From the NCBI GenBank assembly GCA_963816145.1, contig CAWFJP010000004.1, positions 224,001-288,000 of the forward strand: a DNA stretch of 64,000 nucleotides, given 5' to 3'. This DNA comes from an uncultured delta proteobacterium. Its GTDB lineage: Bacteria; Desulfobacterota; Binatia; UBA9968. The notes beneath the pieces are model-generated. The model had not been told where the DNA came from, ran no database searches, and saw nothing but the letters and a program-made list of their open reading frames with translations. The position numbers and the translations under genes were made by a program. This document shows, one piece after another, positions 1-64,000 of this stretch. The stretch's first letter is position 1. The number at the start of each line of letters is the position of its first letter.

Positions 1-496
1 GCCCCGACGCTCCGGTACCGCCACCGCCGCCGGCGACTCCGCTGCCGGCGACCACGCCGGCATCGCCCTTGGCGAAGAGATTGCCGGCGCCGGCGGCGCT
101 GCCCTCCGCTTGAGTGGCTTGCGTGCCGGTGTTCCAGCCGGCTTTGGCCGCGCCGGCGTTATCCGGCAATGCCGCCAGCTGCTGCGGCTCTGCGACCGGT
201 TTTTCTTTGCTGTCTTCTTTGGTGTTGCCGGTCGGCGGCAATGGACTGGTTTCAAAAACCGGCTTGGAAAGCAATTTGGGCGCGGTGAGATTTTGCGGTT
301 TGGGTTTCGGCACCGGTGGCGGCGGTGCGACCTCAACTTTTTGCGGCTGCTCGACCCGCGGCAGCTCGATCAATTCCACCGGCATATTGACGGGCTTGAG
401 CGGTTTGGCGTGCATCACCAGCGCAGCCACGGGAATCAGGCTCAAATGAATTAACGACGAGGCGGTAAACGACGAGATCAGCCCGTGCTCATTCAT
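1..496 (-). CDS. tonB: TonB-family energy transducer, N-terminal part (runs off window start)
   Basis: Manual translation from ATG at 496 (ATGA overlap with exbD stop): MNEHGLISSFTASSLIHLSLIPVAALVMHAKP... TM anchor with SxxxH, then Pro/Lys-rich and Gly/Ala-rich linker; follows exbB-exbD. Confidence 0.8.
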   Translation of the reverse strand, partial: MNEHGLISSFTASSLIHLSLIPVAALVMHAKPLKPVNMPVELIELPRVEQPQKVEVAPPPPVPKPKPQNLTAPKLLSKPVFETSPLPPTGNTKEDSKEKPVAEPQQLAALPDNAGAAKAGWNTGTQATQAEGSAAGAGNLFAKGDAGVVAGSGVAGGGGGTGASG

Positions 497-906
497 TTTC
501 TTTGCTCCTTCGGTTTGACCGCGATCGCCATCTTGGCGACGTTGGCGCCGCGGGCGATATCCATGACTTCGACGACGCGGCCATGCTCGACGCCGTCGTC
601 GGCGTTGATGACAACCAACATCTCGGAGTTTTTCACCAGCTGCTGGCGCAGCGCATCGCCCAGAGCGGTCTTGTCGATCGCCTTTTGGTTAAGAAACAAC
701 CGGCCGTCTTTGTCGATGGTTACCGCCGCGCTCTCGGCCGGCGCCTGCTGACCGGCAGCGGCTTTCGGCAGATTGACCGGCATGCCTTTGAACTGGGTCA
801 TCGACAACGTCGAGATCATAAAAAAGACCAGGAGAAAGAAAATCGTGTCGATCATCGGGATGATCTCGATGCGCGCCTTTTTAATGCTGCGGCGTTGTAT
901 GCGCAT
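493..906 (-). CDS. exbD: Biopolymer transport protein ExbD/TolR
   Basis: IEIIPMIDTIFFLLVFFMI motif; C-terminal ADDGVEHGRVVEVMD. Confidence 0.93.
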   Translation of the reverse strand: MRIQRRSIKKARIEIIPMIDTIFFLLVFFMISTLSMTQFKGMPVNLPKAAAGQQAPAESAAVTIDKDGRLFLNQKAIDKTALGDALRQQLVKNSEMLVVINADDGVEHGRVVEVMDIARGANVAKMAIAVKPKEQRK

Positions 907-1514
907 CAGTGTTTCCCCATGCGCTCATGAAGCAGCAATTCGAGCGAGGAACTGAAGTGCTCCATTCGGTCCATTTCGCGCTCGACCTTCGCCGTGAAGT
1001 AGTTGTAGGAAACCAAGGTGAGAATCGCGATCAGCAAACCGGTGGCGGTGGCGATCAGCGCTTCGGCAACGCCGCCGGTGACCGCATGGGGCTGGCCCAT
1101 GCCGACCTCGGACATGACATCAAAGGAACCGATCATGCCGACCACCGTGCCGAGCAGTCCGAGCAATGGGGCGAGGGTGACGATCGTGTCGAGAACCCCC
1201 AGGCGGCTTTTGAGAATCGGAATTTCGGCCTGCGCCGCCGCTTCCATTGCTTTGGCCGGGGCCGGATTGCGGTGCGCGATGCCGGCAGCGAGGACCCGTG
1301 CAATGGGCTGGATCGACGTCTTGCCTAACTGCAACGCCTGGTCGAATTCGCCCTTGTCGACAAAAGCTAGGATTTGATGCAACGCATCCTTCGATTTTAG
1401 TTTGGTCCAATACAATAAGCGTTCGATTGTCAGGGCGACAGAGATTAGCGAACAAGCGAGGAGCGGAATCATGACGATCCCGCCTTTAACGATGATCGAA
1501 ACAAATGCCGACAT
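906..1514 (-). CDS. exbB: MotA/TolQ/ExbB proton channel protein
   Basis: APLLGLLGTVVGMI and GVAEALIATATGL motifs; start set at ATG 1514 (MSAFVSIIVKGG), not the 1802 ORF-track start. Confidence 0.92.
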   Translation of the reverse strand: MSAFVSIIVKGGIVMIPLLACSLISVALTIERLLYWTKLKSKDALHQILAFVDKGEFDQALQLGKTSIQPIARVLAAGIAHRNPAPAKAMEAAAQAEIPILKSRLGVLDTIVTLAPLLGLLGTVVGMIGSFDVMSEVGMGQPHAVTGGVAEALIATATGLLIAILTLVSYNYFTAKVEREMDRMEHFSSSLELLLHERMGKH

Positions 1515-1516
1515 GA

Positions 1517-1729
1517 CTATTGGACCAATCCTTTCTTGACTTGCTGATGATTGTTCTGCTCGCTGATCTCGGCGTCCTCCGCCACGCTTTGCATGGCGAG
1601 CCCGAGGTCGCGCAGATCGCCTCTCGAGATATGCAGAACGATGTTGCCGTAATGAAAGTGGGCGGTGTCTTGACTGCAATCGCAAAGCGAGACCGACCAC
1701 CCTCCTCCTCGGGATTTGATGCCGTACAT
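1517..1729 (-). CDS. Small hypothetical protein (70 aa) with CxC and HxH residues
   Basis: GGAGG RBS before ATG 1729; SLCDCSQDTAHFHYGNIVLHI; first gene after conserved element copy 1. Confidence 0.7.
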   Translation of the reverse strand: MYGIKSRGGGWSVSLCDCSQDTAHFHYGNIVLHISRGDLRDLGLAMQSVAEDAEISEQNNHQQVKKGLVQ

Positions 1730-1748
1730 TTTGACCTCCGCAAAAATC

Positions 1749-1817
1749 AAAAAGCCCGACGCTCTGCAACATTCGCTGCGAAGCGCCGGGCTCTGGATTC
1801 AAGATCTCTGGCCGCTG
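1749..1817 (-). promoter_or_regulatory. Conserved hexamer-repeat leader plus intrinsic terminator, copy 1
   Basis: Minus strand CAGCGGCCAGAGATCTTGAATCCAGAGCCCGGC...GTCGGGCTTTTT; near-identical copies at 2197-2262 and 4118-4185. Confidence 0.85.
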
Positions 1818-1823
1818 AGTGTG

Positions 1824-1883
1824 TTTGTATATTCAAAGCATAAGTATTTGTCAATACTTATAGCCGATATTTGTATAGACTAA
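1824..1883 (-). promoter_or_regulatory. Sigma70-like promoter with overlapping operator-like palindrome
   Basis: Minus strand TTGACA-17 bp-TATACA; perfect inverted repeat ATAAGTATT-N4-AATACTTAT (1840-1861) covers the -35; TTAG-N6-CAAA box at 1870-1883. Confidence 0.6.
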
Positions 1884-1963
1884 TATTAATTTATAACCTG
1901 CTAAAACTTTGTGTAAATTAACGATGTCTGTGTTCTCAATATCTCTCTTTGTTGTGCCATTAA

Positions 1964-2134
1964 TCACCGAGGATTTTGGTTATGCCGGTGCTCAGGTGAA
2001 ATAGGAATAATGATCTTTCGTTTACACCGGCGACACTTGATTTCGACCCCACCCGGCACTAGACGGGCCAGCAAATTGCCACAGTGACAGCGTAAGAGTT
2101 TAACCTCTGTGCCGTCGACGACTTTATCTTTCAT
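1964..2134 (-). CDS. Com-like Cys4 zinc-ribbon protein, paralog B (56 aa, below ORF-track cutoff)
   Basis: Manual translation: MKDKVVDGTEVKLLRCHCGNLLARLVPGGVEIKCRRCKRKIIIPISPEHRHNQNPR; RCxCGxLL...EIKCxRCKR pattern resembles phage Mu Com; paralog at 4216-4407. Confidence 0.8.
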   Translation of the reverse strand: MKDKVVDGTEVKLLRCHCGNLLARLVPGGVEIKCRRCKRKIIIPISPEHRHNQNPR

Positions 2135-2196
2135 TGGCGGTTTGACTCAGTTGACAGATAGCGCTTCGACAAGACATGGCATTTATTTTCTTCTCC

Positions 2197-2262
2197 AAAA
2201 AAAGAGCCCGGAATCGCATGTAACGCGATGCCGGGCTCTGGGTTCTCGACCTCTGGCCGCTC
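2197..2262 (-). promoter_or_regulatory. Conserved hexamer-repeat leader plus intrinsic terminator, copy 2
   Basis: Minus strand GAGCGGCCAGAGGTCGAGAACCCAGAGCCCGGCATCGCGTTACATGCGATTCCGGGCTCTTTTTTT. Confidence 0.85.
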
Positions 2263-2386
2263 GTCCGTTTACCGTTATGAAACTGTTAGTGTTGGTCGAC
2301 TCTAACTGTTCTCTAAAAAATTCGGGCCACAAAACTCCACTGCTCCAATTCGATTTGGCTATCGCGAGCCGAGATCGACATGGCCA

Positions 2387-3238
2387 TTACCAAAACCAGC
2401 TCGATTCTGACGAGGGACCGAACAGCGCGCAAACGAAATTCTCAAGCTCTAGATTGAACTTGATGATGACCGGATCCGAGCCGTGGGTCAGACCGAAACC
2501 GGCGCCAATATTGTACTCGATACCATGCGGCAGCTCGCCCCGGATGACCGGAAAGATGTAATGTTGCTGCTCCGCTCTTGGGTCGGTGTCGTTGATGTTG
2601 CCGATACCGCCGAAAAACTCGACACCCGGCGAAATCGACCGCATCCAGCGATAATAAATTCCCGAGGCGTAGCCGAATTCGAATCCTTTGTTCTTGTCTG
2701 GGCCGACCAATACTTTTTCAAAGATGGGATTAACCATCAAGGAAAGGCTGCCGAAGTCTTTTTGAATAATCGGGCGCAATTCCAGTTCTAGTTTCTGATC
2801 GTCGAATTGCGGTACACGGTTGTATCCCAATTCAATGTACCAACCGAGATCGATGGGCAGCTGCCCTTGATCGAACAGGCTGCCGCGCACTCTGAACTTT
2901 GAGCCGGCATATTGCAGGTCACGACCGTTGGGCTTGGCGATATTCACGTACGCCGCCGCTTCGATGCGATCGGAAAGCCCGTAGGTTGCCTCCAAAGCGG
3001 TGCGCCACATCGATTGGCTGGGTAAGGTGCCGCCTGAAGTTCCCTTGTCGCCCTGGGTGAAGCCATTGGCGACAACGCTATTTAGCCACTCAAGTTCAAG
3101 AACACCGCGCCCGAGCGTGCGGTACGGATAAACTTCAAATTCCCAGGGATCGACCTGCGCGGCGCCACAACCGGGGCGTAACAAATCTGCCAGGACGATG
3201 AGGCACGCTAAGGTTATCGATCGTAAATAAGTGTTCAT
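2387..3238 (-). CDS. Putative outer-membrane beta-barrel protein
   Basis: Signal peptide; alternating aromatic/Gly beta-strand pattern; operonic with cupredoxin and haem protein. Confidence 0.65.
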   Translation of the reverse strand: MNTYLRSITLACLIVLADLLRPGCGAAQVDPWEFEVYPYRTLGRGVLELEWLNSVVANGFTQGDKGTSGGTLPSQSMWRTALEATYGLSDRIEAAAYVNIAKPNGRDLQYAGSKFRVRGSLFDQGQLPIDLGWYIELGYNRVPQFDDQKLELELRPIIQKDFGSLSLMVNPIFEKVLVGPDKNKGFEFGYASGIYYRWMRSISPGVEFFGGIGNINDTDPRAEQQHYIFPVIRGELPHGIEYNIGAGFGLTHGSDPVIIKFNLELENFVCALFGPSSESSWFW

Positions 3239-3744
3239 TGTGAATGCTCCTTAGTTGTATTGGAACTTTGTTGGGATCGTTGGCTTGCTAACTCCGATTC
3301 GATCCACTGTAGTAACAGCAGCAGATCTGTTTGGTTTAGCGCTGCTTGAGGGTGCAGTATGCGGTAACTCCACGGCGGCATGTTTTCTTGACGCAAGGTG
3401 CGATCGATCCACTGAAGTTTGCGTAACTTTGTCGTCAGGTAATAGGAACCCCATTCGGAGAAGTTCAGCTGTTTGCGCCCCAACCCGACGTCCCGTTCCA
3501 ACCACCAAGAGAATGGCGCGACGTAGCCGTACCATGGCCAGCGGGTTTCATTGGAGTGGCAGTCGTAACAGGAGCGTATGAGAATAGCCGCAATTTTCGG
3601 TGGCGCTGCAGCGTCGTCACGTGTAGGAGGATCTTCATGGCGAATCCCGCGCGATAGTCCGACCATGGTAAGTCCGGCGACTGCGAGGAGCGCCGCGACG
3701 TGCTGCTTGTTTATTTTCACCGGCCGTCGATCTCCTATACCCAT
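3235..3744 (-). CDS. Haem-binding domain protein (c-type cytochrome)
   Basis: N-terminal hydrophobic segment; SCYDCHSNETRWPWY (CxxCH) and distal MPP. Confidence 0.85.
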   Translation of the reverse strand: MGIGDRRPVKINKQHVAALLAVAGLTMVGLSRGIRHEDPPTRDDAAAPPKIAAILIRSCYDCHSNETRWPWYGYVAPFSWWLERDVGLGRKQLNFSEWGSYYLTTKLRKLQWIDRTLRQENMPPWSYRILHPQAALNQTDLLLLLQWIESELASQRSQQSSNTTKEHSQ

Positions 3745-3750
3745 GAGTTT

Positions 3751-4089
3751 TTATTTGGCCGTGATCGTTCCTTCGGGAACATCCTGGTGAAAATCGTCGT
3801 AAATGTCATAACTGCCGGGCCGCAAAGCCGGTACGAGTACGATCACCGACTCACCGGGGCCAACGACCTTCTCACGGTTGAGCTTGAAGCTTTCGAATTC
3901 GATGGCTTCTTTGCTGCTGTTGGTGATTTTAATCTTAAACGGTTGATTCGCCGGGACGGTGATCGTTTGCGGAATAAAGCGGCGATTCTCGAAGCGCAAC
4001 TCGACCACCGCGTCGTCGGCTTGGGCGCGCCTTGCTAACGCGATGGCAAAGAGGAAAAGCAGGGTAATTGTAATCCTCGAATGCTTCAT
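3751..4089 (-). CDS. Periplasmic cupredoxin-domain protein (EfeO-N/FtrB-like)
   Basis: Signal peptide; EFES..LNREKVV and PGSYDIYDDFH motifs. Confidence 0.85.
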   Translation of the reverse strand: MKHSRITITLLFLFAIALARRAQADDAVVELRFENRRFIPQTITVPANQPFKIKITNSSKEAIEFESFKLNREKVVGPGESVIVLVPALRPGSYDIYDDFHQDVPEGTITAK

Positions 4090-4117
4090 CTAGTTCTCTC
4101 CTTGGCTATTAAAAAGC

Positions 4118-4185
4118 AAAAAGCCCGGTTACCGCCGTTGTCTGTGCGGAACGCCGGGCTCTGGGTTCAAGACCTCTGGCCGCTG
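4118..4185 (-). promoter_or_regulatory. Conserved hexamer-repeat leader plus intrinsic terminator, copy 3
   Basis: Minus strand CAGCGGCCAGAGGTCTTGAACCCAGAGCCCGGC...CCGGGCTTTTTGCTTTTT, 30 nt after the Com-like gene A stop and upstream of the cupredoxin RBS. Confidence 0.85.
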
Positions 4186-4215
4186 AATTAGATTTATCAA
4201 CGTTCTCAATGATGG

Positions 4216-4407
4216 TTACATATCGATCCTGACAGTGCCCTTGGTGGCGAAAGGTACGACCACTTGGCGCTTACAGCGGCGGCATTTGAGTTCGACGCCG
4301 TCGGCGACCACCCGGGCTAACAAGCTGCCACAGCTGCATCGCAGCGAGTTGTCTGGCTTTGTTGCCGCCGCTATCTCGCGGTTCTTTTGTTGTAGTCGTG
4401 AATCCAA
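4216..4407 (-). CDS. Com-like Cys4 zinc-ribbon protein, paralog A
   Basis: LRCSCGSLLARVVADGVELKCRRCKRQVVVPF; probable TTG start at 4407 directly after the FTR1 stop (start uncertain). Confidence 0.8.
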   Translation of the reverse strand: MDSRLQQKNREIAAATKPDNSLRCSCGSLLARVVADGVELKCRRCKRQVVVPFATKGTVRIDM

Positions 4408-4408
4408 T

Positions 4409-6391
4409 TTACTTCGCTTTCTTGCGCTGACGGGCCAGCCAAAAGGACGTAGCGACGAAGGCAAAAAGCATCAATCCTTGAGCCGCCAGGGTTTCAACGG
4501 TCGGATGGATGCCGAGCAAGGGGATCGCGTGCGGCACGCTCGTCGGTGTGGTGGAGATCCACTGGGCGGCTTGTAATTCTTTGACGCCGTTGCCGGCGAA
4601 GATAAACGCCATGATATAGAGCAGCGTTCCAGTGGCGCTCAAGAAATATTTGATCGGAAGTTTGAGCCCGAGCTTTAAAATCGCAAAGGTCGCGACCCCC
4701 AATAACCCGAGCCCGAGCGCCAGGCCCCAAATAATCGAGCCGTGACTATCCTCATTTTGCATCCACAGCGCTTGATAAAACAGCACCAGTTCGAAGGCCT
4801 CGCGATAGACGGCGAAAAACGAGATGCCGATAAGTCCGAAGATGCGCTGGGTCGATATTCCCGATTTTACTTTCTGTTCGATGAACTCATGCCAGCGTTT
4901 GACTTCCGAGCGGGTGTGCAGCCAGTAGCCGACATAGAAAAGCGCCACGGCCGCGAAGACGGATATGAATCCTTCCATGCTTTCGCGGTGGCGACCGCTG
5001 AGCGTGAGCACGGTTTGCGTCGCTACCCAGGTCAATCCGCCGCAGAAGAGCGCGAGAATCCAACCGAGATGAATGTAGCGGATCGCTTCGGTTGCGCCCA
5101 TGACGCGCAACATGCCGATGATGCTGGCCAGGATCAGTGCCGCTTCGAGTCCTTCGCGAAAGATGATCAAGGCTGAATTCGCGAAGGCATAATAGCCCGA
5201 GTAGCCGTCGTCGCGCGCCATTGCCTGGGTGGCGCGATCGAGTTGCACTTCGATTTCTACATGCTGTTTTTGAATTTCTTCCGCCGGCGCGCCTTGCTTG
5301 ATGCTGTTGCGCAGCTGGGTAAATTGCGCTTCCAGACCGCGTCCCAAGCTCGCATCTTTGGCGACTAGTGTTGGTTCGGCAAGTTCATAGCCGTCAAGAT
5401 ACGCTTCAACGGCTTTTTGATAGGCCTGATCTTTTTCCCCTTTGGCATAAAGCGCGACGGCTTCGCGCAGAAGTCCCTTGGCAACTGAAAGGGGATCGGA
5501 CAGCGAGGCTTCCAACATGCCGCGGCGCAGGTAGGCAAGCGCTGCCAGCGCCTGAGACTCGTCTTTGGTCTGTTGTTGGAGCCGGTCCAACAGCACTTCG
5601 TCGGCGCTGGTCGCCAGGGTTGCAACCGTTTGCAATTCGCCGGGCAAGCCTTTCGCCTTGACCATCTGCGCGCCGGTTTTGGCCGCTTCGTCGGTGAATC
5701 GCAGAGAAAATACGTAGAATGCGACCTGCCAGCGTTGCTCTTCGCTAAGGGCGGCAAACGATGCCATGGCCGTGCCCTCGATGCCGAAGCTCGCGGTGTT
5801 AAATACTTTGAACGGCGACAGGCCGCCGATGCGCTCGGGATCGGTGAAGTTGGCCGGCAGCGGCGTTTTGGGTTTCATGCTTTCGCGGCCTGGGCCGTCG
5901 CCTTTGCCGGTGGCGCCATGGCATTGCGCGCAATTGTCGTCGTAGATTTTCTTGCCGCTCGCCATGGACGGCAAGCGGCGCGGGTAGGGGACGATATTGT
6001 AGGCCGCCAGCAGTTTTTCTTTGGTTGCCTTGGCAGTTTCGGCGACCGCTTTGGGATCGGCTTTGTCCGTCACCTGCTGCGCCAGGGATTTTACCAAGGC
6101 TTCGACGCCGGCTTTATCGCCTTTGTCAGCGGCTTTGAGCTGGGCGAATAATTCCAAACCGCGCTTGGCGAATTCTTGCATTTCGCCGTACTCGTCCGGG
6201 TTCAAGACTTTGCCGTCTTTGACGGCATTTTTGTAATCGCTGCCCAGGTAGTCGAGCAGCGCGACCAGCTTCTTGGCCTGTTCTTGCGCCAATACCGGAG
6301 CCGCGGCGAAGAGTAGTAGCCATATCGCTAAGAATGAGGCGGTGATCTTGCTACTCGTGAAAGCGCGTCGTTGGGAAATCCCGTTGGTCAT
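4409..6391 (-). CDS. Cytochrome c / FTR1-family iron permease fusion (PbrT/EfeU-like)
   Basis: Signal peptide; CAQCHG haem motif; two RExxE motifs (FREGLEA, YREAFE) in the C-terminal multi-TM domain. Confidence 0.92.
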   Translation of the reverse strand: MTNGISQRRAFTSSKITASFLAIWLLLFAAAPVLAQEQAKKLVALLDYLGSDYKNAVKDGKVLNPDEYGEMQEFAKRGLELFAQLKAADKGDKAGVEALVKSLAQQVTDKADPKAVAETAKATKEKLLAAYNIVPYPRRLPSMASGKKIYDDNCAQCHGATGKGDGPGRESMKPKTPLPANFTDPERIGGLSPFKVFNTASFGIEGTAMASFAALSEEQRWQVAFYVFSLRFTDEAAKTGAQMVKAKGLPGELQTVATLATSADEVLLDRLQQQTKDESQALAALAYLRRGMLEASLSDPLSVAKGLLREAVALYAKGEKDQAYQKAVEAYLDGYELAEPTLVAKDASLGRGLEAQFTQLRNSIKQGAPAEEIQKQHVEIEVQLDRATQAMARDDGYSGYYAFANSALIIFREGLEAALILASIIGMLRVMGATEAIRYIHLGWILALFCGGLTWVATQTVLTLSGRHRESMEGFISVFAAVALFYVGYWLHTRSEVKRWHEFIEQKVKSGISTQRIFGLIGISFFAVYREAFELVLFYQALWMQNEDSHGSIIWGLALGLGLLGVATFAILKLGLKLPIKYFLSATGTLLYIMAFIFAGNGVKELQAAQWISTTPTSVPHAIPLLGIHPTVETLAAQGLMLFAFVATSFWLARQRKKAK

Positions 6392-6394
6392 TGG

Positions 6395-7162
6395 CTAGCT
6401 TCCTTGAGTCGATAGTAGAAAACGTTTTCTCAGCCAGGCGCTGATGCCGTCCATCATCAAGACGATCACCAGAACTAGTAGCAGCACGGTGGCTAGCCGA
6501 CGATAATCGAGATTCTGCAGATAGATTTGAATCACCAAACCGAGACCGCCGGCGCCGACAAATCCGAGAACCGACGAGGCGCGGATGTTGTATTCGAGCA
6601 TGAACAGCACCTGGGCGAGGATCGCATTGGCGGTTTCCGGGATAATCACAAAGCGCACCAGTTGCAGCTTCGATGCACCGGTGCTCTGCACCGCTTCGAT
6701 GATTTCCGGATCGGTGCCTTCGAACAGGTCGGCGTAGATTTTCGCCAGGTAGCCGACCGTATAGGCGGCAATACCGAAGGTGCCGGCCAGCGGTCCGAGG
6801 CCGACCAGAATGACGAAGACGATCGCCCACAGCAGCACCGGAATGGTGCGTATGCCAGCGGCGATGAATCTGGCCAAGCTCGAGAGCCAATCTGAAAAAA
6901 GTCGGCGCGTGCCGAGCACGCTCAAAGGCAGCGAAGCGATGAAACCCAAGAGCGTTCCGGCAAAGGACATTTCGACGGTTTCCCATAGCGCGGCGCCGGC
7001 GGTGGGCAGGATACTCATGTCGGGCGGCACCATTTCGCCGCCGAGAATCCTCAGGTTGCGAAAGCCGCGCGCTAAACGCTCGCCATCGAAGAGCCCTAAA
7101 TGGGCCAGGGTCGCAAGCAGGAACAAACCGACGGTGAGCGGCAAAAAGAATTTCGGCATCAC
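6395..7162 (-). CDS. phnE: PhnE/PtxC-like ABC permease
   Basis: EAA-like loop (IIEAVQSTGASK); LEYNIRASSVLGFVGAGGLG signature. Confidence 0.85.
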   Translation of the reverse strand: MMPKFFLPLTVGLFLLATLAHLGLFDGERLARGFRNLRILGGEMVPPDMSILPTAGAALWETVEMSFAGTLLGFIASLPLSVLGTRRLFSDWLSSLARFIAAGIRTIPVLLWAIVFVILVGLGPLAGTFGIAAYTVGYLAKIYADLFEGTDPEIIEAVQSTGASKLQLVRFVIIPETANAILAQVLFMLEYNIRASSVLGFVGAGGLGLVIQIYLQNLDYRRLATVLLLVLVIVLMMDGISAWLRKRFLLSTQGS

Positions 7163-7890
7163 GCGGTTGCCTCAGCCGGCTCGGTTTCAAGATACTCGCT
7201 GCCGATGTAGCCCTTGCCGATCGCGCCGTCTTTCATGGCGAGCACTTCTTCGCCGAACTTCCGCGCCAGACCGAGGCGGTGCATGCTCATGATGAATGTG
7301 ATGTTTTCTGTCTCGGCAGCGGCGCGGATACGGCCGAGAATCTCGTAGGCCAAAGTGAGATCGAGATCCGAGGCGAACTCGTCGGCGATGACGATGCGCG
7401 GCCGCTGCAATAGCGTGCGCGCGATGGCGACCCGTTGACGCTCGCCGCCGCTCAGCTGGAATACCCGATTGTTGCTCTTGTGGTCGATACCCATCATGGC
7501 GAGCGCCGCATGGGCGGCGTCGATCTCCGCGCGCGGAAATATGCCGAATAGAGTTTGGGCATCGCCAAGCCGGCCGAGCGCGCCCATCAGCACGTTGTCG
7601 AGGGCGGAGAGATTGCGCACCAGACCCAATTGTTGCGGAATGTAACCAATCAGCGAGCTCAAATTTCGCCGGCTGCCGCCTTCCAGGGGTTGGCCGAACA
7701 CGGCAATTTTCCCGCGGCTTGGCGGCAATATTCCCGCCATGACACGCAGCAATGTGGTCTTGCCGGTTCCCGAAGGACCCATGATCACCGTGTGCTTGCC
7801 GGCGGGAATCGACAGCGAGACATTGCGCAGGACGGGCTCGTGGCGCGGATAGGAAAACCAAACCTGGTCTGCGTGCAATGCCGTAACCAT
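7159..7890 (-). CDS. phnC: PhnC-like ABC ATPase
   Basis: Walker A GPSGTGKT; LSGGERQRVAIAR; IADE. Confidence 0.85.
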   Translation of the reverse strand: MVTALHADQVWFSYPRHEPVLRNVSLSIPAGKHTVIMGPSGTGKTTLLRVMAGILPPSRGKIAVFGQPLEGGSRRNLSSLIGYIPQQLGLVRNLSALDNVLMGALGRLGDAQTLFGIFPRAEIDAAHAALAMMGIDHKSNNRVFQLSGGERQRVAIARTLLQRPRIVIADEFASDLDLTLAYEILGRIRAAAETENITFIMSMHRLGLARKFGEEVLAMKDGAIGKGYIGSEYLETEPAEATA

Positions 7891-7904
7891 ATATGCGCTG
7901 TCGC

Positions 7905-8852
7905 CTACAATCGCTCGGTGAACTTCAAGTTGGCGAGCTTTAAATATTTCGTTAGCCCGGCCAGATGCTCCTGCGCCGTGGTCGGCTTGAAACCGACGAA
8001 AATACTCGAAATAAACGTGCGCATGAGATCGCGATGTTCCGGTGCGCCGAGCTTGATCACGCTCTGGATCGTCCGGGAGCGCAGAGGTTCTTTGAACTCG
8101 CGGCTGAGCACGACGGCGTGGGAGGGGATCGGCCCTTGATCCTCGATGGAGCGTGTGCCGGCGAGGACTTCGTTATAGAGCTTCTCGGGCACGTCGCCGG
8201 CGATGATTGTGGTATCGACTTGGCCCTGTTTGAGCGCCTGCCAGCACTGGCCATAACCGCCGCCGAACAGCACTTCCTTAAAGAAGGATTTAGGGTCGGC
8301 TTCCTTGCCTTCGCCGGGTTGGAGCAGGTTCAGCTCAACCATCCGGCCCATGGGCGCGACGAATCCGGAAGTGGAAATTGGGCTGGGAAAGCACGCCGAC
8401 TTGCCTTTCAGCGATGCCAAATCTTTGTAAGGTGAGTCGGGATTGACCACCCAGTAGGAATAATAATACGGAGCGTCGACTTTTTCTTTGCCGTGGAGTA
8501 CTTGGCGCACCTCGGCCAACGCTACCTCGGCGCCGCCAAGGCGGACTGCCAACTGAGCCGGCCAGGCTGACATGAAGGCGACCTGCGCATGGCCAAAGCG
8601 CAGCGATTCCACCACCGCGGCGAAGCTGGTTGGCACATAGAGCTCCACTTTGGTTTTGCCGCCGAGGCTTTGTTCGAGAAATTTTTGCAGTGGCTTGGCT
8701 TTGTTGAGCATCTCATCGCTGGCCACTGTCGGTTGGATCGCGATGACGAGTTTTCCTTGAGCACGTGCCGGTTCGGAGAAAGCTATCAACAGCCAAAACA
8801 ATGCCGAAAATGTTCCCCGGATGATTCCTAGATTATTGGCGTTTAACATCAA
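7905..8852 (-). CDS. PhnD/PtxB-like (phosphate/phosphite/phosphonate family) ABC substrate-binding protein
   Basis: Signal peptide; AVVESLRFGHAQVAF and STSGFVAP motifs; substrate not determinable from sequence. Confidence 0.8.
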   Translation of the reverse strand: MMLNANNLGIIRGTFSALFWLLIAFSEPARAQGKLVIAIQPTVASDEMLNKAKPLQKFLEQSLGGKTKVELYVPTSFAAVVESLRFGHAQVAFMSAWPAQLAVRLGGAEVALAEVRQVLHGKEKVDAPYYYSYWVVNPDSPYKDLASLKGKSACFPSPISTSGFVAPMGRMVELNLLQPGEGKEADPKSFFKEVLFGGGYGQCWQALKQGQVDTTIIAGDVPEKLYNEVLAGTRSIEDQGPIPSHAVVLSREFKEPLRSRTIQSVIKLGAPEHRDLMRTFISSIFVGFKPTTAQEHLAGLTKYLKLANLKFTERL

Positions 8853-8910
8853 TGAAGGCTCCCTTGATCTCTTGTCGCAACTTGATTATTAAGGTGGCAG
8901 GCAAGATTTA

Positions 8911-8973
8911 GTTTAGACGTAAAACAAATTCATGCTTCGCCATCCAAAATACTTATTCTTCGTATAGTCGAAG
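8911..8973. promoter_or_regulatory. Candidate DtxR/MntR-type operator in divergent promoter
   Basis: Palindrome CTTCG-TATAGT-CGAAG (8958-8973); further TTMG half-sites at 8913 and 8936. Confidence 0.5.
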
Positions 8974-8993
8974 CTAGAAAGTTTGTCAAATCT

Positions 8994-9659
8994 ATGGAAG
9001 AAATTAAAGTCACCCATGCGTTAGAAGATTATCTCAAGGCTATTTATGTACTTATGGAAGACGGGCAGCCGGTTATAGCCGCCCGGATGGCTGCCGAGGC
9101 CGGGGTTTCGGCATCGACGATCTTCGCCACGGTTCGGCGGTTAGAAAAAGATGGCTACGTGACGATCAATCGGCGCAAAGAAATTCATTTGACCAGTGAG
9201 GGTAAGAAGATTGCGGAACGAACGATTCGGCGCCATTTCCTGACCGAGCGGTTTCTGACCGATCTGTTGGGACTGGATTGGGTCAAGGCGCATCAGGAAG
9301 CGCACCGTCTGGAACATGCGATTTCCCAAGAAGTTGAAGAGCGCTTGGCGAAATTGCTAAATAATCCGCTGACCTGTCCCCACGGCAATCGCATTCCCGG
9401 GGCTGCTACAGGCAACCTGAGCAAGACTACGCCACTCAATGACGCCAACGACGGCCAAACCGTCGAGCTCGATTTCATTACCGAAGGCGGCGAACGCGAC
9501 GTGCGCCTATTAAGTTACTTACAGGAGCATGGTCTGGTCCCGGGGGCGAAGGTGTTGGTCGTCGACGTCGCGCCGTCCCTCGGCATGATGACGCTCAAGG
9601 TCGGCGATGACCAGTTTTCTTTGGGCATCGAGGCGGCTAAAAAAATCCGCGTGCACTAA
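8994..9659 (+). CDS. DtxR/MntR/IdeR-family metal-dependent repressor with FeoA-like C-terminal domain
   Basis: EDYLKAIY; RRHFLTERFL; AHQEAHRLEHAIS; CPHGNRIP. Confidence 0.93.
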   Translation: MEEIKVTHALEDYLKAIYVLMEDGQPVIAARMAAEAGVSASTIFATVRRLEKDGYVTINRRKEIHLTSEGKKIAERTIRRHFLTERFLTDLLGLDWVKAHQEAHRLEHAISQEVEERLAKLLNNPLTCPHGNRIPGAATGNLSKTTPLNDANDGQTVELDFITEGGERDVRLLSYLQEHGLVPGAKVLVVDVAPSLGMMTLKVGDDQFSLGIEAAKKIRVH

Positions 9660-9676
9660 ATCTTTTCAGCGCGGGG

Positions 9677-9967
9677 CTAGTTCGAACTCGCCGGCTCTGA
9701 CGCTTCACTGGCCGGCGCGGCGGTTTGTGAATCTGCCTCGGCTTGCCGCCCGGCGAGCTCGTTGGCGAGAAACTCAATCTGGTCGATCAGCGGAATGTCC
9801 CGGTCGATGACGATCAATTCCCGTCCTTTGACCCGGCAACTCCCGCTGTGAGCGCGATAGCCGACTTCGCGCAAAAGCTTCTCCATGCGCACTTGAATAT
9901 TCAGCTGTTTGGCGCTGACGATCAGATCCTGAAGGCGGGCTTCCTGACGATTCTTCGGTCGCTGCAT
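9677..9967 (-). CDS. Hypothetical protein
   Basis: 96-aa ORF with plausible RBS, fills the gap between genes. Confidence 0.65.
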   Translation of the reverse strand: MQRPKNRQEARLQDLIVSAKQLNIQVRMEKLLREVGYRAHSGSCRVKGRELIVIDRDIPLIDQIEFLANELAGRQAEADSQTAAPASEASEPASSN

Positions 9968-10157
9968 TTATCCAACTTCTCTAGAGTAGGGCGGATTATC
10001 TCCTAAAGGCGCGCGGATGTAAACGGTCGGCGGCGATTCCGTTTGTAATTAGTCCCGGCCTTGTTATCGTGTCGATAGTGCCCCAGGCCTAGGGGAGAAA
10101 TAGCTGACGGCGATCGCCGGTTACGGTGACTGCACCGGCAATCTAACGGAGAGACCT

Positions 10158-10994
10158 ATGATCAAAAACATCTTGATTCCGCTCGACGGCTCCGAGCATT
10201 CCAAGGCGGCGCTCGATTACGCGATCTGGCTCGTGCGCGGCTTTGACGGCATGTTATTGGGCCAGCATGTGATCGATACGGTTTCCCTCGAAGGAACCTT
10301 CTTCCACGATGTCTCAGGCTCGCTCGGATTCGAACCCTATCTCGATTTTTCCACCAAGATGCGCGAGCTCCTCGATGACCGCGGCAAACTTATTCTCGAC
10401 TACTTCCGCGAGACCTGCGCGGCAAAAAATATTCGGGTGCAGACCTTTCTCGATACCGGGCTGATCGCCAATGAAATCTGCGAGCGGGCCAAGGTTGCCG
10501 ATCTGGTAGTGATCGGTCATCGCGGCGTCAACGAAGGCTTCACCGCTGGCATGCTCGGCTCGACCGCCGAAACGATCATTCGCAAATGTCCGCGGCCGAT
10601 CTTTGTATCGACCAAGCGCTTCGACAACATTGCAAACCCATTGCTAGCCTACGATGGCAGCCAGCGGGCGAGCTCGGCGATGGAATCGGCGGCGGAGTTT
10701 TGTACAGTGCTCAAGCTGCCTCTCACGGTGCTCTCTATCGCCCGGGAAGAAGCGGCGGCGCAGGCGATCTTGCAGCAGGCCAAGGCCTATCTCGGCTCCT
10801 ACGCCATCGACGTCAAGTACGAGACTGCGCGCGGTTACCCCGAGCAGAAAATCATCGAGTATCTGGTCAATCTCAAATACGACTTGCTGTTCATCGGCGC
10901 CCACGGCCACCGGCGAATTATTAAGATGGTGCTCGGCGGCACGACGGAATATGTATTGCGCAATGCGCCCTGTCCGGTTTTTCTGAACAGATAA
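10158..10994 (+). CDS. Universal stress protein (tandem Usp domains)
   Basis: ILIPLDGSEHS; DLVVIGHRG; LGSTAE; LGGTTEYVLRNAPCPV. Confidence 0.92.
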   Translation: MIKNILIPLDGSEHSKAALDYAIWLVRGFDGMLLGQHVIDTVSLEGTFFHDVSGSLGFEPYLDFSTKMRELLDDRGKLILDYFRETCAAKNIRVQTFLDTGLIANEICERAKVADLVVIGHRGVNEGFTAGMLGSTAETIIRKCPRPIFVSTKRFDNIANPLLAYDGSQRASSAMESAAEFCTVLKLPLTVLSIAREEAAAQAILQQAKAYLGSYAIDVKYETARGYPEQKIIEYLVNLKYDLLFIGAHGHRRIIKMVLGGTTEYVLRNAPCPVFLNR

Positions 10995-11010
10995 CAGCCG
11001 TTCAAGGGTT

Positions 11011-11057
11011 CATCCCTCGATACGCGACCTTCGGCCCCTACTCGGGACAAACGGTTT
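11011..11057. repeat. Short REP-like extragenic palindrome
   Basis: TCCCTCGATAC...CTACTCGGGACAAACGG imperfect inverted repeat between usp and the nitrilase gene. Confidence 0.35.
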
Positions 11058-11072
11058 AAGGGTTTCGAAAAT

Positions 11073-11876
11073 ATGAAGTTCATTGCCGCCGCGGTGCAGA
11101 TGTTGGCTTCGGATGACAAAGCGGCGAATCTCGCCGAAGCTGAGCGTTGGGTGCGCGAGGCGGCTGGCCTAGGTGCGCGTCTCGTGGTCCTACCGGAAGT
11201 TTTTATTTGGCGCGGTAACAAAAAATTAGAAAGAGAGTTTGCCGAAGCGATTCCCGGACCGACTGCGAACCGACTTGCCGGATTGGCGCGGGAGTTGAAG
11301 ATTTTCTTACTTGGCGGTTCGATTCTCGAAACGATTCCCGCCAGCGCGAAAGCCTACAACACGAGTCTGCTCTTTGGTCCGGCGGGCGAACTGCTAGCGG
11401 CCTACCGTAAGATTCATCTCTTCGATGTCGACCTGGCCAACGGCGTGTCGCTGCGCGAGTCGGAGACCCGCGCTCATGGCGGCGATGTCGTGGCGGTGCA
11501 GACCGAGCTTGGGACGATGGGTTTGTCGGTTTGCTACGATCTGCGTTTCCCCGAACTGTATCGCGGTTTAGCCGACCAGGGCGCGCATTTGATCTTCGTC
11601 CCGTCGGCGTTCACGGCCTTCACCGGCCAGGCGCATTGGGAAATTCTTCTCCGTGCCCGCGCCATCGAGAACCAAACCTACATCATCGCCGCCGATCAAT
11701 ATGGCAAAGGCGCCAAAAGCTTCGAATGCCACGGCCACTCGATGATCGTCGATCCCTGGGGTACTATACTCGCCGAGCTCCCTGACGGTCCCGGCGTCAT
11801 CACGGCGGAAATCGATCTCGACCATCTCACCAAAGTGCGCGCCGAGCTGCCGGCGCTGCAGCACCGCAGATTGTAG
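11073..11876 (+). CDS. Carbon-nitrogen hydrolase (Nit1/deaminated glutathione amidase-like)
   Basis: Glu-Lys-Cys triad: LPE, YRKIHLFDV, VCYDLRFPELYR; ARAIENQ. Confidence 0.92.
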   Translation: MKFIAAAVQMLASDDKAANLAEAERWVREAAGLGARLVVLPEVFIWRGNKKLEREFAEAIPGPTANRLAGLARELKIFLLGGSILETIPASAKAYNTSLLFGPAGELLAAYRKIHLFDVDLANGVSLRESETRAHGGDVVAVQTELGTMGLSVCYDLRFPELYRGLADQGAHLIFVPSAFTAFTGQAHWEILLRARAIENQTYIIAADQYGKGAKSFECHGHSMIVDPWGTILAELPDGPGVITAEIDLDHLTKVRAELPALQHRRL

Positions 11877-12323
11877 GGCACGAATGCTTGCACCCTCGTG
11901 CCGGTTATCTGATAGGAACTCTACCACCTACGTTGAGTCCAGCCAGATCTACTGTTCGGGCACTGTGCGAATGGCGGATTCTAGGCGGTGTTGAGCATGG
12001 CTGTCATTGCCGGGATTGTCATTTTAGAATCGATGGTCGGCGCATAGAACACGCGGGTGAAACTCAGATTGTCTAGTTTCTGACGGCGCTGATGCCCGCA
12101 AAAATCGCTGGGGCTCCCGTGCGCAGCGCGATTACAGCTAGCGTTGTGGTCTCCGATTGCCGAATTTTTTGTCGGAAGGCTACTTCTCAGAATCGCTTAT
12201 GCTGTGTCTAACGGTATCTCATCGCGAATTTGGACATTCAGGTAATCGAACCGCGTTGCACCAGACAAGACATAACATGCATCCGCGTTGACATCATGAA
12301 TTGCCCGGCTTAAGACTGACTCG

Positions 12324-12689
12324 ATGCTGTCTTTTTCGCCGTGCAGGGCGGCCGTTCAACTCTGCGCGATAACGCTGCATACCTTTCTTCTCGGCATCGT
12401 TATCCTCGCTTCGGTTCCGCAGGTCTCGAATCGAGCGGGGGATTATCGACCGGTACGAGAGAGTCGGTTGGCTGCGCTGCACGATCCGGTCGACGGCACG
12501 GCACTCAACCGAGGGGTAAAACGCTATGACGACCAGAACCCAGCCGGTTTCTTGGCGTTGGCTCGTTTCCGTCAGGCCCAGATCCAACAAACGACGCGGC
12601 TCAGTTTCGATATAAATGATGGTTTTTATCGCCAGCCTACTCTGGGGTTTCTGCCGATCCGTTCTCCGCCTTTCCATCTTCCTTTGTAA
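12324..12689 (+). CDS. Hypothetical protein with hydrophobic N-region and C-terminal RSPP motif
   Basis: LHTFLLGIVILASV near the N-terminus; LPIRSPPFHLPL before the stop; start uncertain. Confidence 0.4.
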   Translation: MLSFSPCRAAVQLCAITLHTFLLGIVILASVPQVSNRAGDYRPVRESRLAALHDPVDGTALNRGVKRYDDQNPAGFLALARFRQAQIQQTTRLSFDINDGFYRQPTLGFLPIRSPPFHLPL

Positions 12690-12876
12690 CTTTCGGGCAG
12701 TTAAATAGCGAACAATTCGTTCTGTGATCGCCGTTGCCGGTGAGCCTGGGGCGATTCGTCGTTCGTCGTGACTTGATCGAGCATCGCCGCGGTCAGCGCG
12801 CGCCATTCCAGTTGCGCAGAGACCTTGCGCTTCGAGTACGAAATGCCGCTGCTTCGCCGGCGATAAAGGAGTCGAA

Positions 12877-12966
12877 ATGATAGAGGGATTCTCTACGGAT
12901 ACTATTATCGTACTAGGTTTTTTAGTTGCCGCAGTGCTTTTCATCGCCTGGGTGAGAAGACAATAG
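12877..12966 (+). CDS. 29-aa single-TM small protein (not in ORF track)
   Basis: AAAGGAG RBS; MIEGFSTDTIIVLGFLVAAVLFIAWVRRQ. Confidence 0.6.
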   Translation: MIEGFSTDTIIVLGFLVAAVLFIAWVRRQ

Positions 12967-13184
12967 TTTCCCAGATGCAATCTTTCGTTCACTAGGCAAA
13001 CTAGTTCCCTCATGCTCACGCGTACGGGTGCTGCGCGTGGGCATGCCGCGCCATTTCGTGTTCGCGGCGATTTCCGCGTTTACCGGCTAAAGCCAACAGG
13101 AATCACTACTGCGTGCGCGTCATCGAAAACCGGGGCTTCGCTATCGTTGCCTCAATTAAACTGACAACTCACTCGATTTCATTC

Positions 13185-13221
13185 TGCCTAGGAATTAAGC
13201 GCACCGCTCAATTCCTAGGCA
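13185..13221. promoter_or_regulatory. Tandem NtrC-like enhancer sites
   Basis: TGCCTAGGAATT-N13-AATTCCTAGGCA inverted repeat about 100 bp upstream of a sigma54 promoter. Confidence 0.65.
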
Positions 13222-13316
13222 CCTACGGCTTCTTCAATCTCGACGTTTTTAGTCGATGATTCGCCGAATAGTTTAATCATTTCGCTGAGTATCGCTGCGC
13301 TCGCGGCGAAAAATGA

Positions 13317-15541
<2,225 letters not shown>

Positions 15542-15556
15542 TTATAGTATGGTTAT

Positions 15557-15587
15557 GGGGGCAGCGGTGATCAGCACCGCTGCTCCC
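15557..15587 (+). terminator. GC-rich hairpin between amtB and glnA
   Basis: GGGGCAGCGGTG-ATCAG-CACCGCTGCTCC; no clear U-tract. Confidence 0.45.
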
Positions 15588-15637
15588 TGCGCTTCTGCGC
15601 GAGTAACAACATAAACCTAGAAACGAGGAGCAAATAG

Positions 15638-17053
15638 ATGTCCGTAAAAGACGTCCTAGAGATGGCGAAGAAGAACAAGGTGGAGATCGTCGATTTCAAG
15701 TTTATCGACGTGCCCGGGCTGTGGCAGCATTTTTCGATCCCGGCCACCGATCTCGACGCCGATAAGTTTGAATCGGGTTTGGGTTTCGACGGATCGAGTA
15801 TCCGTGGCTTCCAGTCGATCAACGAATCCGACATGATCCTTTTGCCCGACCCTGACACCGCCATGATGGATCCGTTCACCGAACACCCCACTCTTAGCTT
15901 TGTCTGTAACGTGCTCGATGCGATCACCCGCCAGCCCTACTCCCGGGACCCGCGCTATATTACGCAGAAAGCCGAGAAGTACCTAAAGTCCACCGGTCTG
16001 GCCGACATCAGCTATTGGGGGCCCGAGATCGAGTTTTTTATCTTTGATAGTATCCGCTTCGATCAGAACCATCACGAAGGTTATTATCATATCGACTCCA
16101 GTGAAGGGTTCTGGAACTCCGGCAACGGCGACGGTGCCAATCTGGGCAACAAGATCAGATACAAAGAAGGCTACTTCCCGGTCCCGCCGATGGACCAGTA
16201 CCAAGACCTCAGGTCAGAAATGGTCATGAACCTGGAGAAATGCGGCATCAAGATCGAAGTGCATCATCACGAAGTCGCCACCGGCGGTCAGACCGAGATC
16301 GACATGCGCTTTGACACCATGACCAAGATGGCCGACAAGGTGTTGCTCTATAAGTATGTCGTCAAGAACACCGCCCGCAAACGCGGCAAAGTAGTGACCT
16401 GCATGCCCAAACCGCTGTTCCAAGACAATGGCTCCGGCATGCACTGCCACCAGAGTCTGTGGAAAGCCGGCAAGAATATCTTTTACGACAAGAAGGGCTA
16501 CGGGCTGATCAGCGATACTGCGAGATACTACATCGGCGGGCTGATCAAACATGCCCATGCGCTGTGCGCCTTTATCGCGCCAACGACCAATTCCTATAGA
16601 AGACTTGTTCCCGGCTACGAAGCGCCGATCAATTTAGTCTACTCGGCGAGAAACCGCAGCGCTTGCGTCAGAATCCCTATGTACTCGACCAGCGAGAAGG
16701 CCAAGCGGTTGGAGTTCAGAACCCCTGATCCGAGTGCCAATCCGTACTTTGCCTTTCCGGCGATGATGATGGCCGGGTTGGACGGCATCCGCAATAAGAT
16801 CGAGCCGCCCAAACCGATCGACAAGAACTTGTATGAGCTGGAGCCTGAGGAAGCGGCCAAGGTTAAATCGATGCCGGGATCGTTAGATCAGGCCCTCGAT
16901 GCGTTGGAGAAGGATCATGACTTCCTGCTCAAGGGCGATGTGTTTACCAAGGACGTGATCGAGACCTGGCTCGAGTACAAGCGCAAGCATGAGGTCGATG
17001 CCATCCGGCTCCGTCCTCATCCTTGGGAGTTCGCTCTCTATTTCGATATCTAA
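15638..17053 (+). CDS. glnA: Glutamine synthetase type I
   Basis: FDGSSIRGF; HHEVATGGQ; [18 protein letters not shown]; adenylylation site KNLYEL. Confidence 0.97.
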
Positions 17054-17062
17054 CCCATGACC

Positions 17063-17100
17063 ATTTGGACTGAGGGTTGAGTGCCCTCAGTCCAAATTTT
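17063..17100 (+). terminator. Intrinsic terminator after glnA
   Basis: ATTTGGACTGAGGG-loop-CCCTCAGTCCAAATTTT. Confidence 0.7.
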
Positions 17101-17126
17101 GCTGGCGCAGAATTTACGGGGGACCC

Positions 17127-17873
17127 ATGGGTGAGGTCGTCGTTTTCCAGCATGACCCATTCGAAGATCTGGGTTTCTTCGCCGAAGTCTTGGCAAAGCA
17201 GGGTGCTGCCTATCGAGTGGTCCGTCTGTTCCACGACGAAATGCCAGAGGAGAACTGGGACCAAGTCAAAGCTCTGATCATTCTCGGCGGGCCGATGAAT
17301 GTCGACGACGAGGCCGATTTTCCATTCTTGCGCTGGGAAAAGCGCATTATTCGGGCGGCCATTGACGAAGCGGTGCCGATTTTGGGCATTTGTCTCGGGG
17401 CGCAGTTGATTGCCGCTACGCTCGGCGCTGCGGTTTTTCACGGTTCGGTCAAAGAGATCGGCTGGAGCCCGATTTCGATCACGCCGCACGGCCAGGTCGA
17501 TTCTCTGCTGGGATATTTGCCGGAAAATGCCACGGTGTTTCAGTGGCATGGCGACGGTTTCGAATTGCCGACGGGCGCCATCCTGCTGGCTTCGTCGCAG
17601 CATTTTCGCACCCAGGCGTTTCGCGTCGGCAAAACCATTTACGGCCTGCAATTTCATCTCGAAGTGACGCCGCGCATGATCGAACGATGGATCGACGAGC
17701 GATCCAAAGACCTGGCGCTGGCGCCCTATGTGCAGCCGGACAAGATTATGGCCGATACACATAATTACGCGCCGGCATTGAAATACTACGGCGAGCGGTT
17801 TCTTTCGGAGTTTGTGCGGCGCGTCGCTCGATCAAAAAGTCGCAAAGCCGACGGCGGACAGGTTTTGGTATGA
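17127..17873 (+). CDS. Type 1 glutamine amidotransferase-like protein
   Basis: LGGPMNV; LGICLGAQL (Cys nucleophile); QFHLEV (His-Glu). Confidence 0.9.
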   Translation: MGEVVVFQHDPFEDLGFFAEVLAKQGAAYRVVRLFHDEMPEENWDQVKALIILGGPMNVDDEADFPFLRWEKRIIRAAIDEAVPILGICLGAQLIAATLGAAVFHGSVKEIGWSPISITPHGQVDSLLGYLPENATVFQWHGDGFELPTGAILLASSQHFRTQAFRVGKTIYGLQFHLEVTPRMIERWIDERSKDLALAPYVQPDKIMADTHNYAPALKYYGERFLSEFVRRVARSKSRKADGGQVLV

Positions 17874-18457
17874 AAAAAGTCCTCGTCATCGACGATCACG
17901 AATTATCGCGTAATCAACTGGTCGAAAGTTTGCGCAACTGCGGTTATCAAATCGCTGCCGAGGGAGCGAGCGGCAGGGTGGCCTCGGCGCTAGCGCACGC
18001 TTCGGCTGCTGAAGTCATCGTTATGGCAGTGGGGCTGGCGGATCTCGACGGCATCGAAGCCGCGCGCGAGATCATGCAAACCCGTCCCCTGCCGATTGTG
18101 TTGATTACGAGTCATGCCGATCCTTCGACGGTCGCCCGCGCGACCCAAGCGGGCGTGATGAGTTATCTGGTCAAACCGCTGCGGGTGGAGGAACTCGCGC
18201 CCGCCATCGAGCTCGCGGTCAGCCGTTTCCGTGAATTTGTTTCCTTGCGCGATGAAGTCTCCACCCTCAAGCTCAATCTTGAAGAACGCAAATTGATCGA
18301 ACGCGCCAAAGGGTTGCTGATGGAACAACGCCATCTCTCCGAAGAACGCGCCTATGCGCTGATGAAAAAAGCCAGCATGAACATGCGCAAGCCGATGGCG
18401 GATATCGCCCAGGCGATACTACTCGCTGGTGGACTGCTGACCGAATCTAATCCGTAA
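17870..18457 (+). CDS. ANTAR-domain antiterminator with pseudo-receiver domain (NasT/AmiR-like)
   Basis: REC-like N-terminus; ERKLIERAKGLLM...AYALMKKASMN ANTAR signature; Ala53 at the phospho-Asp position. Confidence 0.9.
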   Translation: MKKVLVIDDHELSRNQLVESLRNCGYQIAAEGASGRVASALAHASAAEVIVMAVGLADLDGIEAAREIMQTRPLPIVLITSHADPSTVARATQAGVMSYLVKPLRVEELAPAIELAVSRFREFVSLRDEVSTLKLNLEERKLIERAKGLLMEQRHLSEERAYALMKKASMNMRKPMADIAQAILLAGGLLTESNP

Positions 18458-18491
18458 ATCTACCGCTTATCGATTAATGTCCCGTTGCGGC

Positions 18492-18677
18492 GATGTTTGA
18501 AATCCCTCGCCTTCAAGCGAAGAGAAGATTTGTAATTCCGGTGGAGGCCGGCATCCATACTTCGCTTGTGTTGCAAGTCTAAAAAAAATACTGGATTCCG
18601 GCCTGCGCCGGAATGGCGAAAGAAAGAGTCGTCTTCGAGTCGAAAAATTCAGAACCCCTCGGCCTAAAGCCGAAGGT
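18492..18677 (-). mobile_element. MITE-like palindromic element, copy A
   Basis: Reverse complement aligns over about 185 bp with 24525-24734; terminal CCTCGGC-TTTAA-GCCGAGG-type hairpin and internal TTCCGGCGNAGGCCGGAATCCA palindrome. Confidence 0.7.
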
Positions 18678-18794
18678 CATTCAGTGCGTCGCGGAAACGC
18701 AAAGTTTTTGAGCGTTGTCGTATTTTGACTGCGCCGCGGTCTTGGCCCCCTCTCTACTGAAATATCTTCTAGTTGCAAGAGATTCGCTTCTAGC

Positions 18795-18910
18795 TGCATG
18801 TTGTTTAGGCATGCTCGTGACCATTGAACAGGCGATTATTATTAACGGAATATTAAAACGTCATGATATCGCGATGTTTGTGATTGCTGATGAGTGGCAC
18901 GGCGGTTGCG
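18795..18910 (+). promoter_or_regulatory. NtrC-like site plus sigma54 promoter
   Basis: TGCATG-N5-TAGGCA at 18795-18811; TGGCAC-GGCGG-TTGCG at 18895-18910. Confidence 0.78.
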
Positions 18911-18924
18911 TTATCAGTTAAGCG

Positions 18925-18990
18925 AGGGCGATGTTGCCCTGGGTTGAGCAAAGGCGCTCACCGTGGTCCGGTGCAGCGCCTTAATTTTTT
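18925..18990 (+). promoter_or_regulatory. ANTAR dual-hairpin RNA element overlapping an intrinsic terminator
   Basis: P1 AGGGC-GATGTT-GCCCT; P2 TGAGC-AAAGGC-GCTCA; terminator AAGGCGCTCACCG...CGGTGCAGCGCCTTAATTTTTT uses the P2 loop and 3' arm. Confidence 0.85.
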
Positions 18991-19002
18991 CTGGAGGTAA
19001 AA

Positions 19003-19200
19003 ATGATAAAAACAGGCAAAACCGCAACCGAGAGAATTTTTGAAAATATCATTTTCTTGGCCGACGTGTTCGGTGAACAGCTGGAGAAAGATATTCCGGT
19101 GTGGCCGGTGTTGGAGATGGCACGTTGTTTTGAACTCGCACAGCCGGACATCGCTCATGCCAATAGACTGCGCCGGAAAGACTGGCAGCTATGGAACTAA
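19003..19200 (+). CDS. Small hypothetical protein (65 aa)
   Basis: GGAGG RBS; first ORF after the ANTAR terminator; overlaps the next gene. Confidence 0.65.
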   Translation: MIKTGKTATERIFENIIFLADVFGEQLEKDIPVWPVLEMARCFELAQPDIAHANRLRRKDWQLWN

Positions 19201-19568
19201 CGCCGGTGAATTACCGGATCACGGAAGTTGCCGGCTGGGTTGTCGTCACGCCGTCCGGCAAAGCCGAAAACAATGAGCCGTTGCGGGTGCGCCATCTGTT
19301 TCGCCGCTGGCTGACGCGCCAGGGCATCCGCGTGATCGTTAATCTCAAGCAACTGGAGCAGTTTGGAATTTGGGAGGTGGGGGTGCTGACATCGTTCAAG
19401 CGTCAAGTCGATCAACGGGTCGGCGTATTGCGGCTGTGCAATTTAGATCCATCCTTACAGGGTTATTTTTATAACGACCGATTTTCCGAATGTTTCGAAA
19501 TCTACAACGATCTCGAAGCGGCTATGGGAGGAGTTCATCGAAGTGGAAAGCACGAATGCGGTCACTGA
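19191..19568 (+). CDS. STAS-domain (anti-sigma antagonist-like) protein
   Basis: VVVTPSGK...VIVNLKQLEQF...LRLCNL...FEIYNDLEAA pattern. Confidence 0.75.
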   Translation: MELTPVNYRITEVAGWVVVTPSGKAENNEPLRVRHLFRRWLTRQGIRVIVNLKQLEQFGIWEVGVLTSFKRQVDQRVGVLRLCNLDPSLQGYFYNDRFSECFEIYNDLEAAMGGVHRSGKHECGH

Positions 19569-20310
19569 GCTAAATCCGAGAATTTTTCAGATACGCGGAA
19601 TTGGCGGTAGTAGCCATTGTTACGTCATCCAAGGCGACTATATGAACGTCATGATCGATTCCGGTTCGGACCAGAATTTCCCGGTGCTCGAGCGCGGGCT
19701 GCGCCATATCGGCATGAAGGTGCGCGATATTAATTTGGTGATTAATTCGCACGAGCATTGCGACCATATCGGCGCCAATCGCTACTTTCAGGAGTCGGCG
19801 ATGATTGCCGCCTACCGATTGGCTGCGTCGAAAATGACCACGGGCGATTACTACGTGACCATGTACAAGGGCAACGATCTCAACGAACTGCCGATGCGGG
19901 TGCATCTGTGGCTGGAAAATATGACGCGCATCGATCTGGGCAACTATACTCTGAGGGTGTTTCACACGCCCGGCCACACTTCGGGCTGCATTTCGATCAT
20001 CGAGACATCAAGCGGATTGCTCTTCTCCGCCGATAGCGTCTTTGCCGGCGGCACACTTTCCTACATCGCCGAGAGCGGCAGCATCGGCGACTATCTCGAC
20101 TCGCTGGCGCGGCTGCGTAGTTTCAGTTTGAAGGCGCTCTACCCTGGTCATGGACGAGTGTCAGTGACGCCGATCGAAGACATCGATCGAGCGATCGGCA
20201 ATGCGCAGATGCTGTTGGAAACAAAGAACCATGAGAAGGTCGACATTTTTTATCAGAATGCTCACGAGAATTCCGACGCTAATGGAAGGGATGCTGCTGT
20301 AAGCAACTAA
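19543..20310 (+). CDS. MBL-fold metallo-hydrolase
   Basis: HEHCDHIG; HTPGHTSG; LFSADS; YPGHG. Confidence 0.9.
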   Translation: MESTNAVTELNPRIFQIRGIGGSSHCYVIQGDYMNVMIDSGSDQNFPVLERGLRHIGMKVRDINLVINSHEHCDHIGANRYFQESAMIAAYRLAASKMTTGDYYVTMYKGNDLNELPMRVHLWLENMTRIDLGNYTLRVFHTPGHTSGCISIIETSSGLLFSADSVFAGGTLSYIAESGSIGDYLDSLARLRSFSLKALYPGHGRVSVTPIEDIDRAIGNAQMLLETKNHEKVDIFYQNAHENSDANGRDAAVSN

Positions 20311-20376
20311 GCAACAATTCGCAAACACCTATCGCTTGCGGCGCTAACGCGCTGCAAGCGCGAAAAGATCGGTCCA

Positions 20377-20448
20377 GGGATTCGATGCTGAAGCCCGCGA
20401 CCATGGCAATGGCGCCAGATTCCTCCAACGGGATCGAGCGCCATTTTT
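20377..20448 (+). promoter_or_regulatory. Second ANTAR dual-hairpin element plus terminator
   Basis: P1 GGGATTC-GATGCT-GAAGCCC; P2 TGGC-AATGGC-GCCA; terminator AATGGCGC...GCGCCATTTTT. Confidence 0.72.
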
Positions 20449-20479
20449 ATTGGCAACGAGCGATGAGAGAGGCGAGGCC

Positions 20480-21346
20480 ATGAACGAACATATGAGTTTC
20501 AGTCAAATTCCTATTCCACGTAGCGCGACCAAGGATCACCAAGCCGAAATGACGAGCACGCGCAAGTCTTGGCGGCGCAGGTGGGTCAGCTGGGCCGGCG
20601 CGGCCATGGTGCTTGGCGCAACCGGCGCGACAGCGCAGTCTTCGCGCGACTCCTGGTATTTTTCCGCCGCCGATATCGGCGCTGCCTATCAGTATCAAGA
20701 AGCCTATGGCGGCCGGATGCGCAACCCCTTGCCAGCTTTCAGCTGCATGACCGGCAATACTGATTTTGCCGCAACCTACCGCGGCGTCCCCGTCCAGGTG
20801 GCTTGCCGGTTTATCAACGAAGTGATGCGTCATCTGAAGGGTATGCTCGACATCGGCGCGGCGCGTTACCTGTTTCCACTCGACGCCGATCATGCCCACT
20901 TGGCGGTGCCGGCCGATGTCTGGGCGGAGAAGTACGACAAGCTTTCGCCAGCGCAGTTGATGGTCGCGCTACTGCGTGAGCCCAAGCTCGTGGCGCTCTA
21001 CCACACTGCGGAGCATCTTGAGCCAGGCGCTAAGATAAATGGCACGGACGATGCCGGCGTGAGGCGCTGGCGCGAGCAGCGCAACGTTCTGGGCTACTTC
21101 AATGGCCGGCCGCTGCAAGTTTTGCCACCGCATCCCGACGGCTTCGGTGTCGGCTTGCCCGATGGATTGGTTTCCTACGGTGGTTTCAATTTTCTCGCGA
21201 GCCCGCGCGGCGAATTGATGATTCTTCAGGGAGAGCGAGCAATCGCGTTCGACGTGAGCTTGGAAATGGAAGAGCCGGCGCCGAATGTGTTCGGTCGCTC
21301 GCTGGCGCGCACTGCCCCGGCGCTGCGGGGATCTGTTGGACGTTGA
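20480..21346 (+). CDS. Hypothetical exported protein
   Basis: RRRWVSWAGAAMVLGATGATA signal-like segment; start uncertain (20450 or 20480). Confidence 0.65.
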   Translation: MNEHMSFSQIPIPRSATKDHQAEMTSTRKSWRRRWVSWAGAAMVLGATGATAQSSRDSWYFSAADIGAAYQYQEAYGGRMRNPLPAFSCMTGNTDFAATYRGVPVQVACRFINEVMRHLKGMLDIGAARYLFPLDADHAHLAVPADVWAEKYDKLSPAQLMVALLREPKLVALYHTAEHLEPGAKINGTDDAGVRRWREQRNVLGYFNGRPLQVLPPHPDGFGVGLPDGLVSYGGFNFLASPRGELMILQGERAIAFDVSLEMEEPAPNVFGRSLARTAPALRGSVGR

Positions 21347-21399
21347 ACCGGAAAGGGAACGGCTAGTGTGCCGGCCCAAAAGTCCGCTACATAATTCAT

Positions 21400-21488
21400 C
21401 CGTCATTCCGGGCAAGCTGGCGATAGCTAGCGCGACCCGGAATCCAGGAAAATCGCGAACCTGGATGCCGGCTTTCTCCGCCATGACG
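21400..21488. repeat. REP-like palindrome (GTCATTCCG...GGAATCCA family)
   Basis: CGTCATTCCGGGC...CCGGAATCCAGG...CCTGGATGCCGG...ATGACG; same core as inside the MITE copies. Confidence 0.65.
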
Positions 21489-21665
21489 ATATGAGGCCGT
21501 CCGACTTATTTTGCGAACTTCTGGGCCGGGACGCTCGTTCCGATGGGGAAAATGATTTTGCGCACGAAGTTCTCATGCATAGCGCTGGCGGGGTCGTGCT
21601 TATCCTCCGTTAGCGCTACTGCCAATAACTAACGACCCAAGATTAACAAGCGCGAAAGGACTGCA

Positions 21666-22661
21666 ATGAAAGTGAAAATTGTTCCGATACTCGCATTGAC
21701 GCTATCGCTGGCCGTCGTGCAGGGAAGTGGCGCCCAGGAAAAATTGGAGAAACTTTATGTCGGTGTCGCCGGTTTAAGCGGCGCGCTGGCCCATGCGTTC
21801 ATACCCAAGGACGCGGGGTTGTACGAAAAATATGGCCTAGATGTGGACTTGGTATTCTTTCAGGGTGGCACCCAGGGGGTGCAGTCGTTGATCGCCGGCG
21901 GCGTGCAATTCATCGTTTCTTCCGGATCGGAAACTATTGCGGCGCGAGTGGCCGGCGCTGATATCACGATGATCGCCGGCTACATGAATACGGTGCCCTA
22001 TAGCATTGTCGCCGATAAAGGCATCCGCCGTTTTGCCGATCTGAAGGGGGCCAAGGCGGCGGTGAGCCGGTTCGGCACGACCTCCGACCTCGCCGTGCGT
22101 TATGCCTTCGAACAAAACGGTCTGATTGCAGGCAAGGACATCACTTTGGTGCAGCTAGGCGATCAGGGTTCGCGCTTCGCGGCGCTGACCGGCGGCACGG
22201 TGCAAGCAACGGTCATTTCACCGCCGTTCGATCTGACGGCAAAAAAGCTCGGCTATCGCATACTAGCCGACATGGCCGATCTCGGTTTGAACTATCAGCA
22301 TGAGGCGATAGCGACGACTGAGCGGTTGCTCGCCGAACGACCCGAAACCGCGCGCCGTTTTCTCAAGGCATTCATCGCCGGAATACATCTCTGGATGACA
22401 GACGAGAAGAGGACCAAAGACATCTTGGCCAAACGGTTGAGGATCAAGGATAGCGAGGTTCTCGGTGAGACATATTCGGCCTACAAGAAACTGACGGAAA
22501 AGAAACCTTATCCCACGCTCAAGGGTCTCGAATTTCAGATCGCTGATCTGGCGCTGCGCAACGCCAAGGCCAAAGGCGCCAGGGCGGAGACCTTCGTCAA
22601 TCTCGGCTTGTTGAAGGAGATCGACAAGAGCGGCTTTATCGACGGTCTGTATAAAAGATAG
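21666..22661 (+). CDS. ABC substrate-binding protein, NMT1/SsuA-like
   Basis: Signal peptide; GLYEKYGLDV; ADLKGAKAAVSRFG; no adjacent permease. Confidence 0.85.
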   Translation: MKVKIVPILALTLSLAVVQGSGAQEKLEKLYVGVAGLSGALAHAFIPKDAGLYEKYGLDVDLVFFQGGTQGVQSLIAGGVQFIVSSGSETIAARVAGADITMIAGYMNTVPYSIVADKGIRRFADLKGAKAAVSRFGTTSDLAVRYAFEQNGLIAGKDITLVQLGDQGSRFAALTGGTVQATVISPPFDLTAKKLGYRILADMADLGLNYQHEAIATTERLLAERPETARRFLKAFIAGIHLWMTDEKRTKDILAKRLRIKDSEVLGETYSAYKKLTEKKPYPTLKGLEFQIADLALRNAKAKGARAETFVNLGLLKEIDKSGFIDGLYKR

Positions 22662-22717
22662 TGACGCCGTGAATTGAAGTCAGCGTCTTAACCCAAGTCT
22701 TGGTCAAGGAGATGAAA

Positions 22718-23290
22718 ATGCAGAAGATGAGAAAGATTCTCGTACCGATTGATTTTACCCTGGAGTCCGGCAGGGCTCTGCGCGACGCTGTCGCACTCGG
22801 GAAGGAAACCGGATCCCAAGTCGTCGCGCTCCATGTGATCGATGAAAAAGCCGAACGCGACGTGTTGTTGTCGGCCATTGCACCGGTCGATGTTTTGCCG
22901 TTTTTCTTGGACAGCTACGCAACCGTGCCAGTCGACGTCCTGCGGCGTGAGCGAACTCTCGATCTGTGGAACTTTGTCGCGCAATACGCCGGGCGGATGC
23001 AGCAAGAGCGCGTTAGGAAAGTGATCAGAATGGGCAAACTAACCCGAGAAATCACCACCTTTATGCAAGATGAGGCAGTCGATCTGCTGGTTCTCAAACA
23101 ACGCCAACGGCGGCTGTTTCCCGATCTTACGATGCTAAAACTGGTCACCCTAGCCGGACGCCTTTCTTGTCCGGTTTTATTGGATCCGCCAGCGCCGCGT
23201 GAGCGTCCCAAGCCGCGCAACGGTTTGCTCGCTTTTGATCTGCTGGAACAGGCAAGACTGTTATGGAACCTCCGTACCAGCGAGCATTAG
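22718..23290 (+). CDS. Universal stress protein
   Basis: KILVPIDFT; ALHVID; VDLLVL; SCPVL. Confidence 0.75.
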   Translation: MQKMRKILVPIDFTLESGRALRDAVALGKETGSQVVALHVIDEKAERDVLLSAIAPVDVLPFFLDSYATVPVDVLRRERTLDLWNFVAQYAGRMQQERVRKVIRMGKLTREITTFMQDEAVDLLVLKQRQRRLFPDLTMLKLVTLAGRLSCPVLLDPPAPRERPKPRNGLLAFDLLEQARLLWNLRTSEH

Positions 23291-23429
23291 CCGATCAATC
23301 CCAAGGAGTTTTATGACGATCGATTCGCAAATGAATCGGCCGAAGAGAAATTTTCCAACAAACTTCGCGGCAAATCTCGGCGCAACTGAGCGGCACGCTA
23401 TATTGAGAGATTAGAAAGGACAAGCAACT

Positions 23430-24458
23430 ATGTGGCTTAGACTATGGATCGCTATCGGTTGTCTACTGAGCAGCACGGTGATACATGCCCAGGCGCCATT
23501 TTATCAGGGCAAGTTAGTGACGATTGTGGTGGCGACCAAAGCGGGCGATGTCTACGATCTCTATCCCCGGCTGCTCGCGGAATACCTGCCAAAATACATT
23601 CCGGGCAATCCTAACATCATTATCCAGAACGTCGCAGGCGCCGCGGGGCTGATTGCGACCAATCAAGTTTACAACCTGGCCAAACCGGACGGTCTTACGC
23701 TCGGGGCGATTTATCCAGCGCTTTACTTCGAGCAGCTCGCCAAGCGGCCGGAAGTGAAATTCGATTGGAACAAATTTCATTGGATCGGCAGCATGGCCTC
23801 GTCGAACACGTTGATGTACATCCGCAACGACGCCGGCATCAAGACCATCGACGATGTGCGTAGCGCTGCCGCTCCGCCCAAGTGCGGTGCCACCGGCGTG
23901 ACCTCGGCGGCATACTACATGCCCAAGCTCATCGAGGACGCGATCGGCGCTAAATTCAGTGTCGTCTCCGGCTACGTTGCCGGCTCGGACATCGATCTGG
24001 CCGTGGAACGCGGCGAGGTGCAGTGCCGGGCGTTTACCATTTCCACCTACTTTGCCCGTGAGCCCTTCATCACCTGGCGCAAGAAAAACTTTGTCCGCGT
24101 GCTTTATCAAACCGGCAGCAAGCGCGACGGGCGATTGAAGGAGGTCCCGACGTTCACTGAATTGATGGACAAATACAAAACCGCGGAAGGTGTGCGCCAG
24201 TTGGTCAAAGCCGTCGTCGCGTCCGACGAATTCGGCCGTCCCTTGGTGGTTCCACCGGGTGTGGCGCCGGACAAAATCAAGATCCTGCGCGATGCCTTTA
24301 ACAAAGCGGTCAGCGATCCGGCGCTGTTGGCCGAAGCCGAGAAACGTCGTCTCGACATGGATCCATCCAGCGGCGAAGAGTTGGACTCATTGGCCAAAGA
24401 AGTGATGGCCACACCGCCAGCGGTGGTGGAAAAAGTAAAAGCCTTGATCGGCCGGTGA
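23430..24458 (+). CDS. TctC/Bug-family tricarboxylate transporter substrate-binding protein
   Basis: FYQGKLVTIVV; YIPGNPNIIIQN; AKPDGLT; LAVERGEV. Confidence 0.88.
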   Translation: MWLRLWIAIGCLLSSTVIHAQAPFYQGKLVTIVVATKAGDVYDLYPRLLAEYLPKYIPGNPNIIIQNVAGAAGLIATNQVYNLAKPDGLTLGAIYPALYFEQLAKRPEVKFDWNKFHWIGSMASSNTLMYIRNDAGIKTIDDVRSAAAPPKCGATGVTSAAYYMPKLIEDAIGAKFSVVSGYVAGSDIDLAVERGEVQCRAFTISTYFAREPFITWRKKNFVRVLYQTGSKRDGRLKEVPTFTELMDKYKTAEGVRQLVKAVVASDEFGRPLVVPPGVAPDKIKILRDAFNKAVSDPALLAEAEKRRLDMDPSSGEELDSLAKEVMATPPAVVEKVKALIGR

Positions 24459-24524
24459 GGGGGGGGGGAAGTGAACCCATCGCGTAGTGTGGATTTGTTT
24501 GCGCCATCTTCCTCGCACTAAACA

Positions 24525-24734
24525 ACCCTCGGCTTTAAGCCGAGGGGGTTCTAAATTTGTCGACCGGAAGTCGACTCTTCGGGGTCGTCATTCCGGCGTA
24601 GGCCGGAATCCAGGTTTCGTTTGGCCTTGCCGCGCGCGCGAAGATGGATGCCGGCCTGCGCCGGCATGACAAATCTTCTCTTTGCCTGAAGTCTGCCCTG
24701 AGCAAGATCGAATGGGCGAGGGATTTCAACCATC
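24525..24734 (+). mobile_element. MITE-like palindromic element, copy B, with an approximately 23-bp insert
   Basis: Aligns to the reverse complement of 18492-18677; extra TCTGCCCTGAGCAAGATCGAATG at about 24692-24714. Confidence 0.7.
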
Positions 24735-24757
24735 CCCGAGAGCGCCATTAAAGCCGC

Positions 24758-24873
24758 TGCCCAGTTTCTAGGCATCCGCCGTATAAGGCGTAAGCAGTCG
24801 CACCGAGTTCCAACTCACACGACACTGAATTAATTCGAGTTTCTCGCAAAATAATCGTGGCACAGGCGTTGCT
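24758..24873 (+). promoter_or_regulatory. NtrC-like site plus sigma54 promoter of the nitrate assimilation operon
   Basis: TGCCCA-GTTTC-TAGGCA at 24758-24774; TGGCAC-AGGCG-TTGCT at 24858-24873. Confidence 0.85.
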
Positions 24874-24891
24874 CATCACGCTTCGTGAACG

Positions 24892-26745
24892 ATGAATAAA
24901 ATCGAAGAATATAAGAAGGAGAAAGCCGGCCTCGATATTCTCGATGATGTTCCGCGCTACGCCGCTGCGGGTTGGGAAAAGATCACTGACGGCGACAAGG
25001 AGCGGCTCAAGTGGGCGGGAATATTCTTTCGCCGCCAAACGCCGGGCCGCTTCATGATGCGCCTGCGATTCGCCAATGGCTTGTTGAACGCGCCACAGTT
25101 GCGCGCCATCGGCGAAATCAGCCGTGACTTCGGCAAAGGCTTCGCCGATATCACCACGCGCCAGCAGATGCAGCTGCGCGAATTCACAATCAATGACGTG
25201 CCGGAGATCTGGCGCAGACTGCGCGCCGTCGATTTGATCTCGCTGCAAACGGGGATGGATAACATCCGTGGGGTCATCGGCTGTCCGGTTGCCGGCTTGA
25301 CGCCCAACGAGTTGTTCGATGCTTCGCGTGTCGCCCGTCAGTTTACCGATTTGTTTATCGGCAACCGGGCATTCACCGATCTGCCGCGCAAATTCAACGT
25401 GACGATTACCGGCTGCAAAGAAGCTTGCACCCATGCCGAAGCGCAGGATTTGGCCTTGACGCCGGCGTTAAAGGAAATTGACGGCGCCCAGGTGAAAGGC
25501 TTCAACATCGCGGTCGGCGGCAAGCTCGGCTCGGGCGGCTTTCGGATCGCGTCGCCGTTGGATTTGTTCGTATCTCCCGACGAAGCGGCGGCGCTCTGCT
25601 CCCATATCGTCATGATCTTTCGCGACCACGGCGCGCGCGAGCTGCGCACCAAGGCGCGCTTGGCATTTCTCATCGAAGAATGGGGTGCGGCCAAATTTCG
25701 CAACGAGCTTGAACGGCGCGTTGATCGCCCGCTTGCCTCCGCTGGGCAAGATCAACGCACGCCGAAACACACCGATCATGTCGGCGTGTTTCGCCAGCGG
25801 CAGGCGGGCCTCAACTATGTTGGGCTCGCCGTGCCGGTTGGGCGCATGACTTCGGGACAGATGCTGCAAGTCGCTGACTTGGCCGAACGCTACGGCAGCG
25901 GCGAGCTGCGTTTGACGGTCGGGCAGAATCTCATCATTGCCAACGTGCCCGACAGTAGGATCGGCGAGCTCACCGAAGAACCGGTCCTGCGGGAGTTACG
26001 TTACGATCCTTCCGAGGTCATGCGCGGCCTGGTGAGCTGCACCGGCATGGATTTTTGCCACTTCGCTTTGATCGACACCAAGGGCTGGGCGCTGAAAACC
26101 GCGCTCACGCTGGAAGCCAAATTGGGCAAAACGCAGCCACTGCGCATGCATTGGTCCGGCTGTCCGGCGAGTTGCGGTAATCACACGGTGGCCGACATCG
26201 GCCTGCTCGGGAAAAATATCAAGCTCAACGGTGAAGTCGTCGAAGCGGTCGATGTTTTCGCCGGCGGCGCGGCCGGCTGTGAAGCCAATTTCCCGGTAAA
26301 GATCATGGAAGATGTGCCCTGCGAAGATTTGTCGGAGGTGGTTGCCGGCTTGGTCAAACACGGCGCGTTCAAGGCGATGCGCCAGCAGCTGCGAAAAATT
26401 CCTCAAGCGCCGGCACTGGGCAATCAAGCGGAAAAAAAACCAGAACCGCTCAAACCGCTGATTCGCAGTGCTGACATTGCCGAGGGCGCGGCGAAACTGG
26501 TGCGAGTGAATAACCACGAAATCGCCGTGTTCAAGCACGAGGGCAATCTTTGCGCGCTGCAAAACATTTGTCCCCATGAAGGCGGTCAATTGTCGGCCGG
26601 CTGGATCGAAGACGGCGCGGCGGTGTGCCCGCTGCACGGTTACAAGTTCGACTTGATCAGCGGTGCCTGCGCCAACGACGCCAAGCTTAAAGCAAAAGTT
26701 TTCAACCTCGCTGCTGACGGCGAAAATTATACCGTGGAGGAGTGA
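24892..26745 (+). CDS. nirA: Ferredoxin-nitrite reductase fused to a C-terminal Rieske [2Fe-2S] domain
   Basis: MNKIE.YK.EK; TTRQQ; LPRKFN; SCTGMDFC and SGCPASCG sirohaem/4Fe-4S ligands; C-terminal CPHEG...CPLHG. Confidence 0.92.
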   Translation: MNKIEEYKKEKAGLDILDDVPRYAAAGWEKITDGDKERLKWAGIFFRRQTPGRFMMRLRFANGLLNAPQLRAIGEISRDFGKGFADITTRQQMQLREFTINDVPEIWRRLRAVDLISLQTGMDNIRGVIGCPVAGLTPNELFDASRVARQFTDLFIGNRAFTDLPRKFNVTITGCKEACTHAEAQDLALTPALKEIDGAQVKGFNIAVGGKLGSGGFRIASPLDLFVSPDEAAALCSHIVMIFRDHGARELRTKARLAFLIEEWGAAKFRNELERRVDRPLASAGQDQRTPKHTDHVGVFRQRQAGLNYVGLAVPVGRMTSGQMLQVADLAERYGSGELRLTVGQNLIIANVPDSRIGELTEEPVLRELRYDPSEVMRGLVSCTGMDFCHFALIDTKGWALKTALTLEAKLGKTQPLRMHWSGCPASCGNHTVADIGLLGKNIKLNGEVVEAVDVFAGGAAGCEANFPVKIMEDVPCEDLSEVVAGLVKHGAFKAMRQQLRKIPQAPALGNQAEKKPEPLKPLIRSADIAEGAAKLVRVNNHEIAVFKHEGNLCALQNICPHEGGQLSAGWIEDGAAVCPLHGYKFDLISGACANDAKLKAKVFNLAADGENYTVEE

Positions 26746-26750
26746 TTGAG

Positions 26751-28010
26751 ATGAAGAAAGTGAAGAAACCAAGCCGGCGCGAATTTCTTAAAGTGGCCGG
26801 TGCCAGCTCATTTGGATTGCTGCTGAGCCATCTGCCGACGCGCTGGGTGGGCGGCGTCTATGCGGCGGATGCGCCGGAAACGACCAAGATTCGTTTCGGC
26901 ATTATCGCCCTGACCGATTGCGCGTCGATCGTGATGGCGCATGAACTTGGGCTTTTCAAAAAATACGGTATCGAGGCGACCATCTCCAAGGAAGCTTCCT
27001 GGGCGGCGATCCGCGACAAGCTTTCCATCGGCGAGAACCAGGCGACCCATATGCTCTACGGTATGCCGTACGCATCGAGCATGGGGCTCTTAGGCTCGCC
27101 CAAAAAGCCGATGATCATTCCCTTTGCGATCAACCACAACGGACAGGGGATCACTCTGCATACCAAGTATCTCAAACAGGGGATTAAAAAACCGGAACAA
27201 CTCAAACCGGTTGTCGACGAAGCGAAGAAAAAGGGCCAGCCCATGACTTTCGCCATGACCTTCCCGCCGGGAACCCATGCGATGTGGATGCGTTATTGGC
27301 TTGGCGCTGGTGGCATCAATCCTGACAAAGATGTGACCCTGATTACGATCCCGCCGCCACAAATGGTTGCCAATCTGAAAGTGGACAAGATGGACGGCTT
27401 GTGCGTCGGTGAGCCGTGGAACGCCCGGGCGATTTTCGACAATATCGGCTACACCGTGACCACCAGCCAGCAGATGTGGAAAGACCACCCGGAAAAGGTC
27501 TTGGCTTTCACCGAAGAGTTTGCCGACAAGAATCCCAGGACCGTCAAAGCAATTCTCAAAGCGATGATCGAGTCGAGCCGCTATATCGACAAGATGGAAA
27601 ACCGTGCGCAGGTCGTCGACGTGATTTCTCGGCCGCAGTATATCAACACGCCTAAAGATATCATTCTTGGTCGCATGCTTGGCGACTACGACTATGGTGA
27701 CGGCAAAAAAGAGAAAGACCCCAACTACATGGTTTTTGCCGACCGCGACACCAACTTCCCGTGGAAGTCCCACGGTATCTGGTGGCTGACGCAGTTTCGT
27801 CGCTGGGGCATGGTCAAAGCACCGCTGGACTACAAGGGGATTGTCGAAAAAGTGCACCGACCCGATATCTATCGGGAGGTGGCCAAAGAGATGAGCATTA
27901 ACCCACCGAAGGAAGACACAAAAAGGGAGACTCTCTTCGACAAGATCGAGTTTGATCCCAGTAAGCCGGAAGAGTACGTCAAAAAGTTTGCCGTCAGCAA
28001 CATCGTTTAG
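26751..28010 (+). CDS. nrtA: Nitrate/nitrite ABC substrate-binding protein (NrtA/CmpA family), Tat signal
   Basis: SRREFLK; FGIIALTDCA; AMTFPPGTH; CVGEPWN; DHPEKV. Confidence 0.9.
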   Translation: MKKVKKPSRREFLKVAGASSFGLLLSHLPTRWVGGVYAADAPETTKIRFGIIALTDCASIVMAHELGLFKKYGIEATISKEASWAAIRDKLSIGENQATHMLYGMPYASSMGLLGSPKKPMIIPFAINHNGQGITLHTKYLKQGIKKPEQLKPVVDEAKKKGQPMTFAMTFPPGTHAMWMRYWLGAGGINPDKDVTLITIPPPQMVANLKVDKMDGLCVGEPWNARAIFDNIGYTVTTSQQMWKDHPEKVLAFTEEFADKNPRTVKAILKAMIESSRYIDKMENRAQVVDVISRPQYINTPKDIILGRMLGDYDYGDGKKEKDPNYMVFADRDTNFPWKSHGIWWLTQFRRWGMVKAPLDYKGIVEKVHRPDIYREVAKEMSINPPKEDTKRETLFDKIEFDPSKPEEYVKKFAVSNIV

Positions 28011-28012
28011 AG

Positions 28013-28798
28013 GTGGCTAGGACTATGGAAAAGCGCGTTGACGCAGCGGCGTTCGTATTGCCGTTGTTCGGTTTAGGGTTGGTTTTGATGATATGGACTA
28101 CGATCAGTCTAAAAGTCGCCCCCGATTTGCCATCACCGCTTAAGACCTGGCAGGAAAGCCAGCAGTATATTCTCAATCCGTTTTTTAAAGACGGAGAGAT
28201 GAATCAAGGCATTCTCCGATTTGCTTTGCTCAGCTTGATTCGTGTCGCCAAGGGTTTTCTCTTGGCAATCGCTTTTGGCACACCTTTGGGATTTCTCTTG
28301 GGACTGTCGCCGAAATTCAATCAAGCGTTCGATCCGGTAATCCAAATTTTGCGGCCGATCTCGCCACTTGCCTGGCTACCGCTGGGTTTGGTGATGTTCA
28401 AGCAATCGGAGCCGGCGGCGTTGTTTACCATCGCACTTTGCGCCATGTGGCCGACGGTCGTTAATACTGCGATGGGCGTGCGCAGCATCGGCACGGAGTA
28501 TTTAAACGTCGGCCGGGTGCTCAAATTGTCGCCGATGAAGACGCTGAGAAAAATCATGATCCCGGCGACACTGCCTTATATGTTCACCGGCTTTCGTCTC
28601 AGTCTCGGCATGGCTTGGCTGGTGATCGTCGCGGCGGAGATGTTGACCGGTTCTCCTGGCTTGGGCGGATTCCTTTGGCAGGAATACAACAGCTTGGTTT
28701 ACTCACATATTCTTTTATCGGTGTTGGCCATCGGTTTAATTGGGTTTGCTCTGGATCGCATGATGGGAGTGATTGAGCGCCGATTTAAGACCGCGTGA
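28013..28798 (+). CDS. nrtB: Nitrate ABC permease
   Basis: LRPISPLAWLP; AWLVIVAAEML. Confidence 0.9.
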   Translation: MARTMEKRVDAAAFVLPLFGLGLVLMIWTTISLKVAPDLPSPLKTWQESQQYILNPFFKDGEMNQGILRFALLSLIRVAKGFLLAIAFGTPLGFLLGLSPKFNQAFDPVIQILRPISPLAWLPLGLVMFKQSEPAALFTIALCAMWPTVVNTAMGVRSIGTEYLNVGRVLKLSPMKTLRKIMIPATLPYMFTGFRLSLGMAWLVIVAAEMLTGSPGLGGFLWQEYNSLVYSHILLSVLAIGLIGFALDRMMGVIERRFKTA

Positions 28799-28806
28799 TG
28801 GACTAA

Positions 28807-29661
28807 GTGATGGCAATTCTTGAACTGCATGGTGTAAGCAAGAGTTTTTCTCGCAATGGGCGAGGGAAGTCACAGGCCGCTAAGGTCGAGGTCCTGCGCG
28901 ATATCAATTTGTCGATTCGCGAGAACGAGTTTGTCTGCATCGTCGGCCGGTCGGGCTCGGGAAAGACGACGTTGATTTCGCTGATCGCCGGTCTCATCGA
29001 AGCGGACACAGGTGCGATCTTGCTCGAAGGCAAACCGATCGCTGGCCCAGGACCGGACCGCGGCGTGATCTTTCAGAACTATTCGCTGCTGCCATGGATG
29101 AACGTCTTCGATAACGTTTACCTAGCGGTGGACGCGGTCGCGCCGAATCTGGCAGATCAGGAAAAACGCCGGCGCACCGAGTATTACCTCGACCTAGTCA
29201 ATCTCGGCGCTGCATTGAAAAAAGTTCCGCGCGAACTTTCAGGCGGCATGCGCCAGCGGGTTGCGGTGGCGCGCGGCCTGGCCATGGACCCGAAGGTTTT
29301 GCTCTTGGACGAACCCTTTAGCGCCCTCGATGCGCTGACCCGCGGCACGCTGCAAGACGAGCTGGCGCGCATCTGGATGGAAAGCCGCAAGACCGTGGTG
29401 ATGATCACCAACGATATCGATGAGGCGATATTGCTCGCCGATACCATTTACACGTTGACCGGCGGGCCAGGCGCGACGCTTAGCCCGGCGGTCTCGGTCG
29501 ATACGCTTCATCCGCGCTCGCGGGTGCAGTTGAGCGGCCAAGCGGGCTATCACAAGGCCCGGCGCGACACGCTCAAGACACTTACCGGAGGCACGGTTGC
29601 TTCGGCGACCTCGGCGCCGATCGCCGGGCGGCACATTTACTTCACTGAAGGGAACGGTTGA
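28807..29661 (+). CDS. nrtC: Nitrate ABC ATPase
   Basis: GRSGSGKT; FQNYSLLPW; LSGGMRQR. Confidence 0.82.
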   Translation: MMAILELHGVSKSFSRNGRGKSQAAKVEVLRDINLSIRENEFVCIVGRSGSGKTTLISLIAGLIEADTGAILLEGKPIAGPGPDRGVIFQNYSLLPWMNVFDNVYLAVDAVAPNLADQEKRRRTEYYLDLVNLGAALKKVPRELSGGMRQRVAVARGLAMDPKVLLLDEPFSALDALTRGTLQDELARIWMESRKTVVMITNDIDEAILLADTIYTLTGGPGATLSPAVSVDTLHPRSRVQLSGQAGYHKARRDTLKTLTGGTVASATSAPIAGRHIYFTEGNG

Positions 29662-29665
29662 TTCC

Positions 29666-30631
29666 ATGATACCGGCGCTAGAACTCACACAACTGGGCAA
29701 GAGTTACGATACCGATCAAGGGCGGTCGATCATCGTCAAGGATTTCAACCTGCGTGTCAGCGAAGGTGAATTTGTCTGCATCATCGGTCACTCGGGGTGC
29801 GGCAAGTCGACGGTCTTGTCGATCGCCATGGGACTCAACGATGCCAGCGAAGGCGGCGTGATCATCGCCGGGCGCGAAGTAGTCGGGCCGGGATTGGACC
29901 GCGGCGTGGTGTTTCAATCCTCGGCGTTGTTGCCCTGGCTCACAGCGCGGGAAAATGTCCTGCTCGCCGTCGATCAGCGCGAGGAGCGCCATTCGCAGCG
30001 CATCCGGCGCGGCCTCGCGGATAAATATCTTTTTGCTGTCGGACTCGATGGTAATGCCGATTCCTACCCTGATGAGCTTTCCGCCGGCATGCGCCAGCGC
30101 GTCGGCATTGCGCGTGCCTTGGCCTTGGAGCCGAAGGTGCTGCTACTCGACGAGCCGTTCAGTTTGCTCGACGTGGTCACCCGCATGGAGCTGCAAGACC
30201 AAGTGATTCGTTTGTGCGCTCAGGAGACGAAGACCGTGCTGATGGTGACCCATGATGTCGACGAAGCACTGTTGCTTGCCGACCGCATCGTCATGATGAC
30301 CAATGGCCCGGCGGCGACGGTGGGGGAAATTCTCGGCGTTCCTTTCGAGCGGCCGCGCGACCGGCTGACTCTCAGCGAGGAACCGATGTATCACCGATTG
30401 CGCAGTCAAATGCTGCGCTTTCTCGAAGAACGCGCGCCGGAGCGCACGGCAACACCTGCGCAGCAGAAGGACGAGCCCTTCAAACAGCTGGCGCAGTTGA
30501 GCGCGGAGGAAGTCTTCATCATCGAGAAATACACCGGCTTTAACCGGTTTCGCGGCAAGTATCGTAATTATGACGCGACGGCGAATGTCAGCGACAACGC
30601 GGCAGCCACGCAGGCCAAGGCCTTGGCCTAG
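29666..30631 (+). CDS. nrtD: Nitrate ABC ATPase
   Basis: GHSGCGKST; THDVDEALLLADRIVMMTNGP; start set at ATG 29666. Confidence 0.82.
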   Translation: MIPALELTQLGKSYDTDQGRSIIVKDFNLRVSEGEFVCIIGHSGCGKSTVLSIAMGLNDASEGGVIIAGREVVGPGLDRGVVFQSSALLPWLTARENVLLAVDQREERHSQRIRRGLADKYLFAVGLDGNADSYPDELSAGMRQRVGIARALALEPKVLLLDEPFSLLDVVTRMELQDQVIRLCAQETKTVLMVTHDVDEALLLADRIVMMTNGPAATVGEILGVPFERPRDRLTLSEEPMYHRLRSQMLRFLEERAPERTATPAQQKDEPFKQLAQLSAEEVFIIEKYTGFNRFRGKYRNYDATANVSDNAAATQAKALA

Positions 30632-30660
30632 TCCCGGCCAGCGCGCTTGAGCAAGAGATC

Positions 30661-32820
30661 GTGCAGACAGCCGAAGCCAAATCCGCTCAGAACGAAATCC
30701 GGCGCTGGGCAAAAACCTACTGCCCGTACTGCGGTGTCGGTTGCGGCCTGCTTGCCGGTGTGGGCAAGGGCATGGTGGCGAAAATCAAAGGGGACAAGGA
30801 TCACCCTTCGAGCCTGGGTGATCTCTGTCTCAAGGCGGTCTACTTGCCCGAGACGCTACGAACTGCCGATCGCCTGCTCTATCCGCAGATTCGCGCTTGT
30901 TCGGATGGTCCGTTCAGGCGCGTGTCATGGGATCAAAGCATGGGCTACTTGGCGCAGCGGTTCCGCGCGATTATCGACGAGCATGGGCCCGACGCTGTGG
31001 CTTTCTATGGTTCCGGACAGCTCACCACCGAGGAGTATTACATCGCCAACAAACTCGCCAAGGGTTACATCGGCACGAATAATTTCGACACCAATTCACG
31101 CCTGTGCATGTCCTCGGCGGTGGCGGGCTATAAATCTTCGTTCGGTTCGGATGGGCCGCCGGTGTCCTATGCCGATCTAGACGAGGCCAACTGTTTTTTC
31201 CTCATCGGCACCAACACCGCGGACTGCCATCCGGTGATCTTTAAACGCATCAAGCAGCGCAAGCTCAGCGCGCCGGATGATGTGATGATGATTTGCGTCG
31301 ATCCGCGGCGCACGGAAACCGCCGACTTCGCCGACCTGCATTTGCCGATTCGGCCGGGCAGCGACATAGCTCTGCTCAATAGCATGCTGTATGTGCTCCT
31401 CGATGAGAATCTGATCGATCGCGAGTTTGTCGCGCAACGCACCAATGGCTTTGGCGCGCTCATCAATGCTGTCAAAGATTATGCCCCACGCGTGGCCCAG
31501 GAGATTTGCGGCATCGCCGAATGTCTGATTGTCGAGGCTGCTTTGATCTTCGGTAAAGCCGAGCGCGCCATGTCGCTGTGGAGCATGGGCGTCAATCAAA
31601 GCACGGTGGGAGTGCATAAGAACAACGCGATTCATAATCTTCATCTGGCGACGGGAAAGATCGGCAAACCGGGTTGCGGTCCGTTCTCGCTCACCGGCCA
31701 GCCCAATGCGATGGGCGGCCGAGAAGTTGGCGGCCTGTCCCATATGCTCCCCGGCTATCGCAGTGTGGAGAATCCGCAGCACCGCGACGAAGTCGAACGT
31801 CATTGGGGTGTGCCGTTCGGCAGCATCGCGCCCGAACCCGGTTTGGCGGCATTGGAGCAATTCGAAGCGCTGGCTGAGGGCAAGGTCAAAGCGATCTGGA
31901 TCCTTTGCACCAATCCCGCGGCGTCGGCGCCGGATACCGATGTGATCGAAAAGGCATTGCGCCAAGCGGAGCTGGTGGTTGTGCAAGATGCCTATTATAC
32001 GACCGCGACAGGCAAATTTGCTCATGTGCTTTTGCCCGCGGCGCAATGGAGCGAGAAGGAAGGCGTGATGACCAATTCGGAGCGCCGGATGACTTATATG
32101 CCGAAACTAGTCGATCCTCCCGGTGAGGCGCTACCGGATTGGCAAATCATTGCGCGCTTCGCCGGTGCGATGGGCTTCGGCGAAGCATTTGCGTATCAGT
32201 CGTCAAAGCAGATCTTTACCGAATACGCCGAGCTGACAAAGAAGAGAGTCTGCGATTGCTCGGGAATGAGTTATCGAAAGCTGAAATCGAGTCCGTTGCA
32301 ATGGCCCTATCCGAAATCGATACGAATGCCGGCTGCACGGCTCTATTCTGACGGAATCTTCCCGACGGCGGACGGCCGCGCCAATTTTATCGCCGTCGAA
32401 CATGCCGAACCTGCGGAAACGGTCGATGATGCGTACCCGCTGGTCTTGACCACCGGCCGCTCCAAATATCACTGGCACACCATGACGCGAACCGGGAAAA
32501 ACCCGGCGCTGCGCAAGAGCGCGCCGGAGCCGATCCTCGATCTCCATCGCGTCGACGCGCGCCGCTATGGCATTCAGGACGCCGATTTCGTCGAGGTTAT
32601 TTCTCGGCGCGGCAAGGTCATGGTGCAATGCCGGGTCACTGAAGAGATCACCCGTGGCACTTGTTTCCTGCCGTTTCATTGGGGGCGCGATCAAGGCTTT
32701 TTCAAGGCGGCGAACAATCTCACGATCAGCGCGCGCGATCCAGCGTCGCGCCAGCCCGAACTAAAAGCCTGCGCGGTACGGCTGCGCAAGGTGATGGATT
32801 TCCCCTTGGAGGACAACTGA
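30661..32820 (+). CDS. narB: Assimilatory nitrate reductase, molybdopterin subunit (NarB/NasA)
   Basis: CPYCGVGC; NSRLCMSSA; TGQPNAMGGRE; WHTMTRTG; QPELKACAV. Confidence 0.92.
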   Translation: MQTAEAKSAQNEIRRWAKTYCPYCGVGCGLLAGVGKGMVAKIKGDKDHPSSLGDLCLKAVYLPETLRTADRLLYPQIRACSDGPFRRVSWDQSMGYLAQRFRAIIDEHGPDAVAFYGSGQLTTEEYYIANKLAKGYIGTNNFDTNSRLCMSSAVAGYKSSFGSDGPPVSYADLDEANCFFLIGTNTADCHPVIFKRIKQRKLSAPDDVMMICVDPRRTETADFADLHLPIRPGSDIALLNSMLYVLLDENLIDREFVAQRTNGFGALINAVKDYAPRVAQEICGIAECLIVEAALIFGKAERAMSLWSMGVNQSTVGVHKNNAIHNLHLATGKIGKPGCGPFSLTGQPNAMGGREVGGLSHMLPGYRSVENPQHRDEVERHWGVPFGSIAPEPGLAALEQFEALAEGKVKAIWILCTNPAASAPDTDVIEKALRQAELVVVQDAYYTTATGKFAHVLLPAAQWSEKEGVMTNSERRMTYMPKLVDPPGEALPDWQIIARFAGAMGFGEAFAYQSSKQIFTEYAELTKKRVCDCSGMSYRKLKSSPLQWPYPKSIRMPAARLYSDGIFPTADGRANFIAVEHAEPAETVDDAYPLVLTTGRSKYHWHTMTRTGKNPALRKSAPEPILDLHRVDARRYGIQDADFVEVISRRGKVMVQCRVTEEITRGTCFLPFHWGRDQGFFKAANNLTISARDPASRQPELKACAVRLRKVMDFPLEDN

Positions 32821-32822
32821 TC

Positions 32823-33641
32823 ATGACTCTTCACGGGCTCGGCAAGGTATTTCTAGTTGGCGCGGGTCCGGGTGATCCGGAATTGCTCACGCTTAAAGGC
32901 AAGCGCTGTCTCGAAGCGGCGGAGGTAATTCTCTTCGATGAGCTGGCGAACCATGAGCTGTTGGAGTTTGCTGCCTCGGAAGCGCAATTGATCTATGTCG
33001 GGAAGAAACCTGGAAAACATTGCGCCGACCAACGTGAGATCGAAGCGCTGCTGATTCAACACGCCCGGCAGGGCAAATATGTCGTTCGACTTAAGGGCGG
33101 CGACCCGTTTGTTTTCGGCCGCGGCGGTGAGGAGGCCCAGGCCTTGAAGGCGGCGGGGATTCCATTCGAAGTCGTGCCGGGGATTAGCGCAGCCATTGCC
33201 GTGCCGGCCTATGCTGGAATTCCCATAACCCACCGTGGCCGCGCTTCGAGTTTTGCCGTAGTGACCGGACATAACGTCTCTGACTCGGTGGTCAATTGGT
33301 CGGGCTTGGTGCACTCGGTGGATACGCTGGTAATTTTGATGGGGCTAAGCAACTTGGCAGCGATCATGGACCTGCTACTGGAAAACGGCTGCGAGCCGGA
33401 GCGGCCCGTTGGGCTGATCCGGTCCGGTACCCGCAGCCAGCAAGTTGTCGTGACCGGCACGGTTGCGACCATCGGCATGCTCGCCAGCCGAGCCAAATTG
33501 CGCTCACCGGTTACGATTGTTGTGGGCGCGGTAGCCCGCATGGCGGCCGAGCTTGACTGGTTCCCCATCATTGCCAGCACAGCTTCCAGCAATCGTGAGT
33601 TGGCACTCGGCATGACTGAGCTTGAGTTACTACCTGTCTAA
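32823..33641 (+). CDS. cobA: Uroporphyrinogen-III C-methyltransferase (sirohaem synthesis)
   Basis: LVGAGPGDPELLT; RLKGGDPFVFGRGGEE; start set at ATG 32823. Confidence 0.93.
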   Translation: MTLHGLGKVFLVGAGPGDPELLTLKGKRCLEAAEVILFDELANHELLEFAASEAQLIYVGKKPGKHCADQREIEALLIQHARQGKYVVRLKGGDPFVFGRGGEEAQALKAAGIPFEVVPGISAAIAVPAYAGIPITHRGRASSFAVVTGHNVSDSVVNWSGLVHSVDTLVILMGLSNLAAIMDLLLENGCEPERPVGLIRSGTRSQQVVVTGTVATIGMLASRAKLRSPVTIVVGAVARMAAELDWFPIIASTASSNRELALGMTELELLPV

Positions 33642-33665
33642 AGGCTGCTGGTTTTCCCAAGCGTT

Positions 33666-33802
33666 TGCCTAAATAGTCAGCAGCCATGCCAAAATTTAGG
33701 CACTCGCGATTTCTGCCGTCGGGGTGTCGGTGAAATATTTCAGGGATATTAACCGTTTATGCCGAGCAATTGGCCTTGATCGGTGATGGCATTTAAGTTG
33801 CT
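33666..33802 (+). promoter_or_regulatory. Tandem NtrC-like sites plus sigma54 promoter
   Basis: TGCCTAAATAGTCAGCA and TGCCAAAATTTAGGCA; TGGCAT-TTAAG-TTGCT at 33787-33802. Confidence 0.82.
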
Positions 33803-33894
33803 TTATTACTTAGCGCTCGAATTCTATTTGCTTTCGTGTATTATCGACAACATTATTTTCATCGGAATTAATTGGTGTTGAGGAGGACTAACTC

Positions 33895-35130
33895 ATGAAA
33901 CGTCGGATGGTCCGAATGGCGCTCTTGGCCGGAGTGATCGCGCTTAGCGGTCAGAACGTTCGCGCTGATGATGACAAACCGCTCGCTCCTGGCGTGTTGA
34001 GCTTGGACAGCAGCGTCGGTGTCGCCGATCAGGGGATCGCCAACGGCAAAGGTTCGTTGGAGAAAGCATTAGGCATCGGTATCAGCGGATTTATCGATAT
34101 GGGCTACATTTGGAGCTCGAATCATCCAGGTAATCCCTCTGACATTTCTGGCCGCTACTTCGATAAGGACAATAATCAATTTAATGTCAACAATTTTCAT
34201 CTTGCGATTGAAAAGCCGGAAAAGGACTGGGGCGTTGGCTTCAAGGTTTCCGGCGATTTCGGTCGCTACGGCGAGCTACTCCACGAAGCGACACAGTGGA
34301 ACAGCATCGGTGCAAAGTTTTGCTGCGCATCGTCGGCCGAGGTCCGTGAGGCATATCTTACAACCACGATTCCCGTGGGTGAGGGGATCGGTGTCAAAGG
34401 CGGTTTGTTCGTAACGCCTCTAGGTACGGAAATTCTCAACAACCCTGGCGCATATAACGACAATATTTCTCGTTCGTTCGCGTTTAACTATGGTATCCCA
34501 ATTCGCCATCTGGGGACTTTGTTCAGTTACCCGTTTGCCAAAACGGTCACGGCGAGTATTGGTTGGGTGACCGGCTGGGATGATCCGCACGACAACAACG
34601 GCGCGCCGTCCGGTATCGTCGGCGTCAATTATACGCCGAGTGACGCCTTCGGTTTGTCGAGCAATCTGCTATTCGGGCCGGAACAAAGACACAATTCAGG
34701 ACGGATGAGAGTAACCTGGAGCAGCGTGGCGACGATCAAGCCGATGGATCCTTTGACAGTATTGCTTGAGTATACCCTCGGCAGCGAATCGTCGGCGCCG
34801 ACTCCGACCGGTACGCAGGATGCGTACTGGCACGCTCTTGCTGCCATCGCATCCTGGGGCTGGACCGACCGTTTCACCACGGCACTACGAGGTGAGGTTT
34901 TCTTCGATAATCAAGGCGCGCGAACTTTCGGCCTCGCCGCTACCACTCCCCAACATAATGCCACACTCGGCGAGCTGACTTTAACCAGTAGCTATAAGTT
35001 CACTAAGATGCTAATGGGTCGCGCCGAATTGCGTCAAGATTTTGCCAACCATGGTGTTTACAAAGTGGGCAAGACCGGCGCCGATAGCCAGCAGACGACG
35101 ATCGGGATGCAGTTGCTTTACACGTTCTAG
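33895..35130 (+). CDS. Outer-membrane beta-barrel porin
   Basis: Signal peptide; beta-strand pattern; C-terminal LLYTF. Confidence 0.82.
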   Translation: MKRRMVRMALLAGVIALSGQNVRADDDKPLAPGVLSLDSSVGVADQGIANGKGSLEKALGIGISGFIDMGYIWSSNHPGNPSDISGRYFDKDNNQFNVNNFHLAIEKPEKDWGVGFKVSGDFGRYGELLHEATQWNSIGAKFCCASSAEVREAYLTTTIPVGEGIGVKGGLFVTPLGTEILNNPGAYNDNISRSFAFNYGIPIRHLGTLFSYPFAKTVTASIGWVTGWDDPHDNNGAPSGIVGVNYTPSDAFGLSSNLLFGPEQRHNSGRMRVTWSSVATIKPMDPLTVLLEYTLGSESSAPTPTGTQDAYWHALAAIASWGWTDRFTTALRGEVFFDNQGARTFGLAATTPQHNATLGELTLTSSYKFTKMLMGRAELRQDFANHGVYKVGKTGADSQQTTIGMQLLYTF

Positions 35131-35158
35131 GTCGATTGCCTCCACTTAGGGCGGATGG

Positions 35159-35188
35159 GGAGCAGCCGAAGGGCTGCTCCTTTTTTTT
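35159..35188 (+). terminator. Intrinsic terminator
   Basis: GGAGCAGCC-GAAG-GGCTGCTCC followed by T8. Confidence 0.9.
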
Positions 35189-35400
35189 GGTTGCGGCGTT
35201 TGGCATAGCGGTTCAACATTTCAGCGCTGCGTAACGGAGGGAGTCATGCGGGTTGGCGGCGCAAGTATTTCCCACAGCCATCGGTAGACTTCAGGGCTGA
35301 GCATGCGTCTGAAATTCTTATTACCGCTGATGACTGTCTCCCGGCCCTTGTGAACGGCGCTGCTTGCGTCTCTGGAAATTGCCCATGGCGCTTGTTAGTT

Positions 35401-37050
35401 GTGAATCATCAAGCCGCTGATTGTTCTAGTCCTTTGATTGCTGAAAAACATTACTCGCTTGCCCTCCTCGTTCTCTGTTCGCTGTTGTTTTTTTTCGGTA
35501 TTGGTTCGCGTGACTTCTGGGCGCCGGTGGAGCCGCGCTACGGCGAGATCGTCCGGGTGATGTTCGCCAAGGGCGAGTGGATCGTCCCCACTGTCAATGG
35601 CGGCATCTACACCGACAAGCCAATCCTTTTTTTCTGGCTGGCGCTGATCGCTTCGAATATCGCCGGCGGCGTGTCCGAGTGGACGGTGAGGCTGCCGGCC
35701 GCACTGGGCGGTATCGGGTTTATTTTGTCGACATACTTCTTCGGCCGGGATTTTTTCAACCCGCGCATCGGTCTCATTGCGGCGGCGATCTTGGCGACAT
35801 CGATGCGGGTGATCTGGGAAGCGCGCTGGGCCCATGTCGACATGGTCTTTTGTTGTTGGTTCATGTTGTCGGTTTACTTCGCCGCGCGAACTTTTCTCGG
35901 CAAAGGCCGCGCTTACGAAATCCTCGTCGCCTACGCCTTCATGGGACTGGCGGTGCTGACCAAGGGCTTGATCGGCGTGGTCTTGCCGGGTTTGGTGTTT
36001 GTTTCGTTCATGGTCGTGCGCCGCGACTGGCGCATGATCGGCGCGGCGAAACTCCATCTGGGAATTCCCATTCTGCTGCTCGTCACCGTGCCATGGTTTT
36101 TTTTGGTTGATCAAGCGACCGACGGTCGATGGCTCCGCGATTTTATTTACCTGCATCATTTGCGGCGTTACATCGCCGGCGCCGGCCATCGACAGCCTGT
36201 CTATTATTATCTCACGACGTTGCCTGCCGATTTTCTACCGTGGACAATCTTCGCTATCCCGGCATTGATCGCGCGTCGGCCGCTTCGCCAGATCTTGAAG
36301 GACGTTCCCAGCCAACTTTGTCTATGCTGGTTTCTGGCGATCCTTGCATTCTTTACGATCTCCGATACCAAGCGCGATCTTTATCTCCTGCCGCTCCTAC
36401 CGACGGTGGCATTACTTGTTGCTTGCTACATCGATTCGCTCGCGACACAGCGCAGCGCCGATGGCGCGTCTTGCCGCTGGATCACCGCGAGCTTCTTCGC
36501 ATTGCTTGCGCTCGGTGCATTCCTTGTTCCAGTGGCGGCGTGGCGCCTTCGCCCCGATGCGGTGCTACCGTTGTTGCCGGCGAGTCTGGTGTTGGCGGTG
36601 AGCGGCGCGTCGGCCGCTGTGTATTTGGTTCGGCGCGAGGTGGATCACGCGATCATCGTGATTGTCGCTTTGATGACCTTGTCGATGTTAACCGCGGCGC
36701 TTTGGGTATTCCCGTATTTGGAAACGTATAAGTCGCCGCGACCGTTCGCCCGCGAAATCGCCCGGCTCGTGCCGCCGTCAGCGCCGCTGTACATCTTTGC
36801 CGATACCATGCATGATTTTAACTATTACGTCGAGCGCGAAGCGATTCCCGTGCTGAGTTCGCCATCCGCAGTGGAAAGACTCTTAACGGGAGTACAACCT
36901 GGTTTTCTGTTGGTCCGGGAGCGTGACTTGGCAGAATTGCCGATGTTGCCGCGATCCTGGGTGATCGCCAGCGATCGCAGAGGGCGCATGCCTTGGCATT
37001 TAGTGCGATTCAACAGTGCCCAGGGATCGAGCGCGGCGAACAAAGAGTAG
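35401..37050 (+). CDS. ArnT-like (GT83/PMT family) membrane glycosyltransferase
   Basis: EPRYGEI; DKPILFFWL; VRLPAAL; LTKG; KRDLYLLP; start uncertain. Confidence 0.85.
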   Translation: MNHQAADCSSPLIAEKHYSLALLVLCSLLFFFGIGSRDFWAPVEPRYGEIVRVMFAKGEWIVPTVNGGIYTDKPILFFWLALIASNIAGGVSEWTVRLPAALGGIGFILSTYFFGRDFFNPRIGLIAAAILATSMRVIWEARWAHVDMVFCCWFMLSVYFAARTFLGKGRAYEILVAYAFMGLAVLTKGLIGVVLPGLVFVSFMVVRRDWRMIGAAKLHLGIPILLLVTVPWFFLVDQATDGRWLRDFIYLHHLRRYIAGAGHRQPVYYYLTTLPADFLPWTIFAIPALIARRPLRQILKDVPSQLCLCWFLAILAFFTISDTKRDLYLLPLLPTVALLVACYIDSLATQRSADGASCRWITASFFALLALGAFLVPVAAWRLRPDAVLPLLPASLVLAVSGASAAVYLVRREVDHAIIVIVALMTLSMLTAALWVFPYLETYKSPRPFAREIARLVPPSAPLYIFADTMHDFNYYVEREAIPVLSSPSAVERLLTGVQPGFLLVRERDLAELPMLPRSWVIASDRRGRMPWHLVRFNSAQGSSAANKE

Positions 37051-37060
37051 GTAACGGAAC

Positions 37061-37489
37061 ATGATCAAAAATATTGCGTGGATCGCTATCGGTGTGATTG
37101 CGGCTTACTTGATTTGGTGGATAGTCCCAGACTATTTCCACGGGGAGAAAGGTGATCCGCGCTCGCAGGAGCATTTGAGCCGGATCGCCGCCGAGATCAA
37201 TCAAAGCGTGCCGTTCATGATCGATAACGAAACCGAGCTGATGCCGATCTCGGGCCATGAAGGGATGTTGATCTATAATTATCGTCTCGTGAGCTACTCA
37301 GTGAAAAATTTGGATTATCGGCGATTTGCCGCCGGGGCGCGCGACCGCGTCGTGCAAGGCGCCTGCGGGCGGCCGGAGACACGCGACGATTTTCTCAAAA
37401 AAGGCGTGACGCTGCGCTACTCGTACTTCGACAAAGACAAGCAGCATATCGCAACCATCGACGTGACGCCGCGGGATTGCGGGTTTTGA
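37061..37489 (+). CDS. Hypothetical membrane-anchored protein
   Basis: N-terminal TM segment; two Cys; plausible RBS. Confidence 0.7.
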   Translation: MIKNIAWIAIGVIAAYLIWWIVPDYFHGEKGDPRSQEHLSRIAAEINQSVPFMIDNETELMPISGHEGMLIYNYRLVSYSVKNLDYRRFAAGARDRVVQGACGRPETRDDFLKKGVTLRYSYFDKDKQHIATIDVTPRDCGF

Positions 37490-37595
37490 AGATGGACAGA
37501 AATGGCATGAAGGCATGGTGGAGTATCAAAATGGCGGCCCTGTCCTAAGCCCGTAGCTGTACCATTCCAATACTCCATCACGCCATGGTTTTTCA

Positions 37596-38633
37596 CTACT
37601 TCAAAATTTCTTTAGAGCGTGGAATTAGTTTGGGGTCGAGTTTGAATACATCCTTGACACTATTCTCTAACTCCTGCCCATCCAGGGGATCGATATCGAG
37701 CTTTGCCTTCTTGGCATCTGCCAGGAATTCTGGATCCTTCATGACGTCCATGAATGCTTTGCGCAGTATCGTTAAACGATCCTTCGGGGTGCCCGGCGGA
37801 AACAAATAGGGCCTCGCTGCTGGGCCAACGCTGTGAACCAGCGCGTTGATTAAATTTCGAGCCTCATCGGTTTTGGCGTAGCTAATCGCTAGCGGGACCT
37901 TGGAAAGTTCGGGGTGCGACTTGGCAGTCGTCTGCAATACGATCTGCAGGTCGCCGCTTTTGAGCTCGTTAGGCCAAGTGGCTGAAAATGACTGCCAAGC
38001 GTTGCACACCCCTTGGACTTCACCGGCGTCGTAAGCCAATCTTACATCCGCGGTGCCTTTGTAACCCGACACGAGTTGCGCGGGCAGTCCTATGGTTGCA
38101 ATCAATACCTTGGGGATATCGTCCGTGGCCGAACCCGCGCCGACACCCCCAAGCTTGACCATGGTCTTGGACGACATCCATTGGTCCATGGTCGACACGC
38201 CAGTATTTTTTTTCGACACGCCGATTACATAGTTGTCCTGGGTCGGGACGCCGATATATTCAAATTTGGCCGCGTCGAACTGGATGCCCGGTTTACCCAG
38301 GAGTTGCTGCAAGAAAAGCCCACCGATGAAGTGACCGATGGTCAGGCCGTCGGGCTTGGCGATATTGTACATATAGTTGGCCGAGATCAGGAATCCGGCG
38401 CCCGGCATATTCTCAACCACAAAGGTCGGGTTGCCCGGGACGTACTTGGAGATATGCCGAGCGATCGTTCGCGAATAGGTATCGTAACCGCCGCCGGCGG
38501 ATGCGCCGACAATGATGCGGACGGTTTTGCCTTGGTAAAAGTTGTCTTGGGCGAAAACCGCACTTTGCTGCAAGCTCGCTGCGATAAAAGCGACGGTGAG
38601 CGCGAAACGCCATCCCTGTTTCATAAGATTCAT
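37596..38633 (-). CDS. TctC/Bug-family substrate-binding protein
   Basis: FYQGKTVRIIVGASAGGGYD; ENMPGAG; KPDGLT. Confidence 0.88.
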   Translation of the reverse strand: MNLMKQGWRFALTVAFIAASLQQSAVFAQDNFYQGKTVRIIVGASAGGGYDTYSRTIARHISKYVPGNPTFVVENMPGAGFLISANYMYNIAKPDGLTIGHFIGGLFLQQLLGKPGIQFDAAKFEYIGVPTQDNYVIGVSKKNTGVSTMDQWMSSKTMVKLGGVGAGSATDDIPKVLIATIGLPAQLVSGYKGTADVRLAYDAGEVQGVCNAWQSFSATWPNELKSGDLQIVLQTTAKSHPELSKVPLAISYAKTDEARNLINALVHSVGPAARPYLFPPGTPKDRLTILRKAFMDVMKDPEFLADAKKAKLDIDPLDGQELENSVKDVFKLDPKLIPRSKEILK

Positions 38634-38670
38634 TCTCCTCTCGTTTTCTATGGACGATAGCTAAGAACGA

Positions 38671-39690
38671 TTATTGCAATATCTCTTTTAGCTGATTAAC
38701 GATGGCAGGATCAATCTTGAAAAGCTGATCGACGATTTTTTCAATTTCCTCACCGGTCAACGGATCAATGTCGAGCCGTGATTTTTTCGCGTCGGCAAGA
38801 AACGCTGAATCTTTAAGTGTCTCGACATACGCTTTGCGCAGTACCATTACGCGATCCTTGGGCGTGCCCGGCGCGACGGCGTAAGGACGGGTTATCGCGG
38901 CAGGATCGTGGCCGCCAAATTTCAAAATTTGTTTGGCATTGTCATTAGCCGCGAAGTCGATGGCGTTGGGTACTTTCGCCAATTCGGGGTGCGGCTTGGC
39001 ATTGACTTGCAAGACCATGTACACGTTGCCCGAGTCGAGGCCCTGGCGCCAAATGGACTTGATCGATTCCCACTGCCAACAGCCGCCCGCCACTTCACCG
39101 GCTTCGGCGGCAAGCCTCACTTCCGCCGTGCCTTTATAGCCCGCCACCAGTTGCAATGGCAGCTTGAGCGCGGCGATCAGGAGCTTTGCGGTGTTGTAAG
39201 TCGTGTCGCCTGGGGCGACGCCGCCGATTTTCACTGGCGTCTTGGCATTTCGCAGGGCGTCAAAAGTAGTGATGCCGCTGGCTTTGGTGAAACCGCAGGC
39301 GACGTTATCCTGGGTCGGGATGCCGATGTACTCGAACTTGCGCGCGTCGAACTCGATACCGGGCTTGCCGATGACCTGATTGATCACCTGGTTGCCGTGG
39401 AAATTGAGAATGGTCAGGCCGTCGGGTTTGGCGACCTTGTATACATGATTCGCGGCCAGCAGGCTGGCCGCACCGGTCATGTTCTCAACGACAATGGCGG
39501 GGTTACCGGGAATATGCCCGCCCAGGTGGCGCGCGATCAAGCGCGAGTAGGTGTCGAAGCCGCCGCCAGCGGAGAAGCCAACAATTACTTTAATTGTCTT
39601 GCCTTCGTAGAAAGATGCGGCGCTGCTGGGCGTACCAAAAGCGGTAATTAATCCCAGTCCAAATATTAAACCACTCAGAGTCTTGTTCAT
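38671..39690 (-). CDS. TctC/Bug-family substrate-binding protein (tandem paralog)
   Basis: FYEGKTIKVIVGFSAGGGFD; shares YIG.PTQDN with the neighbouring gene. Confidence 0.88.
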   Translation of the reverse strand: MNKTLSGLIFGLGLITAFGTPSSAASFYEGKTIKVIVGFSAGGGFDTYSRLIARHLGGHIPGNPAIVVENMTGAASLLAANHVYKVAKPDGLTILNFHGNQVINQVIGKPGIEFDARKFEYIGIPTQDNVACGFTKASGITTFDALRNAKTPVKIGGVAPGDTTYNTAKLLIAALKLPLQLVAGYKGTAEVRLAAEAGEVAGGCWQWESIKSIWRQGLDSGNVYMVLQVNAKPHPELAKVPNAIDFAANDNAKQILKFGGHDPAAITRPYAVAPGTPKDRVMVLRKAYVETLKDSAFLADAKKSRLDIDPLTGEEIEKIVDQLFKIDPAIVNQLKEILQ

Positions 39691-40041
39691 GCTTTTTTGT
39701 CCTCAAAGTGCCCGGGCCTTTATCGCGGCAATTAAATATGAAACGGCGGGAGAGTCAACTGCGTTACCTCGATCGTCGCTAACGCGCCATCCCGACACCA
39801 ACGTGGATAGTTCCAAGCTTAAAATTGCTCCGCTGCCTCAATCGTTGACAACGGCCCGCGACGACCCGATGCAAACTACCGATTTCGAAACGGCGTGGCA
39901 TGAAATAGTGCGTCGCTCGCGGTGTCATCGATTAGCTCCTACACTTCGGTTTGGCAGGCAGGGGCGCTGTTGCCGATTTCTAAGAATTCCGCTGCGTTAT
40001 AATCACGCTTGTTAAATCGGCCGAATCGACTTAGCGAGACT

Positions 40042-40839
40042 TCAACCCTTGGCTTCGTTGCGCATCTCGGCCAGCAGCTCGTCTTCCCAGGCGCGGCTGC
40101 CGTCAATCGACCATTGAAACCCTGGGTCGCGGATTTCACCGGAGCGGGTGAACTTGGGCAGCTCTTCGAGCGCGCGTGCGAGTACCGCCTCGTTGCGGGC
40201 GCGGTCATGGGGCGGGCCGAAGGTGCGGCCCACCGGATGATCGACAAAGACTGCGCGCGGCGGAGTGACTTTGCTCATGATGTCATGGGCCGTGCCGATC
40301 ATCAGTGTCGGAATGCCCTGGCCTTCGATGACATGAGCGATGAGACCGACGGTCTCATGGCAGAAGGGTCAATAGGGAACTAGTAACGCGAGGTCGACCT
40401 GGGCTTGCTTCAAGTCGCTCGTAATCGCCGTCGCCAGCTGGTTTTCGACCTTATCATGGTCGCGCAAGCCGCCCATGAACGAAAAATGAAACGGTGACAA
40501 ATCGCCGACAACGCCGCGCTTCTGCAAGTTTGCCAATGCCGTGCGTGGAAAAACGATTTCGGGATCCTGCTTCGGCACCCGGCCGATGCCTGAATGATGA
40601 TCGATAATGATCTCTCCCGCGCTCGGATCGGACGGCACGCGCCGGTAGCCGAAATCTTCGCGTGGAATGAACGGCTCCTGATGCGCCAAACGCAATGCCG
40701 CGCTGCTCAACAGCGCGACGCGAGATTCATTTAACGGTTTCTTGATCGGACACCAAGCCGGCTTGGACGGCGCTACCAGCACGCGCGGCGGTTTGGGCGC
40801 CGAGTTTTGCGCCATGACGGGGAGATATTGGAAGGGCAT
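40042..40839 (-). CDS. PrdB/GrdB-like selenoprotein (Sec at TGA 40369-40371, UxxC motif)
   Basis: Two ORFs in the same frame joined by TGA: DLALLVPY-U-PFCHETVGLIAHVIEGQGIPT...PPRAVFVDHPVGRTFG; hairpin just downstream of the TGA. Confidence 0.85.
40340..40358 (-). promoter_or_regulatory. SECIS-like hairpin
   Basis: ATGAGACC-GTC-GGTCTCAT, a perfect 8-bp stem beginning 10 nt after the TGA. Confidence 0.7.
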
Positions 40840-41059
40840 AAAAAGAAAGCCTCCGGTGTGGTATTTCTACTTCAGTCATCGACCGGGATCAACTGAATTA
40901 ACCTGGCCGGCAGTCGTTGGGCGATTCGATGGGAATAATCAGACCATCTCACCTCCTGACTGAATATTCTCTTATCGCGGGTTTAAAAGAGTACGAAAAG
41001 TGGCAAGCCATGCCGCCCTACAGAGCTCGAGCCGGGTGTTGTTATCTGAATCGGTCCTG

Positions 41060-41967
41060 TCAAACTTTGGGAATCGGCATCGTGGCCGGATCGTGCTGAT
41101 AGCCGAGCCCGATGAGAAACTTATCGACGTCTCGTAAGGTTTCGTTGAACCACTTTCCATCGCCATGTCGCGGGTTGAAAAAGCCGTGCTTGGCTCCTGC
41201 GTAACCGACGATTTGACACTGATTACCGTAGGCTCTAGCCGCTGCGCAAAACCGTGTCACATCGGCGAAGGGAGCTTTAGTGTCAGCTTTGCCGTGGAGG
41301 ATTAGGGTGGGCGGTAAATCCGGGCCTAGATGATGCAGCGGCGATCCTTCCAGGGCTCGATCGCCGAACCGCTCCTGCAAATGTCCAAGCCAGGTATGAG
41401 TCGTGTCCACTGTCGGATTGAACAGTACGAGTGCGTTAGGTTTCGAACTGATCGTCCGATCCTCGCCGGCCTCATCGAACCTGCTGAAGAGCGCTGCGCT
41501 CAAAGCGATGTGGCCGCCAGCCGAGCCTCCCGACGCGACAATTCGCGTGGGATCGACGTGCAATTGCGTGGCGTGAGCGCGTACCCAGCGCAAAGCGGAT
41601 TTCGCATCGGCTATCGCTTCGAAGGGAGTGGTGCTGTGGCGGCCAAATACACGATAGTCAACTAGGATCGCAACCATGCCACGTTCGGCAAAGTGATGCG
41701 CTTGGGGCACGAACTGAGTGATCGACCCCTCCAGCCAACCGCCGCTAAAAAAAACACCATCGCCGGCCGGCGATCCTGGGGAGTGGCGCTTTCCGGGCCG
41801 AAGACATGCAGCCGCAACTGGTTGCCGCCGATGCTTTTATAGACGTGGGGCGAGGCACCGTCAACAGTCAGCTGCTGTGGCGGAATGGGGTTGGCGCGAG
41901 CCGATGACGCCAGGGAGGCGACGAGCACCGCAACCCCGATGTAACTTTTGTGGTGAATCACTGACAT
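41060..41967 (-). pseudogene. Secreted alpha/beta hydrolase (esterase) split by a frameshift in an 8-nt homopolymer
   Basis: Adding one T at 41747-41754 joins MSVIHH...PAMVFFF to SGGWLEG...GGSAGGH...HGKADT...HGFFN. Confidence 0.75.
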
Positions 41968-42419
41968 GTTTCAATTACCCGTCGCGGGTTTGTCCACGAA
42001 TGCGGCTCTCCGCCTTTTGTTTCTTTTCTGCGAAATTCCACTGATATTTGCCAATATATAAATATAGACGATTGAGCTTAGTCTATTGTTCACACCCCGA
42101 AGACCGGCTGCAAAATAAGTCTGTGTTGCCCATTTTCGGCACAAGAGTGCTTGTGCTCGGCGGTTTGTACCGCGAAGTCATCGGCAACGCACATTATCGT
42201 CGAAAGGCAGGTAACGGGAAAATTTCTTGCGAACCAGCTCGCACCGGGGCGTGAGCAGCGCCGGTGGCCCGGACTTTTGTCGCATTCGATCTTGCAGTAG
42301 CTAAAGCTGCTGGCGCCGGCTGGTTGGCTGGCGAATATAGAGAGGGACATTTTGACAAATATCTCGCCTTTCTCATGGCGAGTGAAATCTCGCCATCGTT
42401 ATGGTAAGCATTTGCCCTC

Positions 42420-43115
42420 ATGGTCGATGTTGGAGCCAACTATCGCGGCATTCTTGAGCGAATTGCTACTGCTGCGGCGAAGGCGGGGCGGGATGCGCGG
42501 GAGGTTCGGTTGTTGGCGGCTTCGAAGTCGCAGTCGGTTGACGCAATCCGCGTGGCGCTTGCGGCTGGGGTGGTGCTGGTTGGCGAGAATTACGTGCAGG
42601 AGGCGCAGGAAAAGAAGCGCCAATTGGCGGATGCCAAGACCGAATGGCATATGATCGGCCACTTGCAGCGCAATAAGGCAAAGTTGGCGGTGGACTTGTT
42701 CGACGTCATCGAATCGCTGGATAACTTGGCGTTGGCGCGGGAGTTGGACAAAGAGGCGGCTAAACGAAGCAAAATTGTGCGGGCTTTTATCGAAGTGAAT
42801 TTGGCCGGGGAGGAGAGCAAGGCCGGGATTGCTAAAAGTGAAGTTGCCGATTTGTTGGAACAGGTTTCCGGTTTGGCTCACATTAGAATAGAAGGGTTGA
42901 TGACCGTGCCGCCGTTTCGTGAAAATCTCGAAGAAGTCCGGTTGTACTTTCGCGAGTTGCGCGAGTTGCGCGATTCGCTCAGTTCACTGCATTTTCCTAA
43001 CGTGCAACTCAAAGAGCTGTCGATGGGCATGACCCAGGACTTCACCGTGGCGATCGAAGAGGGTGCGACCATCGTGCGCGTCGGTACCGCGCTGTTTGGG
43101 CCGCGGGGAAAATAA
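42420..43115 (+). CDS. yggS: PLP homeostasis protein
   Basis: ASKSQ; GENYVQE; WHMIGHLQRNK; LSMGM; VRVGTALFG. Confidence 0.95.
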   Translation: MVDVGANYRGILERIATAAAKAGRDAREVRLLAASKSQSVDAIRVALAAGVVLVGENYVQEAQEKKRQLADAKTEWHMIGHLQRNKAKLAVDLFDVIESLDNLALARELDKEAAKRSKIVRAFIEVNLAGEESKAGIAKSEVADLLEQVSGLAHIRIEGLMTVPPFRENLEEVRLYFRELRELRDSLSSLHFPNVQLKELSMGMTQDFTVAIEEGATIVRVGTALFGPRGK

Positions 43116-43118
43116 CCT

Positions 43119-43418
43119 ATGTTTCTGATCGCGAATCTGCTGGTTGCAGTGGCGCAAATTCTTGACTATGTCCTGTGGGCCTATGCCTGGATCTTATTGG
43201 GTCGTGTGGTGATCTCTTACATTAATGCCGATCCCAATAATCCGTTGATTAGGTTTCTTTACAGCGTCACGGAGCCGGTGCTCGAACGGGTGCGGGCGAA
43301 ATTGCCGGTGTCCAGTGGCGGTTTTGATTTTTCGCCAATTCTCGTGTGGTTAGCGGTGATGTTTTTGCAGCGTTTCTTGGTTCGTTCCCTGTACGATTTG
43401 GCGCAAGCGATCAGTTAA
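43119..43418 (+). CDS. yggT: YggT-family membrane protein
   Basis: DPNNP; TEPVL; DFSP. Confidence 0.9.
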   Translation: MFLIANLLVAVAQILDYVLWAYAWILLGRVVISYINADPNNPLIRFLYSVTEPVLERVRAKLPVSSGGFDFSPILVWLAVMFLQRFLVRSLYDLAQAIS

Positions 43419-43436
43419 CCACGGGAGGGTATTCAC

Positions 43437-44402
43437 ATGAAGTCTCTCTTTGCCGCCGATATTCGCGACAATCAATTGGTCGATTCTATGTTTCTGGTCG
43501 CGGCGAAAACCCATGGGGTGACCAAGACCGGCAACAGTTACCTGACGCTTAAGCTGGTCGACAAGAGCGGCGAGATCGAAGCGCGGGTGTGGGAGCGCGC
43601 CGACGATCTCGGGCGCGGTTTCGACAAGAATGATTTTGTTCGGGTGCGCGGACAGGCGACACTTTACCAGGGCAAGATGCAGCTGCGCGTGCAAGATGTT
43701 CTACGGGTCGACGAGTCGAAAGTCGCGCCGGAGGATTTTTTGCCCAAGAGTGCTTTCGATCCAGCATCCATGCTTGAAGAACTGCAAACTATTCTCCGCG
43801 CTATGAAAAATCCCCATTTGCTCGCTCTCGCGGAAGCTTGCTTCGCCGACGAGGAGCTGATGCGGTTATTAAGCCAGGCGCCCGGGGCCAAGACCATCCA
43901 TCATCCTTATTTAAGCGGATTGCTGGAGCACACGCTGTCCTTGATGAAGTTGATACTCAAAGTCGTCGAAAATTACCGGGGCATCGATGTCGATTTATTG
44001 CTGATGGGCGGCTTTCTCCATGATATCGGCAAAGTTTATGAATTCACTTTCGACCGGGCGGTGGATTACACCGATGCCGGTCAGTTGTTGGGCCATCTGG
44101 TCATGGAAGTGGAGATGGTGAGCAAAAAGATCGAGGCGATTCCGGACTTTCCCACTGAACTAGCTTTGCTGCTCAAGCATTTGTTGGTCAGTCATCATGG
44201 CGCCTATGAGTTCGGTTCGCCGAAATTGCCGCAGACGGTCGAAGCGGTGATTCTGCATTCCCTCGATGATCTCGACGGCAAGATACAGGCGATTCAGAAT
44301 ATACCGGAAAAAGAGCCGGGATCGAAATGGACTGCGTTTCATCGGGCGTATGGGCGGAGTTTTTATCGGGCCAATGGCGAGAAAACCGAGGCAGAGAAAT
44401 GA
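43437..44402 (+). CDS. OB-fold plus HD-domain 3'-5' exoribonuclease (YhaM-like)
   Basis: DKSGEIEARVW; HHPY..GLLEH; LHDIGK; SHHG. Confidence 0.88.
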   Translation: MKSLFAADIRDNQLVDSMFLVAAKTHGVTKTGNSYLTLKLVDKSGEIEARVWERADDLGRGFDKNDFVRVRGQATLYQGKMQLRVQDVLRVDESKVAPEDFLPKSAFDPASMLEELQTILRAMKNPHLLALAEACFADEELMRLLSQAPGAKTIHHPYLSGLLEHTLSLMKLILKVVENYRGIDVDLLLMGGFLHDIGKVYEFTFDRAVDYTDAGQLLGHLVMEVEMVSKKIEAIPDFPTELALLLKHLLVSHHGAYEFGSPKLPQTVEAVILHSLDDLDGKIQAIQNIPEKEPGSKWTAFHRAYGRSFYRANGEKTEAEK

Positions 44403-44569
44403 TCTGACGTGCGAAGTTGTAACCAAAGCAGCAAAGAGTTTAACCACTAAGGCGACAAGGAAATCCTGGGAGTCTGAGCGTAGTGGCGTATCATGATACG
44501 TCCTTGGGAGGTGAAGTGGTGGTTTTTGTCTCCCAGCGCTGTCAAATTTAGCTAGGGAGGTTTGTTATC

Positions 44570-45988
44570 ATGAGGAATTTGATTGCTGGGCAGTGGATCG
44601 ATAAGGCGAAAAAGATTGATGTTACCAATCCGTTCGACAACTCGGTGATTGATTCCGTGCCGAAGGCGGATGCGGCGGACTTGGAAAAGGCATTGGCCTT
44701 CGCCGAGCGCGGCGCCAAGGTGATGGCGAAGCTGTCGAGCTACGAGCGCTGGAAGATTCTCCGCAAAGCCGCGGATATGATGGCGGCGCGCAATGAAGAG
44801 CTGGGCCAGGTCATTTCCAAGGAAGAAGGCAAGATCATCGCCGAAGGGCGCGGTGAGGCGAATCGGGCGGTGGAAACCATGATGGGCTCGGCCGAGGAGG
44901 CCAAGCGCTTGCACGGCGAGACCGTGCCGCTGGACGCTGACCCTACCGGCAGCAAGAAGCTCGGTTTCACGTTGCGCGTGCCTTGCGGTGTGGTAGCGGC
45001 GATCGCGCCGTTTAATTTTCCCTTGAACCTGGTCTGCCACAAAGTCGGGCCGGCGTTGGCCGCGGGCAACACCGTAATAATCAAGCCGGCATCCGACACG
45101 CCGCTATCGGCGATCAAATTGACTGAAATTTTGCTTGAAGCGGGATTGCCGCCGGAAGGCATTCAATGTCTCACCGGTTCAGGCGGAGAAATTGGCGACG
45201 CGCTGGTGGCAGATCGTAGGGTCCGCAAGGTGACGTTCACCGGCAGCCGCGAGATCGGCGAGCGGATATGCCGCACGGCGGGAATCAAGAAAGTTACCAT
45301 GGAACTGGGTTCCAACAGTCCGGTGATCGTCATGCCCGACGCCGACATGGAAAAAGTCGCGGCGGTGTTAGCGATGACCGGCTACGGCAATGCCGGCCAA
45401 ACTTGCATCTCGACCCAGCGGGTATTGGCGTCGAAAAAGGTATACGGTGATTTGCTCAGCGCATTGAAGCCCAAGGTCGAGGCGCTGGCCACCGGCAATC
45501 AACTCGATGAGAAAAATAAAGTCGGCCCGATGGTCAAGGAGAGCGAAGCCGCCCGGGTGGATGAATGGATCAATGAAGCGGTTAGCAGCGGCGCAAAGTT
45601 GGTGGCCGGAGGCGGCCGGCGTGGCGCGATCTATCTGCCGGCGGTGGTCGCCGACGTCCATCCCGACATGCGCATCTCGCGCGACGAACTGTTCGGTCCG
45701 GCGGTGGCGGTGACGCCGTTTGATACGATTGAAGATGCCATCGCCCTGGCGAACGACAGCATCTATGGATTAGCCGCTGGGATTTTCACCGACAACGTTG
45801 AATGGGCGATGAAGTTCGCGCGTGAAGCGGAAGCGGGCAATCTGCATGTCAATTGGGGCTCCCAGTGGCGTGTCGACCTGATGCCCTATGGCGGACTGAA
45901 AGATTCCGGTTTCGGCAAAGAAGGGCCTAAGTACGCGGTGAACGAGATGACGGAACTGAAGATGGTAGTGTTTCATTTGAACAGTTGA
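44570..45988 (+). CDS. Aldehyde dehydrogenase family protein
   Basis: PFNFP; FTGS; MELGSN; AGQTCIS; ELFGP. Confidence 0.93.
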   Translation: MRNLIAGQWIDKAKKIDVTNPFDNSVIDSVPKADAADLEKALAFAERGAKVMAKLSSYERWKILRKAADMMAARNEELGQVISKEEGKIIAEGRGEANRAVETMMGSAEEAKRLHGETVPLDADPTGSKKLGFTLRVPCGVVAAIAPFNFPLNLVCHKVGPALAAGNTVIIKPASDTPLSAIKLTEILLEAGLPPEGIQCLTGSGGEIGDALVADRRVRKVTFTGSREIGERICRTAGIKKVTMELGSNSPVIVMPDADMEKVAAVLAMTGYGNAGQTCISTQRVLASKKVYGDLLSALKPKVEALATGNQLDEKNKVGPMVKESEAARVDEWINEAVSSGAKLVAGGGRRGAIYLPAVVADVHPDMRISRDELFGPAVAVTPFDTIEDAIALANDSIYGLAAGIFTDNVEWAMKFAREAEAGNLHVNWGSQWRVDLMPYGGLKDSGFGKEGPKYAVNEMTELKMVVFHLNS

Positions 45989-46029
45989 ACTAGGCGGTAG
46001 GCAATGCGCAAGAAAGAACTCACAATACG

Positions 46030-46764
46030 ATGATCGTAAAACCGAGAAACGACGGACGGAAGCCGAACCAATTGAGATCCGTAAAGATCATCCCGAGCTA
46101 CATCAAAACCGCCGACGGTTCGGTGCTGATCGAGATGGGCGATACCAAAGTGATTTGTACGGCCAAGCTCGAAGAGCGGGTACCGCCGTTTCTGCGCAAC
46201 AGCGGCAAAGGTTGGATCACCGCTGAGTACGGCATGTTGCCCGGCTCTTCGCAGCAACGTATCGGCCGCGAGTCGTCGCGCGGCAAGGTTGGCGGCCGCA
46301 CCCATGAAATTCAACGTTTGATCGGCCGCAGCTTGCGCGCCGTCGCCGACTTGAAACTGCTCGGCGAGCGGACCATTTGGATCGATTGCGACGTCATCCA
46401 GGCCGATGGTGGCACGCGTACGGCGTCGATCACCGGCGCCTACGTTGCGGTGACCGAAGCGGTAAAGAGTTGGCTCGACAAAGGCAAGCTGCTGCAAACC
46501 CCTATAAAGGATGCGGTCGCGGCGGTGAGCATCGGCATTGTCGACGGCAAGATCCTCTTGGATCTTTGCTACCAGGAAGATAGCACCGCCGATGTCGATA
46601 TGAACTTTGTCATGACCGGGTCGGGCAAGTTTATCGAAGTCCAAGGCACCGCCGAAAGCGAGCCGTTCACGCGTAAGCAGATGGAGCGCATGGCTGAGAT
46701 CGCCCAGGGCGGTATCAAGGATTTGCTCAAAGCGCAGAAGCAAGCGATTGCGGGCCTCGCATGA
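46030..46764 (+). CDS. rph: Ribonuclease PH
   Basis: [11 protein letters not shown]; [11 protein letters not shown]; [12 protein letters not shown]. Confidence 0.97.
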
Positions 46765-46816
46765 GAGCCGATGCATCAGCTGCAAAGAGCGCAAAATTCG
46801 CAAAGACAATCTAGCC

Positions 46817-47431
46817 GTGATCGAACTCCTCGTTGCGACGACCAACTCAGGCAAGTTTGCCGAGGTGCAAGCGTTTCTCAGCCGACTGCCGATTCGAATT
46901 CGTTCCCTGCGTGACCTCGCAAATCCGCCCACGGTGCTGGAAGATGGCGCGACGTTCGAAGCCAATGCGCTTAAAAAGGCGCGGAGCTTGGCGGCGTATT
47001 CCGGGTTGCTCACACTCGCCGATGACTCCGGTCTGGAAGTTGATGTGCTGGACGGCGCGCCGGGAATCTACTCCGCGCGCTACTGCGGCGAGGACGGCAA
47101 CGATGATGAAAATAATCGTAAGCTCCTGCGCGAATTGGCCGGCGTCGCCGTAGCGCACCGTAGCGGGCGGTTCGTTTGCGCATTGGCGCTGTGCGCGCCT
47201 GACGATTCCGTCATGTCTGACTGGACCGTGCGTGAGTCTTGCGAGGGGCTAATTGCATTTGAACTCAAAGGCGCCAATGGGTTTGGCTACGATCCGCTAT
47301 TTTTCTATCCAGCGTTTGGCAAAACCTTTGGCGAGATCGACCGCGAAACTAAGGCGACGGTCAGTCACCGTGGTAAAGCGCTAACAAAGCTTGCCGCAGC
47401 GTTGCCTAAACTGGTTGATTTGGCCGGTTAA
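46817..47431 (+). CDS. rdgB: dITP/XTP pyrophosphatase
   Basis: ATTNSGK; ADDSGL; GFGYDP; SHRGKA; GTG start at 46817. Confidence 0.93.
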
Positions 47432-47478
47432 CCTTGATTTGATCGAAGCCCAGTGTAGAATGGCCGCTGGTTAATTGA

Positions 47479-47555
47479 CGGGGCGTAGCGCAGCCTGGTA
47501 GCGCACCTGCCTTGGGCGCAGGGGGTCGGAAGTTCGAATCTTCTCGCCCCGACCA
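47479..47555 (+). tRNA. tRNA-Pro(TGG)
   Basis: Cloverleaf; anticodon arm CCTGC-CTTGGGC-GCAGG; CCA end. Confidence 0.95.
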
Positions 47556-47569
47556 ACGAACAATGGTAT

Positions 47570-47640
47570 GTGCTGAGCTATGAGTACTGAGTAATGTGGG
47601 GCGGAGGGGAAATTCCCCTCAGTACTCAGGACTCGTACTC
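47570..47640. repeat. Inverted arrays of short TGAGTAC-like units forming a hairpin
   Basis: TGCTGAG-CTATGAG-TACTGAG ... CTCAGTA-CTCAGGA-CTCGTACTC between tRNA genes. Confidence 0.5.
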
Positions 47641-47646
47641 GATTGG

Positions 47647-47723
47647 GCGCCAGTAGCTCAGCTGGATAGAGCAACGGCCTTCTAAGCCGTAGGTCAGGGG
47701 TTCGAATCCCTTCTGGCGCGCCA
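47647..47723 (+). tRNA. tRNA-Arg(TCT)
   Basis: Anticodon arm ACGGC-CTTCTAA-GCCGT; CCA end. Confidence 0.95.
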
Positions 47724-47734
47724 GACTGTTTTGC

Positions 47735-47812
47735 GGTGAGTGTAGCTCAATTGGTTAGAGCACTGGATTGTGGTTCCAGGGGTTGAGGGTTCAAGTCCCT
47801 TCACTCACCCCA
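47735..47812 (+). tRNA. tRNA-His(GTG)
   Basis: Anticodon arm CTGGA-TTGTGGT-TCCAG; G-1; CCA end. Confidence 0.95.
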
Positions 47813-47897
47813 GTTTGAAATCGGTGAATATCGAGGGTCGAGCATAGGTAACTGCAATCCGCGATCTTCCATTTTTCACGTTTAGTTTTATCCGTGC

Positions 47898-47973
<76 letters not shown>

Positions 47974-48135
47974 AATTCTCCTTCCTTATTTCCACAGAGC
48001 CGGGGTGCGAATTCTCCAGTCTGATAATCGATTAAACGAAATTGCGGGATATCTGTAAATCGCCACGGTATGCTATCATTACAACTGTTCGTTTCTGACT
48101 AATGTTGCAGTGAGCAGAAAAAAAAGCTGGTAGCA

Positions 48136-48654
48136 ATGGAACAAGGCTTAACTTATACGATGCCTCTGGAGGTCTACCTCTCTGCGGCGTTGGTGCGTGG
48201 GGTGCTGGAGACCAATCTCGATCGGGTTAGCAGTCACCTCCTGTTTCGCCAGGACGACCAGGTTTTTTCTCTGCGAGACGCGACCGTGGAAGATCTCAAC
48301 GGCCAGCCGATCGTTAGCCGCGCCGCTGAGTATGTCGTGTATATGCGCGAGGTTTACCTGATCGCCGACCTCAGTCCCGCCAACCAGTCACAGCGCTCCG
48401 GCTTCGAAAGTCTCTATCAGAAAAAGGATACCAGCAAGGCGTTGATCAGTGTGGGGCCGCACTTGATCCAGGGAGATGTTTACCTCCTTCCCGGTGGCGC
48501 GTTGTACGATCTGCTGCTCGAAAAGAATCAATTCATTCCCTTGACCCATGCGACCATCCTCGGCCGTCAACCCACTGCGCCGCGGACCTATTTGATCAAT
48601 CGTCATAAGATCGGCTTCATGACCGCGATGGGCGACGGTCTGGTGGAATTTTAA
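48136..48654 (+). CDS. Hypothetical protein with an apparent internal duplication
   Basis: 172-aa ORF; the two halves share GxV...DxL...FxxLxxATV/I patterns. Confidence 0.7.
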   Translation: MEQGLTYTMPLEVYLSAALVRGVLETNLDRVSSHLLFRQDDQVFSLRDATVEDLNGQPIVSRAAEYVVYMREVYLIADLSPANQSQRSGFESLYQKKDTSKALISVGPHLIQGDVYLLPGGALYDLLLEKNQFIPLTHATILGRQPTAPRTYLINRHKIGFMTAMGDGLVEF

Positions 48655-48657
48655 CCA

Positions 48658-48978
48658 ATGGCTGTTTATCCAACTGAGATTAATCACATCAAAGCGCGCG
48701 GCATCGTGCGCATAACTTGGGATGACGGCCATATCGGTGAATATGACGAGCCCTATCTGCGCGGTTTTTGCCCCTGCGCCATGTGCCAAGGCCATGGCGC
48801 CCAACGCCGTTTCATTTCGGTGCCCGAAGCGAAGCTTCAGGAGATTCGCGGTGTCGGCAACTATGCAATCGAGTTTCGCTGGCATGACGGCCACAGCACG
48901 GGAATCTATACATTTGAGTATCTGCGTTCGCTTTGTCCTTGTGCTGCCTGCGCTGGGGTGAGCGGCGATGATAGGTAA
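48658..48978 (+). CDS. DUF971 / GBBH-N-like protein
   Basis: WDDGH; LRGFCPCAMCQG; VGNYAI; DGHSTGIY. Confidence 0.88.
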   Translation: MAVYPTEINHIKARGIVRITWDDGHIGEYDEPYLRGFCPCAMCQGHGAQRRFISVPEAKLQEIRGVGNYAIEFRWHDGHSTGIYTFEYLRSLCPCAACAGVSGDDR

Positions 48979-49246
48979 TTGACCTCCAGAAGGTGTGCTC
49001 CCACTTGCCAGATCACTACAGGCCGCGACCCGAACAACTGAGTTTCATCAGTATCATTGACGCTCCGCAAGACGATCAACTGCATGTGTAAAGATGCGCA
49101 CCTGCCAACCGTACGTGAGCCAGTCTAAGATCCGTCTCAAGGCCCGCTACTGGCGCTCGTTGCGCTTGACTTACCACCGGGTAATTCTTACTCTCCTCTC
49201 CGAGTCGGCGAAGCTGGATCGACAGTTTGCAGCGACTGGGCGACCT

Positions 49247-49329
49247 GCGAGAGTGGCGGAATTGGCAGACGCACTAGACTTAGGATCTAGCGGGCAACCG
49301 TGGGGGTTCGAGTCCCCCCTCTCGCACCA
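49247..49329 (+). tRNA. tRNA-Leu(TAG)
   Basis: Anticodon arm CTAGA-CTTAGGA-TCTAG; variable arm; CCA end. Confidence 0.95.
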
Positions 49330-49471
49330 TGAAAGCTTCTGTTTCGTTCGACATACATTGAGATAGAAAGGTTAACGGTAAGGCTACCGCCCATTCACAT
49401 TGCGAGGTCCGAGACAATCCGGACTCGTCCTGCGTCAAAGCGCAAACGCCTCTGTCGTAAGAACATTGTAG

Positions 49472-50797
49472 ATGAAAGTTGCTATCGATGAATTGAGTTC
49501 GATCCAACGCAAGGTCAGCATTGAATTGCCGGCCGACCGGGTCGTGAACGAGTTTTCCCGCGCCTACAAGAATCTCGGCCAGCGGGTGCATGTCAGGGGA
49601 TTTCGCACCGGCAAGATTCCGCGCAAGGTGCTTCAGGGCATCTACGGTGAGGATGTCAAAGGCGAAGTACGCTCCCACCTGGTTGAGGAATGTCTCGCTG
49701 AGGTGGTTAAGGATCGGGGTCTGCAAATCGTCTCGCGGCCGGAAGTGGAGGCCAATGAGATCAAAGAAGACGATGGGTTTTCGTTCTCGGCGGTCTTTGA
49801 GGTCAAGCCAGCCATCGAATTGAAAGATTATTCGGGTGTCGAAGTCGAGAAGGTGAAGATTGCCGTCAGTGAAGAGCAGGTCGACGAGGCGCTTAAGCGT
49901 TTACAAGAAGGCCACGCGCGACTTGAGCTGGTGGAGGGTCGCGAAATCGTTCAGAAGGGCGACTTCGTGACGGTCGATTTCGAAGGAACGATTGCGGGTA
50001 AACCATTCGCCGGCGGCAAAGGTCAGAACTACGTGCTTGAAGTGGGCGCCGGGCACACCCTACCGCAGTTCGAAGAGGCCGTGGTTGGATTGCAATTGGG
50101 CCAGCAACATTCCTTCCCGGTGACCTATCCCGACAACTATCCAAACGCGGAAATCGCCGGCAAGGCCGTCGAGTTTGCGCTCACGGTTCGTGAGATCAAA
50201 CAGACAGTTCTGCCGGTGCTTGACGATGATTTCGCCAAAGATCACGGCGAGCATAGCTCGCTGGCTGAATTGCGCGGCGCGATTCGCAAGCGGCTTGAGG
50301 ATGAACTTAAGCATTATCAGGACGAGGACCTCAAAGATAAGATAATTAGTCGTCTGATCGAATCCCATATGTTTGTTGTGCCGCCATCGATGATCGATCG
50401 GCAGACCCGCTATTTAATGGAACGTTACCAAAGCCAAATGGCTGGACGTCCGGGCGCAGAAGACGATCCGGCGCCGCCGATGGAAGAGGCGCGCAAGAAT
50501 CTCGAAGGCCGCGCTGCCCGCCAAGTTCAGACGACATTGCTCGTCGAGAAAATCGCCCAGGCTGAAACCATCGAAGTCTCGGACAAAGAGCTGCAAGAGC
50601 GGGTTGACAATCTGGCGCGTGGCGCTGGCGACCGGGGCAAAGGCGTCCGAGAATACTACGCGCGGCCTGATGCACGCGACGATTTGCGCGCACAAATGGT
50701 GTTCGATCGCACGCTCAGCCTCTTGCTTGAGCGGGCAAAAATAAAAGAGGTCGATGCACCGACATCTACAGTTGATGCTACCGCCGAAAAAAGCTAG
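49472..50797 (+). CDS. tig: Trigger factor
   Basis: GFRTGKIP ribosome-binding motif; FKBP domain; upstream of clpPX. Confidence 0.95.
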   Translation: MKVAIDELSSIQRKVSIELPADRVVNEFSRAYKNLGQRVHVRGFRTGKIPRKVLQGIYGEDVKGEVRSHLVEECLAEVVKDRGLQIVSRPEVEANEIKEDDGFSFSAVFEVKPAIELKDYSGVEVEKVKIAVSEEQVDEALKRLQEGHARLELVEGREIVQKGDFVTVDFEGTIAGKPFAGGKGQNYVLEVGAGHTLPQFEEAVVGLQLGQQHSFPVTYPDNYPNAEIAGKAVEFALTVREIKQTVLPVLDDDFAKDHGEHSSLAELRGAIRKRLEDELKHYQDEDLKDKIISRLIESHMFVVPPSMIDRQTRYLMERYQSQMAGRPGAEDDPAPPMEEARKNLEGRAARQVQTTLLVEKIAQAETIEVSDKELQERVDNLARGAGDRGKGVREYYARPDARDDLRAQMVFDRTLSLLLERAKIKEVDAPTSTVDATAEKS

Positions 50798-50830
50798 AAT
50801 GGCCTTCGTGATTGAGGGGTTTAGCCACTT

Positions 50831-51433
50831 ATGAACTTCATCCCCATGGTCGTCGAGCAAACTGGGCGAGGCGAACGGGCATATGATATCTATTCGCGTC
50901 TGCTAAAAGAACGAATCATCTTTCTTGGCTCGGTGGTCACCGACGAAGTCGCCAACGTCATTACCGCGCAGTTGCTGTTCCTCGAATCCGAAGATCCCGA
51001 GCGAGAGATTTTCTTCTACATCAACAGTCCCGGCGGGTCGGTTACCGCCGGATTGGCGATTTATGACACGATGCAGTACGTGCGCCCGCAAATTTCGACG
51101 CTATGCGTCGGCCAAGCGGCAAGCATGGCTGCCGTATTGCTGGCGGCCGGCGCCAAAGGTAAGCGTTTCGCACTGCCTCACTCGCGGATCATGATTCATC
51201 AGCCCCTGGGTGGGTTCGAAGGCCAGGCGACCGATATTGAGATTCACGCCCGGGAAATTCTCCGTATGCGCGAGGAATTGAACAATATTCTCATGAAACA
51301 TACGGGCCAGAACCTCAAGAAAATCGAAAAAGACACGGAGCGCGACATGTTTTTGACGGGGAAGCAGGCGCAAGAGTACGGCCTGGTCGACGATGTGATC
51401 GCGGCACGTCCTGATAATACGCTCAAGAAATAG
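50831..51433 (+). CDS. clpP: Clp protease proteolytic subunit
   Basis: [11 protein letters not shown]; YINSPGG; QAASMAA; IHQP. Confidence 0.97.
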
Positions 51434-51457
51434 CTCTTAGTTTAGCTTGGGGGGTCT

Positions 51458-52717
51458 ATGCCTAAACATGGTGAGCACGGATCGGGAAATCTCGTCTGTT
51501 CTTTTTGCGGCAAAAGCCAGGACGAGGTTCGCAAGCTGATCGCCGGTCCGACGGTATACATCTGCGATGAATGCATCGACCTCTGCAACGACATTATCGC
51601 CGAAGAAATCGACCATGACGAGAATCTGAGTTCGTCGTCGAATGTTCCCAAGCCTGCCGAAATCAAACGCGTACTCGACCAATACGTAATCGGCCAGGAA
51701 CGCGCTAAGAAAATCTTGGCGGTTGCGGTCCACAATCATTACAAGCGCATCGACAGCCAGATGGTGACGGGGGATGTCGAGCTGCAAAAGAGCAACATCC
51801 TGCTGCTTGGCCCCACCGGGTCTGGCAAGACCCTACTTGCCCAAACCCTTGCCCGCTTTCTGCAGGTGCCCTTTACCATTGCCGATGCGACCAGCTTGAC
51901 TGAGGCCGGCTATGTCGGTGAGGATGTCGAGAATATAATTCTCAATTTGTTGCAGGCGGCCGAGTACGACGTTGAAAAAGCCCAGCGCGGTATCGTCTAT
52001 ATTGATGAGATCGATAAAATTTCGCGCAAGTCGGACAATCCGTCGATTACCCGAGATGTCTCCGGAGAAGGTGTGCAACAGGCGTTGCTCAAAATTATCG
52101 AAGGGACCATGGCGAGTGTGCCACCAAAGGGTGGGCGAAAACATCCCCAGCAAGAGTTCTTGCAGGTGGACACCACCAATATCTTGTTTATTTGCGGTGG
52201 CGCTTTCGTCGGTTTAGAAGACATTATCCGCAAACGGACCGGCCGCAAACGCATGGGCTTTGGCGGGCAATTAGAAGAAAGTGAAAAAAATGGCCAACGG
52301 TCTTCAGATCTGCTGCACAGTGTTCAGACGGAGGATTTGCTCAAGTTTGGCTTAATTCCTGAATTCATTGGCCGATTGCCGGTGATAGCTACTCTTGACG
52401 AGTTGGACGATAGCGCATTGATGCGTATTTTGAAGGAACCCAAAAACGCCTTGACCAAGCAGTATTCCAAGCTGTTTGAAATGGAGTCGGTGCATCTTAA
52501 GTTCACAGAAGATGCGTTGCGAGCGATCGCGCGCGAAGCCATGAAACGGAAGTCCGGAGCGCGCGGGCTACGGGCGATCATGGAAAATATTATGTTGGAT
52601 ATCATGTACGACATGCCATCGCAGCCAAATATCAAAGAGGTTGTGATCTCAGAGGATGTTGTTGAAAAGCATGAACCTCCGATCGTCGTATACACCAAGG
52701 CAGCAGAGAGCGCTTAG
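51458..52717 (+). CDS. clpX: Clp protease ATPase subunit
   Basis: CSFCGK zinc domain; GPTGSGKT; [10 protein letters not shown]. Confidence 0.97.
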
Positions 52718-52728
52718 GAGGGGACCGT

Positions 52729-55191
52729 ATGTTGTTTAGGAACGATAAGAAGGATCCGGAAGCCACCGCTGGCGGAACAAGGGTGCCGTTGCTGCCGTTG
52801 CGGGATATTATCGTTTTCCCGCACATGGTCGTGCCGCTATTTGTCGGGCGCCAGCGCTCGATCAAGGCCCTTGAAGAGGCGACTCAGAAGCAGAGTTTGA
52901 TTTTCTTGTCCTCGCAGAAAGACGCCAAAACCAACGAGCCCAGTGAAGATGATATTTACCGAATTGGCACGCTCGGTTCGGTGGTGCAGATGCTCAAGTT
53001 GCCGGATGGCACGGTCAAAGTCCTAATCGAGGGAAAGAAGCGCGCTAAAATCGCTAACTTTGTCGCCAATCCGGATTTTTTCCTAGTCGACGTGGAAGAT
53101 GCGCAGGAGTCGAGCGATCGCACCACGGAAGCCGAGGCGCTGATCCGCGAAGTTCACACAACCTTTGAAAATTACGTTAAGTTAAAAAAGAAAATTCCCC
53201 CGGAAATGGTCATGTCGGTGTCCTCCATCGATGAACCGGGGCGGCTGTCCGATACTATAGTGGCCCATCTCGGTATCAAGCTAGAAGACCGGCAAAATTT
53301 GCTGGAAACGTTTAATGCCGCGGATCGGTTGGAGAAGGTGCTCGGCCATATGCGCGCCGAGATCGAGATCCTTGAGGTCGAGCGGCGTATTCGTTCGCGC
53401 GTCAAGAAACAGATGGAGCGCTCGCAAAAGGAATATTATCTCAATGAACAGATGCGGGCGATCCAAAAAGAGCTGGGCGAAAAGGATGAGTTTAAGAACG
53501 AGATTCAAGAGATAGAAGAAAAGTTAAAACAGAAAAAGCTCTCTGCTGAAGCTAAAGATAAGGTCGACAAAGAGCTCAAGAAGCTCAAGATGATGTCGCC
53601 AATGTCGGCCGAAGCGACGGTGGTCAGAAACTATGTCGACTGGATTATCAGTTTGCCTTGGAATGAGTTCACCGACGATAAGCTCGATATTAACGAAGCG
53701 GAAAAGGTTTTGGATGAGGACCATTTTGGCTTAGAAAAGGTGAAAGAACGGATTCTCGAGTATCTCGCCGTGCAAAGTCTGGTGGGCAAGATCAAGGGGC
53801 CAATCCTTTGTTTGGTTGGACCTCCGGGCGTTGGCAAAACCTCGTTAGGTAGATCAATCGCCAGGGCAACCGGCCGGAAGTTCATTCGGGTTTCGCTCGG
53901 GGGGGTTCGCGACGAAGCGGAAATTCGCGGCCATCGCCGCACCTACATCGGCGCACTACCGGGCAAGATCATCCAATCGATGAAGAAGGCTGGGTCGAGC
54001 AACCCAGTCTTCCTGATGGACGAGATCGACAAGATGTCCACGGATTTCCGTGGTGATCCATCCTCGGCGCTGTTGGAGGTGCTCGATCCCGAACAGAATA
54101 CATCGTTTAACGATCACTATCTCGATCTCGATTTCGACCTTTCTAAGGTCATGTTCATTACGACTGCCAATACCTTGGATCGGATTCCTCGGCCGTTGCA
54201 AGATCGCATGGAGATCATTCGCATTGCCGGTTATACCGAGCTGGAAAAGGTTAATATCGCTAAGAAATACTTGATTGACAAGCAACGTGAAGCCAATGGG
54301 TTGACGCCGGAGAACATAGTCTTTACCGACAACGCATTGATGGGTGTGGTCCGCCACTATACCAAAGAAGCCGGAGTGCGGAGCCTGGAGCGGGAAATCG
54401 CCGCTGTTTGTCGTAAGGTCGCGGTTGAAGTCGTCAAGAAAGACCGCAACTCCCATGTTCAGGTCGGGACTAAGAGTCTACACAAGTATCTCGGGCCGAT
54501 AAAATTCCGCTACGGCAAAGCCGATGCCGATACCAAAGTCGGCGTGACTACTGGGTTAGCGTGGACGGAATTGGGTGGCGAGCTACTCTCAACAGAAGTA
54601 ACCGTTATGCCTGGCAAGGGGCAACTCATTATCACCGGGAAACTGGGTGATGTGATGCAGGAGTCGGCGCAGGCGGCAATGAGTTACGTTCGATCGCGTG
54701 CGACCGCATTGGGTTTAGAAAAGGACTTTTATCAAAAGCTGGATGTTCATCTACATGTACCGGAGGGAGCAATCCCCAAGGATGGTCCCTCAGCAGGCAT
54801 AACGATGGCAACATCGCTGGTGTCCGCGTTGATAAAGACTCCCGTACGCAACGATCTTGCAATGACGGGTGAAATCACGCTGCGTGGCACGGTGTTGCCA
54901 ATTGGTGGCCTGAAAGAAAAAGTTTTGGCGGCGCACCGGGCTGGGATCAAGAAAATCCTGATTCCGGCGGAGAACGAAAAGGACATTGAGGAAATTCCGG
55001 CGAGCGTACTTAAGAGTGTGGAATTGGAACTCGTTTCTCATGTTGATGAGGTGCTTAAGAAAGCTCTGGTACTCGATGATCCTGAAGCGCTATTCAGCCA
55101 CACCCCGGTCGAGCTTCAGCCGAAAGAGGAGAGCCCGCCGTTTGCCGACAAGGTCGAGGAAGTTCCCGCGAGCGAAATTCTTCCCCAGTAA
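52729..55191 (+). CDS. lon: Lon protease
   Basis: LPLRD; GPPGVGKTS; PKDGPSAG; GGLKEK. Confidence 0.97.
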
Positions 55192-55225
55192 GTCGCGAGA
55201 ATCTGGCACGGAAATGCCGGGTAAT

Positions 55226-55254
55226 TTGACACCCGGTATTTCCGCTGTTATAAC
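55226..55254 (+). promoter_or_regulatory. Sigma70 promoter upstream of tRNA-Val/tRNA-Asp/rplM
   Basis: TTGACA-17 bp-TATAAC; the -35 sits in the loop of the post-lon inverted repeat. Confidence 0.7.
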
Positions 55255-55479
55255 ACCGCATTGCTGATTATTAGCGGTCTATAGCCGTTAGTATCGCCAA
55301 AGCCCCAATGTTAGGACAATCATTTATATTTATTCCGCCTAGCCAGTCGAGTTGGGGATCGCAGTGGCAGCGATCGGTTACAGGGGCGCCCACGAGATTT
55401 TAAGGAGCACATCGGGTGGTTTTCGCAGCATTCATTGGGACGGCCGCCCGGGCTAAGCACTCGATGTATATTTTAGTAG

Positions 55480-55554
55480 GGGCGGTTAGCTCAGTGGGAG
55501 AGCATCGGCCTTACAAGCCGGGGGTCACAGGTTCAAGCCCTGTACCGCCCACCA
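55480..55554 (+). tRNA. tRNA-Val(TAC)
   Basis: Anticodon arm TCGGC-CTTACAA-GCCGG; CCA end. Confidence 0.95.
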
Positions 55555-55581
55555 ATTAAGTTTGTGTTGTTTGGATAAATC

Positions 55582-55658
55582 GGGGTCGTAGTTCAGTCGG
55601 TTAGAACGCCGGCCTGTCACGCCGGAGGTCGCGAGTTCGAGTCTCGTCGGCCCCGCCA
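55582..55658 (+). tRNA. tRNA-Asp(GTC)
   Basis: Anticodon arm CCGGC-CTGTCAC-GCCGG; CCA end. Confidence 0.95.
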
Positions 55659-55704
55659 TTTTTTGCAAGTTCAATTGAACTTGGAGTTGACTGGAGCAAG
55701 TGCT

Positions 55705-56130
55705 ATGAACAGGGAAGATGCGCTGACTCAACGTCATTGGTACGTGATCGACGCTCAAGGAAAGATTCTTGGGCGAATGGCCACAGAGATTGCCAAGGTT
55801 TTGCGCGGCAAACATAAACCGGTTTTTACGCCCAACCAAGACGCAGGCGACTTTGTGATTGTCATAAATGCGCGGGGTTTGAAGCTAACCGGCGCTAAAC
55901 TGGACCAAAAGATTTACTTTCGGCATACCAATTATCCTGGCGGTATCCGTCAACGTACCGCCGCGGAAATGCTCCAAGAGAAGCCCGAAGAATTGGTGCG
56001 GTTAGCCGTAAAGGGAATGTTGCCAAAAAACCGTTTAAGCCGGCACTTAGTTACCAAGCTAAAAATCTACGCAGGTCCGGACCATCCCCACGCGGCGCAG
56101 ATGCCTCAACCGCTGGCAGTCGAAGCATAG
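55705..56130 (+). CDS. rplM: 50S ribosomal protein L13
   Basis: WYVIDA; LRGKHKP; VKGMLPKN; start uncertain (55663-55705). Confidence 0.95.
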
Positions 56131-56143
56131 GAGAATTTGATCG

Positions 56144-56536
56144 ATGGCAGATAAAATGATCGTGTCGACAGGACGGCGAAAGACTTCGGTTGCCCGGGTC
56201 TTTCTCAAACCCGGGAAAGGCAGCTTGCGGATAAACAATCGCACGCTGCAAGAATATTTCGGACGTGAGACCGCGCGTATGATTGTCTTGCAACCTTTTC
56301 AAGTTACTCAGACAGCTGGAAATTTTGATATTGAGGTAAATGTCGACGGTGGCGGTAACTCAGGGCAGGCCGGAGCGATTCGCCACGGTATCACCCGCGC
56401 CTTGATGAAATTTAATCCTGACCTACGTCCTTCCCTTAAGAAAGCCGGCTTTGTCACCCGCGATCCACGCGCAGTCGAGCGCAAAAAGTATGGTCGTCAT
56501 AAAGCCCGCAAACGGCCCCAGTATTCAAAGCGCTAA
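56144..56536 (+). CDS. rpsI: 30S ribosomal protein S9
   Basis: [11 protein letters not shown]; [10 protein letters not shown]; QYSKR. Confidence 0.97.
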
Positions 56537-56568
56537 TTCGTAGCCGCTATTTCATCGATTCACTTACC

Positions 56569-56612
56569 AAAGAGCTTGGCCTTGCCGGATGAGCAAGACC
56601 GAGCTCTTTCTT
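56569..56612. terminator. Hairpin terminator between convergent rpsI and lptG
   Basis: AAAGAGCTTGGCCTTGC...GCAAGACCGAGCTCTTT. Confidence 0.65.
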
Positions 56613-56892
56613 GGCTCAAGCGATGCATCGTCCGGTTTCTGCAACTGGAAGAATTCGCTGGGCGAACACCCTCTGCGACGGAGAAACGCGTGGCCGTCAG
56701 TTACTCTAAATCTGGGGAAAAGTGTTGTGCGTCGGGTTTGTTTACGCTTTAAATCGATTGGGAGAGCGGCGGATGGTCCGCACTTGGTCGCCATGCTTCG
56801 GTGGCATTGCCCATGCGGATGCCATCTTGCTGGTCGAACTGCCAACCGGCTCTCGCGGGTCGAAGCTACAACAAAACCCCAAGTCGAAGCGA

Positions 56893-58005
56893 TCACTCTT
56901 CAGAGGTGAAGAAATAGAGGCCGATCATTAAGAATATTATATTGGGGATCCATGCCGCGGGCAGCGCGGGGAGCGCACCCCCATGACCTAAAGAAGTGCA
57001 AAAGGCTGTCAGTACCCAATACCCGAAGGCGATCGCCATCGTTACGCCGAAGCTGAGCGATAGGTTGCCGCTTATCTGCCGCTTGATCGCAAACGGCGTA
57101 GCTAACAGAACCATCAGAAAAGAGACCAATGGAATCGCGAGTTTGATTTGCAAATCCACTTCGGGGGCGGTGGTATCGATGCCCTTGGATTTCATGTCGC
57201 CAACCTGCTTTTCTAAATCGAAATAACTAAATTCTTCGGCGTCGCGCGCAAGCAGTTTTAGATCCTCCGGAGTTTCCGTAATCGGAATGTTTGCGACACT
57301 TTCAGTGCGATTCAATTTCCCGTCCTCTTGCAACTCCCATTCGACTGCGGCGTCGGTATGCCAATTTCGCTCACGCCATTGAGCATTGGGAATCTCGATC
57401 AAAGAGCGTAAACTGAAATCCCGATTCAGCTTAAACACCGTGACCCCCTGCAGGTTATTCGTCCGCGGATCGAAGTTGTCGATGTTGATGAAACTGGCCT
57501 CACCGCGAATCCAAATATTTCGCGTCCCGAATAAGCTCAATTGTTGTTTTTGTTTGATCTCGGTTCGATAGATCTGTTGAGCGTTGCGGCTAAAAATTGG
57601 CACCAGCGTCTCGTTCCAAAAAAAAGTCATGCCCGAGATTAACAAAGACAGCACAAGCAACGGCAGGGCGATCCGCTGGACGCTAACGCCGCTTGACCTT
57701 ATCGCCGTGATTTCTTGAGTCCGAGCGAGTAGGCCCAAACAAAACAGTGTCGAGAACAATGTCGCAAATCCGACCACTCGAGAAATTAATAGCGGTGCTT
57801 TGAACAGGAAATAGCGCAAGACCGTTATCACCGACGCACCGGATTCCAGCAGGCTGCCGATTCTTTCGAAAAAATCGGCGGTTAAATAAAGTCCGGTGAT
57901 CACCGCTAAGCTAATTCCGAAGATGCGCAAAAATCCTGTTGAAATATACCGATCCAGGATGCTGCCTAGGGGCATTGTGCGATGTTGCACTCTTGCTGTC
58001 ATCAC
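56893..58005 (-). CDS. lptG: LPS export ABC permease LptG
   Basis: ILDRYI; EITAIRSSGVS; AAWIPN; adjacent to lptF; start may be 57976. Confidence 0.88.
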   Translation of the reverse strand: MMTARVQHRTMPLGSILDRYISTGFLRIFGISLAVITGLYLTADFFERIGSLLESGASVITVLRYFLFKAPLLISRVVGFATLFSTLFCLGLLARTQEITAIRSSGVSVQRIALPLLVLSLLISGMTFFWNETLVPIFSRNAQQIYRTEIKQKQQLSLFGTRNIWIRGEASFINIDNFDPRTNNLQGVTVFKLNRDFSLRSLIEIPNAQWRERNWHTDAAVEWELQEDGKLNRTESVANIPITETPEDLKLLARDAEEFSYFDLEKQVGDMKSKGIDTTAPEVDLQIKLAIPLVSFLMVLLATPFAIKRQISGNLSLSFGVTMAIAFGYWVLTAFCTSLGHGGALPALPAAWIPNIIFLMIGLYFFTSEE

Positions 58006-58008
58006 GAC

Positions 58009-59208
58009 TTAGTCCTTCGTTCGTCTCACTATTCTTTTCACCCGTTGTAAAGTGGCGCTACCGACACGCGAGGCAAACGCTGGCAACACGAGCGGCGATT
58101 CGCGCATCGCCTTGCGAAAGAAAACCGATGCAATGAATCCAAGGGTCAGGTTAGGTAGCCATAGGGCTGGAATGGGCTGTAGGTGTCCCTTGTCACCCAA
58201 AGCCTTACCGAAGGAGAGCAAGACGTAGTACACCAACAGCCAGAACAAGCACAGCATGAATCCCCACGAGCGCCCGGCTCGCGATGTGCGCGGCAGTAGC
58301 GCCAGTGCCACGCCAAGCACGCCAAACACTAAAGGGATAAAGCCGAAAGCGATGCGCTGGTGCAATTCCATTCTCTCTGGAATCGAGTTGCTGCCGCGCC
58401 GCTGTTTTTCTTCGATGGATTTGCGCAATTCCGCTAAGGACAACTCTTTCGGCCCGGCTTCCCTCTGTCGCATCGGGCCGACCAGTTCGTCCAGGTCAAG
58501 CTTGAAATCGTAAATATTGAAGCGAGTTTGGCTAAAGCCCTCGCGAGTTTTTTCTCGTTCGTAGATCGAGCCGTCGAAAAGCCTGAGTGACAAAGTGTTT
58601 GATTCGTCGTCGGTGGTGATTCGAGCGACTTTGCCGAGAATGATGTCTTCGCGCACGCGATCCCGTTTGTCGACGATGAGGATCCCTTGCGCGGTATTCC
58701 CAGGTGGAATGATTTCTTCGACGTAAATCAGGATCTTGGGAAAGTCATCGTTAAAGACTTTTTCTTTGAGCGCCGTTCCAACCCGAGATTTAGCGATGTT
58801 GTAAAGTTCTTTTTTGAGAGCCGAATTGGCAGTTGGCCGCGCGTAGAGAGTGGTGATTAGGGTTAGAATTGAAACCATCAGCGACAAGCCGGCGATGGGC
58901 CACAAAATCTGCAATGGACTGACACCCGAGGCTTTCATGGCAAGCAGCTCTTGGTCGTTGGCCATGCGACCGAGGCCCAACAGAATCGCCAGTAGGAACG
59001 CCATCGGCACGGTCATTTCCAAGAACGTCGGCATGATCAACGCCAAAAGTTTCCCGACTTGGGTCAGCGGGACGCCGCGGCTGATGACCAGTTCGATCAG
59101 TTTCAAAAGGCGCCCAATTAGCAAAATAAACGTAAAGGCCAGCAGTCCGAGAAGAAATGGCGGCAAGACTTCAGAAATGAGATAACGGATCAACGTCTTT
59201 CGTTTCAC
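58009..59208 (-). CDS. lptF: LPS export ABC permease LptF
   Basis: LIRYLISE; DQELLAMKASGVS; LWLPN. Confidence 0.88.
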   Translation of the reverse strand: MKRKTLIRYLISEVLPPFLLGLLAFTFILLIGRLLKLIELVISRGVPLTQVGKLLALIMPTFLEMTVPMAFLLAILLGLGRMANDQELLAMKASGVSPLQILWPIAGLSLMVSILTLITTLYARPTANSALKKELYNIAKSRVGTALKEKVFNDDFPKILIYVEEIIPPGNTAQGILIVDKRDRVREDIILGKVARITTDDESNTLSLRLFDGSIYEREKTREGFSQTRFNIYDFKLDLDELVGPMRQREAGPKELSLAELRKSIEEKQRRGSNSIPERMELHQRIAFGFIPLVFGVLGVALALLPRTSRAGRSWGFMLCLFWLLVYYVLLSFGKALGDKGHLQPIPALWLPNLTLGFIASVFFRKAMRESPLVLPAFASRVGSATLQRVKRIVRRTKD

Positions 59209-59271
59209 GGTTGCGGCATGTTAACTGTTGTACTCTTGGTTGTAAAATCCATTGTTAGTTTGAAGTGAATC

Positions 59272-60021
59272 ATGGCAACGGACTATCTTTTCGGCATCAA
59301 CACAATTCATGAAATGTTTATTGCGGCACCAAAAAGTGTGCGGGAGATTATCGTTAGTGACAATGCCAATCATGGTCGGCTACAAGCATTAGTCGTTGAA
59401 GCGCGACGTCTCGGGCTGCCGGTTAGTTTTCGCTCTGCTCGCGAATTGGATCGTTTGGCTCAAGGTGAGCGCCATCAGGGGGTGGTGGCAGCCGTTGACG
59501 CTTACGCCTATCCGGGATTTGAAAAATTGCTGCAACGCATTGCCGATGCGGAGATTGCCGAATGGATCTTGATTTTGGACGGCATCGTCGATCCCCGTAA
59601 CTTTGGGGCTCTGTTGCGTACAGCGGAAGCCGCCGGTGTTCGGCATATTGTAATTCCAAAGGATCGTAGCGTCGAGGTGACACCATTAGTCGTCAAAGCG
59701 TCAGCCGGAGCGACGCACCATCTGAACATTTACAAGGTGACGAATCTGCGACGCACAATGCAGGAGCTAAAACAGGCGGGTTATTGGACGGTTGGCTTGG
59801 TGGTCGGTGCCAAGGAATGCTTATATGATCGGGTTTACCCAGAGAAATTGGCTATTGTGCTCGGCAGCGAAGCCACCGGAGTACGCCCGATCAATCTTCG
59901 GGAGTGTGATTTTCTTGTTTCAATTCCAATGCTTGGAAATGTCGCTTCGCTTAACGTAGGGGTCGCTGGGGCGATTTGTCTATATGAAATGGTGCGTCAG
60001 CAGAGGTTGGTCCGACGATAG
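59272..60021 (+). CDS. rlmB: 23S rRNA Gm2251 2'-O-methyltransferase
   Basis: HQGVVA; DPRNFGALLRTA; KASAGA; SLNVGVA (SPOUT family). Confidence 0.92.
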   Translation: MATDYLFGINTIHEMFIAAPKSVREIIVSDNANHGRLQALVVEARRLGLPVSFRSARELDRLAQGERHQGVVAAVDAYAYPGFEKLLQRIADAEIAEWILILDGIVDPRNFGALLRTAEAAGVRHIVIPKDRSVEVTPLVVKASAGATHHLNIYKVTNLRRTMQELKQAGYWTVGLVVGAKECLYDRVYPEKLAIVLGSEATGVRPINLRECDFLVSIPMLGNVASLNVGVAGAICLYEMVRQQRLVRR

Positions 60022-60284
60022 CCGTCGGCTGGTAGTTGGGCGGCTTTTCAAGGCAGTACTACTACATTGGCATGAAACCTCGGTGCGCTGTTGACATGGC
60101 TAATCGAAGATGGTTTAAATACCCGTTTACAAACGGGGAAAACTCCCTGGCGTCGTGGTTTGCCTGGCAGGCAAATGATCCGTACTTATAAACTGTAAAA
60201 ATTTGTTGAGATAAGTATCTTTACCGCTGCCTAAAGAGGTAATTGGCAATTTTTTCGCTGGTTCGAGAAACCCAAGGGCGGTGG

Positions 60285-60359
60285 GCTGGCGTAGCTCAAC
60301 GGTAGAGCAGCTGATTTGTAATCAGCAGGTTGTAGGTTCAAGTCCTATCGCCAGCTCCA
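60285..60359 (+). tRNA. tRNA-Thr(TGT)
   Basis: Anticodon arm GCTGA-TTTGTAA-TCAGC; CCA end. Confidence 0.95.
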
Positions 60360-60415
60360 GCTAATCCATTTAGGAAAGTTGGCGCGGCGAGAAATTTGTT
60401 TCTGGGGGGAGTCGA

Positions 60416-60500
<85 letters not shown>

Positions 60501-60505
60501 ATTTT

Positions 60506-60581
60506 GCGGGAATAGCTCAGTTGGTAGAGCGCAAGCCTTCCAAGCTTGGGGTCGCGGGTTCGAGTCCCGTTTCCCGCTCCA
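60506..60581 (+). tRNA. tRNA-Gly(TCC)
   Basis: Anticodon arm CAAGC-CTTCCAA-GCTTG; CCA end. Confidence 0.95.
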
Positions 60582-60666
60582 TATTGGTTAGTGGCGGATG
60601 GCATTTTGCCTGGCCGGTCTCTCGCCCCGATGGTGGGCACCGTGGCCAACAGCCATCGACCGACAT

Positions 60667-60739
60667 GCCCAGGTAGCTCAGTCGGTAGAGCACGTCCTTG
60701 GTAAGGACGAGGTCAGCGGTTCAATCCCGCTCCTGGGCT
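60667..60739 (+). tRNA. tRNA-Thr(GGT)
   Basis: Anticodon arm CGTCC-TTGGTAA-GGACG; CCA not encoded. Confidence 0.93.
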
Positions 60740-60824
60740 TTGCCTTTCGGTTTGGAGAATTCTGGGGAGAGTAGTTGGCAGAAGCCTTAAGGGTGATGAT
60801 TCGGAAATCAATTAGGAGGACGCG

Positions 60825-62015
60825 ATGAGCAAAGCGAAATTTGAGCGTAAAAAACCACATTTGAATATTGGTACGATCGGTCATGTCGACCACGGTAAAA
60901 CAACCTTGACTGCAGCGATTACCAAGGTGCTGGCGAAGACGGGACGAGCCACGTTCCTAGCCTACGATCAGATCGATAAGGCGCCCGAAGAAAGAGAACG
61001 TGGCGTTACCATTAACATCGCCCATGTCGAGTATGAAACCGACAAACGGCACTACGCTCACGTCGATTGCCCTGGACATGCCGACTACGTAAAGAACATG
61101 ATCACCGGGGCGGCCCAGATGGACGGCGCGATTTTGGTGGTTTCTGCCGCCGATGGCCCCATGCCGCAAACTCGCGAGCATATTCTGCTGGCGCGCCAAG
61201 TCGGCGTTCCTGCCATTGTGGTCTTTTTGAACAAGGCGGATATGGTCGATGACAAGGAGCTTTTGGAACTCGTCGAACTCGAAGTGCGCGAGCTGCTCTC
61301 CAAGTACAAATTCCCCGGCGACGATACACCCATCGTCATCGGTAGCGCGCTCAAGGCCCTGGAAGGGGATACCTCCGAAATGGGCGAGGGTGCTATCTTG
61401 AAGTTGATGGAAGCTGTCGATTCGTTCGTTCAGGAACCAGAGCGCGAAATCGATAAACCCTTCATCATGCCGGTCGAAGACGTTTTCACTATCAGTGGCC
61501 GAGGTACAGTGGTAACGGGCCGGGTTGAACGCGGCATTATTAAAGTCGGCGAAGAAATTGAAATCGTCGGCTTCAAACCGACGCAAAAGACTGTCGCCAC
61601 GGGCGTCGAAATGTTCCGCAAACTGCTCGACGAAGGCCGAGCCGGCGATAACATCGGCGTGCTTTTGCGCGGTACCAAGCGCGAAGAAGTCGAGCGCGGT
61701 CAAGTATTGGCCAAGCCCGGCAGCATTACGCCGCACACCAAGTTCAACGCCGAGGCTTACGTGTTGACCAAGGAAGAGGGTGGCCGCCATACGCCGTTCT
61801 TCAATGGCTACCGGCCGCAATTCTACTTCCGTACGACCGATGTTACCGGAGTGGTGAAATTGCCGGAAGGCACGGAGATGGTTATGCCGGGCGACAATAT
61901 CAATGTCGAAATCGAGTTGATTACTCCGGTCGCCATGGATCAAGGCTTAAAATTCGCTATTCGTGAAGGTGGGCGTACCGTCGGCGCCGGCGTGGTTACG
62001 AAGATCCTTCAGTGA
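60825..62015 (+). CDS. tuf: Elongation factor Tu
   Basis: GHVDHGKTT; [15 protein letters not shown]; NKAD. Confidence 0.99.
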
Positions 62016-62045
62016 CTTAACGCCGATCGCCAGGAGGATAAGGTC

Positions 62046-62198
62046 ATGCGGGAGTTGGTAGGGTTTGCATGCGATAAGTGTAAACGGAAGAACTACACGT
62101 CATCGAAGAACCGGAAAACAACCACCGAGAAACTGGCGCTCAAGAAGTTTTGTGCGTCTTGTCGGTCACACACCCTGCATCGTGAGGTTAAAGTTTAA
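62046..62198 (+). CDS. rpmG: 50S ribosomal protein L33, zinc-binding form (not in ORF track)
   Basis: MRELVGFACDKCKRKNYTSSKNRKTTTEKLALKKFCASCRSHTLHREVKV. Confidence 0.95.
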   Translation: MRELVGFACDKCKRKNYTSSKNRKTTTEKLALKKFCASCRSHTLHREVKV

Positions 62199-62209
62199 CG
62201 AGGATACAG

Positions 62210-62286
62210 GGGTCAGTAGCTCCAATTGGTAGAGCGCCGGACTCCAAATCCGGTTGTTGCAGGTTCGAGTCCTGCCTGACCCGCCA
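62210..62286 (+). tRNA. tRNA-Trp(CCA)
   Basis: Anticodon arm CCGGA-CTCCAAA-TCCGG; CCA end. Confidence 0.95.
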
Positions 62287-62311
62287 CTTTATCGCGTTGG
62301 AGACACCTCAA

Positions 62312-62527
62312 ATGGGGGATTGGATTCAAAAAATTCAGGACGGCGTCCAACAGGGCGTCGAATTTTGCAAAGAGTCCTGGCAGGAGTTGCAAAAAGTCCA
62401 TTGGCCGTCGCGTAAGGAGACTTACATGGCGACCATGGTCGTTATCGTCGTTGTTATCCTGGTGTCATTGTATTTGGCGACCGTGGATTTCGTCCTGACA
62501 AAGGCGGTCCAGGCGATTATCGGTTAG
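62312..62527 (+). CDS. secE: Preprotein translocase subunit SecE
   Basis: ELQKVHWPSRKE followed by a TM segment; conserved gene order. Confidence 0.93.
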   Translation: MGDWIQKIQDGVQQGVEFCKESWQELQKVHWPSRKETYMATMVVIVVVILVSLYLATVDFVLTKAVQAIIG

Positions 62528-62545
62528 TTGCGTAGGCTCTCTTCT

Positions 62546-63076
62546 ATGGCGAAACAGTGGTACATCGTTCACACCTTTTCTGGCTTTGAACAAAAGACCA
62601 AGGCTGCCCTAGAGGAGCGCGTTAAACAGCTAGGCAAGCAGGATCTCTTCGGCGAAATCCTTGTGCCCATGGAAAAGGTCGTCGAGTTGGTCAAAGGGAA
62701 GAAGAAGACTTCGTCGCGAAAATTTTTTCCCGGCTATATTCTCGTGCAGATGGAGCTTAACGACGAGACTTGGCATGTGGTTAAAGAGACCCCGAAGGTG
62801 ACCGGTTTCGTCGGTGGAAGCACCAACCCGCCTTCGGTTAGCGATGAAGAGGTGAGAGCGATCACGCAGCAAATGGAAGAGGGGGCGATCAAGCCCAAAC
62901 CGCGCGTGTCGTTCTCCGTCGGTGAAAACGTCAAGGTGGTCGATGGTCCGTTCGCAGACTTCAACGGCGTGGTCGAAGAGGTCAAGCCGGACAAGGGCAA
63001 GCTAAGAGTGCTTATTAGCATATTTGGGCGCGCGACACCGGTTGAGCTGGAGTTTGTCCAGGTCGAACGCAATTAG
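62546..63076 (+). CDS. nusG: Transcription factor NusG
   Basis: WYIVHTFSGFE; FFPGYILV; KOW domain; IFGRATPVEL. Confidence 0.97.
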   Translation: MAKQWYIVHTFSGFEQKTKAALEERVKQLGKQDLFGEILVPMEKVVELVKGKKKTSSRKFFPGYILVQMELNDETWHVVKETPKVTGFVGGSTNPPSVSDEEVRAITQQMEEGAIKPKPRVSFSVGENVKVVDGPFADFNGVVEEVKPDKGKLRVLISIFGRATPVELEFVQVERN

Positions 63077-63099
63077 TTTGATTAGAAGGGTCGAAAGCA

Positions 63100-63525
63100 A
63101 TGGCTAAGAAAGTCATCGGTGAAATCAAATTACAAATCCCTGCCGGGCAGGCGAACCCCAGTCCGCCAGTGGGCCCAGCACTCGGCCAGCGTGGCGTCAA
63201 TATCATGGAGTTCTGCAAGGCCTTTAATGCCGCAACCCAGGCGCAGGTCGGCATGGTTACGCCAGTAATCATCACCGTCTATGCCGACCGTTCATTTACA
63301 TTTGTCACCAAGACACCGCCAGCGTCGATCTTGCTCAAGAAGGCCGCTGGTCTGGAAAGGGGCTCCAAGGAACCGGGCAAGACCAAGGTCGGCAAAGTGA
63401 CCAGGGCTCAGGTGAGAGAGATCGCGGAGTTAAAGCTCAAGGATTTAACGGCCAGCGACCTGGCCGCGGCGGAAAAGTCTGTCGCGGGAACTGCCCGGAG
63501 TATCGGCTTGGACGTCGAAGGTTAG
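63100..63525 (+). CDS. rplK: 50S ribosomal protein L11
   Basis: [13 protein letters not shown]; KTPPAS. Confidence 0.98.
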
Positions 63526-63566
63526 TCTGGCAAACGTAAATTGTCTCAGCTAAATCGAGGATCGCC

Positions 63567-64000
63567 ATGAGTGGAATGGGAAAAAGCTATCGCAAAGTTT
63601 TTGAGAAGGTAGATCGCACCCAGCGCTACCAATTAGAAGATAGTTTGAAGTTGGTCAAGGAAACCGCGCGGGCAAAATTCGATGAAACCGTCGATTTGGC
63701 GATTCGCTTGGGGGTCGATCCACGCCAGGCCGATCAAAATATTCGCGGTACGGTGGCGTTGCCGCACGGCATGGGCAAAACGGTTCGTGTATTGGCATTC
63801 GCCAAGGGCGAAAAGGAGCGCGAAGCGCAAGACGCTGGCGCCGATTTTGTTGGCAGCGACGAATTGATCAAGAAAATCAGCGAAGGCTGGCTTGATTTCG
63901 ACAAGGCGGTTGCCACGCCGGATATGATGGCTGCGGTCGGTCGTATTGGTAAAATCCTCGGTCCGCGCGGTCTGATGCCCAACCCTAAAACTGGAACGGT
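63567..64000 (+). CDS. rplA: 50S ribosomal protein L1 (truncated by window end)
   Basis: [18 protein letters not shown]; LPHGMGK; [14 protein letters not shown]. Confidence 0.97.

Follow-up and report, generated by a model that had tools for sequence, protein, structure and literature searches.

We analysed a 64-kb window (the whole stretch of 64,000 nucleotides presented here), which carries an iron-uptake locus at its start (Table 1). A gene encoding a cytochrome c-FTR1 iron permease fusion is followed directly by a small gene, Com-A, then by genes for a cupredoxin-like, a haem-binding-domain and a 283-aa protein, by a second small gene, Com-B, and by a 70-aa ORF with exbB, exbD and the start of a TonB-like gene. 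Three exact copies of a 32-nt element, AGCGGCCAGAGRTCNNGAAYCCAGAGCCCGGC, are interspersed with these genes. All of them lie on the minus strand, which is also the strand of every neighbouring gene and hence the coding strand; the original prediction, which had named three copies on the coding strand, was accurate in both respects. Not one of 100 dinucleotide shuffles contained a match to the element, even with three mismatches allowed, and the chance expectation is 0. Homologues of the 70-aa ORF also stand ahead of exbB in seven further loci, and an atlas search placed it in a hypothetical-protein cluster in Binatota.

Table 1. Features of the iron-uptake locus, with positions in the window (CM, covariance model).
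Feature	Position	Strand	Details
TonB-like gene start	from 1	(-)	Open-ended ORF, runs off the window at 1; exbB/exbD/TonB-like block 1..1514
exbD	493-906	(-)	Pfam ExbD, E 3.2e-31
exbB	906-1514	(-)	Pfam MotA_ExbB, E 1.3e-32
70-aa conserved ORF (MYGIKSR..WSVSLCDCSQDTAHFHYGN..)	1517..1729	(-)	Directly before exbB; no Pfam or NCBIfam match
Intrinsic terminator 1	1741..1794	(-)	U tract; RNAfold -37.8 kcal/mol, z -3.97
Element copy 1	1785..1816	(-)	Leader of small ORF-exbB-exbD-tonB; CM R1 74.5 bits
Promoter-like TTGACA-17 nt-TATACA	1826..1860	(-)	Read from the sequence; not listed by a simple promoter scan
Com-B	1964..2134	(-)	56 aa, Com-like, putative zinc ribbon; profile A2 match, E 2.8e-23
Intrinsic terminator 2	2196..2239	(-)	U tract; RNAfold -34.8 kcal/mol, z -4.72
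Element copy 2	2230..2261	(-)	Upstream of Com-B; CM R1 64.5 bits
283-aa protein gene	2387..3238	(-)	No Pfam or NCBIfam match; called an outer-membrane protein in the original prediction
Haem-binding-domain gene	3235..3744	(-)	Pfam Haem_bd, E 1.6e-36
Cupredoxin-like gene	3751..4089	(-)	First gene past terminator 3; Pfam Cupredoxin_1, E 3.8e-27
Intrinsic terminator 3	4108..4162	(-)	5′ foot AGAGCCCGG is the end of element 3; U tract; RNAfold -28.1 kcal/mol, z -2.16
Element copy 3	4153..4184	(-)	~31 nt past the Com-A stop codon; CM R1 85.4 bits, E 2.7e-16
Com-A	4216..4407	(-)	63 aa, Com-like, putative zinc ribbon, RCSCGSLLAR...GVELKCRRCKR; TTG start right after the cytochrome c-FTR1 stop codon
Cytochrome c-FTR1 iron permease fusion	4409..6391	(-)	Directly upstream of Com-A; Pfam FTR1 and Cytochrom_C
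DtxR/MntR-family regulator gene	8994..9659	(+)	Divergent from the operon; NCBIfam DtxR, E 5.1e-38, under the curated cut-off

Across the 7.8-Mb genome, pattern and CM searches found four element copies only, on one strand and within C4:216995-228189 (12 kb). The fourth copy (contig C4:217034-217061, minus strand) lies outside the window, upstream of ferritin-like, katG, feoA and feoB genes. With all four copies in one 12-kb iron locus, the element is not a dispersed repeat of the REP kind, a possibility that the original prediction had named among its own refutations; the genomes of relatives hold one to three copies each. A cmscan of window positions 1-12000 against Rfam at E values up to 10 returned four weak, unrelated matches, none of them at the elements, which thus match no curated Rfam family.

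In each window copy, AGAGCCCGG closes the element on its 3′ side and doubles as the 5′ arm of a terminator; a variable loop comes next, then CCGGGCU with a U tract. The expected GC-rich hairpins with U tracts, for which the end of the element serves as 5′ foot, fold as strong intrinsic terminators (Table 1), and their stem covaries across relatives. A run of at least four T occurs within 110 nt past the element in 45 of 59 public loci with a Com-like gene. A simple promoter and terminator scan, whose loop limit is too short for the three terminators, did not list them and gave counts no higher than in shuffles. The -35 box of the promoter-like site ahead of element 1 is covered by a 20-bp palindrome, TAAGTATTGACAAATACTTA, a candidate operator of which no further copies were found elsewhere in the window. 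The predicted transcript start falls a few nucleotides before element 1, placing the element at about +1 to +35, and comparable promoters in relatives carry ACTAAT..ATTAGT palindromes. Copies 1 and 4, like their relatives, are found in 5′ leaders right behind promoters and ahead of the regulated genes; many copies come after a stop codon, with no recognisable promoter.

The consensus of a copy reads GGCC-N-G-M-G, a covarying 3-bp hairpin, and CC-N-GAGCCC, with a core of about 26 nt. The earlier description of the element as four hexamers fits the source genome but fails across the family, in which the third "hexamer" varies in both sequence and length. As this segment is variable yet complementary to G-R-U, the element is better described as two CC-N-GAG-like repeats flanking a 3-bp hairpin. 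The middle pair of the hairpin is GC in 10, AU in 9 and GU in 7 of 26 sequences and broken in none. Pairing of the hairpin reaches 98.4% in the 66 rows aligned to the model, with a covariation score reached by 0 of 500 shuffles. Both free hairpin pairs are complementary in 55 of 60 pattern-defined elements, compared with 43.2 on average and at most 49 in shuffles (0 of 2000 reaching 55), and the hairpins of these 60 elements contain 13 G.U cells against a single A.C cell. The hairpin is the sole supported structure within the element, whose conserved bases are mostly unpaired. The isolated core is predicted to fold weakly (MFE -3.6 to -5.6 kcal/mol), with GGC paired to the GCC of the terminator foot as an outer stem, a symmetric CAGA/CAGA internal loop, and the inner G-R-U:A-Y-C hairpin. 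The outer stem is invariant and hence gives no covariation signal, so that its pairing is a folding prediction. An alternative mini-hairpin from the MFE structure, GGCC/GGUC, was rejected since GAUC variants break it uncompensated, whereas G-R-U:A-Y-C is compensated. In Myxococcota variants without a U tract, a hairpin that starts at the second repeat holds a Shine-Dalgarno sequence just before the AUG, with weak z-scores; RNAalifold on seven such variants recovered the invariant GGC:GCC stem and not this hairpin.

Two small Com-like ORFs had been predicted to be interleaved with the elements, and both are present. Com-A and Com-B are 60% identical over 35 residues, and neither has a Pfam or NCBIfam match. 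Com-A has 183 homologues, mostly of 63 aa in agreement with its own length, some of them annotated by JGI as "phage FluMu protein Com". The proposed membership in the Mu Com family was borne out by profile-profile alignment, in which profile A2 (22 sequences), compared with Mu Com by hhalign, gave a probability of 95% (E 3.6e-8, 39 columns). It was not borne out by the Pfam family PF10122 (Zn_ribbon_Com/COG4416), which Mu Com itself matches at E 2.7e-9 but neither Com-A nor Com-B matches at E up to 10, a search in which HMMER filters drop most weak matches. Four cysteines, a putative zinc site, are invariant in the 22 sequences, the first pair as CxC (RCxCG) and the second as CRRC; the pairs of Mu Com read CKNC and CPRC. 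By their sequence, both small genes are Com-like. The profile matches 1216 clusters (50% identity) at E up to 0.001. Tandem double-Com proteins exist too and fit the two repeats per element. Searching 50,697 phage records with Com-A by tblastn gave chance-level matches only. A PDB sequence search with the profile returned a single match, ribosomal protein uS14 (E 0.046), which was not taken as meaningful. A 210-nt metatranscriptome contig is identical over 1908-2117, a weak hint that Com-B is expressed; such contigs are of low depth and too sparse for ends or levels.

Gene and element travel together, as the original prediction required. Among 61 genomes searched, the element was found in 21 and a Com-like gene in 23, with the gene present in 21 of the 21 element genomes and both confined to one family. 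We further examined 80 public Com-gene loci, which include kin that are not independent and many loci from one genus: the element pattern occurs on the strand of the gene in 60, on the opposite strand in two, and in none with the reversed control, and CM matches coincide with the pattern sites. The first element lies up to 80 nt past the Com stop codon in 38 of the 80 loci and 81-400 nt past it in another 12, the commonest spacing being 20-80 nt. By record titles, the loci belong to Binatia, Myxococcota, Nitrospirota, Acidobacteriota and Methylomirabilota. The strict pattern is absent from 20 of the 80, in eight of which diverged forms were seen by eye; in five Sorangium loci neither the strict pattern nor inspection by eye revealed any form of the element. 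Conversely, one genome has an element-like site and no Com-like match in the profile search. A phylum-wide scan with a relaxed pattern matched 111 of 301 genomes and is uninformative, because the reversed control was about as frequent in GC-rich genomes. Judged from these sequence comparisons, the linkage shows a functional tie between gene and element, whichever the direction of its effect.

The iron-uptake setting that had been claimed for this locus recurs elsewhere. Of the 72 loci with a scanned upstream ORF, 37 have a cytochrome c-FTR1 gene ahead of the Com-like gene, and seven have FUR upstream. The 105 downstream ORFs scanned include ExbB (11), DUF6662 (8), FMN_bind (8), Cupredoxin (6), Imelysin (5), ExbD (5), TonB_C (2) and FeoA (1). 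Every element lies in cis to the downstream iron genes, in the same orientation and at operon spacing.

Repeated motifs and an inhibitory hairpin had been named as the target of Mu Com. The available part of PMC6483171 agrees, giving a SELEX motif of NGAGNNCC(N)2-3GAGNNCCNN with the core CC(N)2-3GAG and a short hairpin beside the inhibitory structure, and the Mu leader sequence contains CCUGCGAG and CCACGGAG 12 nt apart. The repeats of the present element resemble this motif.

Taken together, these observations point to an undescribed protein-controlled read-through switch in several bacterial phyla. The reading that we consider moderately probable is a protein-dependent transcription attenuator acting at the RNA level, in which the Com-like protein antiterminates. 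The outer stem of the element uses a GCC that it shares with the 5′ foot of a much stronger terminator, so that termination would be the default. The Com-like protein, encoded immediately upstream, would bind the two CC-N-GAG-like repeats, probably as two copies, and thereby hold the 5′ arm of the terminator, allowing RNA polymerase to read into the iron-uptake genes. A cascade may start with the cytochrome c-FTR1 operon, which would make Com-A; Com-A would open terminator 3 (cupredoxin, haem-binding and 283-aa protein genes) and terminator 2 (Com-B), and the Com proteins would next do the same at terminator 1 (small ORF-exbBD-tonB) and at the fourth copy (ferritin-like/katG/feoAB). A wider version, which we rate as rather improbable, would make the Com-like protein an iron or zinc sensor that binds RNA in one metal state through its CxC...CxxC site, with the same pair gating terminators in Binatia and, in Myxococcota, ribosome-binding sites; this would amount, in five or more phyla, to a post-initiation iron regulon running parallel to Fur/DtxR. 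That the Cys4 site depends on Fe or Zn at all is pure speculation.

The Com-like protein might also bind the element to another end, by promoting termination, by protecting the 3′ ends of terminated transcripts (its own mRNA included) or by autoregulating translation or stability. In the commonest layout the element and terminator together lie 20-80 nt past the Com stop codon and so make up the 3′-terminal part of the com mRNA, as would suit such a role, and linkage counts do not give the sign of an effect. We nonetheless think these outcomes fairly unlikely, since the terminators are strong unaided, with no RNA-only antiterminator seen for a protein to disrupt, and the promoter-proximal leaders of copies 1 and 4 and their relatives have the layout of an attenuator that requires an activator. 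Decidedly unlikely, in our judgement, is a riboswitch-like metal or small-molecule sensor, or a target of some other factor, to which the Com-like gene is merely a co-regulated neighbour. Overlap between a conserved sequence and the 5′ arm of a terminator is equally a feature of riboswitch expression platforms, and the genes concern iron homeostasis. However, besides the negative Rfam search of positions 1-12000, a 3-bp hairpin with mostly unpaired conserved bases is typical of protein sites over ligand pockets, the repeats resemble the motif selected for Mu Com (available part of PMC6483171), and nothing in this reading would explain why 50 of the 80 loci, drawn from several phyla, have the element directly past their Com-like gene.

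A reading as a DNA operator for the Com-like or another DNA-binding protein, acting as a roadblock or promoter-proximal site, could draw on the position of copy 1 relative to its promoter-like site and on the two repeats as possible half-sites. We regard it as very unlikely in view of the strict strand bias (60 loci against two), the excess of G.U over A.C cells, which is meaningful only in the RNA of this strand, the constant fusion of the element to the 5′ arm of a hairpin, and the many copies past stop codons without a promoter. Finally, CsrB titrates CsrA, and the terminated leaders (promoter, element and terminator; ~75-80 nt) could likewise be small RNAs that act as decoys for the Com-like protein. 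The promoter-like site directly ahead of element 1 and its relatives would allow this, and termination would free an RNA of ~75 nt with both repeats; the invariable cis arrangement with iron genes makes it most improbable as the main role. Decoys would also need protein binding and may therefore coexist with attenuation.

If antitermination by a Com-like protein is correct, Com relatives would be a sizeable cellular family controlling iron-uptake and TonB energy-transduction genes after transcription start, whereas for decades Com has been known from phage Mu as an isolated oddity, activating the translation of a single gene. A new protein family would join the short list of RNA-binding attenuation regulators, and a second regulatory layer would lie under Fur/DtxR in the five groups named by the record titles, for most of which, to our knowledge, genetic systems are lacking. 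With a protein of ~60 aa and a site of ~26 nt, the pair should be easy to handle in vitro and might serve as a compact orthogonal switch. The literature searched contained no description of a Com-like protein with a terminator-overlapping element.

A mechanistic parallel is offered by the BglG/SacY/LicT regulators. These proteins bind RNA sequence-specifically at RAT sites and stabilise a weak antiterminator fold, part of which also serves as the 5′ arm of an intrinsic terminator. Here too, the cis element extends into the 5′ arm of such a terminator, the isolated element folds with the same GCC, and the regulator can share the operon. The linked protein is, however, a putative zinc ribbon of 56-63 aa without CAT or PRD domains, any Pfam domain or sugar-PTS control, and the RNA element has another sequence and fold; the proposed switch would work like these attenuators but is not a member of them. 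In the TRAP, PyrR, HutP and ANTAR regulators, whose ligands are known, binding to leader RNA decides between terminator and read-through, the same choice that is proposed here. Their protein folds are different, and their RNA targets are arrays of GAG/UAG triplets, dual hexaloop hairpins and others.

Chromosomal com-like genes are also found in Pseudomonas, directly upstream of the llpA bacteriocin gene and other cargo genes that they presumably control, and a review states that their regulatory role "remains to be explored" (PMC6240691). The Pseudomonas proteins, unlike the present ones, are PF10122 matches whose genes accompany bacteriocin, tailocin or levansucrase genes, and the available part of that review describes neither a terminator-overlapping element nor a link to iron (PMC6240691). 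Phage Mu Com itself resembles the present putative zinc ribbons in its length of ~60 aa, in the core R-C..C..LL....(I/V)E(I/L)(K/R)C.RCKR and in having its gene directly upstream of its target, and the mom leader has CC..GAG motifs, a short hairpin and an adjoining inhibitory hairpin (available part of PMC6483171). The Myxococcota variants with a Shine-Dalgarno-containing hairpin, predicted with weak z-scores, would match the Mu design. In contrast to Mu, the present genes are chromosomal and lie in iron-uptake loci, their first cysteine pair is CxC rather than CxxC, PF10122 does not match them, the repeat is CC-N1-GAG rather than the CC(N)2-3GAG selected for Mu Com, and there are several target sites per genome. 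As the inhibitory hairpin is here an intrinsic terminator, the gated step would be transcription, whereas it is translation in Mu.

The 32-nt pattern of the element matches the window exactly three times, always on the minus strand, and none of 100 shuffled sequences contains a match. All genes between window positions 1 and 6391 lie on the same strand. The copies can be aligned along the element itself and at the CCGGGCU stretch with its U tract; the sequence that separates these two blocks is variable. When the complete assembly (7.8 Mb) was searched with a 28-nt pattern and up to three mismatches, only one further copy was found, located 7 kb beyond the window start. A covariance model recovers these four sites with E values of 2.7e-16 to 2e-11, and no other match is better than 0.3. 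The element is therefore not a dispersed repeat, a candidate that is ruled out by there being only four copies in the assembly. The three coding-strand copies of the original prediction are confirmed, and the Rfam comparison that it proposed gave no match to the element in Rfam 15 at E up to 10. Elsewhere in the window, at 11243-11354 (-), the ALIL pseudoknot model of Rfam gives a weak match, probably by chance, of 16.7 bits and E 1.1, far short of its gathering score.

Features of the Com-associated locus (window positions unless stated otherwise)
Feature	Position	Strand	Remark
Cytochrome c-FTR1 permease	6391-4409	-	First of the series read 5' to 3' on the minus strand
Com-A	4407-4216	-	
Element 3 and terminator	4184-4108	-	
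Cupredoxin-like gene	4089-3751	-	
Haem-binding-domain gene	3744-3235	-	
283-aa protein, no family	3238-2387	-	
Element 2 and terminator	2261-2196	-	
Com-B	2134-1964	-	
Promoter-like site with 20-bp palindrome	1860-1826	-	
Element 1 and terminator	1816-1741	-	
Conserved 70-aa ORF	1729-1517	-	
exbB, exbD, start of TonB-like gene	1514-1	-	
DtxR/MntR-family gene	8994-9659		Divergent from the locus
Fourth element copy, AGAGGCCAGCGGTCACGAACCCAGAGCCC	Contig C4 of the window's own genome (G000), 217034-217061; about 11034-11061 of locus L005	-	Outside the window

The fourth copy has the hairpin and a poor U tract. It is found 3' of a DUF4198-like gene and 5' of ferritin-like, katG, feoA, and feoB ORFs, the latter names being read from translations. 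The same 'ferritin-type' variant was also observed in four loci of relatives (L024, L030, L031, and L035).

Element copies from relatives were collected, and 26 of them were aligned and folded with RNAalifold. The predicted structure is a 3-bp hairpin, G-R-U with A-Y-C, the middle pair of which is GC in 10 sequences, AU in nine, GU in seven, and broken in none. The terminator stem is also predicted, and its two innermost pairs covary. Over 66 matches the hairpin is 98.4% paired with a covariation score reached by none of 500 shuffles, in an alignment that was fitted to the model and for this reason favours the hairpin. All three pairs are intact in 69 of the 75 different elements that were defined by pattern and taken with their flanks (GGU/ACC 37, GAU/AUC 13, GGU/AUC 10, GGC/GCC 3, GGU/GCC 3, and GAC/GUC 1, among others). 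The two inner pairs, which the pattern leaves free, are both complementary in 55 of 60 distinct cores, a count that leaves out the locus of the unpublished genome G005; in 2000 shuffles the count averaged 43.2 and never rose above 49, so that none reached 55. Because G.U cells are in excess in the same cores (13, against a single A.C cell), the structure belongs to the coding-strand RNA. The resulting consensus is (A)G(C/A)-GGCC-N-G-(A/C)-G, a hairpin with a 3-7 nt loop, and CC-N-GAGCCC. The earlier parse into four hexamers fits the window's own genome but does not extend to relatives, where the third 'hexamer' varies in sequence and length while its complementarity is kept.

The three terminators have predicted energies of -28.1 to -37.8 kcal/mol, with z between -2.2 and -4.7. 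Taken alone, the 26-nt core also folds, though weakly (-3.6 to -5.6 kcal/mol): GGC pairs with GCC in an outer stem, a symmetric 4x4 internal loop follows in which each side reads CAGA, and the inner hairpin lies beyond it. Because the GCC of the outer stem is also the start of the terminator, the two folds are mutually exclusive. This stem is invariant, and covariation thus speaks neither for nor against it.

Among 61 genomes (the window's own and 60 relatives), the element, with up to two mismatches allowed, was detected in 21, with one match for the reversed control pattern, while the Com-like profile matches 23; without G005 these counts are 20 and 22 of 60. Both are restricted to one family. 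In the co-occurrence test that the original prediction proposed, all 21 element genomes proved to have the gene, and in nearly all of these it closely precedes an element, in the same orientation and on one contig. Gene and element lie on separate contigs in G036. Two genomes have the gene only: G027 carries a degenerate element directly 3' of it (20.8 bits, filters off), and the Com-like match in G002 is weak and contains a stop codon. Genome G008 (99% complete) has an element-like site of 34.4 bits but no Com-like profile match. This site (G008:C9, locus L117 1501-1569, +) includes a terminator, lies 3' of a gene that reads as DUF4198-like in translation, and could be an orphan or relic copy.

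A scan of one genome per species gave 275 stretches that encode a relative, of which 80 loci (570 kb) were kept. By record titles they are from Binatia, Myxococcota, Nitrospirota, Methylomirabilota, Acidobacteriota, and Thermodesulfobacteriota MAGs, whose labels may be wrong, and from Sorangium isolates. No locus with the canonical element in this set comes from a cultured organism. The relaxed pattern counts in these loci were 60 on the gene's strand, two on the other strand, and zero for the reversed control, and the covariance model agrees. The first element follows the Com stop codon within 80 nt in 38 loci, at 81-400 nt in 12, at 401-1500 nt in eight, and further away in one; a run of at least four Ts occurs within 110 nt after the element in 45 of 59 loci. 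The strict pattern is absent from 20 of the 80 loci. Diverged forms were recognised by eye directly 3' of the gene in eight (L055, L067, L085, L097, L102, L103, L110, and L112), as exemplified by GAGGCCAGAGACC..GUCCAGAGCC with a GAC/GUC hairpin, and none were found in the five Sorangium loci. Locus L107 is matched by the strict pattern and has a diverged form as well.

Com-A and Com-B (56-63 aa) share 60% identity over 35 residues. Their homologues, 183 in a set of 5.8 billion proteins, are mostly 63 aa long; several carry the JGI name 'phage FluMu protein Com', and some are from 'Candidatus Binatia' MAGs. An alignment of 22 homologues has the invariant core RCxCG-LLAR----GVE-KCRRCKR. The proposed relationship to Mu Com is supported by profile comparison, in which these 22 homologues match Mu Com (from NC_000929) with 95% probability (E 3.6e-8) and a one-residue gap in the first knuckle, CxC versus CxxC. 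It is not reflected in the Pfam or NCBIfam models, none of which match Com-A or Com-B; Mu Com itself matches PF10122 at E 2.7e-9. In an exhaustive profile search, 1216 clusters matched at an E threshold of 0.001, and 650 at the stricter 1e-10. Among them are natural proteins of 103-127 aa (P0122, P0123, P0126, P0145, P0159, and P0191) that contain two Com-like CxC..CxxC modules in tandem, which fits the two repeats per RNA element. Taken together, the repeats and the fused proteins suggest two modules per site.

Iron genes flank the Com-like gene and its element on both sides, as judged from ORFs that a simple script called and of which some short ones are spurious. The 72 ORFs directly 5' of a Com-like gene include FTR1 (37, of which 34 with cytochrome c), Fur (7), one DtxR-type, one FeoB, and a few unrelated singles. 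For the 105 ORFs that come first or second behind an element, Pfam (E cut-off 1e-5) identified MotA_ExbB (11), DUF6662 (8), FMN_bind (8), Cupredoxin_1 (6), Imelysin (5), ExbD (5), TonB_C (2), DUF4198 (2), and FeoA, PepSY_TM, and CCP_MauG (one each), with no further families listed. Loci L063, L089, L109, and L107 have the order fur, com-like gene, element, and an ORF of 425-465 aa without a Pfam family, an arrangement found in Myxococcota- and Nitrospirota-labelled MAGs.

Several other features of the window's locus were observed. The 70-aa ORF between terminator 1 and exbB (WSVSLCDCSQDTAHFHYGN..KKGLVQ) has homologues placed alike in seven further loci. Pfam and NCBIfam assign it to no family, and an atlas search retrieved only hypothetical-protein clusters. 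A perfect 8+4+8 palindrome, TAAGTATT-GACA-AATACTTA, overlies the -35 box before element 1 (1841-1860, -) and occurs once in the window. Relatives have ACTAAT..ATTAGT palindromes in the same place, and the palindrome may be the operator of a DtxR/Fur-type regulator. Outside the window, a 63-aa ORF (L005 17466-17657, -; C-terminal ..YNLRITKNGKLILTK), which we take to resemble a HemP/HmuP-type small haem-uptake regulator, adjoins an ORF of 719 aa, apparently for a TonB-dependent receptor. Short metatranscriptome contigs from one run are identical to 1908-2117 (Com-B) and near-identical to 616-830 (exbD, two other letters) and 3120-3303 (one other letter); their ends, strand, and level are not readable and DNA carry-over is possible, which makes them a weak hint that the locus is expressed.

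The terminators are strong alone and no RNA-only antiterminator was found; termination is therefore the presumed default, and the element must serve an activator. The Com-like protein appears best placed to bind it, because its gene and the element stay physically linked in different phyla and because its phage relative binds a similar motif and opens a neighbouring hairpin. It could stabilise the weak element fold, or merely hold CC-N-GAGCCC, and the terminator would thereby be unable to nucleate. Binding as such, the sign of its effect, the number of proteins per site, and any dependence on metal are inferred. The positions of element 2 before Com-B and element 3 behind Com-A suggest a feed-forward cascade, which would operate under iron-responsive promoters. 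At the comparative level, the antitermination interpretation of the original prediction is supported.

A full-text literature search, which covered few subscription journals, found no paper in which Com-like genes are placed in iron loci or paired with an element that overlaps a terminator; an earlier description may nevertheless exist. The nearest case is that of the com-like genes preceding Pseudomonas bacteriocin genes (PMC6240691), whose role is termed unexplored there. For Mu Com, PMC6483171 gives the in vitro selection motif NGAGNNCC(N)2-3GAGNNCCNN and a target hairpin that adjoins the structure by which mom translation is inhibited. The Mu sequence has CCUGCGAG and CCACGGAG shortly before the GUG of mom, at a distance of 12 nt from each other. 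The element likewise has GGCC-N-GMG and CC-N-GAG, 16 nt apart, which flank a hairpin and adjoin an inhibitory one. Its spacer, however, is a single base, unlike the Mu Com motif, and the two show resemblance, not identity. In five loci that are labelled Myxococcota and lack a U tract, the minimum free energy structure joins GGGAG..GCUCG, right in front of the AUG, to the second repeat; this fold, which has a weak z (-0.3 to -2.1) and is not recovered by RNAalifold, would equal the Mu design. The system would be of a known kind, protein-dependent attenuation, and new in being carried out by a Com-family protein.

Follow-up and report, generated by a model that had tools for sequence, protein, structure and literature searches.

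A conserved leader RNA and a Com-like zinc-ribbon protein point to an undescribed protein-operated switch in iron-uptake operons of a Binatia genome

An RNA element and a small zinc-ribbon gene that accompany each other in an iron-uptake region of a Binatia genome point to an undescribed genetic switch operated by a protein. The window analysed here, a 64-kb stretch of that genome, contains three copies of the element, which is genuine and is selected at the RNA level. With moderate confidence, we propose that the Com-like protein binds the leader and opens a terminator or a hairpin sequestering the ribosome-binding site, by which the downstream genes would be switched on. The protein and its matching RNA site form a compact and portable cassette on the chromosomes of at least six phyla, with about 1,500 sequence clusters at 50% identity.

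Leader elements in the window

The near-invariant element of about 30 nt reads AG(C/A)GGCCAG(A/C)G-G(G/A)UC-NNGA-A(C/U)C-CAGAGCCC, and its 3' end is the 5' arm of a variable, covarying GC-rich hairpin, behind which lie a U tract and then a gene with its ribosome-binding site. The hexamer CTCTGG on the plus strand, which is CCAGAG in the RNA, occurs twice per copy, and the two motifs flank a covarying 3-bp hairpin with a CNNGA loop. The initial annotation had described three such hexamer arrays, and they proved to be real: a degenerate pattern matched the 64-kb window exactly three times (plus-strand coordinates 1785-1816, 2230-2261 and 4153-4184) and matched 100 dinucleotide-preserving shuffles of the window 0 times. 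An unfiltered covariance-model search of the entire window recovered copy 1 (67.3 bits), copy 2 (66.9 bits) and copy 3 (73.6 bits; E 3e-18) and nothing else. Scanning the 7.8-Mb genome with the pattern gave one further copy beyond these three, namely copy 4 (G000:C4:217033-217063), about 7 kb left of the window and on the same strand as copies 1-3, and the reversed-pattern control gave 0 matches over the whole genome.

Together with their terminators, copy 1 (1745..1821) stands at the 5' end of an operon of a small ORF, exbB, exbD and a tonB-like gene, copy 2 (2197..2266) upstream of Com-like gene 1, and copy 3 (4114..4189, U tract at about 4111-4122) between Com-like gene 2 and a cupredoxin gene. 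All of them are oriented like the neighbouring genes, every one on the minus strand, and no copies in the opposite orientation were found. The alignment bears out the annotated 2-5 differing positions between copies in the conserved stretch of ~33 nt. From copy to copy, the interiors of the hairpins show no sequence relationship and yet each of them pairs, as had also been noticed, with strong predicted folds for copy 1 (MFE -37.3 kcal/mol; z = -3.9 vs shuffles), copy 2 (-34.8 kcal/mol; z = -4.1) and copy 3 (-28.1 kcal/mol; z = -2.4). All three window copies have the GC-rich hairpin with an immediate U tract that defines an intrinsic terminator, although a simple terminator scan missed these three hairpins owing to its loop-size rule; the ferritin-type copy 4 has no U tract. 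A start codon follows each terminator, as annotated, 12-66 nt past the U tract (ATG at 1729, 2134 and 4089).

Genes and promoter around the leaders

One gene of the region is a cytochrome c-FTR1 iron permease fusion (4409..6391, minus strand; Pfam FTR1 and Cytochrom_C, NCBIfam EfeU/Ftr1). Com-like gene 2 (4216..4407, minus strand; 63 aa if TTG at 4407 is the start) lies immediately downstream of it, starting one base past its stop codon and ending 34 nt before copy 3. It is a paralogue of gene 1 by tblastn, and the same 63-aa open frame is present in relatives. Downstream of copy 3, also on the minus strand, are a cupredoxin-like gene (3751-4089; Pfam Cupredoxin_1), a gene for a haem-binding domain protein (3235-3744; Pfam Haem_bd) and one for a 283-aa secreted protein matching no Pfam family (2387-3238). 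Com-like gene 1 (1964..2134, minus strand), which follows copy 2, encodes 56 aa with cysteines arranged as CxC...CxxC, and copy 2 is possibly an autoregulatory site for this gene. Contigs of metatranscriptome X1 match 1908-2117 (Com-like gene 1) identically and 3120-3303 nearly so; being contigs only, these data are blind to transcript ends, strand and level, may include DNA carry-over, and give no meaning to the uncovered parts.

Directly upstream of copy 1 is a putative promoter, TTGACA-17 nt-TATACA (1826..1861, minus strand), of which both the -35 and the -10 are kept in 10 of 10 orthologous leaders. The palindrome ATAAGTATTGACAAATACTTAT, with its core at 1842-1859, overlaps this promoter-like sequence; its recurrence in the window does not exceed chance, with 3 matches at no more than 3 mismatches and as many in 13 of 100 shuffles. 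Copy 1 is followed on the minus strand by a conserved 70-aa ORF (1517-1729), ExbB (906-1517; Pfam MotA_ExbB), ExbD (493-906; Pfam ExbD) and a proline-rich ORF (2-496) which runs off the window and is labelled TonB-like from its position and composition.

Covariation

The homologous stems covary, which the initial annotation had set beforehand as the result to look for. In 70 distinct homologues, some of them from related genomes and so non-independent samples, pair 9-17 of the small hairpin is G-C in 49, A-U in 12, G-U in 9 and unpaired in 0, and 95.7% of the cells are paired vs 15-61% with the partners slid. The same 70 homologues contain two pairs at the terminator base with 11 and 10 double changes. 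Among 103 unique metagenome elements, which were collected with a pattern that permitted A-C at pair 9-17, this pair is G-C in 45, A-U in 31, G-U in 27 and A-C in 0. The covariation supports a helix of 3 bp only, and the GGC/GCC pairs never vary; because the homologues were collected with an exact pattern, the invariance at fixed positions is partly by construction. Single-sequence folding had offered an alternative small hairpin, GGCC/GGUC, which was rejected since position 9 covaries with 17 and not with 3. Besides, six 3-mismatch pattern hits in relatives (L005, L006, L009, L012, L014 and L016), which had no hairpin or lay inside coding sequence, were dropped as false positives before counting.

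Distribution and downstream genes

In an exact-pattern scan, the element turned out to be present in Binatia, Chloroflexota, Myxococcota, Nitrospirota, Bdellovibrionota and others and hence is not lineage-specific, with about 27 nt kept nearly identical in at least six phyla. Behind it, within tens of nt, come a ribosome-binding site and a start codon, and the element, which always has the orientation of the gene so close behind it, is cis-acting. A simple test for a U tract and 3' arm was passed by 85 of the 103 metagenome elements. In three leaders (L092, L040 and L063), there is no terminator, and the predicted pairing partners of the element are the ribosome-binding site and start codon. 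The ferritin-type leaders, which have no U tract and a predicted pairing with the ferritin start region, may work differently.

The downstream genes are often involved in iron handling, such as FTR1, cupredoxin, ferritin, FeoA, multicopper oxidase and ExbB/D. Those of Chloroflexota, such as DUF6125 and acyl-CoA dehydrogenase, are not obviously iron-related, so the module is no iron device as such. In Chloroflexota, only 3-22 nt separate the element from the end of an upstream ORF; a promoter would hardly fit there, so that ORF and element are probably co-transcribed.

Association of the element with a Com-like gene

In about 70% of cases, a gene for a four-cysteine zinc ribbon of 55-65 aa ends 3-170 nt upstream of the element on the same strand. 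For the 70 unique elements, 48 have the end of a zinc-ribbon ORF no more than 300 nt upstream on the same strand (median gap about 33 nt), and in 2 more the ORF runs into the element (50 of 70 in total); 0 have such an ORF beside them on the opposite strand. The metagenome replicate, limited to the 84 elements for which 300 nt or more of sequence lay upstream, gave an adjacent zinc-ribbon ORF for 60 and an opposite-strand one for 0. About 30% of elements have no adjacent Com-like gene, and the 5 genomes searched for this reason all encode one elsewhere.

The two parts also occur together genome by genome. Among 61 relatives, 21 have a strong RNA match (E < 1e-10), and the protein (E < 1e-17) is present in 21 of these 21; 34 of the 61 have neither. 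One relative (G027) has the protein and a degenerate element only, and another (G008) is the sole relative with an element-like sequence, itself degenerate, and no Com-like gene. An unrelated Chloroflexota class, represented by 121 genomes, has strong RNA matches in 2 of them and the protein in exactly those 2. Comparing the paralogue type of the protein with RNA positions 0, 7 and 9/17 gave only trends, which are confounded by phylogeny.

A candidate for the trans factor of the leader can thus be named, the Com-like zinc-ribbon protein, because of the gene adjacency, the genome-by-genome co-occurrence and the likeness of the element to the Com RNA motif (PMC6483171). The initial reading of the elements as protein-binding antitermination sites rather than a repeat gains support, at the level of sequence, from the covariation, the orientation and this adjacency and co-occurrence of the Com-like gene.

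Identity of the Com-like protein

Com has been regarded as a peculiarity of Mu-like phages, with a single lethal gene under its control. Judged by its sequence, the zinc-ribbon protein is a distant relative of phage Mu Com. The product of Com-like gene 1 matches PHROG gpCom (E 4e-4), and 11 of its 29 homologues carry the JGI label "phage FluMu protein Com". In the family of 32 sequences, 25 match phrog_13819, "gpCom control of modification" (best E 8.5e-5), and 25 match phrog_6417, "translational regulator" (best E 7.3e-5). C16, C18, C34 and C37 are invariant in the 32 sequences, forming two cysteine pairs about 16 residues apart, and AlphaFold2 predicts a three-stranded ribbon for the product of gene 1 (core pLDDT about 89). 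Tandem fusions of two zinc-ribbon units occur in 15 of the best 150 family representatives, which fits a two-part RNA site.

General searches returned less. Pfam PF10122 (Zn_ribbon_Com) matches 3 of the 32 members, the best at E 0.032 and so short of the threshold, and matches neither Com-like protein of the window even at E up to 10; NCBIfam and Pfam gave nothing for the small ORFs of the window. We found no tblastn match of Com-like protein 1 in 50,697 phage records, and a profile search of PDB sequences gave one chance-level match (E 0.17). Searching PDB and viral structures with the AlphaFold2 model in Foldseek gave nothing at E <= 0.001, which is uninformative because the protein is too small.

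Proposed mechanism

We infer that the Com-like protein binds the leader and that binding activates, the sign being drawn from geometry only. Each element would be a cis-acting leader RNA, or attenuator, with the Com-like protein encoded next to it as the trans factor. The RNA would offer two CCAG(A/C)G motifs on either side of the 3-bp hairpin with its CNNGA loop, of which the second would double as the bottom of the 5' arm of the terminator; in some genomes, the hairpin would bury the ribosome-binding site and start codon rather than terminate. When the protein is absent, the hairpin would form and transcription would stop or translation be blocked. Binding of one or two zinc-ribbon units to the motifs of the nascent RNA would keep the hairpin from closing at its base, and the downstream genes would be expressed. 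The logic would be that by which Mu Com opens the translation-inhibition structure of mom, applied mainly to termination in cellular operons.

In the Binatia genome, the module would gate a ferritin/Dps-like gene as well as an iron-uptake supra-operon, the latter at three stages. The first stage would run from FTR1-cytochrome c through a Com-like gene and a leader to the cupredoxin, haem-binding and secreted proteins, the second from a leader to a Com-like gene, and the third from a promoter through a leader to exbB-exbD-tonB-like. The iron signal would enter via the promoters rather than via the Com-like protein.

If this is confirmed, the protein would be a new family on the short list of RNA-binding antiterminators and the element a new RNA motif for Rfam, and a 60-aa protein with a 30-nt RNA part might serve as an orthogonal switch. 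It would also explain staged expression along long iron-acquisition operons in uncultured soil and sediment lineages, such as Binatia.

Comparison with known systems

Mu Com is described as an activator of translation whose binding site, CC(N)2-3GAG, lies in the loop of a hairpin beside an inhibitory structure, and its SELEX motif as bipartite, on both sides of a stem of 3-4 bp, with GA and the first loop C of the RNA protected by the protein (PMC6483171). The designed binder derived from this SELEX, RNA I, CGAGAACCAGAGAGUUCCGG in that source (PMC6483171), nearly matches CGAGAACCCAGAGCCCGG of copy 2. In both systems, the gene directly upstream of the controlled one encodes a small zinc-finger protein with four cysteines, CC...GAG motifs lie in or around a very short hairpin, and this hairpin abuts an inhibitory one thought to be opened by binding; as in mom, the start codon is buried in some homologous leaders.

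There are also differences. The zinc ligands of Mu Com are Cys6, 9, 26 and 29 (PMC3299994), so that its first cysteine pair is CxxC and ours CxC, the spacing being close otherwise. The target here has one spacer base (CC-A-GAG), and the motif reported in PMC6483171 has two or three. The context here is chromosomal and outside prophages, in iron uptake, ferritin, and TetR- or Fur-linked operons. Unlike in mom, most of the inhibitory hairpins here are intrinsic terminators with a U tract, which would make control transcriptional. Finally, there are several target sites per genome, some of them far from the protein gene, where action would be in trans.

RNA-binding antiterminators are represented by BglG/SacY/LicT with RAT, the ANTAR proteins AmiR/NasR/EutV, and HutP, which are often encoded in the same operon; their sites are conserved RNAs of about 30 nt that overlap the 5' arm of a terminator, and the bound protein prevents termination. 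The element studied here resembles them in its length of about 30 nt, in overlapping the 5' arm of the terminator and in the candidate regulator often being in the same operon. It differs in that the Com-like protein, a zinc ribbon of about 60 aa, has a fold unrelated to the CAT, ANTAR and HutP domains and carries no sensor domain or known partner. A term search of a 2025 review of such antiterminators gave no match to the word "zinc" (PMC12591593). RNA-level control of metal homeostasis genes is shared with the czcD/NiCo and yybP-ykoY riboswitches and with the small RNAs RyhB, PrrF and FsrA, but no model matched. Next to those riboswitch aptamers, the element is much smaller and has less structure, and it is cis-linked to its genes, unlike those small RNAs. 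The PyrR binding loop (Rfam RF00515) has a core sequence of the CCAGAG type. It differs in structure, gene context and neighbouring protein, and gave no Rfam match at E up to 10 over 1500-4500.

Alternative explanations

It is unlikely, in our judgement, that the Com-like protein binds the element with some other outcome, such as termination or repression, 3'-end autoregulation, or an effect on RNA stability or processing. The element usually lies 3-35 nt past the Com-like stop codon and so is also the 3' UTR and terminator of that gene, while its position ahead of a Com-like gene at copy 2, L047 and L110 suggests feedback; the ferritin-type leaders, pairing with the start region and lacking the U tract, would suit such an outcome too. 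However, in terminator and ribosome-binding-site variants alike, the base of the inhibitory hairpin shares nucleotides with the second motif, so that occupancy there should open and not close the hairpin, and Mu Com, the only studied relative, is described as activating by melting the adjacent structure (PMC6483171).

Decidedly unlikely is a small riboswitch with direct sensing of an ion or metabolite, such as Fe2+ or another metal, and with the Com-like gene a mere frequent neighbour or co-regulated. It would account for the near-invariance of about 27 nt across at least six phyla, for the occurrence of both terminator and ribosome-binding-site platforms, as in riboswitch classes, and for the many iron-handling genes downstream, and in two minimum-energy folds a possible GGC/GCC helix closes off a symmetric CAGA/CAGA internal loop. 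But this helix is invariant and covariation backs the 3-bp one only, and the Chloroflexota targets include no metal genes. The tight RNA-protein co-occurrence (21 of 21 and 2 of 2) argues against a self-sufficient riboswitch, and the lone relative with an element-like sequence minus the Com-like gene has a degenerate copy. No Rfam riboswitch model matches, either: with Rfam 15 at the gathering threshold, 12 tRNAs and nothing else pass in the whole window, and at E up to 10 over 1500-4500 the best score is at most 19 bits, which is at chance level, vs thresholds of 40-70.

We give little credence to the Com-like protein being itself the metal sensor, with a four-cysteine site that gains or loses Fe(II) or Zn(II) and one form binding the leader. 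If so, it would be a bacterial protein-RNA iron switch acting on termination, a functional analogue of the eukaryotic IRP/IRE, in which a two-part cassette of protein gene and RNA site spread horizontally and was re-used for other regulons, such as TetR-linked operons in Chloroflexota.

Very improbable is that the elements are genes for paralogous trans-acting small RNAs with a 5' seed and a Rho-independent terminator, iron-sparing like RyhB or PrrF. The conserved promoter of copy 1 and its orthologues would start an RNA about 5-8 nt before the element, giving a predicted transcript of about 75 nt that ends at the terminator for copy 1; a conserved 5' part with a variable terminator is typical of small-RNA paralogues, and Rfam RybB aligns weakly to the copy 1 terminator (16 bits, far below the threshold of 40). 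Most copies, however, lie 3-35 nt after an ORF, too close for a promoter, and each is always followed in its own orientation by a ribosome-binding site and gene; where the terminator is missing, the element is predicted to pair with the ribosome-binding site downstream of it.

A dispersed repeat (REP- or MITE-like), or terminators alike through recent duplication, might be suggested by four copies inside 12 kb of one genome, but this is already contradicted by the copy number (just four in 7.8 Mb), the single orientation, the cross-phylum conservation with compensatory changes, and the unrelated hairpin interiors, by which the copies are no recent duplicates.

Gene layout around the elements

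All genes in positions 1-9000 of the window lie on the minus strand, and the RNA sense of the finding is therefore that of the minus strand. With families assigned by Pfam and NCBIfam, these genes begin with a PhnD-like binding protein (7905-8852), an ABC ATPase (7159-7890), a permease (6395-7162) and a fusion of cytochrome c and FTR1 iron permease (4409-6391). They are followed, still from right to left, by a small zinc-ribbon ORF (Com-like gene 2, 4216-4407) and element copy 3, then by genes for a cupredoxin-like protein (3751-4089), a haem-binding-domain protein (3235-3744) and a secreted protein of 283 aa without family (2387-3238). Next come element copy 2 and the other small zinc-ribbon ORF (Com-like gene 1, 1964-2134). 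Between this ORF and element copy 1 lies a promoter-like stretch rich in AT, and copy 1 is followed by a conserved ORF of 70 aa (1517-1729), exbB, exbD and, last, a TonB-like ORF rich in proline. The gene of a DtxR-family regulator (8994-9659) is divergent to the minus-strand genes.

The apparent start of Com-like gene 2 is a TTG one base past the TAA stop of the FTR1-cytochrome c gene (4405-4411), which suggests translational coupling. The 70-aa ORF between leader copy 1 and exbB reads MYGIKSR...SLCDCSQDTAHFHYG... and occupies the same position in many Binatia loci; neither Pfam nor NCBIfam has a family for it, and in a protein atlas it groups with hypothetical proteins only, mostly Binatota.

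Sequence and structure of the element

A degenerate pattern for the element, a conserved leader RNA with a downstream hairpin, found exactly 3 copies in the window vs 0 in 100 shuffles; this genome has one more (copy 4), which lies 7 kb further left and precedes a ferritin/Dps-like gene. Alignment of copies 1-3 gives mutual differences at 2-5 of about 33 positions, the same figure as in the initial annotation. The terminator interiors had been described there as unrelated yet paired, and they are indeed dissimilar in sequence while all three hairpins fold strongly (-37.3, -34.8 and -28.1 kcal/mol for copies 1, 2 and 3; z = -3.9, -4.1 and -2.4). On the 3' side of each window hairpin there is a U tract, then a ribosome-binding site, then a start codon. 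The consensus RNA, AG(C/A)GGCCAG(A/C)G-G(G/A)UC-NNGA-A(C/U)C-CAGAGCCC(G/A)G, contains a 3-bp hairpin with a CNNGA loop between two CCAG(A/C)G hexamers, the second of which extends into the terminator's 5' arm (pairing of AGCCCGG with CCGGGCU). The element has no match in Rfam.

The ferritin-type leaders (L004 1345-1537, minus strand, and homologues in loci L029, L038, L058 and L060) are without a U tract and have an extra CCAGCG-like motif (UGCCAGCGC) downstream of the hairpin. The consensus fold of copy 4 and its four homologues pairs the 5' half of the element with the first codons of the ferritin/Dps-like gene; no covariation was found in these 5 sequences, so this pairing is regarded as a lead only.

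Covariation was evaluated in 70 distinct sequences (alignment A2), after six false positives had been taken out; the locus of the unpublished genome G005 is represented by the identical public L036. It turned out that homologous stems do covary, in agreement with the structural conservation initially proposed: pair 9-17 of the small hairpin is G-C in 49 sequences, A-U in 12, G-U in 9 and unpaired in 0, and two pairs at the terminator base carry 11 and 10 double changes. Paired cells amount to 95.7% vs 90.8% in shuffles, the observed value being reached by 0 of 500 shuffles, and to 15-61% with the 3' partners shifted 1-3 columns. Invariance at most other positions is partly by construction, because the collecting pattern fixes them. 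In an independent set of metagenome elements, whose search pattern permitted A-C at pair 9-17, this pair is G-C in 45, A-U in 31, G-U in 27 and A-C in 0 among the matches listed. A competing GGCC/GGUC hairpin from single-sequence folding is not supported, as covariation links position 9 to 17 rather than to 3.

The neighbouring ORF encodes a Com-like protein

The ORF next to the element encodes a Com-like protein. The JGI name "phage FluMu protein Com" is found on 11 of 29 close homologues, and a PHROGs search with the 32 aligned members gave matches for 25 of them, to "gpCom control of modification" and to "translational regulator" (best E about 1e-4). Just 3 of the 32 match Pfam Zn_ribbon_Com, at E >= 0.032, so the proteins stand outside that curated family. 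Four cysteines are invariant in the aligned proteins; their spacing is close to that of Cys6/9/26/29 of Mu Com in the available portion of PMC3299994, except that the first pair here is CxC. The AlphaFold2 model is a ribbon of three strands (core pLDDT about 89), and fold searches with it were uninformative. In a library clustered at 50% identity, the family includes 1,497 representatives at E <= 1e-3 and 752 at E <= 1e-10, and 15 of the best 150 of the 1,497 are tandem fusions of two zinc-ribbon units. Natural tandem fusions such as P0030-P0037, P0042 and P0046 have 99-199 aa. The two small ORFs of the window are paralogues with the core RCxCGxLLARhxxxGVEhKCRRCKRxhhhP.

By tblastn and motif scan, a Com-like ORF directly precedes the element, in the same orientation, in all the phyla. 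It ends within 300 nt upstream of 48 of the 70 unique elements, runs into the element in 2 more and lies 666 and 749 nt upstream in another 2, while an ORF on the opposite strand occurs in 0 of 70. The median gap is about 33 nt (3-22 nt in Chloroflexota). Among the metagenome matches listed, 84 elements come with 300 nt or more of sequence upstream; 60 of these have an adjacent ORF, and 0 have it on the opposite strand.

We also compared 61 genomes of relatives, which are not independent samples. Strong covariance-model matches (E < 1e-10) exist in 21 genomes, including the unpublished G005, and the protein (E < 1e-17) is present in 21 of 21. The others comprise one with the protein followed by a degenerate element (G027), 3 with weak RNA matches only, 2 with weak or broken protein matches only and 34 with neither. 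One of the weak RNA matches, in G008 (99% complete), is a visibly decayed element (L105 777-843; CCAACG for CCAGAG, CCUAGAG for CCCAGAG) in a genome with no Com-like gene, and looks like a relic after protein loss. For the 121 genomes of a Chloroflexota class, strong RNA matches were found in 2, and the protein in exactly those 2. In five genomes with an element but no ORF next to it, the ORF is present elsewhere in all five, and a divergent element adjoins 3 of their 6 protein loci.

In L047 (Bdellovibrionota; 2303-2389 and 2574-2708, plus strand), Com-like genes flank one element on both sides, and window copy 2 also precedes a Com-like gene, which suggests autoregulatory loops. In two Chloroflexota loci, L035 (1660-2466, plus strand) and L045 (1697-2467, plus strand), a TetR-family open frame continues in another frame over the entire Com-like ORF and ends just before the element; it may be a chance open frame in GC-rich DNA, a real gene overlap or an assembly frameshift.

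Resemblance to the Com target of phage Mu

Nowacka et al. (2019, PMC6483171) report that the hairpin bound by Com is short and lies beside the structure that inhibits mom translation, which Com presumably melts. SELEX yielded CC(N)2-3GAG / GAG(N)2CC, mostly bipartite and flanking a 3-4-bp stem; protection was seen at the GA dinucleotide and at the first cytosine of the loop, and the designed binder "RNA I" is CGAGAACCAGAGAGUUCCGG. Likewise, the element has CCAGAG motifs flanking a 3-bp stem with the loop C-N-N-G-A, although its motif spacer is one base, and spacer and exact placement differ from the motif published there. The stretch of window copy 2 for comparison with RNA I is CGAGAACCCAGAGCCCGG. 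The element RNA thus resembles the known Com target, and binding here is predicted.

Distribution across bacteria

With 3 mismatches allowed, the pattern occurs in the majority of genomes from this genus and family and was not found in the two sister families sampled. The exact-pattern scan of one genome per GTDB species gave 63 loci, whose record titles, with taxon names as labelled by depositors, are Binatia, Dehalococcoidia, Anaerolineae, Thermoflexus, Chloroflexia, Myxococcota, Nitrospira, Bdellovibrionota, Omnitrophota, Thermodesulfobacteriota, Verrucomicrobiia and "delta"/"Proteobacteria". In nearly all matches, a variable hairpin closing with (C/U)GGGCU is followed by a U-rich tract, a ribosome-binding site and a gene. 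Metagenomes contain at least 124 element loci and at least 103 unique elements.

Predicted mode of regulation

The second CCAGAG overlaps the lowest terminator-stem pairs, and its A-G-A pairs with the U tract in minimum-energy folds; because of this overlap, a protein bound to the motifs should block the hairpin part most important for termination. In a minority of genomes, the 3' half of the element is predicted to pair with the ribosome-binding site and start codon, for example in L092 (AGAGCC with GGCUCU), L040, and L063 (GAACCC with GGGUUC), the same arrangement as in mom of phage Mu. Both designs predict that binding turns the genes on; to a protein that binds with the opposite sign, or for autoregulation or stability control, we assign a small probability. 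A protein-independent riboswitch would fit the invariance across phyla and the dual expression platforms, but its almost perfect dependence on the presence of the protein gene and the near absence of covarying structure speak against it, and its probability is small as well. Trans-acting small RNAs are unlikely, since most copies begin 3-35 nt past the stop codon of a preceding ORF and are linked to the ribosome-binding site that follows them. Copy number, orientation and compensatory change exclude a dispersed repeat, the reading that the initial annotation had already disfavoured.

As for the signal under activation by the Com-like protein, orthologues of copy 1 share a conserved TTGACA-17-TATAC(A/G) promoter, predicted to place the 5' end of the RNA a few bases ahead of the element, with AT-rich repeats upstream. 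A perfect 22-bp palindrome at 1840-1861, ATAAGTATTGACAAATACTTAT, covers the -35 of the copy 1 promoter-like site and does not recur elsewhere in the window beyond chance. It is likely an operator for a metal-dependent repressor; a DtxR-family gene is present at 8994-9659. Regulator genes preceding the Com-like gene are of the TetR family in four Chloroflexota loci and of the Fur family in one from Myxococcota; in another locus the gene encodes a sigma-54 response regulator. Downstream genes include FTR1, cupredoxin, ferritin, FeoA and multicopper oxidase; porin / FMN-binding / ApbE sets, DUF6662, DUF4198, HD-domain protein and ExbB/D; and, in Chloroflexota, DUF6125 with acyl-CoA dehydrogenase. 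From this spread, the cassette is not iron-specific. Most simply, the promoters would carry the signal (iron in this genome), and the protein-RNA pair would add a threshold, or a gate that keeps expression tightly off, between the regulatory part of operons and their distal part, by analogy with Mu Com at the toxic mom gene. It is also possible that the four-cysteine site is a direct metal sensor.

Novelty and expression

In a full-text literature search, no description was found of a chromosomal Com-like protein paired with a leader/terminator or tied to iron genes, and a term search of the available text of a 2025 review of RNA-binding antiterminators (PMC12591593) did not return the word "zinc". 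The Com/inhibitory-hairpin principle is already known; its proposed widespread cellular use as attenuator appears to be new, and the RNA motif is absent from Rfam.

At contig level, which shows no transcript ends or levels, one RNA library (metatranscriptome, contigs only) contains contigs identical to 1908-2117 (Com-like gene 1) and nearly identical to 3120-3303. Besides, Rfam identifies twelve tRNA genes on the plus strand of the window, in several tight clusters spanning 15 kb (47479-47970, 49247-49326, 55480-55655, 60285-60739 and 62210-62283).
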